The notes under the pieces are model-generated. The model worked only from the letters and a program-made list of their open reading frames with translations, was not told the origin of the DNA and ran no database searches. A stretch of DNA of 64,000 bases from an uncultured Chthonomonadaceae bacterium (lineage in GTDB: Bacteria; Armatimonadota; Chthonomonadetes; Chthonomonadales; Chthonomonadaceae): the NCBI GenBank assembly GCA_963835065.1, contig CAWIEK010000049.1, positions 288,001 through 352,000 on the forward strand, given 5' to 3'. The translations under genes and the position numbers were made by a program. Below, piece after piece: positions 1 to 64,000 of this stretch (its first letter is position 1; each line of letters opens with the position of its first letter).

Positions 1-135
1 GGTCTTCCCAATTTTGATGTTGGCGGTAGTGCTTGAGATATTCTGGCTGAGATTCTCTGGCGTGGCGGAGAGTGGCGTGACCGGAAGGATCAAGGCCAGC
101 ACAGATACGATAATGGCTAAATGACTTTGCTCCAT
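1..135 (-). CDS. Partial (5' part) secreted hypothetical protein with signal peptide
   Basis: ATG at 135 preceded by an AGGGGA RBS; reads MEQSHLAIIVSVLALILPVTPLSATPEN..., open to the window edge. Confidence 0.5.
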   Translation of the reverse strand, partial: MEQSHLAIIVSVLALILPVTPLSATPENLSQNISSTTANIKIGKT

Positions 136-175
136 TGAAATGTCCCCTATTCTCTCGCCGCGCTTTGTAAGGAAT

Positions 176-694
176 TCATTCGTTTTGCGTAGATTCCAGT
201 ACGGATTCTGCCACATAAATGGGCGCTCGATACCGCAGCGCCATTGCGATAGCGTCACTTGGCCGCGCGTCAATGTCAATCACTTCTTCGCCGCGAGCGA
301 GCGTGATTTTCGCGTAGAATGTTTCCTGAAGCAGATCGTCTATGGTCACGCGCTCTACAGACGCTCCCAGGCGGTCCAGCATCGTTCGCATCAGATCGTG
401 CGTAAAGGGTCTGTCCGGGCGGTCTCCCTCAATCGCCATCGATATAGCCACGGCAACATCCCGCATAACGAAAATCTTGAACTCACGCCCATGATTGTCG
501 CGCATCAATACAAACGTCGTATTGTGCAGGGGATTGCCCGTATCCACCTCATATACATTGACGACCTTAACTTCTTTTTCGTTCAAAGCGCGTGAGGACC
601 TTGTCTCAGGCTGCCCGCCGGGCCCTTCGGACGCGCTGAAACTCTCGTCTTCCGGTCGCCAATCCCCAAACAAATCCCTAAAATCGTTGCCCAC
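176..694 (-). CDS. Bifunctional nuclease family protein (DUF151)
   Basis: RPFTHDLM, TFYAKI and IDARPSDAIAMALR motifs typical of DUF151/BFN. Confidence 0.9.
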   Translation of the reverse strand: MGNDFRDLFGDWRPEDESFSASEGPGGQPETRSSRALNEKEVKVVNVYEVDTGNPLHNTTFVLMRDNHGREFKIFVMRDVAVAISMAIEGDRPDRPFTHDLMRTMLDRLGASVERVTIDDLLQETFYAKITLARGEEVIDIDARPSDAIAMALRYRAPIYVAESVLESTQNE

Positions 695-817
695 CGCTTT
701 CCTCCACTTTCAGATTGCAAAGTGAAAATCAACCGTGAAAACACATGAAGTCCAAGGATCCCTTCAGAAACAACCGTTTGCAATCAAAGGAAATCACTGG
801 CAATCACGATATAAACT

Positions 818-2098
818 CTAATCATCGCCGCTTTTGATGGTTCTTTCCACGACGGCAAGGAATTCCTTGTTGGTTTTGGTATGCTGCAGGCGATCCTTGA
901 GCAGTTCGGTGGCTTCCAGAGGATCAAGGCCGTGCAGCAGGCGGCGCAGTTTGACGATCTGCTTGTACGTTTCTTCATCGTACAGCAATTCGTCCTTGCG
1001 CGTACTGGATTTCAGCGCAATGGCGGGAAAGATGCGCTTGTCCGCAAGGCTGCGGTCAAGCTCCACTTCCATGTTTCCCGTGCCTTTGTATTCCTCAAAG
1101 ATGAGGTCGTCCATGCGGCTTCCGGTTTCAACCAGCGCGGTAGCCAGAATGGTCAGGCTGCCGCCTTCCTCTATGTTACGCGCTGCGCCAAAGAAACGTT
1201 TCGGACGGTACAGCGCGGCGGGGTCAAGCCCACCGGCAAGGGTACGTCCGCTCGGCGTCACGGTCAGGTTGGAGGCGCGGGTATAGCGCGTCAGGCTGTC
1301 CATCAGAACAACGACATCCCGCTTGCTTTCCGCCAGTCGCTTGGCCTGTTCCAGAACCATGTCCGCCACGCGCATGTGGTTTTCCGGCGTCTCATCGAAG
1401 GTGGAACTGATCACTTCCCCCTTCACCGAGCGGCGAATGTCCGTCACTTCTTCTGGCCGCTCGTCAATCAGCAGCACGATCAGAATACATTCGGGATGGT
1501 TGACCGTGATAGCGTTGGCGATTGTTTTCAAAATCGTTGTTTTACCGGCTTTGGGTTGCGCCACGATCATGCCGCGCTGCCCCTTGCCGATGGGACAGAT
1601 AATGTCCATGATGCGCCCAACCATTTCCTGCCGCGTGGTTTCCAGCGTCAGGCGGTCATTGGGATAAATGGGCGTCAAGTCGTCAAAATTGACGCGGTTA
1701 CGCGCTACTTCTGGGTCAACGCCATTAACGCCTTCCACGCGCAATAGACCATAGTATTTTTCCGAGTCTTTGGGCGGGCGCACCTGCCCGGATACTTCAT
1801 CGCCGGTTTTCAGGCCGAACCGCTTGATCTGTGTTTGCGACACGTAAATGTCTTCGGCATTGGGCGAGAAATTGCTGCGGCGCAAAAACCCCCACCCGTC
1901 CGGCAAAATCTCCAAAATCCCTTTGGCGTGAATGTAGCCGTTGCGATCCGTTTGTATTTGCAGAATGCGCCCGATCAGCTCATCTTTGCGCGTCGAAGTG
2001 GCGCCCGTTCCCACGCCCAGGTCTCTGGCGAGTTCCTGCAAATCATTCAGGCTCTTGTTTTCCAGATCGGACAAGTTAAAACTGAGGTTGTCTTCCAT
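818..2098 (-). CDS. rho: Transcription termination factor Rho
   Basis: GILEILPDGWGFLR, PIGKGQRG, P-loop QPKAGKT, LLIDERPEEVTD, FFGAARNIEEGGSLT. An alternative in-frame start exists at 2197. Confidence 0.98.
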   Translation of the reverse strand: MEDNLSFNLSDLENKSLNDLQELARDLGVGTGATSTRKDELIGRILQIQTDRNGYIHAKGILEILPDGWGFLRRSNFSPNAEDIYVSQTQIKRFGLKTGDEVSGQVRPPKDSEKYYGLLRVEGVNGVDPEVARNRVNFDDLTPIYPNDRLTLETTRQEMVGRIMDIICPIGKGQRGMIVAQPKAGKTTILKTIANAITVNHPECILIVLLIDERPEEVTDIRRSVKGEVISSTFDETPENHMRVADMVLEQAKRLAESKRDVVVLMDSLTRYTRASNLTVTPSGRTLAGGLDPAALYRPKRFFGAARNIEEGGSLTILATALVETGSRMDDLIFEEYKGTGNMEVELDRSLADKRIFPAIALKSSTRKDELLYDEETYKQIVKLRRLLHGLDPLEATELLKDRLQHTKTNKEFLAVVERTIKSGDD

Positions 2099-2423
2099 TA
2101 TGTTTTTCGTCACCTCACGAGGATGCCCGGAAGCGATGCTTGTCGAACGCAGCCCGCTTCCGGTACAGCGCTGCGCAACGAAGGAGTGATGGTCCATTCT
2201 TCCCCATTGCTAAAGCAAGAGGACGTCAGGACGAGATTGGTAAAAATGCGATACAGATGGCAAAATGGCAAAGATGGTAAAAGCGATAAAGCAGAAGGTA
2301 ATCAGAAGAAGAACTAACGCTCACGCTTCAAGAAGAAATACCGAAAGAAATACACGCGAATCAGCAACCAGAACAAAAACCAACAGCCGTCAGCACAAAG
2401 ATCAACAGCCATTTTCATCAACA

Positions 2424-2996
2424 TCAATCATTGGGGCTGTCAAAGTTTACAACGCCGATGTAGCGCAGATTGCGGTATTGTTCCGCATAGTCCATGCCAT
2501 AGCCCACAACAAACTTGTCTTCGATTTCAAAGCCGCGATAATCCACATCAATTTGTACTTGCCGACGGGCGGGCTTGTCCAGCAAAACGCACACTTTCAC
2601 GCTGCGGGCATGGCGGGCGCGAAGCGTTTCAATCAGATAGCTGAACCGCAAGGTCAGGCCGGTATCCAGTATGTCCTCGACAATCAAGACATGCTTGCCT
2701 GCGACAGCCGCTTCCAAATCCTTCAGGACGCGCACCTCGCCGGATGTTTTGGTGGCGGCTCCGTAAGACGACACAGCCACAAAATCGAATTCTACCGGGC
2801 GCTCAATGCACCGCACGAGATCGGATAGAAATAGCGTTGCGCCTTTAAGGACGCCGACGAGCAGCAGCGGCTCCGCGCGGTCAGGATAATCGCGGGTGAT
2901 GGCCTCACCAATTTCCCTCACCCGCTGCTGTATGACCTCTTCGGACATAAGTTCCGTCAGGAAGTGGTCAGGCAGCGCCCCGGTTTGTTCCTCCAT
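2424..2996 (-). CDS. hpt: Hypoxanthine phosphoribosyltransferase
   Basis: VGVLKGA, PRPP motif VLIVEDILDTGLTL, FVVGYGMDYAEQYRNL. Start 2996 or 3008. Confidence 0.96.
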   Translation of the reverse strand: MEEQTGALPDHFLTELMSEEVIQQRVREIGEAITRDYPDRAEPLLLVGVLKGATLFLSDLVRCIERPVEFDFVAVSSYGAATKTSGEVRVLKDLEAAVAGKHVLIVEDILDTGLTLRFSYLIETLRARHARSVKVCVLLDKPARRQVQIDVDYRGFEIEDKFVVGYGMDYAEQYRNLRYIGVVNFDSPND

Positions 2997-3023
2997 CCCC
3001 TCTCCCATCTGTTCCTGACTATC

Positions 3024-3114
3024 GGTGTTCGGTATTGGGTGTTGGGAAATGCGTACCTGCTTAACACAAGATAACATGCGAGTAAATCGAAAACCAACAC
3101 CCAATACCCAACAT
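3024..3114. repeat. Inverted pair of GGTGTTG/CCAACAC heptamer arrays upstream of hpt
   Basis: ggtgttc-ggtattg-ggtgttg (3024-3044) and ccaacac-ccaatac-ccaacat (3094-3114). Confidence 0.8.
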
Positions 3115-3190
3115 CCACCTACACTATATATTCACACTCCCACTGACTTTTAGAAGGTCGAGCCACCACTATTTTGAAAAATTATGAAAT

Positions 3191-4864
3191 TCATTCCCAT
3201 TCGATAGTGGCGGGAGGTTTGGAACTGATGTCGTAAACAACGCGGTTGATGCCGGGAACTTCATTGACGATGCGGGCGCTGATGCGTTCCAGCACATCGT
3301 AAGGGATACGCGCCCACTTCGCGGTCATAAAATCGTCGGTGGTCACGGCGCGTAAAATGATGGGATGGGCATACGTGCGCTGATCTCCCATGACGCCCAC
3401 GCTGCGGATCGTCGCCAGTACCGCCAGCGCCTGACTGTACTCCCGGTAAAGACTGGCCGCGTGAAGCTCGTTCAGGAAAATTTCATCCGCGCGCTGCAAG
3501 GTGTCCAGGCGTTCGGCGGTAACATCGCCCAGGATGCGGATCGCAAGGCCGGGTCCGGGAAAGGGGTGACGCCAGACAATGCTGTCCGGCAGGCCGAGTT
3601 CAGAGGCGGCGGCGCGGGCCTCGTCCTTGAACAGCAGCCGCAGGGGTTCGATTACCTTTAAAACCATGTCTTCGGGCAGGCCACCGACATTATGGTGTGT
3701 CTTGATGGTCTGCGCGTGCTTGCTGCCGCCCGATTCGATTACATCCGGGTACAGCGTTCCCTGTGCCAGAAACTCCACTCCCTGTAGATTATCGGCATGT
3801 TCTTCAAAAACGCGCACAAACTCATTGCCGATAATTTTACGCTTTTGTTCCGGGTCGGTAATTCCCGCCAATTTCGCCAGAAACCGCTCCCGCGCATCGG
3901 CGTAGATAAGGTTGATACCGAACGCGGCGGCGAAATCGTCTCGCACCTGTTCTGCTTCGCCGCGCCGCAGCAGGCCGTGATCTACAAAAATGCACGTCAA
4001 CTGATCGCCAATCGCCCTGTGCATCAGCGCTGCCACGCAGCAGCTGTCAATGCCGCCGGAAACGCCGCACACAACGCCTGCCGTACCCACTGTTGCGCGA
4101 ATTTGGGAGATAGCTTGTTCTACGAAATTGGCAGGCGTCCAGGTTCCCTGACAGCCGCACGGCCCCAGAACAAACGCCCGCAGCAGTTCGGCTCCAAAAG
4201 GTGTATGCGCCACTTCGGGATGGAATTGAACGCTGTACAAGCGCCGCGCTTCATCAAACATCGCGGCGACGGGCGTACTGGCCGTCGTAGCCGCGACAGT
4301 AAAGCCGGGTGGCGGAGCCAGTACCGTATCGCCGTGACTCATCCAGCAAGGCAGTTTTGCGCCTTCACTGGCGATGTTCTTAAAAAGAGGTTCGGCGCGA
4401 ACTACGGTTATCTCTGCATCCCCATATTCCCGTTCCTGCGCAGGCCGCACTTCCCCACCCAACTGATGCGCCATTAACTGCTGGCCGTAGCAGATACCCA
4501 AAATGGGAACGCCGAGATTATATATGTCCGCGTCGGAATGAGGAGCGCCGTCTTCATACACGCTGGACGGCCCGCCTGAAAATATAATGCCGCGCGGCTT
4601 TCGCGCCGCGAGTTCTGCCGCCGGCGTATTGAAGGGCAAAATTTCGCTGTAAACATGACATTCGCGGACGCGCCGAGCAATTAGCTGCGTATACTGAGCG
4701 CCAAAATCCAGTATCAGCACCAGTTCCTGAGCAGCCTTGACGCTTTCCTGTTCCTGAACCGTTGTCGCAGACGCGCCGGAACCATCATCAACCCTGCTAT
4801 CGAAACGGGAAACAGGGTCGGCATTGAGCGCGAGTTCGCTTATCGGCATGGGTTCTAATTGCAT
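3191..4864 (-). CDS. guaA: GMP synthase (glutamine-hydrolysing)
   Basis: [57 protein letters not shown]. Start uncertain. Confidence 0.98.
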
Positions 4865-5194
4865 AATGCGGGAGTTTCCTGAATTCGCGCCGGTGCAAAA
4901 AGGCACACAGACTGCGCGGGTTTGTTCGGAAATCAGTATTGGAATATCGGGGTCGAACAGGGATTGACAGCGAATGACAGATACTCAAGAATTCGCCTGA
5001 AGTCACCTTCGGCGGGTATCGGGTCACAAGCAAGAACAATGTAAAAAGAGTAACCGGGTTAAAAGGGAAAAGACGCAAATGCCACGTCAGTGCAGAACGA
5101 ACATGCCAGTGCAAAGCCAAAAACACAATTGGGGCAACAATGGCCTGTGGGCAAACGCGGAGGACCAAGCGCGGAAGGGCTTGATTTCTCTTCT

Positions 5195-5223
5195 AGTATA
5201 GCGCATATTCTGCTCTGCGTCAA
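5195..5223 (-). promoter_or_regulatory. Sigma70-type promoter for guaA-hpt-rho
   Basis: Minus strand TTGACG-17 bp-TATACT. Confidence 0.75.
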
Positions 5224-5327
5224 GGCATAGCGCGTAAAAACCGCTAAATAATCTCATTTTTCAGTAAAAAGACGTAACTTCAGCCTTTTCAGCGCCTCAT
5301 TCACGCCTATCATCCTACCAATCATCC

Positions 5328-6152
5328 TCAGTAATTCTCTTCCGGCGCGTCTTCCGCATCGTTTTCCTCATCGCCGCGCTCCAGACGTTCCGCCTGTATC
5401 ACTTCGCGCGGCGTTTCTTCTTCCAATCGGGCTTGGGGCGTATCCAGCCACGCCTCATAACTCTGAAACAGATGTTCGCGGACGGCTTCCACATCCAGGC
5501 CACTGTGAAGCAACTGCTCCCGCTCTCGTTGCCAGTTGTCGTTGGCCTCGCGGTGCAGCGTAGACTCGCGCCAGCCCATCACATCTCCCCACTCCAGGCC
5601 ATCCCCTATCTCGCGGGGCAGCCACAAACTGCGGGTATCCAGATCATCTTCCAGTTCGGCGCACCACTCGCGGAAGCCCATTTCCCAGGCGCGTTCATCT
5701 ACGCTGTTCAGCGCGGCGTACTCCCGGCGCCGTTTGGCATAAAAGGCCGTATCGTCCAGCACGGACTCAACCCATTCCGGGGCAAGTTCAGGATGTTCGC
5801 GGCGCAAGTATCCGAAAAAGCGGTGCAGCGAGTCGGGCAGGCGCTCCTCGATTTCTTCTTCCGCCTGCGCCTTGCGTATGTAATGGCTGAACATGAACCA
5901 GCGCAGTTCAAATTCGTTGATGTCGGCAATGCTTTTCTGATACTGATTGGCAAGGTAATCTACGAGGAACTCGGCATTGAAACTGTCCTGTTCCGCAATG
6001 CGCGACCCCAATTCCAGCCCGGTATCCACCCAGTTGGAAAAGGCGTCCAGTTGCTCATAGCCTAAATCCAGCAGTTCCTGAATATCCGCATTATTGTCTT
6101 CGCTGTCGCGGCTCCATCCCCCTTCGGGAATGTCATCATCAGCACCGTTCAT
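5328..6152 (-). CDS. Acidic hypothetical protein (possible integrase SAM-like helical domain plus C-terminal WLDTP...TP motif)
   Basis: 274-aa ORF with a GAGGGCGG RBS-like site; no clear family recognised. Confidence 0.7.
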   Translation of the reverse strand: MNGADDDIPEGGWSRDSEDNNADIQELLDLGYEQLDAFSNWVDTGLELGSRIAEQDSFNAEFLVDYLANQYQKSIADINEFELRWFMFSHYIRKAQAEEEIEERLPDSLHRFFGYLRREHPELAPEWVESVLDDTAFYAKRRREYAALNSVDERAWEMGFREWCAELEDDLDTRSLWLPREIGDGLEWGDVMGWRESTLHREANDNWQREREQLLHSGLDVEAVREHLFQSYEAWLDTPQARLEEETPREVIQAERLERGDEENDAEDAPEENY

Positions 6153-6331
6153 ACCCGCCCTCTATTTCCCACATCAAGATTATCACTCTTACGACTTCCA
6201 CATCTCGCCACGAAATCTTATACCCCGTTCAACGCAGAACTAAGCCAAACAGTTCCATCAGAAGTGGAGAGTGCTGAGTGAGTGTGAGAGTGAAATGGGC
6301 TTCTACTCCCCATTCCCTACTCCCTACTCCC

Positions 6332-7669
6332 TTATACCGTCGCCTGCACACTTGTCATAAACAGCAGCGCCAGAACGGCGAGAATGGCTAACAAGGCGGC
6401 TCCGGCATGGCCTTTGTACTTGGGAGGGAAGCAAGCCTGCCAGCCCATTGCCAGCAGCAGGCAGATCGGCAGCATCGCCGGGTACAGATACCGTCCTTGC
6501 GCCTGAAAATACTTGCTCAGAAAAAGCGCAAACGACGCGCCGACAAGAATTAACGTTGCCATCAGCAACTGAATGAACTTCTGCTGCGCTTCCGTGAATA
6601 CGGTTTTGCGGACGAAATGCAGGCGTATCAACCCACCCAACGCGCTGATGCAAACCAGCAGGGGCAAAATGTAAATCTGAATGGGCAGAAACAATTGATC
6701 GCCAATCCTGGCTGAATCCTTGTTGCCGTACACAGCCCAAAAACTGAGAAACGAGCGTAACGAAACGGCTTTAACATACTCGAACGTTCCAATATGCGCA
6801 ATAAACGCGCTTGCCTGCGCCGTGCCGCCAAATGCCTGATTAAAGGTTTTCAGCGGCAGCAGTTCCCCGTACAACTGCTGATTGCGAACCAGCCACCACC
6901 CGCTGATAACGAGCATCAGCGTCAGCGCCCACAGCAGATTGCGGGCAAGATTGGCCGCAGGTTCCCCACCCCGCCACAGCAGCGCAAGCGCCAGCAATGT
7001 CACCGGCAGGAGCAGCAGCGCGGTTACTTTCGTCAGCAGGGCAAGGCCGAGGAGGATGCCGAGCCATCCCGCCCGCCACAGGGAAAAACCGCGCAGCAGG
7101 GATTGCGCCAGCAGCCACAAACACGCGCTGAACCACGCTTCCAAAAGAACGTCATTGTTGATCGTCGAGGTAATGGCGATATGGGACGGCAATAAAGCGG
7201 CAACGCCTGCCGCCACAACAGCCAGAATCGGCTCATCGGGGAACATCAGGCGGGCAGTGGAATACACGAGCAGGATACAAACAAGGCCGAGCATAATGGA
7301 CGCGACCCGCATTCCCTGTCCGCCCAACGGCACAAACAGGCGCGTCCACACGTAATACAACGGCGGCTGATGCCATTCATACGCTTGCCCGCTTTTGTCC
7401 AGCGTAGCCGACGCCTGCGTGGGCAGATGCCCCGACACCAAACTTTGTACGTAACGAACATGCGCAGCCTCGTCCGGCGCGTTTTGATAGCCCGTTTGCC
7501 CAACCGGAACCCAACTCGCGTGAAGCCCTGCCAGAACCAGATAAACTAGCAGAAGAAGGGGCAGTACGGCCTTCCACGCTCCGGGCAGGGGTTGCGGCGC
7601 GGGCGGAAGCGGCGACAGGGGCGGGCCGGGATCGCTCAAAAGCGGCTTACGGCGCGGCGGACGGCTCAC
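6332..7669 (-). CDS. GT-C fold glycosyltransferase (family 39/ArnT/DUF2142-like) membrane protein
   Basis: APDEAAHVRY, YEWHQPPLYY, INNDVL, LALLTK, QAQGRYLYP; multiple TM helices. GTG start overlaps the upstream TGA and has a GGAGG RBS. Confidence 0.85.
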   Translation of the reverse strand: MSRPPRRKPLLSDPGPPLSPLPPAPQPLPGAWKAVLPLLLLVYLVLAGLHASWVPVGQTGYQNAPDEAAHVRYVQSLVSGHLPTQASATLDKSGQAYEWHQPPLYYVWTRLFVPLGGQGMRVASIMLGLVCILLVYSTARLMFPDEPILAVVAAGVAALLPSHIAITSTINNDVLLEAWFSACLWLLAQSLLRGFSLWRAGWLGILLGLALLTKVTALLLLPVTLLALALLWRGGEPAANLARNLLWALTLMLVISGWWLVRNQQLYGELLPLKTFNQAFGGTAQASAFIAHIGTFEYVKAVSLRSFLSFWAVYGNKDSARIGDQLFLPIQIYILPLLVCISALGGLIRLHFVRKTVFTEAQQKFIQLLMATLILVGASFALFLSKYFQAQGRYLYPAMLPICLLLAMGWQACFPPKYKGHAGAALLAILAVLALLFMTSVQATV

Positions 7670-9979
7670 GGCTTCCCTCCCTGTGGCGCAATGCTTGACG
7701 GCGCGACATTTTGCGGCGTAACATTCGGCGACATGCCTTGGGGCGCGGCGTTCGGCGCATCGCTCGTACTTTTCATTTGCATCACCACGCAGCCATGTTC
7801 GTTGAAAATCGGCGTCCACAAGCCCCGCTTGATGGCGTCGCCCATCAGTTGATGCCCCCGATCTCCCGCCGCGCCTGTGGTCAGGCCCTCCACATACCAC
7901 TTTTGCAGCGCATCAACTTCCACGCCGTTCGGCCCACCCGGAAAATCAGGGTCACGAGTTCGGCCCGTTGTTTTGCGCCGCCTGATTGAGATTTATCAAG
8001 GCGTATTCAATCCCGTGCCCGCGAAACCACACGGTCAGTTCCGCGCCGTTTTGCAGCGTTTCGTAAGGAATGTAGGACGAGTGCTGCTGATTAGCCCACA
8101 CATACAACCGATCCAGATAAAAGCCCCGCGTTTCATCCACAAGAGCGATACCGGCGCTTGGGGGAGTGTTCTGGTTAATCCATTGTTCGGCATCATAAGC
8201 GTCGAAGTGTCGGCGTAAATCCATGTCCCATGCCTGCGGCTGCGCCAGATTAGCGAACAGGGTCGGAACCGACACGCTGGAAGGCATTTGTCCCAATTGC
8301 GTCAACGCCCTGCGCTCATCCCCATTGGCGTTCATCGGCAGCGTACACACAGACAGCAGCACATAGCCAGCCTGCCCGAAAACAGCGACAATGCCCAATA
8401 CGCCCGGCACTTGGGCGAATGTCAGGCGTGGCAGGCGTTTCGCGCTACTACTGTCAGCATTACCGCTACTCTCCGTAAACACAAACCGACACGCGGCATA
8501 CGCGCCCACAATGGCAAACAAAGGCATTACCTGAATCAGATAACGCCCCACCTGCGACAATATAAACCACGCCAGAACCTGCCCCATGCCAAGCCACAGC
8601 AGACCGCGAACGGCAGGCGATATTCGACGGACAAACGCTAAGGGAAACACAAGCGCGGCGTACAATCCCCCAAACAACGCCGTAAAATTATATTCCCCCG
8701 GATTGCAGTACAGGACGCTCGATTTCACGTTCGGGCGCGTCAGCAAATGCCAGGGAACCTGTAGGATATTCAGCAGCTTGCTGCGAACATCCGGCGACAG
8801 AGGCTTAGTTCCGAACTTGTCCTGCTCCGATTGATAGGAAGCCGCGCGTTCCAGACTCCAATAACGGCTCTGCGGAAACGCTTTCGTCACAAACGGATAC
8901 ACGGGATTGCGCATCACAACGATGTTCTTCACGTACCAGGGCGACCCAATCGCCAGCGCAACACCGACAAACAACGCAGTCTTTCGGATTGGAACCCGCG
9001 TCAACAACAGCATGATCGTCATCAACCCGAACGGCACAAGCGCCAGATACTTCATCCCCAGCGCGAAGCCCATGAGCGCCCCGGAAAGGAGGAGAAGGGA
9101 ACAGGGAACAGGGAACAGGGAACAGGTATCTGCTTGTTTTGATAAAGGCGGTAATTGTACATCTTCTGTCTTCTGTCTTCTGTCTTCTGCGACCTCCCTG
9201 TTCCCTAACCCCGAAACAAGCGCAAAGGCGGCGAGCGTGGTGTACGTGGCGAGGCCGACATCTATGTACGCGACACTGCACTCCCACAGTACCATCGGGG
9301 TCGTGACGAACACGACGGACGCCAGCCAGCCGACAACAGGCCGCAATACCCGGCTGCAAAAGCCGATTATGCCCATCACAAGGAAGCCGGCTAACAGCAA
9401 ATGGAACAGATTGGAAAGCGCGTAGCCATTGTAAAGCAATCCTGCGGCGAAGAGCATTTCCAGGGTAAACGGAAAGTTGCTGTGATGCTCGGTAGGAAGG
9501 TTGGGAATACGATGCTGAAGCAGAAACAGCTTTGGATCGGCAAGATGATAGGAAAGCGCGTCCCATTCCAGCGGTCCCGGCGGACGAAAACAGGCGAGGA
9601 GCGCAATTAAGCCGAAAACAATCAGAAAAATTACGCAGGCGATAATCAGCCCCGTTTCCAAGCCCCACTTTGATGCCGATGCGACAGCAGCGTTACGCTT
9701 GCGCTGTCGCCAAGACTGAAAATCGCTGCCATAACCACGCCAACCACCCCACCCTGCCGCTGCCAGCGCCAGCCACCAACAAGTGACCGGCCAGAAAGAT
9801 AACAGTCCTGCCAGGCCGAGCGCGTACACGCCATAGGCGGCAATGCCCAGGCCAAGCGCCCCGCCATAAGCCAGGCGTTCCAAGGGCGCAAAGATGGGAA
9901 GATCAAGCCGATCCAGCAGCGCGCGTCCAACGGCAGCGGCAATGCAAGCAAATAGTATTATCAGCAACAGTGCAATCAT
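7666..9979 (-). CDS. GT-C-type (ArnT-like) polytopic membrane protein; apparent frameshift near 7957-7975
   Basis: WDALSYHLADPK, AYIDVG, GMKY, PWYVKN...NPVYPF. ORF 7952-9979 continues in another frame (RDPDFPGGPNGVEV...) to a TGA at 7666 that is coupled to the next gene. Confidence 0.75.
9096..9206. repeat. In-frame heptamer-repeat insertion: (AGGGAAC)4 ... (TCTTCTG)4 ... CCCTGTTCCCT
   Basis: Seen directly; translates as GNREVAEDRRQKTED...[10 protein letters not shown] within the membrane protein. Confidence 0.9.
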
Positions 9980-10016
9980 ATTGTAAGGTATGGAACCGTC
10001 GTCACGAAATGTCGGC

Positions 10017-11066
10017 TTATGTTTGGTCTATGATTTGGCGCAATTGCTGTATCTGCGCTTCCATTTCACTCTCTGAGGGCGATTTGGGCAGAGGCAGCAA
10101 TTCAGCGCTCAGTTGCGGCTTGGCATTGCCTGTGTCGGGCAAACCGGCAATAGAATTATTACGCGAAATAGCAATATACCCGACATGATGCCCGAAACAG
10201 CCGGTCTGTACGATAAGCGTATCCCCTACCCTCTCGCCATTTTCTAATCGCGTGTGCGAGTGTCCGCCAATTATCAAGTCAATGCCCGGAACCGCTTCCG
10301 CCAGTTTCCTGTCCTGCGCGTACCCGATATGGGTCAGCGCAATCATAACATCCGGCTGATACTCCGCCTGCAATTGCGGCACGAGACGCTTGGCAGTGAC
10401 AATGGGATTTTCAAACAGATATGCGGAAACATGGCGGGCGGACATACGCTCCGTTACCATCGGAACCGTCAGGCCGAAAACAACAACGCACAGCGTGGTT
10501 CCGTCTGTTGCCTGCAAGGTACGAACAATATAGGAACGCGCGGGAGGATCGGTTTGCTGTTTCTCCTGTGTTTGCCGCGCGTTTGCTGACGTTTGCCCTG
10601 TATCATCGCCGCTTCCAACACAGTCAAGATTCAAATTGTTACTATGTTCGGCTTGTCCAGATGGTCGCACATTCGCGCAAAGGATAGGAAACTGCGCCAG
10701 TCCTACTTTGCAGTGAAAACCGGTACGCGACACATGGAATTCGCGGTTGCCCACTGTCATGGCATCGTAGCAGATCTCATTCATGGTCTTGAGGATCGCT
10801 TCGCCCCAGGGCTTGAACGTGACATTGCCGGAAGCAACGGCATCCCCGGCATCCAGCAACAGCCCCTGTTTGCCGACAGCCTGCCGCAAGCGCCGCAAGC
10901 AATCCGCCTGCATGGAAGTCAGATGATTATGAAAATCGTTGGTATGTAGGAGGATGAACACAATAGTTCCCAGGCGACTGGCGTATGCGATTGGCAGAAG
11001 GGAGGACAAAGCCGCAACTATCAGTGTCCAGTATACCATACGCGCCAACATACAAATTCTGCGCAA
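10017..11066 (-). CDS. Metallophosphoesterase, 5'-nucleotidase-like N-terminal domain
   Basis: LHTNDFH, LDAGD, VGNRE, ALTHIG, IIGGHSH motifs. True start probably near 10961. Confidence 0.88.
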   Translation of the reverse strand: MRRICMLARMVYWTLIVAALSSLLPIAYASRLGTIVFILLHTNDFHNHLTSMQADCLRRLRQAVGKQGLLLDAGDAVASGNVTFKPWGEAILKTMNEICYDAMTVGNREFHVSRTGFHCKVGLAQFPILCANVRPSGQAEHSNNLNLDCVGSGDDTGQTSANARQTQEKQQTDPPARSYIVRTLQATDGTTLCVVVFGLTVPMVTERMSARHVSAYLFENPIVTAKRLVPQLQAEYQPDVMIALTHIGYAQDRKLAEAVPGIDLIIGGHSHTRLENGERVGDTLIVQTGCFGHHVGYIAISRNNSIAGLPDTGNAKPQLSAELLPLPKSPSESEMEAQIQQLRQIIDQT

Positions 11067-11084
11067 GGCACAATTAGCGGATTG

Positions 11085-11651
11085 CTATTGGCCGCTGTGT
11101 TCCCGATTGGCAGGCTCTTTGAGGGATTGCAGATAGGTTCGCAGACACGACTCGCGTTCTCCCCGCGCTTCCAGCAGCTTGTCGCAGACTTCACGAACGG
11201 CTCCCTGCCCGCCCATGTGCAACGTTATTATGTCTGCCCGTTCCTTAACTTCCGGCGCGGCATTGGCAACGGCAATGCGAACTCCAGCCAGAGCAAACGC
11301 AGGAAGGTCGTTCCAATCATCTCCAATATAAGCGACCTCAGCCACCGCAACGCGCAGCGATTCACAACATTGCCGCAAAGCCACGCCTTTATCGCGGACA
11401 CCCTGAACTACCTGCGTTACGCCTAATTCCCGCGCCCGCCGCTCCACAAGCGTACTTGACCGCCCTGTAATCCATGCCACTTCAATGCCTTGCAGACGCA
11501 GCAGCACAAGTCCCAAGCCATCCGCCACATGAAACCGCTTCTGCTCCCCGCCCTGAGTATCGTAGACAATCGTGCCGTCCGTTAAAACGCCATCCACATC
11601 CATCGCCAGCAGGCGCGCATGCGCCAAACGTTCGTTCAACACCGTGTTCAT
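11085..11651 (-). CDS. kdsC: KDO 8-phosphate phosphatase-like HAD hydrolase
   Basis: MDVDGVLTDG, ITGRSS, YIGDDWND, GGQGAVRE. Confidence 0.88.
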   Translation of the reverse strand: MNTVLNERLAHARLLAMDVDGVLTDGTIVYDTQGGEQKRFHVADGLGLVLLRLQGIEVAWITGRSSTLVERRARELGVTQVVQGVRDKGVALRQCCESLRVAVAEVAYIGDDWNDLPAFALAGVRIAVANAAPEVKERADIITLHMGGQGAVREVCDKLLEARGERESCLRTYLQSLKEPANREHSGQ

Positions 11652-11753
11652 ACTCTTTAACTCCTCTGCGCTGTGAATGGGATGCAGGAGAAACGCCGCA
11701 CGAAACGTAATTATCCCGGGAGCCAATACACACATCAATGAGGAATTTACGCC

Positions 11754-13826
11754 TTGCGGAACCATCAACGTTTCACGACAGCTGACTTTACCTTCAGAGG
11801 TAAGAACAATTTAACTTCAAAGCCCATCGGGTTTTGGACACGGCATGCTATCGTTTCCTTATGGCTGCTTGCCATTCTCTGCGTACCCGGTTCGGCTACG
11901 GTATCGCAAACCGTGCGTTCACAGCCCACTCCTGTCGAACAGCCGCTCCATTACGCCGTCAGTATCCACGCGCCCGACCCCAATACCGGCGCAGCAAATG
12001 GCAATCCGCAATTGCGCGTCACCATTACCGTCACGCGAAAAGCGCAAGCGCCCATAGATTTTGCCATTCCTGCGTGGACTCCGGGGTACTACCAGATTTT
12101 GCGCTATGAGAACGACATTCATAACGTAAGCGCACAGGAGTCAACAGGCCGTTTTTTAGCAGTTTCGCATCCTTCCGCACGAATCTGGCGCGTGGAGAAC
12201 ACTGCCCTGTCTTCTTCTCCCTCTTCACCACCAAATGCCGCCGCTCCTGCATTGCCAACCTCTATCACCCTGTCTTACGATGTGAACGCCCATGATGACG
12301 GGCTAGGCTTCTTTGGAACCAGTCTTGATATGCGCAATCAACGCGGGTACATCAACGGAGCTTCCGCGCTGATGTACCCGGTCGGACACACGCAAGCGCC
12401 GTGTACGCTGTCGCTCGACGTGCCGACCGGCTGGCAGATTGCAACACCAATGGAACCTGCCTCGCCAAAATCTATTCAGCCTGACAATACGGAGCGAACT
12501 CCATCGCGCTTTCAAGCCGCCACCTATGACGAAATGATTGACTGCCCCCTGCAATTGGGCAAATTCGACACCCTTGATTTTCAGGAAAGCGGCGTAGACT
12601 TTCAATGCGTCGTGGTCGGCAGGCAAACAGGCGTGAACGAAGGCGTCCGAAATTCGCTTCAGCGTATCACCCATGCCGCCATCGCCGTTTTTGGCAGCGC
12701 GCCGTTTACCCGCTACCGGTTTATCTACCATATCGGCGGCGGTGGCTTCTATGGCGGCCTGGAGCATCACAATTCCACCGTAATTCACCTGGGAACGGGA
12801 CTCGGAAGCGGCACAAATGAGGATTTTCTTTCCGTATCCGCGCATGAATTCTTTCACGCCTGGAACGTCAAGCGCCTGCATCCTGCCGGGCTTGGCCCCT
12901 TTGATTACGCGCAGCCGGTGCGAACATCCGCATTATGGTTTGCTGAGGGCGTGACCGACTACTACGCGCAGCTTTTACTCGTTCGCAGCGGCTTGAAAAC
13001 GCGCGACTGGTTCTGGCGGGACATGCTGCGCCGTATTGAACAACTGGATCACACTCCAGCCCGCGTTCGCGTTCCCCTGCGCGACGCCAGTACCCATGCG
13101 TGGGAAGGCGGCAGCGAAGGCTTTGATGGCCTGAGTTACTATCTTAAAGGCAGTCTCGTTGGCCTGTACGTCGACCTGCGGCTTCGCGCCCTCACCCACA
13201 ATCAAGCCGGATTGGACGATGTTATGCGCCGCTTGGATACCGCGTATGGTTCACGCAACCTCGCCTATCCCGAAGACGCGCTCTTAACGGCCATCAATGC
13301 CGTCGCGCATCAGGATTTGCAGCCGGAATACGCGCGTTTAATAAACAGCGTGGAAGAAATAGACTGGAATCCCGTTCTGCAATCTGTAGGGCTTCAATTG
13401 CAGCGCGATGTGGCTCCGTTTCTGGGCGTTCGGCTGGCTGAAGAGCAAGGCAACGGACAACCCGGAGCGCTCATCGAAACCGTAGAAGCCGGACATGCCG
13501 CCGCGCGCATGGGGCTTCGCGCCGGAGACCGCCTGTTGAGCGTGGAGGGCAAGTCTGTTTCCCTCGCCAACTTCAGCGCCGTCGTCCATTCGCTGACCCC
13601 GCTCGGACCCGTTTCTTTATTGGTTCAGCGCGGAAGCGAAACCTTTCCGCTTAGACGGCAAAGCCGGAACGGTGTATGAGCATCATCGCCTGATGCCGCT
13701 CCCCGTTGGGCAAATGTCACCCGCGCAGCAAGCCGAAGCCAGGGAATTGCAAAATACGTTATTTGCTCCCCCAGCTCCTATACGGCGTTCCGCGCAAGCC
13801 ACAGCCCCGGACCGGGGTGAAAAATG
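11754..13826 (+). CDS. M61 family glycyl aminopeptidase with PDZ domain; apparent frameshift near 13650
   Basis: PAWTPGYY, GGLEH, HEFFHAWN, LWFAEGVTDYY, SYYLKG, then a PDZ domain. The ORF stops at 13679, but another frame continues to a TGA at 13826 overlapping the vanZ ATG. Confidence 0.88.
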
Positions 13827-14363
13827 ATAGACCTGAAAGACAGGGAAACGCTGCCACGCCATAATCATGTACTGAACCGCCTGCGCATTTTCTATTATGC
13901 GCCCGTTGCAGTTTGGATTGTCGTGATTTTTCTCGCGTCCACGCAGTTGGGAGCGGAACAGGTCACGCTTCATGCGCTCATCCGCCTGCTGAAACTGCTC
14001 ACTCCAGATCAGGCCAGCGCCTTGAACGCGGACGCCATCGGCAAAACCAACTTCTTAATTCGCAAATGCGCGCACCTCAGCGAGTACGCCATTCTCGCCC
14101 TGCTCACCGCCCGCGCCGTACAGTTCGGGCACGAACGCTTGAAGTGGCAGGCTGTCGCGGCAGGTTTCGCGTTCAGCGTCGCCTACGCCTGCACGGATGA
14201 ATGGCATCAAAGTTTCGTCGGCGGCAGAACGTCCAGCATCCACGACGTTTTCATAGACGCCTTCGGAGCCGCCTTCGCCCTGACGCTGATGCTGCTCTGG
14301 TTTCGTATCAAGGCGTATGAACGCAGTTTGAGGGAAAAGGAGACAGGAAAAAGGGAAAAGTAA
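13824..14363 (+). CDS. VanZ family membrane protein
   Basis: RKCAHLSEYAIL, YACTDEWHQSFVGGR...DVFID. Confidence 0.9.
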   Translation: MIDLKDRETLPRHNHVLNRLRIFYYAPVAVWIVVIFLASTQLGAEQVTLHALIRLLKLLTPDQASALNADAIGKTNFLIRKCAHLSEYAILALLTARAVQFGHERLKWQAVAAGFAFSVAYACTDEWHQSFVGGRTSSIHDVFIDAFGAAFALTLMLLWFRIKAYERSLREKETGKREK

Positions 14364-14419
14364 CAGCGTTGTTCAATGGGCGCATTGTCCTTTTTCCTTT
14401 TTCCTTTCTCCTTTTCCCT
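14331..14419. repeat. 30-bp inverted repeat built from GGAAAAG-type heptamers
   Basis: 14331-14360 versus 14390-14419, 28/30 complementary; the left arm encodes the VanZ C-terminus. Confidence 0.85.
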
Positions 14420-14434
14420 ACACAGGAGATTTCC

Positions 14435-15187
14435 ATGACAATACCAGATCACGCTAAGTTTACCTATCTCGGTCACAGTACGGTTTTGATTGAAACGCCC
14501 GGCGACAAGCGCCTGCTCATAGATGCGTGGACGACCGGCAACCCGATGTGCCCGCCACAATACAAAACGCCGGAGTCGCTTGGCAAACTCGACGCTATCT
14601 TGATCACCCATATCCACAGCGATCATGTGGGCGATTTGGAAGCCCTTTGCACTGCCAATCCTGGCGCCGCCGTTGTCGGCATCTTTGAAGCCTGTAATTG
14701 GATTGCGGGCAAAAACATCCCCAACATCCAGCAGAACATCAGGCCGATGAGCAAGGGTGGCAGTCAGGAGGTTGCGGGCATTGAAGTGATCATGACACAC
14801 GCCGTTCACTCTTCCAGTTTCACCGAAGCGGACGGCACAGTAGTTTACGGCGGTGAACCGGCGGGTTATATCCTGCGATTGGAAGATGATTTGACGCTGT
14901 ATGCGGCGGGTGATACGGGTTTGTTTGGTGACATGGCCTTGCTGAATCTAATGTACAGTCCAACGCTCGCCCTGCTGCCCATTGGCGATCTGTTTACAAT
15001 GGGACCCAAGCAGGCGTCCCACGCCATTCGATTGCTTGGCGTCACGCATGTCCTGCCCATCCACTACGGCACGTTTCCCGCCCTGACCGGCACCCCCGAA
15101 GCCTTGCGGGAACATACACGGAATAACTCCGGCCTGACCATCCATGCCCTTGCGCCGGGCGAAAGTTTTCATCTTGCGCCTTCCTAA
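14435..15187 (+). CDS. Metal-dependent hydrolase (UPF0173, metallo-beta-lactamase fold)
   Basis: YLGHS, THIHSDHVGD, HAVHSS, AGDTG, LPIGD.FTMGP, PIHYGTF. Confidence 0.9.
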   Translation: MTIPDHAKFTYLGHSTVLIETPGDKRLLIDAWTTGNPMCPPQYKTPESLGKLDAILITHIHSDHVGDLEALCTANPGAAVVGIFEACNWIAGKNIPNIQQNIRPMSKGGSQEVAGIEVIMTHAVHSSSFTEADGTVVYGGEPAGYILRLEDDLTLYAAGDTGLFGDMALLNLMYSPTLALLPIGDLFTMGPKQASHAIRLLGVTHVLPIHYGTFPALTGTPEALREHTRNNSGLTIHALAPGESFHLAPS

Positions 15188-15202
15188 TAGTTGTGCTATA
15201 CT
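15174..15202 (+). promoter_or_regulatory. Sigma70-type promoter (extended -10) for miaA-hfq-dapF
   Basis: TTGCGC-17 bp-TATACT with a TG extended -10. Confidence 0.6.
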
Positions 15203-15277
15203 GTTGTCGCATGATGCGACATTCAGGTTGGCAAATTTAGATGTGAAAGCCTTTCCTGTCCTGAAGAAAAGGTGCGA

Positions 15278-15349
15278 CCAGGAGAGGGCAAGCCATCAAT
15301 AGCCCCTCTCCTAGCGAGGAACGAGCGGCCAGGAGAGGGGTGGGGTGAG
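15278..15349. repeat. CCCCTCTCC...GGAGAGGGG-type palindromic repeat (REP/BoxC-like)
   Basis: cccctctcct (15303-15312) pairs with aggagagggg (15331-15340), followed by tggggtgag; a partial copy lies upstream. Confidence 0.65.
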
Positions 15350-15352
15350 ACG

Positions 15353-16306
15353 TTGTGGACGCGGGAACGGCAGCCGATTGTCCTTGTCGGCCCGACGGCA
15401 ACCGGCAAAACAGATGCGGCCATAGCGCTTGCCGAGCGTATCGGCGGCGAAATCGTCAACGCCGACAGCGTACAGGTATATCGCGGGCTGGACATCGGCT
15501 CTGCCAAGCCCGATCTGGAAGCGCAGCGCCGGGTTCCCTTCCACCTGCTGGATGTGGTAAGCCCGGATCAGAATTACACGGTTTCGGATTGGAAAACCGG
15601 GGCGGAAGCCGCCATTCAGGATATTTTTGAGCGCGGCAAAATGCCGATTGTTTGCGGCGGAACCGGCTTGTATATCCGCGCCCTACTGGAAGATTGGAGC
15701 CTCGCTTCCACGCCCGCCGATGCCGATATACGCCGCGAATTGGAAGCGCAGCAGCGCGCGCAGGGGCTGGAAACGCTGTATGCCCGTTTGCAAGCCGTAG
15801 ATGCCGCCACTGCCGCGCGCCTGCACCCGAATGACGCTTACCGCATTATACGCGCGCTCGAAGTGTATCTTGTCACGCAAACGCCGCTGTCCGTCTATCA
15901 GGCGGAAGATCGTCGCGCCCGCCCGCCGCGCCCTGCCCATCGTTTCGGGCTGACGCTGCCGCGAGAAAATTTGTACGCGCGCATAGATAGGCGCGTAGAA
16001 GCCATGCAGGAAGCAGGATTTGTCGCCGAAGTTCGCCAATTACTGACACAGGGTTACGCGCCCGGCTTGAGCGCCCTGAAAAGCCTGGGATACAAAGAAA
16101 TGGTCGCTCACTTAACAGGCCAAATGGAGATTGAACCGGCCATCGAAGCCATCAAGCAAAACACGCGCCGGTTTGCCAAGCGCCAGCTAACATGGTTTCG
16201 CGCCGACAAACAATTGCAATGGATAGACGTAAACGAACAGTCGCCGATAGAGGTTGCAGCCTCTATTTTGTCGAAACGTCTCCTGTCGAAACTACATTCT
16301 AAATGA
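15353..16306 (+). CDS. miaA: tRNA dimethylallyltransferase
   Basis: GPTATGKT, ADSVQVYRGLDIGSAKP, GGTGLY, RIIRALEV, TRRFAKRQLTWF. Start uncertain. Confidence 0.97.
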   Translation: MWTRERQPIVLVGPTATGKTDAAIALAERIGGEIVNADSVQVYRGLDIGSAKPDLEAQRRVPFHLLDVVSPDQNYTVSDWKTGAEAAIQDIFERGKMPIVCGGTGLYIRALLEDWSLASTPADADIRRELEAQQRAQGLETLYARLQAVDAATAARLHPNDAYRIIRALEVYLVTQTPLSVYQAEDRRARPPRPAHRFGLTLPRENLYARIDRRVEAMQEAGFVAEVRQLLTQGYAPGLSALKSLGYKEMVAHLTGQMEIEPAIEAIKQNTRRFAKRQLTWFRADKQLQWIDVNEQSPIEVAASILSKRLLSKLHSK

Positions 16307-16437
16307 GAGGCGCACTAAATGATAGGCGCGATCACCTACGGCTATGAAGCCAAACCTTGACAGAGTTAAACTTTTTGCGCAAAACTCTGATTTGTTTTTG
16401 TTGTCCCGGAGGCTTTTTACCGGGAAGGAGATGCAGC

Positions 16438-16749
16438 ATGAATAAGCCACAGTTGAACCTACAAGACATATTTCTGAATCAGGTGCGCAAGGAAAACATC
16501 GGCGTCACCATTTATCTGATTGGCGGCGTCCAGTTGCGCGGCATGGTGCGCGGCTTCGATGCCTTTACCATTCTGCTCGACTCCGTTGGCAAGCCTACCC
16601 AACTTGTTTACAAACATGCCGTCACCTCCATTGTGCCCTCGCGCCCCGTCTCCAACTTCTATCAGGAGTCGCACCGCGACACCGTAGGCGAACGCACCGA
16701 ACGCGAACCCCGCGAAGCCCGTACCCCCGTCACTCCCACGCAGGAGTAG
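16438..16749 (+). CDS. hfq: RNA chaperone Hfq
   Basis: [29 protein letters not shown]; downstream of miaA. Confidence 0.96.
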
Positions 16750-16832
16750 CAGAAGTCCGTCTTCGTCGTGTGTATAGTCGGCTATCTGCATCACTCCCAC
16801 GCAGGAGCAACAGAAGCAGCAGGAGTTTCAAG

Positions 16833-17687
16833 GTGAAATTCACGAAAATGCACGGTATCGGCAACGACTTTGTTGTTGTGAATACCTTAGCCGAAGTTTT
16901 AGAAGAAGCGCAGTACGCAGACAGCAGCCGTCGCCTGTGTCACCGGAAGTTCGGCGTGGGCGGGGATGGACTGCTCCTGGTTCTGCCATCCAAAGTCGCC
17001 GATTACAAAATGCGGATGTTCAATCCCGACGGCAGCGAAGCGGAAATGTGCGGCAACGGCATCCGGTGCTTTGCCAAGTATATTTATGACCGCAAAATGG
17101 CTTCGGATACGCAAGTCAAGGTGGAAACGCTTGCCGGCGTCAAGGTGCTGCGCCTGCTGCTCCGCGCCGGCAAAGTGGAAGCCGTCCGCGTAGATATGGG
17201 GCAACCCCTGCTATTGCGCTCAGAAATCCCTATGCGTGGCGACGACAATGGCCGCGTCATCGGCGAAGGCTTGAAAGTGGAAGGGCGCAAGTTCGATATT
17301 ACCGCTGTTTCTATGGGCAATCCGCACGTTATTATTTTTGAGGATCATGTGGAAGAGTTTCCCCTTACCAAATGGGGGCCGCTCATCGAAACGCACAAAG
17401 CCTTTCCCGAACGCGCCAACGTCCATTTCGCGCAGATTTACAATCAGGGAGAGATTCGAATACGGACGTGGGAACGAGGCGCGGGCGAAACTCTTGCCTG
17501 CGGCACGGGAGCCTGCGCCAGCGTGGTAGCCTGCGCGCTCAACAACAAAACCGGGCGCAATGTCCTTGTGCATTTGCCGGGCGGCGACCTGCGTATCGAA
17601 TGGATGGGCGACAACCGCGTCGTCATGACCGGCCCTGCCGAACAAGTCTTCGAAGGCGAGATAAATCTGGATGACCTCCACTTTTAG
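16833..17687 (+). CDS. dapF: Diaminopimelate epimerase
   Basis: KMHGIGNDF, EMCGNGIRC, MGNPH, WERGAGETLACGTG. Confidence 0.97.
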   Translation: MKFTKMHGIGNDFVVVNTLAEVLEEAQYADSSRRLCHRKFGVGGDGLLLVLPSKVADYKMRMFNPDGSEAEMCGNGIRCFAKYIYDRKMASDTQVKVETLAGVKVLRLLLRAGKVEAVRVDMGQPLLLRSEIPMRGDDNGRVIGEGLKVEGRKFDITAVSMGNPHVIIFEDHVEEFPLTKWGPLIETHKAFPERANVHFAQIYNQGEIRIRTWERGAGETLACGTGACASVVACALNNKTGRNVLVHLPGGDLRIEWMGDNRVVMTGPAEQVFEGEINLDDLHF

Positions 17688-17874
17688 ATTTTCGATTTTC
17701 GATTGCCGATTTCCGATTTCTGCTTATTCAAATGGCTATACTCCCTGCCTGAATAATGCAGCCAACCTGTTAGCGTGGAGCATCCAATGACAGAATCTAA
17801 CTCGCCTTCCGCCACGCATCCCCAATCGGCAATCGAAAATCAGCAATCGAAAATCGAAAATCGGCAATCGGCAA
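17682..17874. repeat. Inverted pair of CGATTTT/AATCGAA-type heptamer arrays
   Basis: Left arm 17682-17719 follows dapF; right arm 17823-17874 encodes QSAIENQQSKIENRQSAI at the FGGY kinase N-terminus. Confidence 0.85.
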
Positions 17875-19586
17875 TTCTGATCGGCGTAGATGTCGGCACG
17901 GGCAGCGCGCGAGCGGGGCTGTTCACCGCTGCGGGCGTTCGCTTGGCGTCCGCTGTGGAACCCATACAAACCTGGAAGCCACGCCCTAACTTTGTGGAGC
18001 AGTCTTCGGAAGACATCTGGCGGGCTGTATGTAAAACGGTGCGCTCCTGTCTTGAAGCGGCAGGCATTACGCCCGAAGCCGTTGCCGGCATCAGCTTTGA
18101 CGCCACATGCAGCCTTGTGGTTCTGGATCAGGAGGATAAGCCACTTACCGTTGATTTGGAAGGCGACAACAACCGCAACATCATTGTCTGGATGGATCAC
18201 CGCGCCCTTGAAGAAACGGCTGCCATCAACGCGGGCGGCTATGACGTGCTGCGCTATGTGGGCGGCAAAGTCTCGCCCGAAATGGAAACGCCCAAGCTGA
18301 AGTGGCTCAAAGCGCATTTGCCGCAAACGTGGGCAAACGCGGGCAAGTTCCTTGATCTGGCGGATTACCTGACGTATCGCTCCACCGGCAGCAACGCGCG
18401 CAGCCTGTGTACGGTTGTCTGCAAATGGACGTATTTGGGGCATGAAGGCGGAAGCGGCAGGTGGGATACCGATTATTTCCAGTCTATAGGCATTGCGGAC
18501 GCTCTGGAAGGCGAGAAAATCGGCAACGATGTTCGCCCGATGGGATCGCCACTGGGAAAATTGACCGACAGCGCGGCAGCAGACCTGGGCTTGACGACGC
18601 AATGCAGCGTCGGCGTCGGCATCATTGACGCTCACGCGGGCGGGCTTGGCCTGTTAGGAGCCGTGTTTCAAAACGAAGATCAACAGGAGCCTCAAAACGA
18701 ATTTCAGGACACGCAGGAAAGGCATGTAAACGGAGAGCAGGCAAACAGCACAGCCGAAAGCGATACGTCCCGATTGGAAACCGCGCTTGCGCTCATCGGC
18801 GGAACCAGCAACTGCCACATGGCCGTATCCCCCACCCCGAAGTTTATCAGAGGCATTTGGGGGCCCTACTACGGTGCAATGGTTCCCGGCCTGTGGCTGA
18901 CGGAGGGAGGGCAAAGCGCGGCAGGCAGCGCCATTGACCACGTAATTGCCGACCATGCCAATGCGCCGACCCTGAACGCGCAGGCGCAGGAACAAAATGT
19001 CACCGTCTACCAATTGCTGAATTCCGAATTGGATCGGCTGCAGAAGAACAGTAGCCTGCCTTATCTCGCCCTGCTGACTCGAGATATGCACATTCTCCCC
19101 TACTTTCTCGGCAATCGCTCGCCCAATGCGGACCCGTATGCCCATGCCATTATAGACGGGCTGACACTCGACAAATCCTTATCCTCACAGGCGCTCCGCT
19201 ATTACGCCACCCTGCAGGCGGTTGCTTATGGAACGCGGGACATCGCGCGCGCCATGAACAAATCGGGCTACCGCATTGATACGCTGTATGTCACAGGCGG
19301 CGGAACCAAAAATCCTCTCTGGCTTCAGGAACATGCGGACGCAACGGGTTTAACATTAGTTTTACCGGAAGAACCCGAAGCGGTTCTGCTTGGCAGCGCC
19401 ATTCTCGCGGCAGTCGGAGCCGGCATTTACCCGGACGTGTTGACCGCCATGAAAAACATGAGCCGAACCGCGCAAGTTATCCATCCCAACCCGAAAACCG
19501 CCGCTTACCACTCCGCCAAATTCAACATCTTCCGCAGCCTGTATCACGAGCAGCAGCAAAGACGCGAAATCATGGCAAAATTCTAA
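17787..19586 (+). CDS. FGGY-family pentulose (D-ribulo)kinase
   Basis: GVDVGTGSARAG, FDATCS, VWMDHRA, EGGQSAAG, GNRSP. Confidence 0.92.
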   Translation: MTESNSPSATHPQSAIENQQSKIENRQSAILIGVDVGTGSARAGLFTAAGVRLASAVEPIQTWKPRPNFVEQSSEDIWRAVCKTVRSCLEAAGITPEAVAGISFDATCSLVVLDQEDKPLTVDLEGDNNRNIIVWMDHRALEETAAINAGGYDVLRYVGGKVSPEMETPKLKWLKAHLPQTWANAGKFLDLADYLTYRSTGSNARSLCTVVCKWTYLGHEGGSGRWDTDYFQSIGIADALEGEKIGNDVRPMGSPLGKLTDSAAADLGLTTQCSVGVGIIDAHAGGLGLLGAVFQNEDQQEPQNEFQDTQERHVNGEQANSTAESDTSRLETALALIGGTSNCHMAVSPTPKFIRGIWGPYYGAMVPGLWLTEGGQSAAGSAIDHVIADHANAPTLNAQAQEQNVTVYQLLNSELDRLQKNSSLPYLALLTRDMHILPYFLGNRSPNADPYAHAIIDGLTLDKSLSSQALRYYATLQAVAYGTRDIARAMNKSGYRIDTLYVTGGGTKNPLWLQEHADATGLTLVLPEEPEAVLLGSAILAAVGAGIYPDVLTAMKNMSRTAQVIHPNPKTAAYHSAKFNIFRSLYHEQQQRREIMAKF

Positions 19587-19596
19587 ACTGGAGACA

Positions 19597-20628
19597 ATGA
19601 CCGGTATGAGTATTCAGCCTGTAATGGTAACAACCTGGAAGTTTGGAGTGGCAGCGGGGCGCGTGGGCTGGCAGAAATTGGCAAATGGGGCTTCCGCTCT
19701 TGACGCCATCGAAGCGGCAGCCAACGTTACGGAACTCGATCCTGCCGTGAACTCTGTGGGATACGGCGGGCGCCCCAATGCTGAGGGCGTTGTTGAACTG
19801 GATGCTGTCATTATGGACGGCATAAGCCATTCGGCGGGAGCCGTTGCCGGCTTAACAGGTATCCGAACGCCTATTTCCGTCGCGCGCCGGGTGATGGAAC
19901 AAACGCCCCATGTGATGCTCGTCGGCGAGAATGCAAAAAGATTTGCCGTTCAGCAGGGGTTCGTAGAGGAGGAACTCCTTACGCCTGACAGCCTGCAAAA
20001 ATGGCGCGAATGGCAGCGCAGCGCCAATCACGCCGATGTCGCTCATTTCGAGGTCGGCCCGAAAACAACGTCACCGTATGGAGAACCGCATGGCAGGCCC
20101 AACCCCAACGCAGCCGCAGCCGATCTGACGCCGGACAATCACGATACCATCGGCCTGTGCGCTCTGGACGCGCGTGGAAATCTGGCGGGCGGCTGCACAA
20201 CCAGCGGGATGGCGTGGAAAGTGCCCGGACGTGTCGGAGATTCCCCTATCATCGGCAGCGGGCTGTACGTGGATAACGAAGTAGGCTGCGCGGCAGGCAC
20301 GGGGCACGGCGACGAAATGATGAAAGCCTGCGTCACCTACCGCGTCGTGATGCTGATGGAACAGGGCCGCACCGCGCAGGAAGCTTGTGAGGAAACCCTG
20401 CGCTACCTCCTCCGCAAGCGCGATCCCGGCCAGTACGACAACTATGGCGCAGCCCTCATCGCCATCCGCAAGGACGGGCAAATCGGCAGCGCGGCTACGC
20501 GCTCCGGCTTCGCCGCCCCCGACAGATTATGGCAATGGGTCATAACCGACAGCCCCGAACCCACCTTAGAGGAAGGCCCCTACATCTCACGCAAAGCAAT
20601 AATTCCTACCCTGACCCCTGACTCCTGA
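19597..20628 (+). CDS. N(4)-(beta-N-acetylglucosaminyl)-L-asparaginase / type 2 asparaginase (Ntn hydrolase)
   Basis: SVGYGG.P, HDTIG autocleavage site, GRVGDSPIIGSGLY. Confidence 0.92.
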   Translation: MTGMSIQPVMVTTWKFGVAAGRVGWQKLANGASALDAIEAAANVTELDPAVNSVGYGGRPNAEGVVELDAVIMDGISHSAGAVAGLTGIRTPISVARRVMEQTPHVMLVGENAKRFAVQQGFVEEELLTPDSLQKWREWQRSANHADVAHFEVGPKTTSPYGEPHGRPNPNAAAADLTPDNHDTIGLCALDARGNLAGGCTTSGMAWKVPGRVGDSPIIGSGLYVDNEVGCAAGTGHGDEMMKACVTYRVVMLMEQGRTAQEACEETLRYLLRKRDPGQYDNYGAALIAIRKDGQIGSAATRSGFAAPDRLWQWVITDSPEPTLEEGPYISRKAIIPTLTPDS

Positions 20629-20648
20629 CCACTGGCTCCTACTTAAAC

Positions 20649-22547
20649 ATGAAGCACGTCATTATTGGAACCGCCGGGCACGTAGATCACGGCAAAACCA
20701 CGCTGATTCAAGCGCTGACGGGAACCAATCCCGACCGGCTCAAAGAGGAGCAGGAGCGCGGCATGACCATTGACATTGGTTTCGCCTCGTTGCGCCTGCC
20801 GGACGGCACGATTGCGGGCATTGTGGACGTTCCCGGCCACGAACGGTTCCTCAAAAACATGCTGGCGGGCGCAAGCGGCGTGGACGTGGTACTGCTCGTG
20901 ATTGCCGCAGATGAAGGCGTAATGCCGCAGACTATCGAGCATCTGGACGTGCTGCGCCTGCTGGACGTGAAAAACGGCGTCGTCGCGCTGACTAAAATGG
21001 ACATGGCCGAAAAGGAATGGACGGATGTTGTCGAGGAAGATGTGCGCGAACATCTCAAAGACACCTTTCTGGCGCAGGCCCCGATCATTCGCGTTTCCGC
21101 CAAAACCGGCAAGGGACTGGAAGCCTTGAAAAAAGCGCTGATGGCCGCTGTCAGCCGCGCCGAAGCCCGCAATGCCGGCCTCCCCTTCCGCCTGCCCATT
21201 GACCGCGTGTTTACGCGCCCCGGTTTTGGAACGGTTGTTACCGGGACACTGGCCGCAGGTACAATTCGGACCGGGGATGCCGTTGAAATCGTGCCGCAGC
21301 GACTGAGCGCCCGTGTGCGTGGCCTGCAAGTGCATGGGCAAAAGGTCACGGAAGCGGAAGCGGGATCGCGGGTCGCCATCAATCTTGCGGGCGTGGACAA
21401 TGCCGACCTGGAACGAGGCGCGCAGGTCACGCCACCCCATGCCATTGCCCCTACCACCACATTCGACGCCACGCTGCGCCTGCTCCCCAATGTCGAAAAA
21501 CTGCTGGAGGATCGAGCGCGCGTCCGTCTGCACATGGGAACGGTGGAAGTGTTGGGACGTATCCGCATACTCGATACCAAATCCGAACTTGCGCCCGGAG
21601 AACGCGCTTTTGTGCAATTTCGGGGCGAAACGGAATTTGTCGCGGCGCGTGGAGATCGTTTCGTCGTTCGTTCCTACTCCCCGATGACGGTCATTGGCGG
21701 CGGCGTAGTGCTTGACGCGCACCCCACCCGGCATCGCAAGGCGGAAGCGGATACGTTGACCGCGCTGGAAGCCAAAGAGCGAGGTACGCCCGAAGACCTT
21801 ATAGACACATTACTGCTCAAATCCCCTACAGGCATTTTGCGCTCCGAAATCCCCCCGGCGACGGGACTGACGCCAGGAGAGACAGCCGCAGCTATAGAAG
21901 TTCTGTTAGCCGCAGACAAAGCCGTCCTGCTTCCGCATGAGCGTATCATCAACACCCTTGTACTTGTCGGCCTGACTCAGCGCGCGGAAGAAGCGGTTGA
22001 GCGGTTCCACAACCAGTTTCCGCTGCGTCCGGGAATGCCGCGCGAGGAATTACGCGCCGCTCTTGGACGAAACGTAGACAGCAAAGCCTTTGGTTCGCTG
22101 CTGTCGCGCTGGCACAAAGAGGATCGGTTTACTTCCGAAGGCGCATTTGTGCATCGGGCGGATTTTACCGTTCAGTTGACCGACAAACAGCAGCAGATGC
22201 TGAAGCGCATCGAAGAGGTTTATAAAGCCTGGGGTATTGCCGTTCCTGCCATTGAAGATGTTGCTAAAGAACTAAAAACGCCTGTGGACGCGATCACCTC
22301 CCTGCTGAAAGTCGGACAGGAACAAAAGCGCTTTGAAAAAATCGAAGATGGCATCTATTACCACGTAGATACCATTGCCGGTCTTCAGCAACTGTTACGC
22401 GCTTATCTCGCAGAACACGACAGCATCAGCGTAGGCGAATTCAGAGATTTAACAAGTTCCAACCGGCGCTACTCCCTGATGGCCCTGGAGTTTATGGACA
22501 CAATCCACTTCACCCGGCGGCAAGGCGATCAGCGAACCTTATACTGA
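20649..22547 (+). CDS. selB: Selenocysteine-specific translation elongation factor
   Basis: [39 protein letters not shown], and C-terminal winged helices (FRD...RRY). Confidence 0.96.
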
Positions 22548-22616
22548 TTACTACTGAACAAGTAAAGTATTGAAGTATTGACCTGTTGAATAGTTGACTG
22601 CTTGATTTTGCCTGCT

Positions 22617-22720
22617 TAAAACGTCCGATAATATTAAGCCATCCAGACGGCTTAATATCAAACGATTTTTAGGCGCGACGTACGTCGCGCCTAAAAATCG
22701 GGGCCGCGTCGCGGCCCCGA
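22617..22720. repeat. Composite palindromic element, copy 1
   Basis: TAAAACGTCCGATAAT (22617-22632), perfect 38-bp palindrome (22663-22700), and an 11-bp-arm GC hairpin (22698-22720). Confidence 0.9.
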
Positions 22721-22784
22721 ACCTTGTGCTTTCTTCTGCTTTCCTCTTCCAATCTGAGTTATCAATGCGCCGCTCATCAACCTA

Positions 22785-23117
22785 TTAACGGGTAACTGTC
22801 ACATCCTCTCCACTCACCGATACACTCGCGTTCAAGCCCACCTCGAAAAAATCAATGGGCACGTACAAATGGCTATCCGAGATCATGGGTGGCGCGCTCA
22901 ACACGCCAATCTGACCGTCGTACAGCAAGTTGGTATCTCCCGCTGTCATGCTCAATTTTTTGCCTTCCAACTCAACGATAGCTTCCTTGCTCTCGTTGTT
23001 CCAATACACATACCCGCCCAGCGTTTCCACAATCCCACTGAGCGGCACAAACGTCGTGCTGTCCTGTTCAACAGGAGGCGGAAGTTCCAGAAACGAGCCA
23101 TTGATGTTATAAGCCAT
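22785..23117 (-). CDS. Copper amine oxidase-like N-terminal (stalk) domain protein
   Basis: TFVPL...ETLG..V.W and APPMI...LYVPIDF motifs. Confidence 0.8.
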   Translation of the reverse strand: MAYNINGSFLELPPPVEQDSTTFVPLSGIVETLGGYVYWNNESKEAIVELEGKKLSMTAGDTNLLYDGQIGVLSAPPMISDSHLYVPIDFFEVGLNASVSVSGEDVTVTR

Positions 23118-23321
23118 TGTAGATCCCCTTCTCCGATTTGAGATAATCAAGCTGCGCCCGATGGCAACAATATTCAAGATTATTTCACCAAAAAGAAGCG
23201 GCACATCCACAGTTGTGTTGGATGTGCCGCGTAACGATACTTGTTCTGTGCTGAACGACCAATCAGGGAATGTCGCAGTTCGTGTTTCCACATCAACTAC
23301 AAACTATCCATTATCAACGGC

Positions 23322-24011
23322 TTAGTGCTTGACAACCGTCAACTTGTTATCTATCTTGTAGGACCCACCGGGCGATGCGGCTTTGGCGATTTCCTCGGCA
23401 TGCTTCTTCATCTCGTTGGTCTGCACCGTTCCCTTGAGGATGATGGTTTGTCCGTCGCTGCCGGTATCCACGTTGATGGAGTTCAAACCGGGGTTGGAGT
23501 TGGGATACAGCATGTCATCCTTCAGCAACGCATTCTTCACGGTGGGCGTGACCGTCACCACTTTGCCCGCATGCGTAGCCACCTCGCCCGCCTTTCCGAC
23601 GGCTTTGGCTGTGGCATCGGTAGCGTCCTCCGCGCCTTTTTTGACGGCGGCGCCCGCATTCTCCACTGCCGCGCCCGCATTTGCTACGCCCTTTTCAACG
23701 GTAGCGCCTGCGTTCGCAACGCCTTTTTCAACGGTGGCTCCCGCTTCCGCAGCGCCTTTCTGCACAGCCGCGCCCGCTTCCGCAGCGCCTTTTTCGACAG
23801 TGGCGCCCGCGTTCGCTACGCCCTTCTCAACTGCCGCGCCCGCTGCCTCCGTTCCCTTGACTGTCTTTACGGCGGCAGTGTCCGCCGCGTTTTTCACAGC
23901 GGCGGTGTCGTTAGCAGCATCCGCTTTCATGCCGTCCGACGTATTGGAACAGCCGACAATGCCTGTCCCGAATAATACGGCAGCGCTTGCCAATAGGAAT
24001 AGTCGCTTCAT
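23322..24011 (-). CDS. Lipoprotein with 11-aa tandem repeats and a C-terminal BON domain
   Basis: Lipobox IVGC; AGA(A/T)V(E/Q)KG(VAN/AAE) repeats; INVDT...ILKGTV...A..IA...IDNKL. Confidence 0.85.
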   Translation of the reverse strand: MKRLFLLASAAVLFGTGIVGCSNTSDGMKADAANDTAAVKNAADTAAVKTVKGTEAAGAAVEKGVANAGATVEKGAAEAGAAVQKGAAEAGATVEKGVANAGATVEKGVANAGAAVENAGAAVKKGAEDATDATAKAVGKAGEVATHAGKVVTVTPTVKNALLKDDMLYPNSNPGLNSINVDTGSDGQTIILKGTVQTNEMKKHAEEIAKAASPGGSYKIDNKLTVVKH

Positions 24012-24171
24012 AATCTTCTCCTCACTCGACGCTACATCTTGTGGTATGAACGGGCCGGTATTTGTACCGACCCGGTTTATTTCTGCTGGCAAGACGAGCA
24101 GGCAACGCGCATTGTTCCCTGACTTCCGCAGCCAGGCCGTATAGCCGGACTGGAACGGCTGTTTTGCAGGG

Positions 24172-26256
24172 CTATGGGGTTGGCAGCGCCAAGCGTTCGG
24201 GAGCCATTAGCCGTTTCAGCGTCACCGCATCCACACGATACGGGGTGACGACAGCCCGCGGCATCAGGGTAATTTTCACCCGGTTTTGCAGCCACAAGCG
24301 CGCGCCCGAAGCCATCTCAATTCGAAATTTATGGGTTCGCTTCCCCTGCCTGTGACCATACAGCAATAGCACATCTCGATTCGATTCCAGCAACGGGTCC
24401 AGCAGAAATCCCTGCGTCGTCATCTCAGGGATCACCCGGTAAGTCATTTCCCGGCCATCTTCCAGAGTAACAATAATGTTCAATTGTGGCGGGCGAACCA
24501 GGGCGCTCCTCACTTTCCCAAAAACCGTTGGCTCAACATCAACGCGCAGCAAATGCCCTGCGGCTTGATCCTTGATTTCAACATCGGTATTCAACGGAAC
24601 CACCGTGACCGCCTGACCGGAAGACGTCATACCCGCAGACTCGCCACCAGGCGCAGCATTGGGTGGTATATTGGCAGCCGGGAACGTCTTTGCAGAATTT
24701 CGCGCAAACAAAATGTACGATTTTTCCGTTTCAATCGGATGGTAACGCGACAAAATCTCAAGCAAAGATTGGTTATCGTCCAGCGTAGGGTAGCGATTAT
24801 CCGTTGTTTGCAGTCTGAACAGCACATACGCAGGCGCGTTCTCGCCGCGATAGAAGGCCGCGTTCAGAGCGATCAAGGCAGGAGAAAACGCCACATAGCC
24901 TTGATAAACCGGACGCGGCTGATAGTGGAAATCGTTGAGCAGCAGCGCATACTGATCGTAGGAAAACACATCAATCGGCTTATCCTTGACAATGGCTTTA
25001 ATAGCCGGTAAATCCCACAATTTTCTTTCTAAGGCTCGATCTTCATCCAGCCGCCGCTTGGTTTTCCAGGGCAGGAACGCATAAGATATTCCATGCCGGG
25101 GCCGAACAGCAAGTTCGCGCAATTGCCCGCGCCACCCATCGCTCTTCCAAATTAAGAGATACCCGATCACGCTGGCAATCACGCATACTCCCAAAACCGC
25201 GTGTCCCCATCGTGAGGGTCGCGGTTCCTCCTCTTGAAAACTGACGGGCAAAACCAGCGCGAAAAACAAAACGCTGCCAAAGCAAAAAATGCCGTGCGGA
25301 TCGTTGCGGACAAACCCATGTTTCCACAAAAACAACAGAAACATCCCCATTATGAGCAGGCTGCAAATGTTGGTATGGTTTCGGGGTGGTCGGAACTTAA
25401 GTAACCACGCCCCTATCAGACACAATTCCAGCAAGCCCAGGAATGCGGCGCGCGCATCGCCCTGCACGGCCATTGCCGCCGAGTAACCCGAACTGACAGC
25501 CATTGAGTTTTTGATATACGCGGGGAAATCACCCGGATGCTGCCCCAATGCCAGCCAGATCAACGCAAACGAGGCAAGGAACACAGCCAGGGGAGAAAAC
25601 AGCAACGGCCGCTTACTTGCAAAATACGGCCAGGACATGACAACCGCGATGATTCCGCCATATACGAACAGGGTAAATTTCAAACACGAAATCAGGGACA
25701 GAACCACAACGTTCAGCGCAAGGCGGCGCTGCGAAATGGCGAGCGGCCTGGACAACACTTCGCTGATCGTCAGCAGCAATGCAATATAAAAAACATCATC
25801 CGTTGTGGCAAGCACGAACCCGCAGGCCACAAAAATCAAGGCGCGAATGCGGTAATCAGGATAGCGGGCGCACAATCGCCATAGGTTATAAGCAAAAAAA
25901 CTGCGGGAAGCCATCTGCCATAGCCAATACCACCAGAACAGCGCCTTGATATAAATACCGCCCCAGAAGTAAGCGTAAAAATAGGCCAGCAGGCCGGTGG
26001 GAAACACATAGTCCACGCCTGCCCTCATTCCATGCTGAAGGAAATACCCGTTGCTGTACTGCCACGAGTAATCTAATTGCTCATTCCCGCTCAACGTCAA
26101 ATAAGTGGGACAAATGGGAGGCATCAGCAGCATCAGCCACATAATCGCAAGGCAAAGCAGCGGCAGCCAGCGGGCAGGGTGCTTCCAGTCCTCCCCTTGC
26201 TTCAGGTTCTGCGTTGTTACTGTGGAAGTTGTTACTATGGAATCGGGTTCGTTCAT
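24172..26256 (-). CDS. Large polytopic membrane protein (possible GT-C-type transferase)
   Basis: LDYSW, F.TGLL, KFT, KHGFVR.D.H, PRPVYQGY; many TM segments. Confidence 0.7.
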   Translation of the reverse strand: MNEPDSIVTTSTVTTQNLKQGEDWKHPARWLPLLCLAIMWLMLLMPPICPTYLTLSGNEQLDYSWQYSNGYFLQHGMRAGVDYVFPTGLLAYFYAYFWGGIYIKALFWWYWLWQMASRSFFAYNLWRLCARYPDYRIRALIFVACGFVLATTDDVFYIALLLTISEVLSRPLAISQRRLALNVVVLSLISCLKFTLFVYGGIIAVVMSWPYFASKRPLLFSPLAVFLASFALIWLALGQHPGDFPAYIKNSMAVSSGYSAAMAVQGDARAAFLGLLELCLIGAWLLKFRPPRNHTNICSLLIMGMFLLFLWKHGFVRNDPHGIFCFGSVLFFALVLPVSFQEEEPRPSRWGHAVLGVCVIASVIGYLLIWKSDGWRGQLRELAVRPRHGISYAFLPWKTKRRLDEDRALERKLWDLPAIKAIVKDKPIDVFSYDQYALLLNDFHYQPRPVYQGYVAFSPALIALNAAFYRGENAPAYVLFRLQTTDNRYPTLDDNQSLLEILSRYHPIETEKSYILFARNSAKTFPAANIPPNAAPGGESAGMTSSGQAVTVVPLNTDVEIKDQAAGHLLRVDVEPTVFGKVRSALVRPPQLNIIVTLEDGREMTYRVIPEMTTQGFLLDPLLESNRDVLLLYGHRQGKRTHKFRIEMASGARLWLQNRVKITLMPRAVVTPYRVDAVTLKRLMAPERLALPTP

Positions 26257-26329
26257 ATAGATTGTTCGGAGTAGAGAATTCGGGATGATTCAGAAGGAGA
26301 TTCGAGGCTTCAAGCCGAATTCAAGACGC

Positions 26330-27163
26330 ATGTGGAAATATGCCATTTGCAATGAAACCTTCGGCAATTTGGGATGGGCGGAAACCTGTCACCAGATTGC
26401 CCAACTGGGCTATGAAGGCGTGGAAATCGCGCCATTCACGCTTGCGGAGGATGCGCGCGGCATTTCCTCTCATGCGCGCCATGTTTACGCCCAAACAGCG
26501 CAGCGCGCCGGATTAGAAATTGTCGGGCTGCACTGGCTGCTCGTTTCGCCGCCCGGACTTTCCCTGACGGCTCCCGACGAAATCCTGCGCGCCCGTACCG
26601 CCGCTTATCTGGCCGATCTCGCAGACTTTTGCGCGGATGTGGGAGGACGTGTCCTCGTGCTTGGTTCACCCAAACAGCGCCGTATTCCGTCCGGGGAAAC
26701 GGCGGCGCTCGCCCGCGAACGGCTGCAATCCGCTCTGGAACCCGCCCTGTCGCGCGCTGCCGTTCATAATCTCACGCTCTGCCTTGAGCCCCTGCCCCCG
26801 CCCGAAGCCGACCTTATTCTCACACTTCAGGAAGCGCAGAATGTGATGACGCGCCTACAGCATCCGAACTTAAAAACCATTCTGGACATAAAAAGCGCTT
26901 CCAGCGAGACGGCTTCCATACCGGAACTGATCCGCCTGCACCATACCTCCATTGCGCATGTCCATGCCAATGATGCCAACCGGCGCGGACCGGGCTTCGG
27001 CGAAACAGATTATGTTCCGATTTTCAATGCTCTCAAAGAAATGCAATATACCGGCTTCGTATCCGTAGAAGTATTTGATTATACGCCCGATGCCATCACC
27101 ATCGCCCGCGACAGCCTCGCCTATATGCGTCGTTGCCAACAGCAAACACTTACGGGTCTGTAA
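26330..27163 (+). CDS. Sugar phosphate isomerase/epimerase (xylose isomerase-like TIM barrel)
   Basis: GYEGVEIAP, GSPKQR, LEPL, HVHAND, VSVEVF. Confidence 0.9.
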   Translation: MWKYAICNETFGNLGWAETCHQIAQLGYEGVEIAPFTLAEDARGISSHARHVYAQTAQRAGLEIVGLHWLLVSPPGLSLTAPDEILRARTAAYLADLADFCADVGGRVLVLGSPKQRRIPSGETAALARERLQSALEPALSRAAVHNLTLCLEPLPPPEADLILTLQEAQNVMTRLQHPNLKTILDIKSASSETASIPELIRLHHTSIAHVHANDANRRGPGFGETDYVPIFNALKEMQYTGFVSVEVFDYTPDAITIARDSLAYMRRCQQQTLTGL

Positions 27164-27226
27164 TCTCAATGCCCGAACACCCGAATACCTGAACACCCGC
27201 AGACTGTGACATGAAGGAGAAAAAAC

Positions 27227-27505
27227 TTGAAAGCGCACGTTAAAGTAAACATGCAGAACGTCAACGTAGATGAGACATTCGAAGGCGCGACGGCAGACGA
27301 AATCGTCGGCAAGATGAAATCGCGCATTGCCAAGGAAGTGCCGTTTTTCATGCGTCCCGTCGTCAACGGCTTCAGCAATCTTGGATTCGCGCAGGAAGTC
27401 GTGAAGCGCTACAACGGCAACTCCAAGCAAAACCTGCCCATTCCCAATTCCTGCGACGAGTTTCTCACCCTCGCGCAGGCGCAAGGGTTTGCTACGTTAT
27501 CCTGA
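27227..27505 (+). CDS. Small hypothetical protein
   Basis: AAGGAG RBS before a TTG start; 92-aa protein-like composition. Confidence 0.7.
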   Translation: MKAHVKVNMQNVNVDETFEGATADEIVGKMKSRIAKEVPFFMRPVVNGFSNLGFAQEVVKRYNGNSKQNLPIPNSCDEFLTLAQAQGFATLS

Positions 27506-27531
27506 ACAAGCCCCTGCTTCCTGAACTGCCG

Positions 27532-29001
27532 TCACCCTGTTTTGGAAATGGCGCGGTTTGCTTTTTCCAGAGCCGTACTTAAAAATGTAAGCGCCTGCTG
27601 CAAAGCCGAAGAAGCAGGCTGCTTGCTTTGCGCGTCCCGCACATCTTTCATTCCCGCCTCAATATCGGTGGGAGTGGAGACGGCGACCGCCTGGCGGTAC
27701 TCTTTCAGCGCCTCGCTCCAATTGTTCTGAGTCGCATACGTCAGGCCGAGGTTCAGCCGCACATAAGCCAGCGACGCATCCAGTTCCAGCGCCTTGCGGC
27801 TGTTTTGTATGGCGGCGGCGTACTGGCCCGCCTCATACTGCGACCAGCCCAGATTGCCCCAAATCGTGGCATTGTCCGGCGTAAATTTCAGCGCGGCCTG
27901 ATACGCTTTGATCGCGTCATCCCGGCGCTGCGGCGTATCCAATATCTGCGCCAGCGTTGTTTGCACGCTTGCCTGCTGCGTCGGAATGAGCGCGATTTGC
28001 GCCTGCAATAGCGCCGTTGATCGCGCATCATTGCCTGGCGCGGCAAGTTTCGCGCGCAATTGCGTAGCCGCGATTTCCAATTCGCCGTTCATTTTGCCAA
28101 GCAGGTCTTCCGCTTCGCGCAGTTTCCCCGCGCCGGCCAGCGAAGTGGCGCGTCCAAGTTTGGCCGGCAGATAGTTCCCATTGCTGCGCAGCGCGGCCTC
28201 GTATTCTTCCAGCGCCTCCCGATGCCGGCCTTCCTGTTCGTAGGCGTCTCCCATGCTTGCGTGAGCGGAGGGGCTGTCTGGAGCGCTTCCCAATGCCTGC
28301 AAAAACGCGCCCCGCGCCCGCCGCGTTTCCTTCTGCTGCAAATACACCCCGCCCTGCTGGATATACAGTTCGGGAGAATCGGGTTTCAACTCAATGGCGC
28401 GATCCAACGCGTGCAGCGCCGCCTCGTCCTGATTGGCCTGCAAAAGCGCGTTGGCAAGGAACACATACGACTGCGCGTTTGTCGGCGTCAGGTTCGCCAG
28501 GGTTTGAAACGCCCGCGCTTCTTCGGGGTACTGCTTTTTGGCTTCATACGCGATCCCAAGCCCGTACCATGCCCCTGGACTGGCAGACTTCAACGCGACC
28601 GCTTCCTTAAACGCGGCAATGGCCTCATCGAACTTGCGCGCGGACAGCGCTTCCTGCCCCTTCTTTTCCCATGCTTCCGCCGTCATTTTCGGACCTGCGG
28701 GCACAGCCAACGGCCCAACGCCACCGGGTCGGGTTGCCCCGAACGGTTCCACGCCCGGTTTAAGCGGCATCGTAGGCGCGTCCGTTTTCGACGGCTTCTG
28801 TCCCGGCGACGATTTCCCTGTCGGCACAATTTTAGGGTCTGTCTTACCCGGTTCCGTCTTCGGCTTGGCGGGAGGAGGCTGCTGCGCCTGCGCCCCACAT
28901 AGCGCAGGCAAGCATCCGCCACTCAGCATTACGAGCAGCAAGGCATAACAAGGCGAAAACTGTTTGTCACGATGAATACGTTTGTCACGGTTAAAAAGCA
29001 T
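27532..29001 (-). CDS. Secreted tetratricopeptide repeat protein
   Basis: Signal peptide, Pro/Lys linker and multiple TPR motifs (AWYGLG.AY, WGNLGW, NLGLTY). Confidence 0.88.
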   Translation of the reverse strand: MLFNRDKRIHRDKQFSPCYALLLVMLSGGCLPALCGAQAQQPPPAKPKTEPGKTDPKIVPTGKSSPGQKPSKTDAPTMPLKPGVEPFGATRPGGVGPLAVPAGPKMTAEAWEKKGQEALSARKFDEAIAAFKEAVALKSASPGAWYGLGIAYEAKKQYPEEARAFQTLANLTPTNAQSYVFLANALLQANQDEAALHALDRAIELKPDSPELYIQQGGVYLQQKETRRARGAFLQALGSAPDSPSAHASMGDAYEQEGRHREALEEYEAALRSNGNYLPAKLGRATSLAGAGKLREAEDLLGKMNGELEIAATQLRAKLAAPGNDARSTALLQAQIALIPTQQASVQTTLAQILDTPQRRDDAIKAYQAALKFTPDNATIWGNLGWSQYEAGQYAAAIQNSRKALELDASLAYVRLNLGLTYATQNNWSEALKEYRQAVAVSTPTDIEAGMKDVRDAQSKQPASSALQQALTFLSTALEKANRAISKTG

Positions 29002-29152
29002 GTGATTACCCTGATGCTGAAATGTGCCTGCGCCTGTATGATCCTAAATTAACGGCGCGGGAAAACGACGAAATTCCTACAGGAAAGCAGCCTGTCATTG
29101 TCGAATTGTTGTCACAACTACTCAGCCAACATAACTCCGTACAGGAACCATT

Positions 29153-30262
29153 ATGATACCCGAAACCAGCCGCGCCGCGATTCTCCCCGCGCCCGGCGCA
29201 GAACCCATTGTGCGCCGCTACCCCGTTCCCCCAATGGAACCGGGAGCCATTCTGCTAAAAACATTGGCTTCCGAAGTGTGCGGAACCGACGTGCATTTAT
29301 GGCATGGACGCTTGGCCGGCGTTCCCTACCCTCTTATCCCCGGCCACGTCAGTATCGGCATTGTCGAAACCATTATGGGCGAAGCGCTTGACGTCAACGA
29401 AACGCCCATTCGGGCCGGTGACGTGGTAACGTTTTTGGACGTGCATGGCACCTGCAATCGCTGCTGGTACTGCCTTGTCGCCAAAGCCACTACCCGCTGC
29501 CCCCACCGCCGCGTGTACGGTATCACGATGGGAGCCAATGACTTGCCCGGATTGGCAGGCGGCTGGAGCGAACGCATTTATTTACGTCCCGGAACCAAAA
29601 TCGCGCGCCTTGCCCCCGGCGTTTCGCCCGATGCGTGGATAGGCGGCGGCTGCGGCCTGCCCACCGCCGTTCACGCCATCGAACTCGCTAAAATTCGCCT
29701 GGGAGATCGCGTACTCATTCAAGGCAGCGGTCCGGTCGGTCTCAGCGCCTGCGCCCTCGCGCTGCTCAGTGGCGCAAGTTGGGTCGGCGTAATCGGCGCT
29801 CCCGCCGCCCGTTTGGAAGCCGCCCGTAAAATTGGCGCGGACTGGACGTGCGACATTGAACATGCAAACCGTGACGAACGCCTGCGCCTTGTTCGAGATG
29901 CCACGAGCGGACGCGGCCCCGACATCGTTATCGAAGCCAGCGGCAATCCTCACGCCGTACCCGAAGGCTGCGAACTCGTCCGCGATGCGGGCCGCTACAT
30001 CATTGTCGGCCAGTACACCAACAACGGCGACGTTCCTCTCAACCCACACCTGCACATCAACAAAAAACATCTGGACATACAGGGCTGTTGGGGTTCCGAC
30101 TTTTCCCATGTCTACAACGCAATGGAAATCATGGCCCGCTTCGACGCCCGCATTGGCTGGGCCAATTTAATCTCACATCGTTATACGCTGGAACAGGTTG
30201 GCACTGCCCTGCGCGACGTAGAACAGGGCCGCGTCATCAAAGCCGTCGTCGTGCCGGATTAA
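29153..30262 (+). CDS. Zinc-binding alcohol dehydrogenase (MDR)
   Basis: VCGTDVH, PGH, structural-zinc CNRCWYC...C, GSGPVG. Confidence 0.92.
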   Translation: MIPETSRAAILPAPGAEPIVRRYPVPPMEPGAILLKTLASEVCGTDVHLWHGRLAGVPYPLIPGHVSIGIVETIMGEALDVNETPIRAGDVVTFLDVHGTCNRCWYCLVAKATTRCPHRRVYGITMGANDLPGLAGGWSERIYLRPGTKIARLAPGVSPDAWIGGGCGLPTAVHAIELAKIRLGDRVLIQGSGPVGLSACALALLSGASWVGVIGAPAARLEAARKIGADWTCDIEHANRDERLRLVRDATSGRGPDIVIEASGNPHAVPEGCELVRDAGRYIIVGQYTNNGDVPLNPHLHINKKHLDIQGCWGSDFSHVYNAMEIMARFDARIGWANLISHRYTLEQVGTALRDVEQGRVIKAVVVPD

Positions 30263-30372
30263 AGTTGATAGTTGATAGTTCGTAGTTGATAGAAGATGCA
30301 GAAACTACGAACATTGGGCGCTCCGCCGTTTGAATTACGAACGGCAAGCAACAAGCGATAAGAAAGAGTAAT

Positions 30373-31077
30373 TTGGAACCTGAAAACAATTGCCCGCATC
30401 CCTGCAACTTTCGCCTGACCCGTGTTCTGGATCGGGGATGGGGAGAAATGGCCTTTGAATATCGCTGGAACTCCACGTCCGCTTTATCCCACAACTCTTC
30501 CGACGACGCTCTTGATCTGAACCACTGTTTTCTATACGAACTGACCACGTATGCCGGTAATGTGGGAACTTATCAAGGCGGCTATTTTGTCGCGCCAAAT
30601 CCTCCTTTTGCGGAGTGGTGGTTTCGTGACCCGACAGACGGGCGAACCGCTCCGGTTGCGCTCGGCTGCTTCGACGCATCGGCAGGATGGGCATGGGATC
30701 GGCACAAAATGGGCGGCAAGTTCGTCATGCCTGACCAATCTCCTGACGGCCCCGCCCTATCGCCCAAACCGCCCTATACCATCGTGGCAACGCAACAGTA
30801 CCGCTTTTATTGCGAGCGGTGCGGTATGGACGCGCTCGTTCCCGGCTCTCATTGCGGCCCACATGCCATCACGCGAACCTTTGCGCCCCTCAGCAACAAT
30901 CTTAACAGCAACAATCTTAACGATGTGCCGGCTACCTTTCAAAAAGATTTCCTGCTTCGCTCTTACTATACCCTTTGGCGGTACACGCTGCAAAAACATG
31001 GGCATCAGGCTTTTCTTGACCTCAATGCGCTAGGCAGTTATGTGGATGATAGTACGCATCTTGGCTACGGCCCCTAG
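30373..31077 (+). CDS. Hypothetical protein (Cys/His/Trp-rich)
   Basis: 234-aa ORF filling the gap in the same orientation as its neighbours; no family recognised. Confidence 0.55.
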   Translation: MEPENNCPHPCNFRLTRVLDRGWGEMAFEYRWNSTSALSHNSSDDALDLNHCFLYELTTYAGNVGTYQGGYFVAPNPPFAEWWFRDPTDGRTAPVALGCFDASAGWAWDRHKMGGKFVMPDQSPDGPALSPKPPYTIVATQQYRFYCERCGMDALVPGSHCGPHAITRTFAPLSNNLNSNNLNDVPATFQKDFLLRSYYTLWRYTLQKHGHQAFLDLNALGSYVDDSTHLGYGP

Positions 31078-31250
31078 TGACAAACTCTTCCACTGCGCAA
31101 TAATTTTCTACAAAAAATAAATTCCTGCCGGTAGCCTGCTTCTGAGTTGTCCGTCTTGAACACGTGAACCGCAAGCCCGGCCTTTGCGTCAGCCTCTTGT
31201 TTCTGTATTTTTATTTTTGTATTTTGGCTCCTTTTCAGGAGGTTCGTTCA

Positions 31251-32273
31251 TTGAGTGACAACCTGCAACGCAAATTTGTGGGCGGCGAGGCGCTGTCACA
31301 ATCGCTGGAACGCCTTGTCGAAAGCGTGTCTCCCGCCCTGCGCCGTCGCTTACAGCAAAAAGGTGTCGCGGAAGAAGAACTGGAAGACTTGCACATCGAA
31401 GCCCAGGTACGCCTGTTTGCAGCGCTGAAACGGCGGAGCCGACAGGATGAAAGCAGCCAGATCAACATTGAGGACCCAACGCGCTACGCCCATGCCGTCG
31501 CGGACACTGTTTTTGACGATTATCTGCGCCGAATGTATCCCAACCGCTGTCGGTTAAAGCGCCGCGTCCTCTATCTGCTGGACAATACGCAAACCGAAAA
31601 AAAAGTATTCGCGCGCTGGAAACATCGTACCGCCTGGATCGCCGGGTTTACCCGATGGCAGCAGCACGCTTTCCGGCCAAGCGCCCGCTACCATGCCTTT
31701 TGTAATCGCCCGGATGTGTTTTGCCAACAGGAATTAGACGATCAGGAGCCTGAAAAAATGCCCCTCCACATCCTTATGGCACATCTGTTCCGATGGCTCG
31801 GCACGCCCGTCGAATTGGAAGAACTCATTTCGCATCTTATCAAACTGCAAAAGATTACGGAAACGCGCGCCCTGCCCATTGAAGATATGGTAGAAAAAAC
31901 CGGCATGGACATGGACCATTGGCTTCCGCCCTCGCCCGAAGACGTGTCCGCCCGCGTCCTAGATTCTATAGAAGGGGAAACCTTTCGCGCCCATTTGTGG
32001 CAGTTACTTTGCAGCCTTCCTGTTCGGCAGCGTCACGCGCTCCTGCTCGGCATGAGTTCGGATGAACTGCTGCTTACGGGTACGATGAGCGACATTGCGG
32101 ACTTGCTTGAACTGCCGCTTGCCGCGCTGTCTGACTGCTGGCCCGACTTGCCCTTTTCCGACACGCAGCTCGCGCAGCGCCTGGAACTCACGCCCAAGCA
32201 AGTTTCCAATCTGCGCAAATGCGCCCGCCAAAAAATCGCGCGAAACCTGAAATGCGGAACCGAACAACCATGA
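31251..32273 (+). CDS. Extended ECF-like sigma-70 family factor
   Basis: AGGAGG RBS and TTG start; region 2-like EDLHIEAQVRL...YAHAVADTVFDDYLRR; region 4-like LPVRQRHALLL...DTQLAQRLELTPKQVSNLRKCAR; long central insert. Confidence 0.75.
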   Translation: MSDNLQRKFVGGEALSQSLERLVESVSPALRRRLQQKGVAEEELEDLHIEAQVRLFAALKRRSRQDESSQINIEDPTRYAHAVADTVFDDYLRRMYPNRCRLKRRVLYLLDNTQTEKKVFARWKHRTAWIAGFTRWQQHAFRPSARYHAFCNRPDVFCQQELDDQEPEKMPLHILMAHLFRWLGTPVELEELISHLIKLQKITETRALPIEDMVEKTGMDMDHWLPPSPEDVSARVLDSIEGETFRAHLWQLLCSLPVRQRHALLLGMSSDELLLTGTMSDIADLLELPLAALSDCWPDLPFSDTQLAQRLELTPKQVSNLRKCARQKIARNLKCGTEQP

Positions 32274-33958
32274 ATGCCTGCCCCACGCCGGAAACAATTG
32301 CCCGCTACCGCAGCGGAACCCTCAACGACACAGAGGAGATACGCGCTTTTGACGAGCATCTGCGCGATTGCCCCACCTGCCGTAAATCATTGCGGCAGCA
32401 AACCGCTTACGCCGCCATTCACCTTGCCGACAGCATCACGCCACAGCCCGATGAACCCCTGCATCCCGCAGACGCGCAAATGCTTGCTTATGTGCGCGGC
32501 CAATCGGACGACGTAGAACGTGAAATCATCGCTGCTCACTTATCTTTATGCCGCCAATGCCGGGCCGATGTTGCGGAACTTACCGCTTTCCACGAGAAAA
32601 TGCGTGTTTCCGGCTACGGCCATGTAGAGGAACGGCTCACCCAACCCACCCTGCGCGAACGCTGCGGAACCGCCTTCCATGCCGCTTTCCACGTCCTCAG
32701 CGTACGCAGCCTGCAATCCGCATTTAGTTGGTGGAACCGCTTAACTCTGGGCTTCCGGTTGGCGCTTGGGCTTGTTCTCGGCGTCCTGACAGGCATCTTC
32801 CTGCATGGGCACACAGGCAGCCTGAACGGTGTTGAAAGCGTTTTTCTCTGGCTGTTACAAAATCTTGCCACGCCCTTCATTTTTGTCGCTCTCGTCCGTA
32901 CTCTCATGGATGCCGATGTCAACGGGCGTATGGCCCGCCGCCTTGCCTACCTTGCTTTATCGAACACGATTGTCGCCGTGTGCATCGGCCTGATCGTCGG
33001 CAGGGTCGCGTACCTGCGGCCTGACGAGCATTTATCAAAGCCGGGTTACGATCCCCTACTGAACAACCTGTCTGACCAGGCGCAGCGTGGACTGCTCCAG
33101 CCACTTCTTGACAACGGCATCCTTGTCGGCGTTCTGTTTGCTATCGTCATCGGATTAGCCTTGCGCATGGTACGGCAAGACGCCATAAAAGCGCAGCAGA
33201 AAGATTATCTGGTCATCAGTCTCCTGCTTGCCTCAGTCTATCGCAGCCTGACCATTATATTGGATTGGGTTATTTCTCTTGTTCCCATCGCCGTATTCGC
33301 CGTAGTTGCCCACAAGGTAGGCGAAAGAACCTGGACGGACATCCAAATCCTGGTTAAGTTCAGCGCCTACGTGGTACTTGCGCTGTGTCTGCAAACTTTG
33401 TTCTATCTGCTTCGCCTGTGGTTCCGGGCCGCCATGCCTCCGAAGCAATTTATACGCGGAGCCTGGAAAGCCGTGCTGACGGCGTTTTCCACGGCAAGTT
33501 CCGCCGCCACCTTGCCCATCACCTACACCAGCGCCCTTGAAGGCGTAGGGGTTCGGGAGCGTTCCGCCGGATTAGGCGTACTCGTCGGCACACAGCTCAA
33601 CCGAGACGGTACAGCCCTGTACGAAGCCATCACGCCCGTTTTCATTGCCCGTGCGATTGGCCTTCCTCTTGATCCGATGCAGCAGTTGACCGTATTGGGC
33701 ATGGCGATTATAGCCTCCATTGCCGCGCCCGGCGTTCCCCAGGCCGGCCTGATTACCATGATGATTGTGTTTAAGGCTATCCATCTGGATCCCGTGTACA
33801 TTGTCTGGCTGCTGCCTCTCGATTGGCTGTTGGATCGCTTCCGCACCGCCGTCAACGTCTTAGGGGCCATGACCATGACCTGCCTGCTGGACCGGCGCAA
33901 TATCCCGTATGACAGCGAGGAACATGAGGACACCTTAGAGCCTGAAATCCTCAACTGA
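32270..33958 (+). CDS. Tandem zf-HC2 (ZAS) anti-sigma domains fused to a dicarboxylate/amino acid:cation symporter (DAACS) domain
   Basis: ATGA overlap with the sigma gene; HLRDCPTC and HLSLCRQC; AFSTASSAATLP, NRDGT, GVPQAG, DWLLDRFRTAVNV. Confidence 0.88.
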   Translation: MNACPTPETIARYRSGTLNDTEEIRAFDEHLRDCPTCRKSLRQQTAYAAIHLADSITPQPDEPLHPADAQMLAYVRGQSDDVEREIIAAHLSLCRQCRADVAELTAFHEKMRVSGYGHVEERLTQPTLRERCGTAFHAAFHVLSVRSLQSAFSWWNRLTLGFRLALGLVLGVLTGIFLHGHTGSLNGVESVFLWLLQNLATPFIFVALVRTLMDADVNGRMARRLAYLALSNTIVAVCIGLIVGRVAYLRPDEHLSKPGYDPLLNNLSDQAQRGLLQPLLDNGILVGVLFAIVIGLALRMVRQDAIKAQQKDYLVISLLLASVYRSLTIILDWVISLVPIAVFAVVAHKVGERTWTDIQILVKFSAYVVLALCLQTLFYLLRLWFRAAMPPKQFIRGAWKAVLTAFSTASSAATLPITYTSALEGVGVRERSAGLGVLVGTQLNRDGTALYEAITPVFIARAIGLPLDPMQQLTVLGMAIIASIAAPGVPQAGLITMMIVFKAIHLDPVYIVWLLPLDWLLDRFRTAVNVLGAMTMTCLLDRRNIPYDSEEHEDTLEPEILN

Positions 33959-34058
33959 CCGTCAATGTTGAACCGTGTTCACCGTCGCTTAATGAAAACG
34001 CTGCGTCTCCGAACACCAAACACCTAATACCCAACACCCTTCTTTTAAGGAGTTTATC

Positions 34059-35507
34059 ATGGCGCACACTCCGCACGGCATACTGCCCCTCGAACCCGCA
34101 AACGGTTTTTGGGCGGCCTACAACCGAATTCCCCTCTTTGTCCGCATCCTCGTTGCCATGACGCTAGGCATTATCGCGGGCGAATTGATACCGCCCGCCA
34201 CCATGACGCAGTATGCTCCCTCCTTAAAACTGGTCAGCGACACGATCCTGCAACTGCTGAAACTGCTCGCCACGCCGCTCATCTTTATCGCCGTCGTCCA
34301 CGCCATTTATAAAGCGCAGGCCAGTGGCAAAACCGCAAGCCGTCTTGTGTTCCTGTTGATGCGCAATACAGTTGTCGCCATTTTCATCGGCCTGCTTGTC
34401 GCCAACGTTTTACAGCCGGGAAGGTGGGTACATGCCGCGCCGTCCGGCGACAAAATAGCGACGAAATCTTCCAATTTTCTGCTTGATTTGGTCGGTAAAA
34501 TCCCGGCCAATCTCGTAGACCCGCTTCAGCATAATGAGATTATCTCTATTCTCATCTTAGCGGTCGCGTTCGGCGTCGCCATGCGCCTTGTGCGCGATCA
34601 GCAAGCCCGCGACGGCAAATCCGGCATCAACACCATCGGCGATTTGCTGGATACCGCCTTCAGCATCGTCATGGTCATGTTGCACTGGATTTTCGCCATC
34701 GTGCCTCTTGCTGTCTTCACGGTTGTTACCCGGCAGGTGGGAACCAACGGCGTCAAGCCGCTCATCGGCCTACTGGGGTTTGTCATCGCGGTGGTACTGG
34801 CGCTTGCGTTGCAGGCCGGATGGTATCTCGCAAACGTCCGTTTCCAGTCATGGGTAACGCCCGGACGGTTCCTCCGCGGAGCCTCAGATGCCCTCGTGAT
34901 GGCGTTTTCAACCGCCAGTTCCGCCGCAACCCTACCCGTTACCTATGCGGCTATGAAAGATAAAATCGGGGTACGGGAGGAATCCGCCGGTTTGGGAGTG
35001 ATGGTTGGTGGCACATTCAATCACGACGGCACGGCGCTCTACGAGGCAATGGCCGCCCTGTTCGTCTGTCAGATGCTCGGACAGCATCTAAATTGGGGAG
35101 AACAAATCAAAGTAGTCATCATGTCCGTGTTCGCGTCGGTCGGCGCGGCGGGCATCCCGGAAGCGGGCTTGGTCACGATGCTGGCCGTTTTCTCCGCCGT
35201 CAACCTTCCCACCGAGTACATCGCCCTGTTGCTGCCTCTCGACTGGTTCCTCGACCGCTGCCGCACCGCCATCAACGTCATGGGCGATATGAGCGTCACC
35301 TGCATGATTGACGGCAAAATCGCCCCTCCGAGTGAGGCGACAGCCGGACTCATCTTGCAACACCGGAGATTCACGCCGAAATACTGTCACAGCATTGAAG
35401 CGCATCATCTACTCTTAGTCAATGCGTATGCCGCTGCTCCTCAGGGCTGCTTTGAAACTGAACGATCATACAACCCAATTTGCGCCTGCATGTCGTTGTA
35501 CAATTGA
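34059..35507 (+). CDS. Dicarboxylate/amino acid:cation symporter (DAACS, GltP/GltT-like)
   Basis: AAGGAG RBS; AFSTASSAATLP, NHDGT, GIPEAG, DWFLDRCRTAINVMGD. The C-terminal tail runs into the convergent gene, so the 3' end is uncertain. Confidence 0.92.
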   Translation: MAHTPHGILPLEPANGFWAAYNRIPLFVRILVAMTLGIIAGELIPPATMTQYAPSLKLVSDTILQLLKLLATPLIFIAVVHAIYKAQASGKTASRLVFLLMRNTVVAIFIGLLVANVLQPGRWVHAAPSGDKIATKSSNFLLDLVGKIPANLVDPLQHNEIISILILAVAFGVAMRLVRDQQARDGKSGINTIGDLLDTAFSIVMVMLHWIFAIVPLAVFTVVTRQVGTNGVKPLIGLLGFVIAVVLALALQAGWYLANVRFQSWVTPGRFLRGASDALVMAFSTASSAATLPVTYAAMKDKIGVREESAGLGVMVGGTFNHDGTALYEAMAALFVCQMLGQHLNWGEQIKVVIMSVFASVGAAGIPEAGLVTMLAVFSAVNLPTEYIALLLPLDWFLDRCRTAINVMGDMSVTCMIDGKIAPPSEATAGLILQHRRFTPKYCHSIEAHHLLLVNAYAAAPQGCFETERSYNPICACMSLYN

Positions 35508-36076
35508 TCAAAGGTAACACAAAACACTTTATTAGAGTCAATTAGCACTCTATCAACTCGCCAGCGCAGTCGCTCTGCTTCACCCGGTTCCAGCAGATTG
35601 TGTCGTCCAATCAGCATCAATCCAGAGAATGTTGCATGACGCCCGAACAAGCGTTCAAATTCATTCGTCTGGCGCACATCGCTCACCTTGTAAAACCAGT
35701 CTATGATTTGACTGAAACCATGCTCAAATCGTGGTGACCAATCTCGCGTTGCCTTTTTGCCTGAGCGATCAAAGACACTTCTGGCCGAAGCGTCTTCCAC
35801 TTCAACAAGGCAGTACGCCTTGTTACTCGAATCGCCGATTACCAGGTCACAGCTAAAGTCTCCAGACAAAGACAACTCCGAAGCAACGCAATCCACTTCT
35901 ATGATGCCCGGCACATATAAGTTCGTCAGCGCCGTCAAATGTTTGCAAGCCTTGAAAAGTGGCAGCAGATGTTTGCGTTCCTCCGGTTCTGCTACCGTAT
36001 CCAGAAGCGTCTTCAATGCCTTGACTTCTTGCTGACAAGCCGTAAGATCGAAGGAGTAATGGTCTAAACTTTTCAT
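35441..36076 (-). CDS. Shedu-type anti-phage nuclease (DUF4263, PD-(D/E)XK)
   Basis: EE.....F, EL.L.GDFSCDLVIGD, LVEVEDA, FEHGFSQIIDW, LIGR, TFDQL pattern. Confidence 0.78.
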   Translation of the reverse strand: MKSLDHYSFDLTACQQEVKALKTLLDTVAEPEERKHLLPLFKACKHLTALTNLYVPGIIEVDCVASELSLSGDFSCDLVIGDSSNKAYCLVEVEDASARSVFDRSGKKATRDWSPRFEHGFSQIIDWFYKVSDVRQTNEFERLFGRHATFSGLMLIGRHNLLEPGEAERLRWRVDRVLIDSNKVFCVTFDQLYNDMQAQIGLYDRSVSKQP

Positions 36077-36369
36077 CCGTTTCCACTTGTCTGCGCGGCA
36101 ATTGCTGTCTGAAACGCATCTATTCTGGCTTGAGGAATAATGTCTAACACTTCCAACCCTTCCGACGATTTTTCGAAGAAGACACGCAGACTGGGACCGA
36201 CTGGAATCATATAGATGCCCTCCGGCTTTATCCACACCTGCACATCCGGGATTTTCTCCCATTCTTCCTGCGCCTGATCCACCTTCTTGACAGCCTGCTC
36301 TATTTGTTTGCGTATCCCCGGCTTCAGTGTATTGATCTGGATATAAGCCCGGTTGGTAAAGCTGATCAT
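36073..36369 (-). CDS. RelE/ParE-like small protein
   Basis: GAGGAGG RBS; ISFTNRA..QI..L, IY.I.VG.SLRVFF, I/V.DI pattern; ATGA-coupled to the Shedu-like gene. Confidence 0.6.
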   Translation of the reverse strand: MISFTNRAYIQINTLKPGIRKQIEQAVKKVDQAQEEWEKIPDVQVWIKPEGIYMIPVGPSLRVFFEKSSEGLEVLDIIPQARIDAFQTAIAAQTSGNG

Positions 36370-36413
36370 AATGCCTCCTCTCGCCTCGTTACAAGCAATA
36401 CCTGACAATATAA

Positions 36414-36475
36414 CTCTTTCATAAGTCTGTTTGATGAGATAAGGCTTGCCGCGTTTGTAAGGACTTATGAAAGAG
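36414..36475. mobile_element. MITE-like miniature element (14-bp terminal inverted repeats)
   Basis: CTCTTTCATAAGTC (36414-36427) and GACTTATGAAAGAG (36462-36475) around a 34-bp core. Confidence 0.45.
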
Positions 36476-36534
36476 GTTTAATCAGCGCCTGACAACTTTT
36501 CCATGCTGTCAAGCGCTGCCTTGTATTGTTGACG

Positions 36535-39500
36535 TCAGCGTTCCGGGTCATAGTTCAGGTTGGGCGCGAGCCAGCGTTCTACCGTTGTCACTTCCATGCT
36601 CTTGCGCTTCGCGTAATCTTCCACTTGATCTTTTTCGATCTTGCCGACCGGGAAATACCGCGACGCGGGATGCTGAATGTAAAAGCCGGAGACGCTGCTT
36701 GCCGGGTGCATGGCGAAACTCTCGGTCAGGCAGATACCCGTCTTGTCTTCTACCGTCATCAGGTCGAAGAGCGTCCGTTTTTCCGTATGATCCGGGCAGG
36801 CGGGATAACCGGGCGCGGGACGAACGCCCCGATACCGCTCCTTGATTATGTCTTCCGTACTCAGGTTCTCGTGCCGCCCATATCCCCACTCGTCCCGAAC
36901 GATCTTATGCAGACGCTCCGCAAACGCTTCAGCCAATCTGTCCGCCAGCGCGTCCGCCATGATCGCGTTGTAATCGTCATGCTCCGCCTTGAACTTCGCC
37001 TTCAACTCGTCCACGCCGATTCCCGCCGTCACCGCAAACCCGCCAAAATGATCCGCCAGTCCCGTTTCCTTCGGCGCAATGTAATCAGCCAGGCACAAAT
37101 TTAGGGTGTTGGGTGTTGGGTGTTGGGTGTTGGGAATTGCGCTCTCCTCTTCTCCTTTTCTCCTTTTCTCCTTTTCTTCCTCTGTTCCCTGTTCCCTGTT
37201 CCCTGTTCCCTCTTTATCCATCTGCTGCCGCAGGAAGTGGAAGCGCGTCAGGACTTCGGAACGGGTTTCGTCCGTGTACAATTCCACGTCGTCGCCCACG
37301 CTGTTGGCGGGGAACAGGCCGTACACCGCCCGCGCCGTCAGCAGTTTGCCGGCTACGATCTGCTGAAGCAGCGCTCGCGCTTCCTCGTACAGTTTACGCG
37401 CCGTTTCGCCAACAACCGCGTCGTTCAGAATCGCCGGGAAGCGCCCGTGCAGTTCCCATGTATGGAAAAACGGCGTCCAGTCAATGTAGGGAACCAGTTC
37501 TTCCAGCGGGTAGTTATTCAGGACGCGAACGCCCGTAAATTCCGGCTGCGCCACATCTGCGGGCTTCCAGTCAATCGGCGTTCGGCGCTTCCGCGCTTCC
37601 GCAATCGGCAGCATCTTCTTTTCTTCGCGCCGATTCGCGTACTGCTCCCGCAAAACCTGCTGTTCCAGTTTGTTGCGCTCGATGTAATCCGGCTTCTGTT
37701 CCTCGCTTAACAGGGCGCTGACAACGCCCACCGCCCGCGACGCATCCAGCACATGTACCACTTCATGATTGTAGGAGGGCGCGATTTTGATGGCCGTATG
37801 CGCCCGGCTTGTTGTTGCGCCCCCAATCAGGAGGGGCACTTCAAACCCCCGCCGCTTCATCTCGCTCGCCACATGGATCATTTCATCCAGCGAGGGCGTA
37901 ATCAGGCCGCTCAAGCCGATAATGTCTACGTTCTCGTCCTGCGCCGTTTGCAGAATCTTTTCCGTCGAAACCATCACGCCCAGATCAATCACTTCGTAGT
38001 TGTTGCAGCCCAGCACGACGCCCACGATGTTCTTGCCGATGTCATGCACATCGCCCTTCACCGTCGCCATCAGAACCTTGCCCTGCGCCTTCACCTCGCC
38101 GCCGGACGCCCGCACCGCCGCCTTTTCCGCTTCCATAAAGGGCAGCAGCACGGCTACCGCTTTCTTCATCACCCGCGCCGATTTTACCACTTGCGGCAAA
38201 AACATCTTGCCTGCCCCGAATAAATCGCCCACAATGTTCATGCCGTCCATCAACGGCCCTTCAATCACGCTCAATGGACGGTCGTACTTCTGTCGCGCTT
38301 CCTCTACATCCGCTTCGATGTAATCGGTCACGCCCTTCACAAGCGCATGGGACAGCCGCGCCTCAACCGTTCCCAGCCGCCACTCTTCCTGCTCGGTCTT
38401 GTCCTTCTTTTTCTCGCCCTTCACCGTTTCCGCAAACGCAAGCAGGCGTTCGGTAGACTCGGCGCGGCGATTGAGAAGCACGTCCTCAACCAGTTCAAGC
38501 AAATCTTTCGGTATCTCATCGTAAACCGCCAACTGCCCCGCGTTGACAATACCCATATCCATGCCGGCCTGCACCGCATGGTACAGAAACGCGGCATGCA
38601 TGGCTTCGCGCACGGCATTGTTGCCCCGGAACGAAAACGAAATGTTGCTGACGCCGCCCGACACCTTTGCACCCGGCAAGTTCTGCTTGATCCAGCGCGT
38701 CGCTTCGATGAAGTCAACCGCGTAGTTGTTATGCTCTTCCAATCCCGTCGCAACCGTCAGGATGTTGGGATCGAAGATAATATCTTCTGCGGGAAAGCCA
38801 ATCTCTTCCGTAAGGATTTTGTACAGCCGTTCGCAAACCTCGATTTTGCGGGCGTAACTGTCCGCCTGCCCCTTCTCATCAAACGCCATCACAACCGCCG
38901 CCGCACCGTACTGCCGCACTAGCCGAGCCTGCTGCTTGAACGTTTCCAGATTCTCCTTTAGCGCCAGCGAGTTGACAATGCCCTTGCCCTGAATGCACTT
39001 CAGCCCCGCTTCAATCACGGCAAACTTGGAACTGTCAATCATAATCGGGACGCGCGAAATAGCGTCATCCGGCCCGACAAGATTGAGGAACGTGGTCATG
39101 GCCTGTTCGCCGTCCAGCAATCCCTCGTCCATGTTCACATCAATGATCTGCGCCCCATTTTCGACTTGCTGCCGCGCAACCGCCAGCGCTTCCTCATAAT
39201 TGCCCGCCAGAATCAGTTTGGCGAACTTGGGCGACCCGGTTACGTTCGTGCGCTCCCCAATGTTGACAAAGTTGGCATCCGGGCGCAGCGTTAAGGCTTC
39301 CAAACCGCTCAATCGCGTAAACGCGGGAACTTGAGGCGGAACGCGCGGCGCGTAATCTTTCACGATCTCAGCGACCCCGCGTATATAATCCGGCGTCGTG
39401 CCACAGCAGCCGCCCACGATATTCAGCCAGCCGTTCGCCGCCCAATCCCGAATAAACGGGAACATCTGCTCCGTCGTCAGGCTGAATCCCGATTCGGAAA

Positions 39501-40335
39501 GCGCGTCCGGCAGTCCGGCATTAGGATAGGCACTCAGATAAAACGGCGACAGGCGCGACAATTCTTCAATGTTGGCCCGCATCAAATCCGGCCCCACCGC
39601 GCAGTTCAGGCCGACGGACAGCAGGGGCGCGTGTGAAACGGAATTCAGCGCCGCTTCCAGCGTTTGCCCCGACAACGTGCGCCCGCCGCCCTGCGGAAAC
39701 AGCGAAATGCTGACCATTACGGGAACTTCCCGCGCTCCCTCCGCAAACAGTTTTTGTATGGCAAACAACGCCGCTTTCAAGTTCAGCGTATCAAACGTCG
39801 TTTCCGGCAGCAGCAAGTCCACCCCGCCTGCAATCAGCGCCTTCGCCTGCTCATAATAACTCGTCATCACCTGATCGAACGTAACAGCGCGGAATCCGGG
39901 GTCATTCGTGTTCGGTGATATGGAGAGGGTTCTGTTGAGTGGCCCCATGCTTCCGGCGACAAAGCGCGGACGTGAAGGATCGCGCCGCATCGCCGCTTCC
40001 ACGCATTGTCGGGCAATTTGCGCGGCTGCAGCATTCATTTCCGCCACATAATCGCTCAATTCATGGTCGGCCTGAGAAATAGCCGTTGCCGTGAACGTGT
40101 TCGTTTCGATAATATCCGCGCCCGCATCCAGATAATCATTGTGAATGCCGACGATAATATCCGGGTTCGACAGGTTCAGCACATCCGGGTTGTTTTTCAG
40201 GTCAATAGGATGGTCGGCAAACCGCTTGCCCCGGTAATCCGCTTCTTCCAGCCGCTTGCGAAACAGCAGTGCCCCCATCGAGCCATCCAGCACCAAGATG
40301 CGTTTTTGCAGCAATTCTCTTATATCCGTCACCAT
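36535..40335 (-). CDS. metH: Cobalamin-dependent methionine synthase
   Basis: LDGSMG, GGCCGT, IGERTNV, B12 motif [20 protein letters not shown]; about 35-aa repeat-derived insert. Confidence 0.98.
37104..37210. repeat. Composite in-frame repeat insertion in metH: (GGGTGTT)4, (CTCCTTTT)~4, (CTGTTCC)4
   Basis: Seen directly; encodes [35 protein letters not shown]. Confidence 0.92.
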
Positions 40336-40500
40336 GCGTGTCTCTTCCTTATCGAATGTGGTGGTTGGTGATTGGCGTTCCTTATGTTCCTATGTTTGCG
40401 CGTAGGATACTTGTCATTACGTTTCCGCGAACTGCGCAGGAACCATCTGCCTCTTCAACCGCATCCAACCAATCACCAACCACCAAGCACCTGTCACCAA

Positions 40501-41282
40501 CTAAACGCCCAACTCCGCCCAAAGCAGTTCATCCAGCAACGCAGCCGGCATTTCCCTGTCCGGCAGTTCCGTCACCTGCTCACCCACGCGCAGAAGTTCG
40601 CCGTCAATAAAGCCGTCCAGCAACGTATCATGCGCTTCCGTTCCCAACTCCACCGCCTGCTTTTTGCGTTCCATGAGTTCATCCAGCCGCGTTCGCACAT
40701 CGGAACGGAAGCGCAATGCTTGCCAGCGCGTCGTGTATGGATGTTGGCGGCGGTGTCTGATGCTGCTCCATCCAGCGTATGCAGCACAAAGGCCGCAGCA
40801 CGTACAAATATTTTTTCAGCGAAACTTCCGCCTTGTTCTCAATCGAAAGCCGGTAGTTCGACTTCGCCATGCTGATGTAATGGTACGTCATGCGGCGCGG
40901 CGAAAAATGTTCCTGCGCCAGCATACGCAGCCGCGAAGCAAAGTCGCCATTCTCTCGATAGACTATGGGCGAGTGCAGCCATTCCAGCAGGGACGGGTTC
41001 GACTTGCGAAACTGCGTCAGCGCCTTCACCATATCCCACCCGTTGATGTCCAAATCCCCTTCAATGGGCAATTCGATCACATCCCGGCGTTCCTGCAAGC
41101 GGACATAATCCCGAACGCCCCGCTTGATAAACAAAGCGAACATCATAATCACTGTCCGGTGACGCAAAGCCCCACGCCCGACTGCCCAACTCCACCGCAA
41201 ACAACAGCCGCGCATCCTGTTCGCGCTCCAACCGGTCAAGTTCACCCTGTATTCTGCTGCCAACACTGTCCACTTCGCTCAT
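40501..41282 (-). pseudogene. Nucleotidyltransferase (YcgL/RlaP-like), two frameshifts
   Basis: GSRAWGFASPDSDYDVRFVY, then KSNPSLLEWLHSPIVY and KKYLYVLRP in a second frame, then the C-terminus in ORF 40501-40716 after another shift. May be assembly error. Confidence 0.75.
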
Positions 41283-41627
41283 TCTCACACCTTCAACGCC
41301 GACATTGTCCGCTAACAACTTACCAATTGCTTCTCCCCTCACTTCGGCAATGCCCGTCCCTTTCATTATACCAGATGCCATTTCTGGCTCTGTAATCAGG
41401 CAAGACAAGCCGTAAATCAGAAAAGTTGCACTCCCATTCACGCACCGAAATGCGGTGTAGTCCGCGCAGGCGGACTTCGTTAGCACAGCCGCGCAATTTA
41501 TTGCTACTGGCACGGGCTTTTGCGCGAACTCTGCTTACATGGCTCCATGCTTGCACGGATGCTTACATATTTACGGCGCAACTTCGCGCACATAAAAGTA
41601 CATCAGGGAACCCCCGCAGGCGCGTTT

Positions 41628-42731
41628 TCAAAATGAGGACTTACCACGCGCCGGGAACCGCCGCCGGAAATCATCGGCGACACCGAGCAGGTAATTGCCA
41701 TCCGTCCGCAAATACGTCAATTGGGCAATGTCGCCGCCGTCGCTGTTGATAGCGCCCCAAACTCCCTTCGCCAGCCAGAACCTCTGCAAATCCGCCAGGG
41801 ACCAGCCACCTACCATCGCCAGTCCGTGCCGGAACTGAATGGCGCTGCTTGCTTCCGTATCCGGGTCTTGCACGAACAGCAGGTACAAATGCCGATTGTC
41901 ACGGCTCCATCCCAGTGACACCCGCGAAGTCTTGATATGGTCTACGATTGGGATATGCCCCGCTTCTTCCGGCGTGGAAGGCACTGGCCCTTTTAACGGC
42001 AATTGTCCCGGCAATGGAAACGACTGAACGCGGAGCGGCTTGCCCTCGCGTATCAGGCATTGCGCCCCGCCCGAAGCCCAATCAAACTCCCGCGCCAGAT
42101 CATTCTTATTCGGCAAATGTTCCGTTTTGAAGATGATGCGCCCGTTTACCGACTTGACGCCGAATGTCCAGCGATGCGATCCCGCCAGATAATGCGCCTT
42201 GCCGTTCAGCACAACGGGCGCGACGTGTTCGGCTGTCGCGCCCGCTCCATACCGCTCCGGCCCAAAAAACAAGCCATTCCACGCCGCCAGAACGCGCCCC
42301 TGCTTTTCCAGTCCAAAAGCCGCGTTCAACTGCCGCGTAATCTGCCCAACGCCCCGCTCCCAAAATCGCGCATGGTTATCGAAAGGCTTCTCATCGTCCT
42401 GATCCTGATCGAATATCTCCAATCGCAGCCGACGATTCCGCCCAAAATCAAAGTCGAACAAATCCAGTTTTGTGCCATCCGGCGACGAAGTATCCTGCCA
42501 ATGCGTTACCCCGCCCGCAAGCCCCTCTTTTAGAGAGCGCGGCCAGGGCCATGTTGTCAATACGCTCGGCACATCCTGATGAACAACCACACCGGCGCTT
42601 TGCGTAACAGGCGCTGACGTTCTCCGCATTCGCAGTTTGCCAACCAGGAACGCGCTCGCCGCCATCATGCACAATGCTGCGACAATCCACAAATGTTGCC
42701 GATGTTTCCGCAGTACCATGCCAGTCACCAT
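41628..42731 (-). CDS. Phosphodiester glycosidase-like hypothetical protein (3' end possibly frameshifted)
   Basis: N-terminal TM; WNGLFF, GGAQCL, RVSLG, AINSDGG motifs. Confidence 0.55.
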   Translation of the reverse strand: MVTGMVLRKHRQHLWIVAALCMMAASAFLVGKLRMRRTSAPVTQSAGVVVHQDVPSVLTTWPWPRSLKEGLAGGVTHWQDTSSPDGTKLDLFDFDFGRNRRLRLEIFDQDQDDEKPFDNHARFWERGVGQITRQLNAAFGLEKQGRVLAAWNGLFFGPERYGAGATAEHVAPVVLNGKAHYLAGSHRWTFGVKSVNGRIIFKTEHLPNKNDLAREFDWASGGAQCLIREGKPLRVQSFPLPGQLPLKGPVPSTPEEAGHIPIVDHIKTSRVSLGWSRDNRHLYLLFVQDPDTEASSAIQFRHGLAMVGGWSLADLQRFWLAKGVWGAINSDGGDIAQLTYLRTDGNYLLGVADDFRRRFPARGKSSF

Positions 42732-42845
42732 ACCCCGGTACGTCCTATCGCATGAAGATAAACAGCCTATGTGCGTTCATGCGCGTTCATTCGCGGCTAC
42801 TTCCGATTCATGGAACAAGGTTGTGGGCTGCTCTCATATAGCCGC

Positions 42846-43601
42846 TCACATTCCCACCTGCGTGATGCGCCCGCCCGTCACCGGCAGATACGCGCCCGTC
42901 ACATACCCGGCCAGATCGCTCAGGAAGAACGCGCAGGCATTGCCGATCTCGTCCGCGCTGCCATGCCGCCGCAGGGGAATGGTTTTGGCGAAATTCTTAG
43001 ACCCTTCGCTTTCCGTATCCACCTTTTCATCCGCCATCCAGCCCGGCGCGACCATATTCACCGTGATATTGTCCGGCCCCAATTCACACGCGAGCGAACG
43101 CGACATACCGACCATCGCGCCCTTGCCCGCCATGTACACCGACCATTCCTGCGGAGCCATGTTCCACAACTCCGTCACGATGTTGACAATCCGCCCGCCG
43201 CCCTGCTCCTTGAAAACGGGCCGAACCGCCTGCGTCATGTGTACAATTGCTTTGCACCCAAAGTCGAAAGCCGTTCCGTAATCTTCCAGCGTAGCCTGCG
43301 CAAACGCGCCATGCTGCCGCCCCGCAATCGCATTGTTGACTACGCCATCCAGTCGTCCAAACCGCTCCCGGACCTCCTGCACCATCTGCGTCACTGCCTG
43401 CGCGTCCCGTACATCCGCGCCAAACGCCTGCGCCGTTCCGCCCGCCGCCCCGATTTCTTCCACCACCGCCTCAGCCTTGTCTCGGCTGCTCCCATAGTTC
43501 ACCGCCACACTTGCGCCCTCACGCGCCAACACCCGCGCAATCGCCGCCCCAATCCCACGCCCGCCGCCCGTCACCAACGCCACCCTGCCCTGCAACAACA
43601 T
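42846..43601 (-). CDS. SDR family oxidoreductase (FabG-like)
   Basis: TGGGRGIG, VNNA, YMAGK, VNMVAPG. Confidence 0.92.
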   Translation of the reverse strand: MLLQGRVALVTGGGRGIGAAIARVLAREGASVAVNYGSSRDKAEAVVEEIGAAGGTAQAFGADVRDAQAVTQMVQEVRERFGRLDGVVNNAIAGRQHGAFAQATLEDYGTAFDFGCKAIVHMTQAVRPVFKEQGGGRIVNIVTELWNMAPQEWSVYMAGKGAMVGMSRSLACELGPDNITVNMVAPGWMADEKVDTESEGSKNFAKTIPLRRHGSADEIGNACAFFLSDLAGYVTGAYLPVTGGRITQVGM

Positions 43602-43654
43602 GATCTCTCCTCCTTATTCTTAACCTAACCAACCGGACTTCTCCAACCATCCCC

Positions 43655-43690
43655 TAATATCTAATGCCTAATACCTAATGCCTAATGCCT
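43655..43690. repeat. CCTAAT(G/A) heptamer array
   Basis: cctaatatctaatgcctaatacctaatgcctaatgcct immediately after the mutL stop. Confidence 0.8.
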
Positions 43691-43694
43691 CCCC

Positions 43695-45794
43695 TCACGC
43701 CCGCTTAAACTGCTTATCCAGTTCGTGAAACGGGATCGTCACCACAATTGGCCGGCCATGTGGACACAGGTACGGATTTTCCGTTTCCGCGAGTTGCTCC
43801 AGCAGTCCCTCCATCTCCGCCATCTCCATCGGATCGCCCGCTTTCACCGCCAGTTTACAGGCATTGGTAATCGTCACATGCTCCTGTTGCACCAGCAAAC
43901 GCCGTGACACGGTTTGATTTACCAGTTCATCAATCATATCTCGCAGGATTTTCTCATAAGGCTTGTGCGCCAGCATCGCCGGAACCGAGCGCACCACAAA
44001 ACTATCCTTGCCGAACGCGGAAATCTCCCACCCTGCCCGCGTGAAACTATCGCAATGTTCCGCCAGCAATAGCGCTTCTCGCCGCCCCAAATTGATGGTA
44101 ATCGGAACTGCCAGATGCTGCACCGGGATACCGTTCGCAAAACGCTTCACCGTCAGCCGCTCATACAAAACCCGTTCATGGGCAACATGCTGATCAATCA
44201 CGGCAATACCATTGGGCGTCAGCGCGATAATGTACGTATTCCGCGCCTGCCCAAGTACGCGAAACTCTCGCAACTGTTCCGCAAAAGGCTTTGGAACGGG
44301 CGGCGCTTGCAAAGGCTCCTCATCGGAAGAAACGGTACATGGGGTCAGCACATTGGCAACAGCAATGAAGTCACGAGACTCCGTAGAAATCACTGACTCA
44401 GAGGACGCAGAAGATAATCCGGCATTGGTATCATTATCCTCGCTCCCTGCCGCGCCTGCAATCGTTTGCGTCGATTCGGCTTGCGCCTCTTCATTCCTTG
44501 CGCCTTCCGGCATAGACGACGGCAACGGCTGCGGTTCTCTGTCTGATGCAGCAGTATCTATATCGGCAGCGTTCGGAGGATAGGTTTCTGGCGCGGCATG
44601 GGAGGTTTCCAAAGGCGCGAACGCGCCAATAGCGGCGGCAAACGCGCTTGCCGCGTCATGGAAGGGCGAGGCCGTTGTCGCATTCGGCATTGTGGAAGCG
44701 GAACTGCCCGCAGCAGAAGCGCCTCCAAACCCAAAATTGGTCTGCGAGGAAACCGGCGCAACGGGATTCGTCACCGTAATCCGCGCCTGTGGCACGATGC
44801 CGTATGCCAGCAACGCCCCCTTCACTGCCTGACTCGCCGCATGATGCACTTCGCCGTCCCGCGTAAACTTTACTTCCGTTTTTGTCGGATGCACGTTGAC
44901 ATCCACCAGGTCGGGATGTATTTCCACAAACAACGCACCGATAGGATACCGGCTGTCAGGCGTCAGGGACCGAAATGCCTCTTCCATCGCGTGGCCGATA
45001 AGCCGACTTTTGATAGGCCGCCTATTCACAAAGAACAACTCATGGGAACGTCCGGGACGCGAAATATCCGGCGTGGCAACAAAGCCCGACACGTTCAATC
45101 CCGGCGACTTGTGCGCAATAGGAATTAACTTACGCGCCACTTCCCGCCCCCACACCGCCGCCAGCGCCGCCAACGGCTCCCCTGTTCCCGGCGTGGCAAA
45201 TATCTCCTGCGTCCCATGCCGCAGGCGAAACGCGATTCCCGGATACGCAATCGCAAGTTGCCCCACAATCTCCATTGTACGGGCTACTTCCGTTGGCGTA
45301 CTCTTCAAGAACTTCATACGTGCCGGCGTGTTGAAGAACAGTTCGCTGACTTCAATCGTTGTGCCGTTCCGCGCCGCTACGTCTTCCACGCTTTGTATGT
45401 CGCCTGCCTGCACAATCAAGCGCGTACCGCTTTCGTCCTCCGGCGGTTTGGTAGTGATCGTCAGACGTGATACCGAAGCAATGGAAGGCATCGCTTCGCC
45501 GCGAAAACCCAATGTTTTAATCGCAAACAGATCGTCTGCCGTTCGGATTTTACTCGTAGCATGGCGCTGTAAGGCAAGAATGGCATCCGAGCGCGTCATG
45601 CCGAAGCCGTTATCCGCCACGATCAAACTCTGCTTGCCCCCCTCTTCCAGCGCAATGACGATCTGCGTTGCCCCCGCGTCTATCGCATTCTCTACCAATT
45701 CCTTCACGGCGGAAGCAGGCCGTTCCACAACTTCGCCCGCCGCAATCTGATTAGCCGTATTTTCATCCAGCAGCACCACGCGATCTATTGCCAT
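43695..45794 (-). CDS. mutL: DNA mismatch repair endonuclease MutL
   Basis: NQIAAGEVVERP, GFRGEA, DVNVHPTK, DQHVAHER, ACK, CPHGRP. Confidence 0.98.
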   Translation of the reverse strand: MAIDRVVLLDENTANQIAAGEVVERPASAVKELVENAIDAGATQIVIALEEGGKQSLIVADNGFGMTRSDAILALQRHATSKIRTADDLFAIKTLGFRGEAMPSIASVSRLTITTKPPEDESGTRLIVQAGDIQSVEDVAARNGTTIEVSELFFNTPARMKFLKSTPTEVARTMEIVGQLAIAYPGIAFRLRHGTQEIFATPGTGEPLAALAAVWGREVARKLIPIAHKSPGLNVSGFVATPDISRPGRSHELFFVNRRPIKSRLIGHAMEEAFRSLTPDSRYPIGALFVEIHPDLVDVNVHPTKTEVKFTRDGEVHHAASQAVKGALLAYGIVPQARITVTNPVAPVSSQTNFGFGGASAAGSSASTMPNATTASPFHDAASAFAAAIGAFAPLETSHAAPETYPPNAADIDTAASDREPQPLPSSMPEGARNEEAQAESTQTIAGAAGSEDNDTNAGLSSASSESVISTESRDFIAVANVLTPCTVSSDEEPLQAPPVPKPFAEQLREFRVLGQARNTYIIALTPNGIAVIDQHVAHERVLYERLTVKRFANGIPVQHLAVPITINLGRREALLLAEHCDSFTRAGWEISAFGKDSFVVRSVPAMLAHKPYEKILRDMIDELVNQTVSRRLLVQQEHVTITNACKLAVKAGDPMEMAEMEGLLEQLAETENPYLCPHGRPIVVTIPFHELDKQFKRA

Positions 45795-46033
45795 AGCAAA
45801 CCCCATTCTTACCCATTGGCCGTAACTGGCAGAGTAATGCAGCCTAATTACAAGAACCGGCCTCTCAACACCCAACACCTAATACCCAACACCCACAAAC
45901 GAATAACGTAGACAGAAACTAACTACACCCTACAATAACCATACCCTAAATCCGCACATTTCGCATAGACCAACAGGAGAGTTGCTTAAGAACCTCTTCC
46001 TATCCTTACAGGAAAAGCCCAATTTTCACCGCA

Positions 46034-46141
46034 TAAAACGTCCGATAATGTAGTCGGCTCAGATCAGAAGAACAACATACCAATTTTTTGTGGAGCGCGT
46101 ACGCGCTCCACAAAAAATTGCGGGCCGCGACGCGGCCCGCA
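46034..46141. repeat. Composite palindromic element, copy 2
   Basis: TAAAACGTCCGATAAT (46034-46049), perfect 40-bp palindrome (46081-46120), and an 11-bp-arm GC hairpin (46119-46141). Confidence 0.9.
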
Positions 46142-46167
46142 CATTCACACTCGGCTAACAGAATACA

Positions 46168-46539
46168 TCACAACAACGATTCGCACAGAATGGTATCCTC
46201 ATCCGTGTACGCGGGAACACAGCAGCACAGAAATACTAGGGGTTCCTGCCCCGTATTCCGTATCTGATGCCGCTTTCCCGCAGGAATACAGATGCCATCC
46301 CCTACAGTCACCGAACGCTGTTCCGCTTCAATTGCCATCACGCCACTTCCATGCAGGATGTAATACAGCTCCTCCGTATTAGGGTGCGAATGTGCCTGCG
46401 TAGTCGCGCCGGCCTCTATTGTCGCTTCGGCAAGACTCTGGCGCTGCGTTTCTGAATTACGCGGCGCCAGTATCTCCCGAATAATCGAGGTATCTTTGGT
46501 CGTAAACGCATGTACTTCATTGCGATTTACAACATCCAT
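46168..46539 (-). CDS. Cupin domain protein
   Basis: HSHPNTEELYYIL and IPAGKRHQIRN motifs. Confidence 0.9.
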   Translation of the reverse strand: MDVVNRNEVHAFTTKDTSIIREILAPRNSETQRQSLAEATIEAGATTQAHSHPNTEELYYILHGSGVMAIEAEQRSVTVGDGICIPAGKRHQIRNTGQEPLVFLCCCVPAYTDEDTILCESLL

Positions 46540-46564
46540 GCGTGTTCTTCCTATCGCTTCTTCT

Positions 46565-47854
46565 CTATCGCTTCTTCTGCAACGCGGCTTCTATTTCCTG
46601 CTGCAGCCCCTGCCCGCGCAGTGAGTTGCCCATCGCCAGAATCTTGCCCGTATTCCCATCAACCAGAAACGCATGGGGAATGGAATTCACGTTGAACAAC
46701 TGCGCGATTTCCGCCTTCCAGAACCCGCCATCATAGACCTCCGGCCAAGCCATTCCCTTTTGGAATACGAATTGGCCCAGCGCCTGTTTTTTGTTCGCTT
46801 GATCCAGGCTGATGCCCAGAATGTCAAAACCGGCGGTATGATACTGGTTGTAGGCCGCAACGATGTTCGGAATCTCTTCCAGGCAGGGCGGGCACCACAT
46901 CGCCCAGAAATCCAGCAATACCACTTTCCCCTTGTAGTCATCCGGGAAACTGACGGGCTTGCCATCCACTGTCACCGTCTCGAAGTCCAGAATCTCCACG
47001 CCCACTTTCATATCGGCGGCGGTCAGGGTGCTTCCGGCGCTCTTGCCCGACTTCTTCAGTGTTACCAGCGTACCCCGCGCGTCAATCTGCGCCACTTCGT
47101 AGGTCGCGCCGCTCAATCGGAACGGCTTGCCGGCGTCGAAGGTTTCTTTCTCATCGAACCTGCCGTCGCCATTGCGGTCTATAAACAGCGTTACTCGCGC
47201 AGATTCGCCTTCCTCATGCTGAAATTCGTTGAACTTGCCGTTCACGCCCTGATCCACCAGCGCCATCTTGTACGCCCGGCTGCCGATAGTCAGCGTTCCG
47301 ACCCGCGCATACTCCCGATTGTAGGTTACGTCCGTCCCGCTGACCCCAAACGACAGCGTACTCGGCACAGACCCCGCTCGTCCCGGAATGTCATAATGCG
47401 CGACAACCGGCACTGTGGCAGCCCAGCCATTTGTATCTGCAGACGCGCTGGCAACGCTCACCGTTTTCGCTCCGGCTTTGAGCGCGGGCTTTGCCACGAT
47501 CAAGGTTACAGGCGCATCATCCGTCAGATCGCCGTTGCCGTTGGCATCCACGTACAGGCTTGGGCGCGAAGTCTGCCCGTCCGTGTCAAGAACAACAATG
47601 ATTTTGTTGTTCTTGGCATTGCCCAATGTCACCGTGCCATACTTAGGCTGGTACTTGTAGCGCGGCTCTTTGACCAATCCGGCAGGCTTTTCCGCGCTGA
47701 GTGTCAGTTTTTGCGCCGCCATTGCGTGCAGGCCACCCGTCGCATAGGGTTCCAGAGTGCCCACAACCACATCTTTCGCCAGTGCCTGTGTTGTGAGGGA
47801 GGCCAAACCCAATCCCACAACGGCGCACAACCCTTTAAGGGATGATTTCAACAT
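46565..47854 (-). CDS. Secreted protein with a C-terminal TlpA-like thioredoxin domain
   Basis: Signal peptide; DxNGxG Ca-binding-like loops; LLDFWAMWCPPC, SIPHAFLVD. Confidence 0.88.
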   Translation of the reverse strand: MLKSSLKGLCAVVGLGLASLTTQALAKDVVVGTLEPYATGGLHAMAAQKLTLSAEKPAGLVKEPRYKYQPKYGTVTLGNAKNNKIIVVLDTDGQTSRPSLYVDANGNGDLTDDAPVTLIVAKPALKAGAKTVSVASASADTNGWAATVPVVAHYDIPGRAGSVPSTLSFGVSGTDVTYNREYARVGTLTIGSRAYKMALVDQGVNGKFNEFQHEEGESARVTLFIDRNGDGRFDEKETFDAGKPFRLSGATYEVAQIDARGTLVTLKKSGKSAGSTLTAADMKVGVEILDFETVTVDGKPVSFPDDYKGKVVLLDFWAMWCPPCLEEIPNIVAAYNQYHTAGFDILGISLDQANKKQALGQFVFQKGMAWPEVYDGGFWKAEIAQLFNVNSIPHAFLVDGNTGKILAMGNSLRGQGLQQEIEAALQKKR

Positions 47855-47949
47855 CAGAATAGTCCTCCACGAAACGATTACAGGAGATAATGAGTGTATG
47901 CCTTTCGGCGCTTACCGACATAATGGCACATTAGAACCCGAAAAATCAA

Positions 47950-49275
47950 CTAATGCGCGCGAATGATAGCAGGTTTATTTTTCTCCTGCACCCGCTCCGG
48001 CAGCATTTTAATCAAAATCTCCTGCGCCTGCGCCATCTGCGCGTCTTGGCTTGTGTACGGAAACTTCGCCGTTACAAGCACATCCGGCATCACGCCATTT
48101 TGCTCCAGACGCTTCCCATCCACTTTCAAGCCCACTTCAGCCAGTTCCAGCAAGCCGTCCTCTCCAATTTTCACAAACCCCGCGCCCAGAAACGCCCCTG
48201 CGGTTTGCGTTCCCACAAGCGTAGCCCGATGGGATGTTTTCATCTGGTACGACAGAAACTCTTTTGCGCTGCGCGTTCCCTCATTAATCAGCGCCACTAT
48301 CGGCTTTCCATACCCCGTATGCTGAACCGTGCTTGGGCGATTGGAATACTGTGTTTCCCAATCCACATCAGGCCGGCTGAATACATCCATATAACCAAAC
48401 GGATGTCCGCCATAGCCGTCACGCAAATCTAAAATCAGCCCGTCCGTGTCATGCAGTTTCGTCAGCATCAAATTATCAAGCAGATTCTTGAACTCGTCAT
48501 TTGCCATCGTCCACAAATGCACGTACCCGATCCGCCTGTTCCCCACTTCAATAATCCGTGCGCTTGCCCGCGTAGCCGCAAGGTACGAACGCACCACATT
48601 CTCTTTCACGGGAACGATGCTGACCGTCCGATCTTTGTCTTCCCCGTCCCGCCGGAACTTCACCTGAACGCCTACGTTTTCTTTGCCGCGAAACGGGCCT
48701 GCCGACCGAAACGGTTTTCCATCTGCCGTAAGCAAGCGATCCCCAGCCAGCAGTCCCGCTTTAGCAGCCGGGCCACCATCCAAAACCGCATGAACGATGT
48801 ATTCCTTGTCCTTCTGCTCACCCATAACGCCGATATGCGCCACGTGATAGTGTTCCATATCCTGCTCGCCAACAGCGTTCATCATATAAAACTCGGCTTC
48901 ATCGTTAGTCACATACGCCGTGTGCGAAGCATGCAGTTCTTCCAGCATCTTGTTCATCAACGCCGCAAACTGCGATCTATCCTTCACAAACGCCAACTCC
49001 CGATGATACCGTGCTGTCACCTTGTTCCAATCCACGCCGTTCAGTTTCGGATCGTAAAATCCCCTTTGAACAGCAGCCTTTATCTTTAAAAACTCTTGCT
49101 CGTAAGCAGAGTTTCCAACAGGCGTACTCCCATCCCCATCGCCATTCCGCCGAACCCGATGGACAGGCATTTGCGTTCTTTGTGCTTGTGCCGGTGCCGG
49201 CACTGACACAAAACTGCCTGTCACCGCTCCAACCAGCAACAGAAGTATTCCCTTTATGTTCCATATCTTCATCAA
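47950..49275 (-). CDS. S41 family peptidase with PDZ domain
   Basis: LHASHT, PDZ (GPAAKAGL.GD), LILDLRDGYGG, SAKE, GVMPDV. Confidence 0.9.
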   Translation of the reverse strand: MMKIWNIKGILLLLVGAVTGSFVSVPAPAQAQRTQMPVHRVRRNGDGDGSTPVGNSAYEQEFLKIKAAVQRGFYDPKLNGVDWNKVTARYHRELAFVKDRSQFAALMNKMLEELHASHTAYVTNDEAEFYMMNAVGEQDMEHYHVAHIGVMGEQKDKEYIVHAVLDGGPAAKAGLLAGDRLLTADGKPFRSAGPFRGKENVGVQVKFRRDGEDKDRTVSIVPVKENVVRSYLAATRASARIIEVGNRRIGYVHLWTMANDEFKNLLDNLMLTKLHDTDGLILDLRDGYGGHPFGYMDVFSRPDVDWETQYSNRPSTVQHTGYGKPIVALINEGTRSAKEFLSYQMKTSHRATLVGTQTAGAFLGAGFVKIGEDGLLELAEVGLKVDGKRLEQNGVMPDVLVTAKFPYTSQDAQMAQAQEILIKMLPERVQEKNKPAIIRAH

Positions 49276-49418
49276 TTTGGATTCGTAGCTCCTTCATCAT
49301 CTGCGTACACAATACTTTTAGACCGTTCACTACAGAAAACGTTTTGGTATTTTCACTATTGGTATTTTCGCTTCCAAACTAACCATGTAAGCGAACAGAG
49401 CCGTTCCAACGCAGTTCC

Positions 49419-49465
49419 AAACAGAACAAAGGCTTGCACCGCATCTTTGCGATCCAAGCCTTTGT
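49419..49465 (-). terminator. Intrinsic terminator downstream of 5S rRNA
   Basis: ACAAAGGCTTG/CAAGCCTTTGT stem followed by TCTGTTT on the minus strand. Confidence 0.6.
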
Positions 49466-49473
49466 CATCTATA

Positions 49474-49591
49474 TTCTGGCGGCGACCTATTTTCCCAGGA
49501 AGTTCCCCCCCAAGTATCGTCGGCGCAACTGGCTTTCACGACCGTGTTCGGGATGGGAACGGGTGGGACACCAACGCTATGACCACCAGAA
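49474..49591 (-). rRNA. rrf: 5S ribosomal RNA
   Basis: Minus strand CTGGTGGTCATAGC...CCCGTTCCCATCCCGAACACGG...AATAGGTCGCCGCCAG. Confidence 0.95.
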
Positions 49592-50078
49592 ACCGGTGCG
49601 CTCTCCCCAATTACCTGCACGAGAGAGCGAAAGTTTCTGCACCTGCGTTTACAGGTGAGCGCCTGCTGGCAAGAACATTGCTGCTCTGCACACAGGCAAA
49701 ATCTGTTTACAACGGAACGTTCTTCCCGCCAAGACAACCTGCGTTGTCCTGCCGGGAAGAACCGAAGTGTGTGTCGGATGCGAGTAGTCTGCGTTTGTAC
49801 CGCCATGTACGGTTTGTACGGTGCGGACACAACATTGTCTGTTCTACTGAACCTAGTCTGTTGTGTCGTTGCTGCACATGAACCTTACAGTTGCGCGGTG
49901 TTGTCTTTCTTTCTTTCAGCGCGGCTTTGTCCGTGCTTGCTTCCTCATCGCACACGCTTGTTTGTCGCTTCGTGTCTGCGTTTCCTGCCGTTGCTCTTCC
50001 TCTCTCTTTTACAGAGGGGATGAACGCCGGGAGGACGGCAACTTCCTCACGCCTTACAACCGCGTTTCTTGAGAACAC

Positions 50079-53306
<3,228 letters not shown>

Positions 53307-53922
53307 CCCTGTACTCGCAACAAACGCGCTTGCAACACAACGCAGAACCACAACCACCTCAGATACTTGCGTACCAAAAGCAGAGCAACCCTGCACCGCC
53401 CATGAAGACGCTGCCGCCCACCCCGCGTCCCGACCCACAACACACGCCGCGCCTCTGCCCACAAGGAACAGAAGAAACGAACACGCATTAGTGGAAGAAC
53501 ACAGAAAGAAGAGGCAACACCTACACACGCCACAAACACACCTGCCTGAGAACAGAAGCACTACACGCACAAACCTGCGCTTCTCACAACAACCGTCTAA
53601 CTGTATCTTCATGCACAGTGCTGCGCCAAAAGGCACAACCCTGCGCACTTCCGTTCAAGCGCGCGCACCTACAAACTCGTTACATACGCTTCTACAAACA
53701 CACACTAACTCGCTCTTACCACCTACGGCTGCTTCCTGCTGCTCCCAACACGCCAAGACCATAAGCCAACTCACACTCGCAAGCCAACTTACTTTCGTAA
53801 GCGAACCTACCCCGGCAAGAAAACTCACAACCCCGACCTGCCAAAAACAACAAGCGGAAATCATCACGCAAGCGCAAGATGCGGCATTTACCCCTGCATC
53901 TCTCTACACACTTCATTATTCC

Positions 53923-53936
53923 GTTGTAAAAGAGCA
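53923..53936 (-). promoter_or_regulatory. boxA antitermination element of the rRNA leader
   Basis: Minus strand TGCTCTTTTACAAC versus E. coli rrn boxA TGCTCTTTAACA. Confidence 0.75.
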
Positions 53937-53988
53937 ACAGACTGCATCAATAGCTCGATGTTTGTCTGTATATCACGATGTCCTTAGT

Positions 53989-54017
53989 AGTATACACCAT
54001 GATTTTCTCGCTGTCAA
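53989..54017 (-). promoter_or_regulatory. rRNA promoter P2
   Basis: TTGACA-17 bp-TATACT. Confidence 0.85.
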
Positions 54018-54109
54018 GACCGGCTTTCAAACTTTAGTTTTGCAGCCTTCAACACCCTGCATGACGCTTTATGTCAGTGGAATGTTGTCTCTTCAAGCGG
54101 AAGTGTAAT

Positions 54110-54138
54110 AATATACTTCAGCCCCTTCCATTTGTCAA
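54110..54138 (-). promoter_or_regulatory. rRNA promoter P1
   Basis: TTGACA-17 bp-TATATT, 121 bp upstream of P2. Confidence 0.8.
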
Positions 54139-54263
54139 GGGCAGTGTGCAAAAAAACTACTCTGGCCTGCAACTTTACCGTCGAACATACTGTCCAAGCG
54201 TTGAAAATTATCCTCTGCCTCCGCGCGTAACAGGCCAGTATAGACGGCTCGTTCACGACTCGG

Positions 54264-55247
54264 CTATTCAAAAGGCGTATAGGGGACATCAGGTTGCCCC
54301 GACAGCCCGCCCCGTTTCTTTTTCTTCACCGGCGGCAGTTCCACCGATGGCTTCTGGCATTGTGGACAAAAGTAGATGATCCGCTCCTTTTCCTCGCCAT
54401 CCTCGGATTCGTCCTGTTGCCGCGTCACCTGCCGCTTCTGCCGTATGGTTGTGCCGCAGATAAGGCACGGCAGATTGGTGCGCCGAAACACGTAATGCCG
54501 CGTTCCGTAATCTCGTCCCGGCACGTAAACCAGCGTTTCATCCTCGCGCATTCGGTCACGCAGTTCGTCCGGCACGGTTGCCCCGCCCTCCACATACGCC
54601 CGCCGCGCCATTTTCACGATGCTGTCGCACAGGCACTGCAGTTCGTCGGCATCCAGTTCATTCACTATCCGCCAGGGGTCCATGCGGCAGTCAAATAGAA
54701 TTTCCGCCCGCAGGTAATTGCCGATGCCTGCCAAAACCTGCTGATTGAGCAGCACGGCTCCAATCGCATGTTGCGCATGTTCGGGAGAGCGCAGACGATA
54801 CAAAAATTCGGCAGAATCAAACTCGCCGTCCTCCGGGTACGGCAGCGTGTCCGGTCCCAAAGCGGCTAAATACGGATTCACTTCACGCGCATCACCCTGC
54901 CCCACCTCAAACACCGGCGCGGAAAACAAAATCGCCGCCGCATCCGCAACCGTAATCCGCGCCCGTTCCCGCCGATTTGTTTCCAAAATCGGCAATTCCG
55001 TCACGATCTGCCAACGCCCCCACATCATCAAATGCGAGTAAAAGAAATATCCGCCCTCGATCTCGCCAACAAGGTTCTTGCCGTGCGCCCAAATACGCCC
55101 TATTCGCCGCCCCTCCAATACGCCTTCATGCGCCAACACCCACGCCTTTGCCGCTTTCGTCCGCGCCGTCAGACAAACCAATGGCTTACCCGTCAACGCC
55201 GCGCCCAGCATATCCGCATACCGTCTCACTTCCGGTCCTTCCGGCAT
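54264..55247 (-). CDS. Fpg/Nei family DNA glycosylase (endonuclease VIII-like)
   Basis: MPEGPEV N-terminus, HGKNL, H2TH LAGIGNYLRAE, zinc finger CLIC...CPQCQ. Confidence 0.93.
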   Translation of the reverse strand: MPEGPEVRRYADMLGAALTGKPLVCLTARTKAAKAWVLAHEGVLEGRRIGRIWAHGKNLVGEIEGGYFFYSHLMMWGRWQIVTELPILETNRRERARITVADAAAILFSAPVFEVGQGDAREVNPYLAALGPDTLPYPEDGEFDSAEFLYRLRSPEHAQHAIGAVLLNQQVLAGIGNYLRAEILFDCRMDPWRIVNELDADELQCLCDSIVKMARRAYVEGGATVPDELRDRMREDETLVYVPGRDYGTRHYVFRRTNLPCLICGTTIRQKRQVTRQQDESEDGEEKERIIYFCPQCQKPSVELPPVKKKKRGGLSGQPDVPYTPFE

Positions 55248-55308
55248 CTACCAATTCTCCATTCCGCGCTCCCGCTATCCAACTCGGTTTCCTGACAAAC
55301 CACAAATT

Positions 55309-55356
55309 CCCATCAATCCTGTTAATCCTAATAATCCTCTTAATCCTGTCTATTCT
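55309..55356. repeat. AATCCTnnn nonamer array
   Basis: aatcctgtt-aatcctaat-aatcctctt-aatcctgtc, intergenic. Confidence 0.75.
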
Positions 55357-55424
55357 TCTCTATTCTGGATTGCCTTATCTTCATCTGTCACCATAAGCAG
55401 ACAGACATTTCTACTATCTACTGT

Positions 55425-56205
55425 CTACTTCCTTCGGCTTTGTCCGAACGGGCAAATATCCAGTACCACGCAGCGCCCGCAATCCGGGTTAAAATGATAG
55501 CAGCAGCGCTGTCCGTGCAGCATCAGGGACTCATGGTTGTCGTACACCGTTTGCGCATCCCAATCCGTTTGGCAACTGCGCTTCCAAAATAGCGTGGGCG
55601 GGGCCAACATCCACGCTTGCCGGCAGCAACCCCAACCGTACCGCCACCCGATGATGGTGACTGTCAACCGGCAGCGCAGGACGGCGCAGGCGGCTGAACA
55701 GCAGCACCGCCGCGCTTGTTTTCGGCCCCACGCCCGGCAGCAATTCGAGCCAAGCCCGCGCTTCGGGAACCGGCAAGTCGGCCAGAAAATCCAGTGATAA
55801 CTCTCCATCGCGCTTTTCTCCAATCAAGCGCAAAATCTGCTGCAAGCGCGGCGCTTTCTGCTCCGGCCAGGTACACGCAACTATAGCGTTTTCAACTTCT
55901 GCAATTGGCGCGTCCCGCACCATTGCCCAATCCGCAAACCGGGCGCGAAGTTGCCGAAACGCCTTACCAGAATCCGCATTCTTCGTCCGGTGTGACAGCA
56001 GCGAGGAAACCAATTCGCTCATCGGATCCAATTCGTGAAAGTAGGGTATCGGGCAGCCATACTCGCAGCACAGCCGCTCATGTACCAGCAATGCCTTTGC
56101 TTTTACTTCCGGCGAAAGTGGATCGAACGCCAACGTTTGCGCCTTTGCCGTTCGAGTCTTGGCGGACTGTGTTTTACTTTTTGGTTCTGCAGTTGTTTCT
56201 TCCAC
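55425..56205 (-). CDS. Endonuclease III (HhH-GPD, Fe-S) with a frameshift near 55568
   Basis: LLSHRT, LPGVGPKT, PVDSH; the Fe-S motif CCYHFNPDCGRCVVLDIC lies in a second frame after CCAAAC. Confidence 0.85.
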
Positions 56206-56250
56206 GCTGTTTTCCCAACCAGAGCGCGGCGTAAATTGCTTTACCCCGCC

Positions 56251-56295
56251 AAAAATAAACGCTCCGTTTTTCCTCTTCTACGGAAAAACGGAGCG
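56251..56295 (-). terminator. Intrinsic terminator
   Basis: 14-bp stem CGCTCCGTTTTTCC/GGAAAAACGGAGCG followed by TTTATTTTT on the minus strand. Confidence 0.7.
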
Positions 56296-56346
56296 GACAT
56301 TCGCAACAGCCCACTTTATATTATCGAACACTGATAAAAGATTACG

Positions 56347-57216
56347 TCAAACATCATCCCGCAGCCCGGACTTCTGGCCTGCCTTCAAGTTATGGTCGTA
56401 AATCACTTCGCTCAACTTCAAATCTTTTAATTTTGGGTTCAAAGCCGTCAGGTCGTCCTGTGGGTCATATCCTACCAATTCACGCGCATCGGAAATATCC
56501 AGGCGGTTGAAACGGTTGTTGCTCAGGCCATGAAACACAGCAAATTGCAGGTTTTCCACATCAATGCACCGGTGAATCAATTGGTTCAGGTCCCGATTTG
56601 AAACAAAAGCATCCATCATGCCAATCGAATGTTCCCGTTCCGCCGCTTCAACCGGCTGAAACGCGCCGATGCGCAGCGCAATCACGGACAAGCCTTCCTG
56701 TTCCGCCATGTACCGCCCCAACGCCTCGCCGAACGCTTTCGTTACGCCATACACGTCACCGGGATTTACAGGCTCCGACGTTTTCACCTGCACATCGCCC
56801 CGTCCGCCCGACACCGCGTGAATGGAAGACGCGAAAATCAACTTCCGACAGCCCGCCGACTTTGCCGCCGCCATGATGTTGTACACGCCCACCACGTTCG
56901 GTTCCAGCAACTCCTGCCACGTCGCGCTTGCGTTGGGATTGCCCGCCATGTGAACAACCGTGTCTATTCCCTGACAAAACTGCTTCAGCTTATCCAGTTC
57001 CGCCAATTCCCCGACAACAATCTCCCCCAAGCCTTCAATATCCTTCTCATCCCCGGCCTTCTGCACCATCAGGCGCAAATCATACTTGCCCTGCGCATGA
57101 CGGGCAAAATACGAGCCGATACGTCCCGCCGCGCCCGTCACCAGTACGCGCCGCTTTACACCCTCGTCCGTTTTCGCCAACGCCCCCACGCCCGTACTCA
57201 AAAATGATCGCGTCAT
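56347..57216 (-). CDS. NAD-dependent epimerase/dehydratase (uronate dehydrogenase-like)
   Basis: TGAAGRIG, FASSIH, YGVTK, LRIG. Confidence 0.9.
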   Translation of the reverse strand: MTRSFLSTGVGALAKTDEGVKRRVLVTGAAGRIGSYFARHAQGKYDLRLMVQKAGDEKDIEGLGEIVVGELAELDKLKQFCQGIDTVVHMAGNPNASATWQELLEPNVVGVYNIMAAAKSAGCRKLIFASSIHAVSGGRGDVQVKTSEPVNPGDVYGVTKAFGEALGRYMAEQEGLSVIALRIGAFQPVEAAEREHSIGMMDAFVSNRDLNQLIHRCIDVENLQFAVFHGLSNNRFNRLDISDARELVGYDPQDDLTALNPKLKDLKLSEVIYDHNLKAGQKSGLRDDV

Positions 57217-57340
57217 ATTCAGTCCTCAAAGAGAATTTAGCCGCGAATACACGCGGCTAAACGCAAATAGCCCCAAACCTATATCAGACAAGTGGCTGCT
57301 TTATTTCCAGCAGAGACTATTCTGCCACCAAGCCTGCGAA

Positions 57341-58273
57341 TTATTCCAATCGGCCACTACTGGCTTCGAGCCATGGGTACTCTGCGACGGCCTTCATTTT
57401 TTCTAAACCTGTGCGGGCCACAAGGCGCGGGTCTTGCGCGTAATAGTTCGCGTTGAACAGTTCCAACGACAACACGCCGTCAAAACCGATATGCTGCAAG
57501 ATGGGTATGATTTCCGCCCAGGGCGCAATGCCATCGCCGGGATAGATGCGGTCGGCATCGGTAATGGCAATGGGCGCAATGTCGGGAAAATCGTTGACGT
57601 GGAAGACGGGAATAGCGGACGGGCGCAGCAGGTTCAGCCCCGCATAGCCCGACCCGCCCTTGTACAGATGGTACACATCCGGCAGAATACACGCTTCGGG
57701 ATGCCCTGACTCGATGGCGACAAAGGCCGCTTCGCCCAACTTCTGCAAGGTTTGCGAAAAGCCCCACACTTCCACCTGCGGCACAACTCCAAACTCCGAA
57801 CCTATGTCCAACAAAGCGCGGTACCGTTCCGCCGCCAGCCACAAATCAATGTCGTTGCGCTCCGTCGCCTTGAACGCGGGCGCAGCCAGGCGCTTGCCGC
57901 CAATTGCCGCCAACAACTCCATGTTGCGCCGCGCTTCTTCCAGCGCCGCCTTGCGCTCCTCGGCGTCATCCACAATCCACGCAAAAAAGCCAATCGCGCC
58001 TTCCACGCTCAGGCCGCTGTCTTCCAGCCGCCTGCGCAAATCCGGCAGCGAACCGCCCTCCGCCACATAGCGGTCAATCTCATCAATCCACGGCTCAATC
58101 GCCTGATACCCCGCCTGCGCCGTAATATCGATCACTTCGGTCAGCGGCAGTTTATGCCCCCGCAGCGTACTGGTATTCAAACCATAGCGAAATGTAGAGG
58201 TCCTTGAAACCAATGGCTTTATCCTTATCAAAAGAGAATAGAACACCCGCTCTACGCAAACCACACGCCTCAC
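57341..58273 (-). CDS. Sugar phosphate isomerase/epimerase family protein
   Basis: LNTSTL, AGYQAIEPW, DVYHLYKG, FHVND, RIYPGDG, LSLELFN. Start probably near 58213. Confidence 0.9.
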   Translation of the reverse strand: MRRVVCVERVFYSLLIRIKPLVSRTSTFRYGLNTSTLRGHKLPLTEVIDITAQAGYQAIEPWIDEIDRYVAEGGSLPDLRRRLEDSGLSVEGAIGFFAWIVDDAEERKAALEEARRNMELLAAIGGKRLAAPAFKATERNDIDLWLAAERYRALLDIGSEFGVVPQVEVWGFSQTLQKLGEAAFVAIESGHPEACILPDVYHLYKGGSGYAGLNLLRPSAIPVFHVNDFPDIAPIAITDADRIYPGDGIAPWAEIIPILQHIGFDGVLSLELFNANYYAQDPRLVARTGLEKMKAVAEYPWLEASSGRLE

Positions 58274-58770
58274 CTATCGCCGGTATCCTGCCTCAAACGC
58301 TCCGCTAATTCGCGTAATTCTCTTACGGACACATTCACATCATCAAGCATTTGCTCAAGATGCTGAATACGCTCCTGCCATAGCCGTTCTTCCTGATGCG
58401 TCAATCTGTGTTCCACGAGTTGAGACCGATTCAAGCGCAGCTTGCGGATATGAAACAAGCCGGTGACGTTCAAAGCCTGAAGGCGTCCATAATCGTCCTC
58501 CCGGAAATGCAGGTTCACATCATCCAAAAGCGGATGCAGTAAACGGTGTTCTGGCGCGGAAGTGGACAAGTCAGGAAAGAAATCACTCTTGAACTGATTG
58601 CATCGGTTACAGGCATAGACGAGATTATCGTCGCTGTCGTCACCATTTCTGGACACAGGGCGAAAATGGTCAATCGTTAATTCACCCCCGCTACTGGTTT
58701 CGGATACGCCGCAATAGCCGCAGCGAAAGTCGTAGCGTTGCCGTACTTGATCTTGTTTCGGGTGTGCCAT
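58270..58770 (-). CDS. HNH endonuclease
   Basis: RCGYCG, TIDHFRP, NLVYACNRCNQFK, LLHP, LRLNR. Confidence 0.92.
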   Translation of the reverse strand: MAHPKQDQVRQRYDFRCGYCGVSETSSGGELTIDHFRPVSRNGDDSDDNLVYACNRCNQFKSDFFPDLSTSAPEHRLLHPLLDDVNLHFREDDYGRLQALNVTGLFHIRKLRLNRSQLVEHRLTHQEERLWQERIQHLEQMLDDVNVSVRELRELAERLRQDTGDR

Positions 58771-59066
58771 CAGCTGGTAGCAAGGCCAAGCCGGCGGCGG
58801 GTCGGTTCACTCAGACGGGCTTCCGTTTCCGCGATCTGTGCCCGCAGCGCGGCGGATTCTGACTGCGCGCGGGCAATCTGCGCGTCCAGTTCCTTCGCTT
58901 TGGCATGAATAGCCTGTAGAGTATTCAGGCTTCCCGGCAAAATCTCTTCGGCGTCCAGTTCGGCACAGCCCGCCTCATACATTCCCTGCTCTTCCGACGT
59001 CAGCGTTTCGCCTAGCGCCCATCGGTCATGCAGTGCCTGCCATTGTTGATACGCTGTCTCGTTCAT
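58770..59066 (-). CDS. Small hypothetical protein coupled to the HNH gene (possible antitoxin)
   Basis: TGATG overlap with the HNH gene; helical/coiled-coil 98 aa. Confidence 0.7.
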   Translation of the reverse strand: MNETAYQQWQALHDRWALGETLTSEEQGMYEAGCAELDAEEILPGSLNTLQAIHAKAKELDAQIARAQSESAALRAQIAETEARLSEPTRRRLGLATS

Positions 59067-59109
59067 CGTTTGCGCCTTCTAAATATTTGTGGCTGACGCT
59101 TGACGCTTT

Positions 59110-59664
59110 TCAGTCACCGCCTTTGATATTGGCTCTGATACGGCTTAAGTCTAATCTATCAAAGTATTTTGCAGGATCATTGATACCTTGCAATGCCATC
59201 ATTATCCATTCTGCCTTTACCTCGCCGTCGCTCAGTAAATACTCTTCCACGATGATAGCATCAGGAATTTGCAGTATTTTCAACAATGCAGCAATCACAA
59301 CTCCTGTTCTGTCCTTTCCTGAAGTGCAATGCACAAGAACCGGATAAGCCAGGTAGATATCTTCAAAAACGCTTATTACATTCCTTAACCACTGCCTGAC
59401 TTGCCGGTTCGTGGTTTCGTATTTTTCATAGTCATTTGAGATAGGAAAATGGAGCATACGAGCGTCAAATGTCTTTGCATCCTCACCTTTTCGTAAATTT
59501 ATGATTGTTTTGGGCAAACCAATTTGTTCGGCACTATCAACAAATTCCAGTTTGCCGCCTCGATACAGTTTTCCTGATGGCAGTAAGGTTTGGGAGGAGA
59601 GAAGGTTGACAAACTCCCCAACATCACGAAAATTGACACATCCTTGTGAGTAATCGAGCGACAT
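59110..59664 (-). CDS. Tyrosine-protein phosphatase (IphP-like)
   Basis: NFRDVG, LYRG, VHCTSGKDRTG, EYLLS; AT-richer than the flanks. Confidence 0.9.
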   Translation of the reverse strand: MSLDYSQGCVNFRDVGEFVNLLSSQTLLPSGKLYRGGKLEFVDSAEQIGLPKTIINLRKGEDAKTFDARMLHFPISNDYEKYETTNRQVRQWLRNVISVFEDIYLAYPVLVHCTSGKDRTGVVIAALLKILQIPDAIIVEEYLLSDGEVKAEWIMMALQGINDPAKYFDRLDLSRIRANIKGGD

Positions 59665-59692
59665 AAGTTGACTTTAGCTTCAGTCCCTTTTT

Positions 59693-59821
59693 CTATTCAT
59701 TCGCGTGTTTCACAGAAACGCTATCCGCAAGAAAAACACAGGCTTCATTGATGTCCCGCGTGGCATGTTCATAAACGCAAATGGCATAGCGGCGTGGCTC
59801 GTCCGCTTCTTGTGAGTTCAC
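59693..59821 (-). pseudogene. Truncated ParE/RelE-type toxin remnant
   Basis: GTGA-coupled 42-aa ORF ...RYAICVYEHATRDINEACVFLADSVSVKHANE*, with TAG where Trp is typical; the remainder is missing. Confidence 0.45.
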
Positions 59822-59994
59822 CGACTTGCCGCCTTAAGACCTTCGGCTTGCAAGGCGTCGAGGCACTCCCACACTTCATCGAGACTGTAGGTTTTGCCTC
59901 CCGCTTCAATATCGTCTAGTCGGGTATTGATAATTTCGATCCACTCCGCTTTGTCTTGCTGTTCCGCCTCAATGGTGTCCACAATCTTAAACAT
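59818..59994 (-). CDS. Putative addiction-module antitoxin component
   Basis: 58 aa, read manually: MFKIVD...EWIEIINTRLDDIEAGGKTYSLDEVWE; AAGGGA RBS. Confidence 0.6.
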   Translation of the reverse strand: MFKIVDTIEAEQQDKAEWIEIINTRLDDIEAGGKTYSLDEVWECLDALQAEGLKAASR

Positions 59995-60030
59995 GGTTCT
60001 TTCCCTTGTTTGACAAACCAGTATGTAAAA

Positions 60031-60285
60031 TCAAGGCTTATTCCGGCGCGGCAACGTTTTAATCTCGCCCAACGCAATCACATTCCCCGACGCAGACGTT
60101 CCGACCACCTTGCCGCCCGTCTTCTTTCCCGCATTGCCCTGTTCCGCAAACGCGCACTTGCTGCACCCGCCGCCACAGCCACTCTTGCTGGCAAAAAACG
60201 ACTTTGCCGACGCGACAAACTGCCGCCCAAGATAAATCAGGGCGGTCCCTACAATCGCCAATGCTATGAGTTTCTGAACGTCCAT
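60031..60285 (-). CDS. FeoB-associated Cys-rich small membrane protein
   Basis: TM helix then GCGGGCSKC, directly downstream of feoB. Confidence 0.85.
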   Translation of the reverse strand: MDVQKLIALAIVGTALIYLGRQFVASAKSFFASKSGCGGGCSKCAFAEQGNAGKKTGGKVVGTSASGNVIALGEIKTLPRRNKP

Positions 60286-60290
60286 AATCA

Positions 60291-60330
60291 TCAATCCAAA
60301 ATCGGAAATCGCCAATCGGAAATCGTCAAT
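60291..60330. repeat. AATCG(G/C)(A/C) heptamer array
   Basis: aatccaa-aatcgga-aatcgcc-aatcgga-aatcgtc directly after the feoB stop. Confidence 0.75.
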
Positions 60331-62475
60331 TTAAAATCCCAACGCCCGTCCCGCATGGTAAACGAAAAACGTCACCAGCCAGGCCAGCAGCGACATATAG
60401 CCTATCTGGAACAGCGGCCACTTCCAGCCGTTTGTTTCCCGGCGCACAACCGCCACCGTTGACATACACTGCATCGCCAGCACGTAGTACACCATCAGGC
60501 ACACGGCTACAAGCGGTGAAAACAGCAGTTGTCCCGTCCGCTCGTCCCGGTCTTCCGCCATTTTCTTGCCCAATTCCGCCTGCCCCTGCTCTTCCGCGTC
60601 ACTTACATTATAAACCGTGCCCATCGTGGACACGAACACCTCGCGGGCAATAAACGACGACGCGATGCCCACGCCCATTTTCCAGTCAAAACCGAGCGGA
60701 CGAATGGCCGGTTCGATCACATGCCCGATCTGCCCGATATACGATTTCGCCAGCGCCTGATCGTCGCTCATGCCCGGATGTTTCGGGTACGTGGACAAAA
60801 ACCAGACCACAACCGAAACCGCCAGAATGATCGTCCACGCGCGTTTCACGAACAGACTCGCCCGTTCCGCCATTTGCAGCACGGCTGTGCGTACGGACGG
60901 CAAGCGATATGGCGGCAGTTCCATTAAAAACGTCGGCGCGACGCCTTTGAGCAGGGTGCGATGAAACAGCCACGCCATGCAAAAGGCGGCAATCATGCCT
61001 AAAAAGTACATCGCCACAAACGTCACGCCCGGCAGCGTCAGCAATGTGAGATGCCCGATCCGCAATACGGGACGATTGGGAATAAACGCGCTGGTCATCA
61101 GCAAATAAACGGGCAGACGGGCGGAACACGACATCAGGGGCGCAACCAGAATGGTAATCAAACGCGCTTTGCGGTCGCCAATCGTGCGCGTCGCCATAAT
61201 GCCCGGTATCGCGCAGGCAAAGGACGACAGCAGGGGGATAAAACTCTTGCCGTGCAGTCCCACCTTGCTCATCAGCCGATCCATCAGAAACGCGGCGCGA
61301 GCCATGTACCCGGTATCTTCCAGCAGGCTGATGAAAAAGAACAGAAGTAGAATTTGCGGCAGAAACGCAAGGGTCGTACCCACGCCGCCCAAAATGCCCG
61401 CGTCAATCAGGCCGCGCAAATCGCCGGGGGGCATGTGCTTGGTGAGCAGCCCGCCCAGTTTGCCGATGCCGTCTTTAATCCAACTCGCCGGCCCTTGCCC
61501 AATCGAAAAAATCGCTTGAAATACAACGGTCATCACGATCACGAACAGCGCGTAGCCCCAAAACGGGTGCATCACCACTTTGTCAACGCGCTGATTGGTC
61601 GAAATCGGACGGCGCTGCGCGGGAGCAGTTTCCTGCGTTACGCCTTTACAAACGCGATTGATCCACGCATACCGCGCATCAATGGCCTGCGCCGCGAAAT
61701 CTATGCCGTCCGCAAGCATTTGCCGGTGCGTGGCTTTTACCAATTCCTGCGTTGTCGGCGCGAGATGATCTGTCGGCTGCAATTCGCTTTCCTGCATCAG
61801 CAGCGTCACGGCTTCGGCAAACGCGGCGCGGGGCGATTGGTGGTGTTCCCGCTCCAATTCGCTTTGCAGCGCGGCAATTTCTTCAACAATGTCTTTGGGA
61901 ACGTCCCATGCGGGCGGAGGCGGAGGCATGTCGGCGCTTGTGCGCAGGGTTGCCAGCAGCGCGTCCAACCCCTGCTTGCGCGAAGCAATGACACTGCAAA
62001 CCGGAACGCCAAGATTACGCGCCAACACGTCTGCATTTACGGTTGTGCCCGCTTTGTCCAGCGTGTCCGTCATGGTCAGCGCGACCACAACCGGCAGCCC
62101 TATGTCCAACAATTGACTGGAAATATACAGATTGCGTTCGAGGTTGGAGGCATCTACGACGTTGAGGATCACGTCGGGGCGGGGCGTATCATCGCGCAAG
62201 CCCATCAGCACTTCGCGGGCGATCACTTCATCGGGAGAATGGGGAGTCAGGGAATACAGGCCGGGGAGGTCCAGCAGACGAGCGACGCTCCCATCGGGCA
62301 GGGTTACACGCCCTTCTTTCTTCTCAACGGTCACGCCTGGATAATTGCCGACCTTCTGGCGCAGGCCGGTCAGCGCGTTAAACAGCGTGGTTTTGCCGCA
62401 GTTCGGATTGCCGACCAGCGCCACCGTCAGCATGGACGCAGCCACCGCGCTGTCCCGTTCTACCGCGCTCGTCAT
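60331..62475 (-). CDS. feoB: Ferrous iron transport protein B
   Basis: GNPNCGKT, NYPGVTVE, DLPGLYSL, EDTGYMAR, MSCSARLP, FLMELP. Confidence 0.97.
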   Translation of the reverse strand: MTSAVERDSAVAASMLTVALVGNPNCGKTTLFNALTGLRQKVGNYPGVTVEKKEGRVTLPDGSVARLLDLPGLYSLTPHSPDEVIAREVLMGLRDDTPRPDVILNVVDASNLERNLYISSQLLDIGLPVVVALTMTDTLDKAGTTVNADVLARNLGVPVCSVIASRKQGLDALLATLRTSADMPPPPPAWDVPKDIVEEIAALQSELEREHHQSPRAAFAEAVTLLMQESELQPTDHLAPTTQELVKATHRQMLADGIDFAAQAIDARYAWINRVCKGVTQETAPAQRRPISTNQRVDKVVMHPFWGYALFVIVMTVVFQAIFSIGQGPASWIKDGIGKLGGLLTKHMPPGDLRGLIDAGILGGVGTTLAFLPQILLLFFFISLLEDTGYMARAAFLMDRLMSKVGLHGKSFIPLLSSFACAIPGIMATRTIGDRKARLITILVAPLMSCSARLPVYLLMTSAFIPNRPVLRIGHLTLLTLPGVTFVAMYFLGMIAAFCMAWLFHRTLLKGVAPTFLMELPPYRLPSVRTAVLQMAERASLFVKRAWTIILAVSVVVWFLSTYPKHPGMSDDQALAKSYIGQIGHVIEPAIRPLGFDWKMGVGIASSFIAREVFVSTMGTVYNVSDAEEQGQAELGKKMAEDRDERTGQLLFSPLVAVCLMVYYVLAMQCMSTVAVVRRETNGWKWPLFQIGYMSLLAWLVTFFVYHAGRALGF

Positions 62476-62996
62476 TACCGTTCGTCCTGCTTCACGCTTG
62501 CATTCTTCACGTGTTCAATGCTTACATCTTTGATGAGCGCGGTTTCGCTTGCGGCGAATTTGGAAAAATCAAAATCCGCGTCTTCCGCTTCCTCAAACGC
62601 TGTCGGCGCATCACCAAGCCACACAAGCGCCGCTTCCTCGCGCCGCAGCGACAACTGGTAATTGCGCACTTCCACGTCCAATGGCCCGCCGAACGCCGCC
62701 GCGCGCACCACCTGCACATGCGTACCCGGCGTCATGCCCATTTCCAGCAGGCGCAAGCGTCCCTGCGCGCTGCCGCACAAACGGCTGATATACCCGCACT
62801 CGCCCGGCTGCAAATCGGCCAGCGTCAGGCCGTCGCGTGTCAAGGAACCACGCCGGGGCGCAGCTTCGGTATCCAATGCCGATTGCGCGTTCGCGCCGAA
62901 CTGCCCGGCCAGGCTCAAATCCTGCTTCCGCTTGCGTTCCAGCAGGGTCGCAAACCAGCAGCCCAGCGTTTTTTTAGATGAAGGTTGCATAAGCAA
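62475..62996 (-). CDS. feoA: Ferrous iron transport protein A (extended N- and C-termini)
   Basis: LADLQPGE, RLLEMGMTPG, GGPL, LSLRREEA. Start uncertain. Confidence 0.9.
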   Translation of the reverse strand: MLMQPSSKKTLGCWFATLLERKRKQDLSLAGQFGANAQSALDTEAAPRRGSLTRDGLTLADLQPGECGYISRLCGSAQGRLRLLEMGMTPGTHVQVVRAAAFGGPLDVEVRNYQLSLRREEAALVWLGDAPTAFEEAEDADFDFSKFAASETALIKDVSIEHVKNASVKQDER

Positions 62997-63116
62997 ACAG
63001 TGTCCTCAATCGCGCATTCTTCGCGCGTTTCCTACTGCTGCATCTTGTGACGTAACTATCTGCGGAAAGTTTCAATCTCAACTTACCGGTTTCACCAACT
63101 ACCAGCCACCAACCAC

Positions 63117-63860
63117 TTACCCTCGCGCAAAAACCCAGATGCTGTTGGCGACATCCCGCCCGATAGCAATCGGCGCAGCCTGCCCGAAAACATCCAGCGT
63201 CATCACATCGCCAAATGGCGTTCGCGCTTTTAGAATAAGGGGCGTACCGGGCATCAGGCCAATATCCATTACATAACTCAGAAATTCCAGTCGCTCATCG
63301 GAGATTTTCGCAACCGTCAACTCACTGCCCACTTCACACTCCGCCAATCGCCGCGAACCATCCTTGAAAGTAGCGTCAATCGGGTTTCCGTGTGGGCAGG
63401 TCGTCGGGTAATTCATGGCATGGGCAATACGGTCTGCCACGGATTCGCTGATAAAATGTTCCAGTTTGCAGGCCAGTTCGTGAACGTCTTCCCACGGCAG
63501 TTCCAGAAAATCTACCAGCATGCGCTCCACAAGCCGATGCTTGCGCAGCAATCCAATGGAAAGCGTTTCGCCCTTCGGCGTCAGGCGCACACCCTTGTAC
63601 GGCGTGTGTTCCACCAGCGCCAATTCCGACAATTTTTTCAGCATCGTGGTCACGGAAGCGGGCGCGACATTCATATACTTGGCAATATCACCCGTGCCCA
63701 CCACTTCGAGTTCTTCCTGCAGGCGATAAATGCCTTCGGTGTACTCTTCGACGGTTTCTTTTTCTTCCTGCCGCTCCCGGTCGCACGTCGCAGGCCGACA
63801 ACTCGCCGGAACCCGCAACAGCACTTCTCTGGCTTCTTTTTTCGCTTCCTTAACAGGCAC
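63117..63860 (-). CDS. DtxR/MntR family metal-dependent transcriptional regulator
   Basis: EEYTEGIYRL, SVTTMLKKL, RKHRLVE, CKLEH, CPHGNPI, C-terminal FeoA-like domain. Confidence 0.93.
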   Translation of the reverse strand: MPVKEAKKEAREVLLRVPASCRPATCDRERQEEKETVEEYTEGIYRLQEELEVVGTGDIAKYMNVAPASVTTMLKKLSELALVEHTPYKGVRLTPKGETLSIGLLRKHRLVERMLVDFLELPWEDVHELACKLEHFISESVADRIAHAMNYPTTCPHGNPIDATFKDGSRRLAECEVGSELTVAKISDERLEFLSYVMDIGLMPGTPLILKARTPFGDVMTLDVFGQAAPIAIGRDVANSIWVFARG

Positions 63861-64000
63861 GGCGTTCTTCCTTATACAAAATACAATCGGTTTCAGCCTC
63901 GATTGCGAAATCCTTCGCCGGACACTTTAGCGGCTTCCTCTATTGTATCATTAAATTACGCCTGGCGTCCATGTTTTTGCGCCTACAACCAAAAATAAAT

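Follow-up and report, generated by a model that had tools for sequence, protein, structure and literature searches.

What might an identical 16-nucleotide sequence be doing ahead of two perfect but differently composed palindromes that stand some 23 kb apart between bacterial genes? The question is raised by the window, a 64,000-nucleotide stretch on contig C49 of a Chthonomonadaceae genome (G000, with an assembly 92% complete), which we analysed together with the rest of that genome and with its relatives (numbered G001, G002 and so on).

The initial annotation had described the 16-mer, TAAAACGTCCGATAAT, as identical in both copies and in the same orientation, each time followed by an unrelated gap, a perfect palindrome and a second hairpin beside the stop of a minus-strand gene, and every one of these components was recovered. 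The two 16-mers (Table 1) lie on the plus strand with 23,417 bp between them; the gap in copy 2 is 31 nt long (46050-46080), the palindromes have arms of 20 bp (copy 2) and 19 bp (copy 1), and the second hairpins have arms of 11 bp around a 1-nt centre and overlap the palindromes by 2-3 nt. Minus-strand ORFs terminate at 46168 and 22785, beside the copies, and copy 1 additionally lies downstream of the plus-strand selB stop. Conservation of the 16-mer proved narrower than its length, with a core of ACGTCCGATAA(T) and a TAAA flank that is merely A-rich.

A dif half-site joined to two DNA hairpins

The 16-mer contains a dif half-site, the XerC-type arm, which the initial annotation had missed. 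In relatives with a single match, the motif is followed by six bases and then by TTATGT, i.e., the canonical dif layout, and in the window's own genome the match at C49:287325 on the plus strand, about 0.7 kb ahead of window base 1, continues with the centre TACAAG and then GTATG, scoring 41.7 bits as a full dif, with the next best site in that genome at 15.3. As a result of this layout in relatives and of this best full match, we identify the motif as the XerC-type arm of dif. The label XerC for the arm opposite TTATG follows the convention for E. coli and V. cholerae, as given in excerpts of PMC9226527.

The position of dif coincides with both the GC-skew switch and the KOPS switch of the genome. 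Cumulative GC skew is maximal at C49 286,902 and at C16 130,402, the two places where the exact 12-mer ACGTCCGATAAT is clustered (seven occurrences in the genome, five on C49 and two on C16), and KOPS (GGGNAGGG) converge on C49:287 kb, with 74 leading against 17 lagging. Elsewhere in the genome the arm is scarce, at 17 matches vs 82 for a reversed control. The gap between dif and the gene encoding a bifunctional nuclease (BFN), at C49 ~287455-287506, holds a GGGGG run, a CCGTTG..CAACGG hairpin and a GAACCYGGG inverted repeat, and the same motifs are conserved in many genomes of the family (loci L040, L128, L130, L135, L141 and L144); they may serve as 3' signals of BFN or as accessory sequences of dif.

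We refer to the whole element, about 100 bases of XerC-type arm, 6-nt centre, variable spacer without an XerD arm, perfect palindrome (hp1) and usually a second hairpin (hp2), as a composite. The chromosome of the window's genome carries four composites, two on each side of dif, in addition to a pair at the second skew switch; those in the window follow dif on its right, at 23 and 47 kb.

Table 1. Positions of the composites, their neighbours and related features (window coordinates unless a contig is given)
Feature	Position	Strand	Remark
Bifunctional nuclease gene (BFN/DUF151)	176..694	-	3' end towards dif, which is located shortly before window base 1
selB	20649..22547	+	dif-proximal anchor of copy 1, as in 7 relatives
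Copy 1 16-mer	22617..22632	+	
Copy 1 XerC-type arm	22621..22631	+	centre TATTAA at 22632-22637
Copy 1 hp1 (22663-22700) and hp2 (22698-22720)	22663..22720	.	one breakpoint of the G000/G002 inversion
mutL	43695..45794	-	dif-proximal anchor of copy 2, as in at least 4 relatives
Copy 2 16-mer	46034..46049	+	
Copy 2 XerC-type arm ACGTCCGATAA	46038..46048	+	identical to the arm of dif at C49:287325; A-rich flank 46034-46037
Copy 2 central region TGTAGT	46049..46054	+	6 nt
Copy 2 variable spacer	46055..46080	+	in the place of the XerD arm; no TTATG/GTATG
Copy 2 hp1	46081..46120	.	zero-loop perfect palindrome: T-run, GC-rich arm, S-N-W/W-N-S centre (CGTACG), A-run
Copy 2 hp2	46119..46141	.	GC hairpin GGCCGC-NNN-GCGGCC; with adjoining T-run terminator-like on the minus strand
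Small cupin-fold ORF	46168..46539	-	distal neighbour of copy 2, reads towards hp2; weak cupin-family matches only
12-mer on C49	259754, 270006, 287325, 310621, 334038	-, -, +, +, +	287325 is dif
12-mer on C16	130480, 132825	-, +	
XerD of the window's genome	C49:579236-580219		homologues L302-L351

In 100 block-shuffled windows, the longest perfect arm arising by chance was 6-11 bp, and the folding of the DNA gave a z-score of -7.35, with 0 of 200 shuffles equally stable. A strain from an independent run (X1), about 94-96% identical over its two contigs, carries the element with seven substitutions in the spacer (46053 to 46078) and with hp1 and hp2 unchanged; it also has one extra A at the border of arm and centre, which comes from a single contig, and since its two contigs overlap at 46101-46115, no single one spans the palindrome. 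The spacer is unconstrained. With this independent run, 23 carrier genomes and metagenome contigs, we ruled out an assembly artefact. A small-RNA promoter, considered for a GATAAT resembling a -10 box, was likewise rejected, since the sequence upstream is not conserved, no promoter was called there and hp2 is not followed by a U-tract when read that way. Searches of 10 loci against Rfam gave no match at gathering score, and the window gave only sub-threshold ones.

Within the family, 23 of 42 Chthonomonadaceae genomes, representing 14 of 23 genera, contained a total of 55 composites, whose perfect arms comprise 54 distinct sequences; two sister families had none (0/24 and 0/2 genomes). A scan of one genome per species retrieved 44 loci, 28 of them true composites, all from Chthonomonadaceae or Chthonomonadales, and the other 16 without hp1. 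When the hairpin pattern was searched without the arm in 301 genomes of the phylum, true matches fell only at loci of the family (those of four genomes; G001, G022, G023), with a pattern strict enough to miss G000's own copies.

The palindromes are kept despite turnover of their sequence. In hp1, all 1085 of 1085 positions pair across the 55 copies, which had been admitted only with a perfect arm no shorter than 12 bp; a relaxed search added just 2 imperfect copies among 82 other sites, and a metagenome scan in which the palindrome was not required returned 80 loci, namely 37 perfect composites, 1 near-perfect one, 2 unrelated near-matches and 40 non-matches. The arms vary in sequence and in length (14-24 bp), and yet the innermost base is A or T in 54 of the 55, and all 55 close the loop with G-C or C-G as the third pair. 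G-U pairs are absent from hp1, whereas the control terminator-like hairpins of the window's genome carry 0.59 of them per 10 bp and are perfect and zero-looped in only 4 of 263 cases. We infer that the structure of hp1 is selected, or corrected, at the level of DNA. Its distance from the XerC-type arm ranges from 22 to 51 nt with no clear helical phasing. The XerD arm (TTATG/GTATG...) is lacking in the composites, the spacer in its place is not conserved, and a single hybrid of dif and hairpins was found, in G001. The dif of that genome (L218, C2:1218386) bears both hairpins and stands flipped with respect to BFN, and in another genome, at locus L085, a composite takes the place beside BFN that dif usually fills.

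Polarity around dif and a putative terminus gate

Replication polarity, one of two explanations initially offered for the shared orientation of the copies, is supported, as the copies gather at the GC-skew maxima and their orientation flips at dif. In the 14 terminus stretches with a located dif (1.06 Mb), all 52 of 52 non-dif GTCCGATAA arms, 23 with hp1 and 29 without, face away from dif; by chance, about 8 such 9-mers would be expected in those stretches, half of them inward. The composites lie 10-62 kb from dif on both sides and do not form a single site at the skew or KOPS switch. In G013, all 24 arm matches on the chromosome contig flip at dif (C1:2.65-4.27 Mb, a KOPS-like polarity over 1.6 Mb), and the 120 kb examined around dif hold 12 polar arms, all within 60 kb of it, and not one hp1, so that genome can do without the hairpins. 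Far from dif, 2 of 11 arms on the G001 chromosome and 4 of 15 on that of G005 face inward, with the origin assumed to be opposite dif, and inward pairs occur on small contigs (G017 C139 and two of G013). In G005, ATG replaces ACG in the dif arm and in the composite arm alike, i.e., the two changed together.

The sites are located at the termini of secondary replicons as well as chromosomes. Outward pairs also bracket the skew switch of contigs C16 of G000 (one typical composite and one with a long spacer), C3 of G001 (two composites) and C1 of G001 (two bare arms), and neither C16 nor G001 C3 has a full dif between its two composites. A plasmid-type tyrosine recombinase (a PF00589 match) adjoins a ParA-like ORF at C16:76925-82461, labels that come partly from inspection of the sequence, which suggests that C16 is part of a secondary replicon. 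The idea that secondary replicons have no full dif at all was weakened by two full dif-like sites on G001 C3, 80-110 kb from the composites. Sites of this type with the centre GCGCAC occur both on the G001 chromosome (L214, C2:414064) and on its 326-kb contig (L221, C3:117667), far from the skew switches, and are possibly dif sites of mobile elements or plasmids.

Polar sites in mirror orientation that bracket the terminus, also on secondary replicons, are likewise found in the Tus-Ter and RTP-Ter fork traps in the descriptions excerpted from PMC10331603. Here, in contrast, a search of the 92% complete G000 found no match to Tus or RTP, the protein site is the dif arm, and DNA structure is part of the site. 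Replication-linked GC skew at fourfold sites is weaker inside the inner pair in four of five composite genomes and reversed in G023, three of the five being congeners. As a sign of a fork trap this is weak; free fusion of forks predicts the same pattern.

The reading we favour, tentatively and on the strength of sequence comparisons, is that the outward-facing half-sites and their DNA-hairpin module bracket the replication terminus as a putative polar gate, formed of Xer and hairpins, for FtsK and for replication forks. XerC would occupy the half-site, probably with XerD loaded alongside without an arm of its own; inbound motors would meet the inner face of the recombinase and pass, and outbound ones would meet its outer face and stop, a one-way passage that would keep the final stages of chromosome replication and separation confined. 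Once a fork or helicase exposes single-stranded DNA, hp1 and hp2 may fold and reinforce the stop, and hp2 with its T-run would additionally end transcripts entering the site. The arms are arranged accordingly in space, with the inner face towards inbound motors on both replichores, the outer face towards outbound ones and no inward arms near dif.

In E. coli, as described in excerpts of PMC2800217, a lone XerD bound to a dif half-site is about 5-fold more effective at stopping FtsK that reaches its outer face than FtsK that reaches its inner face. In that assay, per the same excerpts, XerC alone gave no block and only XerD blocked, so a gate of the kind favoured here needs tighter binding by XerC or help from XerD. 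FtsK is also reported there to displace DNA junctions, and the hairpins are therefore unlikely to stop FtsK themselves. It could also be argued against a gate that the sites serve some other purpose and that outward is just the orientation in which they are tolerated.

XerC and XerD are both encoded in the window's genome, as is ftsK, which is frameshifted in the assembly (C71:36.7-39.3 kb); proS (C49:257.7-259.4 kb) looks frameshifted as well, and assembly indels are the likely cause in both.

Rearrangement joints and possible Xer recombination

Rearrangement joints lie at the sites. A 40-kb segment of G000 between the composites at 270006 (minus) and 310621 (plus) appears in G002 as an exact inversion whose two ends fall in element-bearing gaps. 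When 16 contigs were compared with G000, gene order broke at 17 of 30 site-bearing intervals vs 12 of 311 site-free ones, and by type of site at 15 of 18 hairpin-bearing, 1 of 9 dif-only and 1 of 3 bare-arm intervals, counts that are not independent, since events are shared, G000 is the one reference and a break includes jumps of more than 9 kb that may be deletions. Copies of one genome share the same palindrome centre in 0.69 of pairs, compared with 0.25 in the same genus and 0.21 in other genera (41 copies), and this homogenisation spans the arm through hp1 and spares the flanks.

Such data bring up the possibility, in our view rather unlikely, that the composites are catalytically active auxiliary Xer sites, in which XerC cuts at the border of arm and centre, XerD binds with relaxed specificity and the hairpins are accessory. 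Such sites would serve as a reserve for dif, take its place at plasmid termini and occasionally recombine with an inverted copy. The exact inversion, the excess of breaks at hairpin-bearing intervals and the within-genome homogenisation all agree with this, as do the two skew switches with composites and no full dif between them, and the would-be XerD side always lies towards inbound FtsK. The centre begins with T[G/A]T in 49 of 55 composites, compared with 29 of 62 half-only sites and 10 of 44 difs, many of the 62 bare arms having come from a pattern that required the first T. With chromosomal dif the composites share the identical XerC-type arm, a 6-nt centre, the terminus location and KOPS convergence; unlike dif, they have no XerD arm, occur in several copies, are inverted as mirror images on the two replichores and carry the hairpin module.

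TLC-phi attP and difGGI, which are IMEX sites with a degenerate XerD arm, are alike in having an intact XerC arm and centre with a divergent XerD arm, and they recombine in that form. The composites are instead resident among core genes, mirror-symmetric and free of cargo, and DUF3653, presumably the XafT family, was found in 0 of 42 family genomes. Moreover, excerpts of PMC9226527 indicate that FtsK-driven recombination in Vibrio requires a near-consensus XerD arm. The junctions that involve dif (G001, G015, G023) lie on its XerD side, away from the XerC cut point, so the data give no crossover at that point; among composites, the crossover cannot be located because the copies have diverged or been homogenised. 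Their centres differ between copies, the full dif-like sites on G001 C3 speak against a replaced dif, and fragility of the palindromes with SbcD, present in 5 of 5 genomes checked, could yield the same breakpoints without Xer catalysis. Under the gate that we favour, the inversions and within-genome homogenisation would be by-products of occasional breakage or of ectopic strand exchange between inverted copies.

The altered XerD of the family would suit recombination at such sites. It carries a basic insertion of 20-35 residues just ahead of the helix that aligns with E. coli MTRQTFW, often containing RGR/GRP, which we take to resemble an AT-hook, and the Trp of the RQxxW helix is lost (present in 0 of 37 vs 9 of 9 in sister families) with the catalytic motifs retained. 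Each of the 22 composite genomes that yielded an XerD has the insertion, and as it also occurs in 10 of 15 family genomes without composites, it is not diagnostic; a quick XerD tree, with 8 rows left out, gives 6 changes for the trait. Clustering of the neighbours of xerD for a partner protein returned only shadow ORFs.

Terminator-like features, remaining readings and known systems

Terminator function, the other initial explanation, is partly supported. On the minus strand, hp2 and its T-run are predicted to act as an intrinsic terminator, a GC stem and then a U-tract past the end of a gene, for transcription running in the direction of dif, and in 35 of the 41 copies that could be called the distal gene is oriented into hp2. 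On the other hand, hp2 receives no incoming gene in 6 of 41 intact copies, and the lack of G-U pairs sets hp1 apart. The dif-proximal neighbours are conserved (selB, mutL, purine nucleoside phosphorylase, enoyl reductase and HAD phosphatase), and the distal neighbour varies between genomes.

These features fit a further reading, which we consider unlikely, in which the half-sites are landmarks akin to XDS, the study of which is reportedly Karaboja 2021: bound Xer would unload SMC before dif, hp2 with its T-run would be a protecting intrinsic terminator and the symmetry of hp1 would arise via template switching. In excerpts of PMC9226527, PMC11840125 and PMC11894783, B. subtilis XerD unloads SMC at extra dif-like sites near the terminus, and such partial dif sites are likewise scattered around it. 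The terminator-like match, the hairpin-less polar arrays and an SMC hinge in 37 of 42 family genomes are in keeping with this; SMC was not found in the incomplete assembly of the window's own genome. However, the XDS of Bacillus subtilis and Staphylococcus aureus consist, according to PMC9226527, of a bona fide XerD arm and five inner bp of the second, whereas the Chthonomonadaceae element keeps an XerC-type arm, is strictly polar and has two hairpins, a distinction drawn from partial descriptions in papers that cite the XDS work. Nor does such a reading explain the fixed anatomy of hp1, the six copies without an incoming gene or the breakpoints.

The perfect zero-loop palindromes with a genome-specific 6-bp centre, along with the joints at the sites, could also suggest that hp1 is a target of the telomere-resolution type, cut and hairpinned at its axis by a tyrosine recombinase, possibly the modified XerD, for emergency unlinking. 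Protelomerase targets (N15 telRL and those of ResT and TelA) are, like hp1, perfect palindromes with a self-complementary 6-bp centre. We regard this reading as very improbable: a search of G000 for a ResT/TelK telomere resolvase domain (PF16684) gave a best E of 0.8, cutting at four sites would excise core genes (rho, mutL), the element is coupled to a dif arm, and hp1 arms vary so much in length and sequence that there is no fixed recognition site for a resolvase. Least probable of all are relics of dif-integrating elements (IMEX) or of a MITE, for although an XerC arm with a non-canonical XerD arm resembles an attachment junction and the hairpins recall signals of ssDNA phages, copies flanking dif on its XerC side stand in inverted, not direct, orientation to it, a polarity that largely refutes the idea, the neighbours are core genes at conserved anchors with no mobile cargo, 0 of 28 viral pattern matches carry the module and the copies are confined to termini.

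By its features the element does not qualify as dif (it has no XerD arm), XDS (it has the opposite arm), Tus/RTP-Ter (neither protein was found in G000), a protelomerase target or an IMEX relic; it works most like a cross between XDS and Ter. We found no description of it in the full-text literature, in a search that left out most subscription papers, and it is a real, conserved and apparently undescribed cis-element of the terminus. We regard it as a variant of accessory Xer sites, and there is a fair chance that it represents a new kind of fork trap or resolution site. A more ambitious proposal, possible but doubtful, is a new terminus machine in which Xer on polar half-sites and folded hairpins form a fork trap free of Tus and RTP, or a different site of unlinking, which works at plasmid termini as well, uses the lineage-specific XerD with its basic, AT-hook-like insertion and shuffles blocks of terminus genes like a shufflon on an evolutionary scale.

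Most bacteria are thought to be without a fork trap, and how termination and final unlinking are confined is open, according to excerpts of PMC10331603. The element would be a third design of terminus organisation next to Tus/RTP-Ter and XDS/matS, and the rearrangements of the terminus break repeatedly at defined cis-elements. Because the site is small, clonable and strictly polar, with a protein partner predicted from its sequence, fork arrest, FtsK gating, SMC unloading and Xer recombination are each directly testable.

Perfect palindromes with an arm of at least 12 bp and a loop of 0-1 nt number 53 across the window's genome, many of them terminator-like, although sbcD is present. Within the window, a 33-nt repeat array (an 11-residue repeat) lies at 23572-23858 inside a minus-strand lipoprotein-like ORF, and intergenic tandem repeats of heptamers, of the types GGGAACA, CAACACC and AATCGAA and frequently in inverted pairs, occur at 9096-9125, 17682-17862, 37104-37212, 45863-45894 and 51092-51201.
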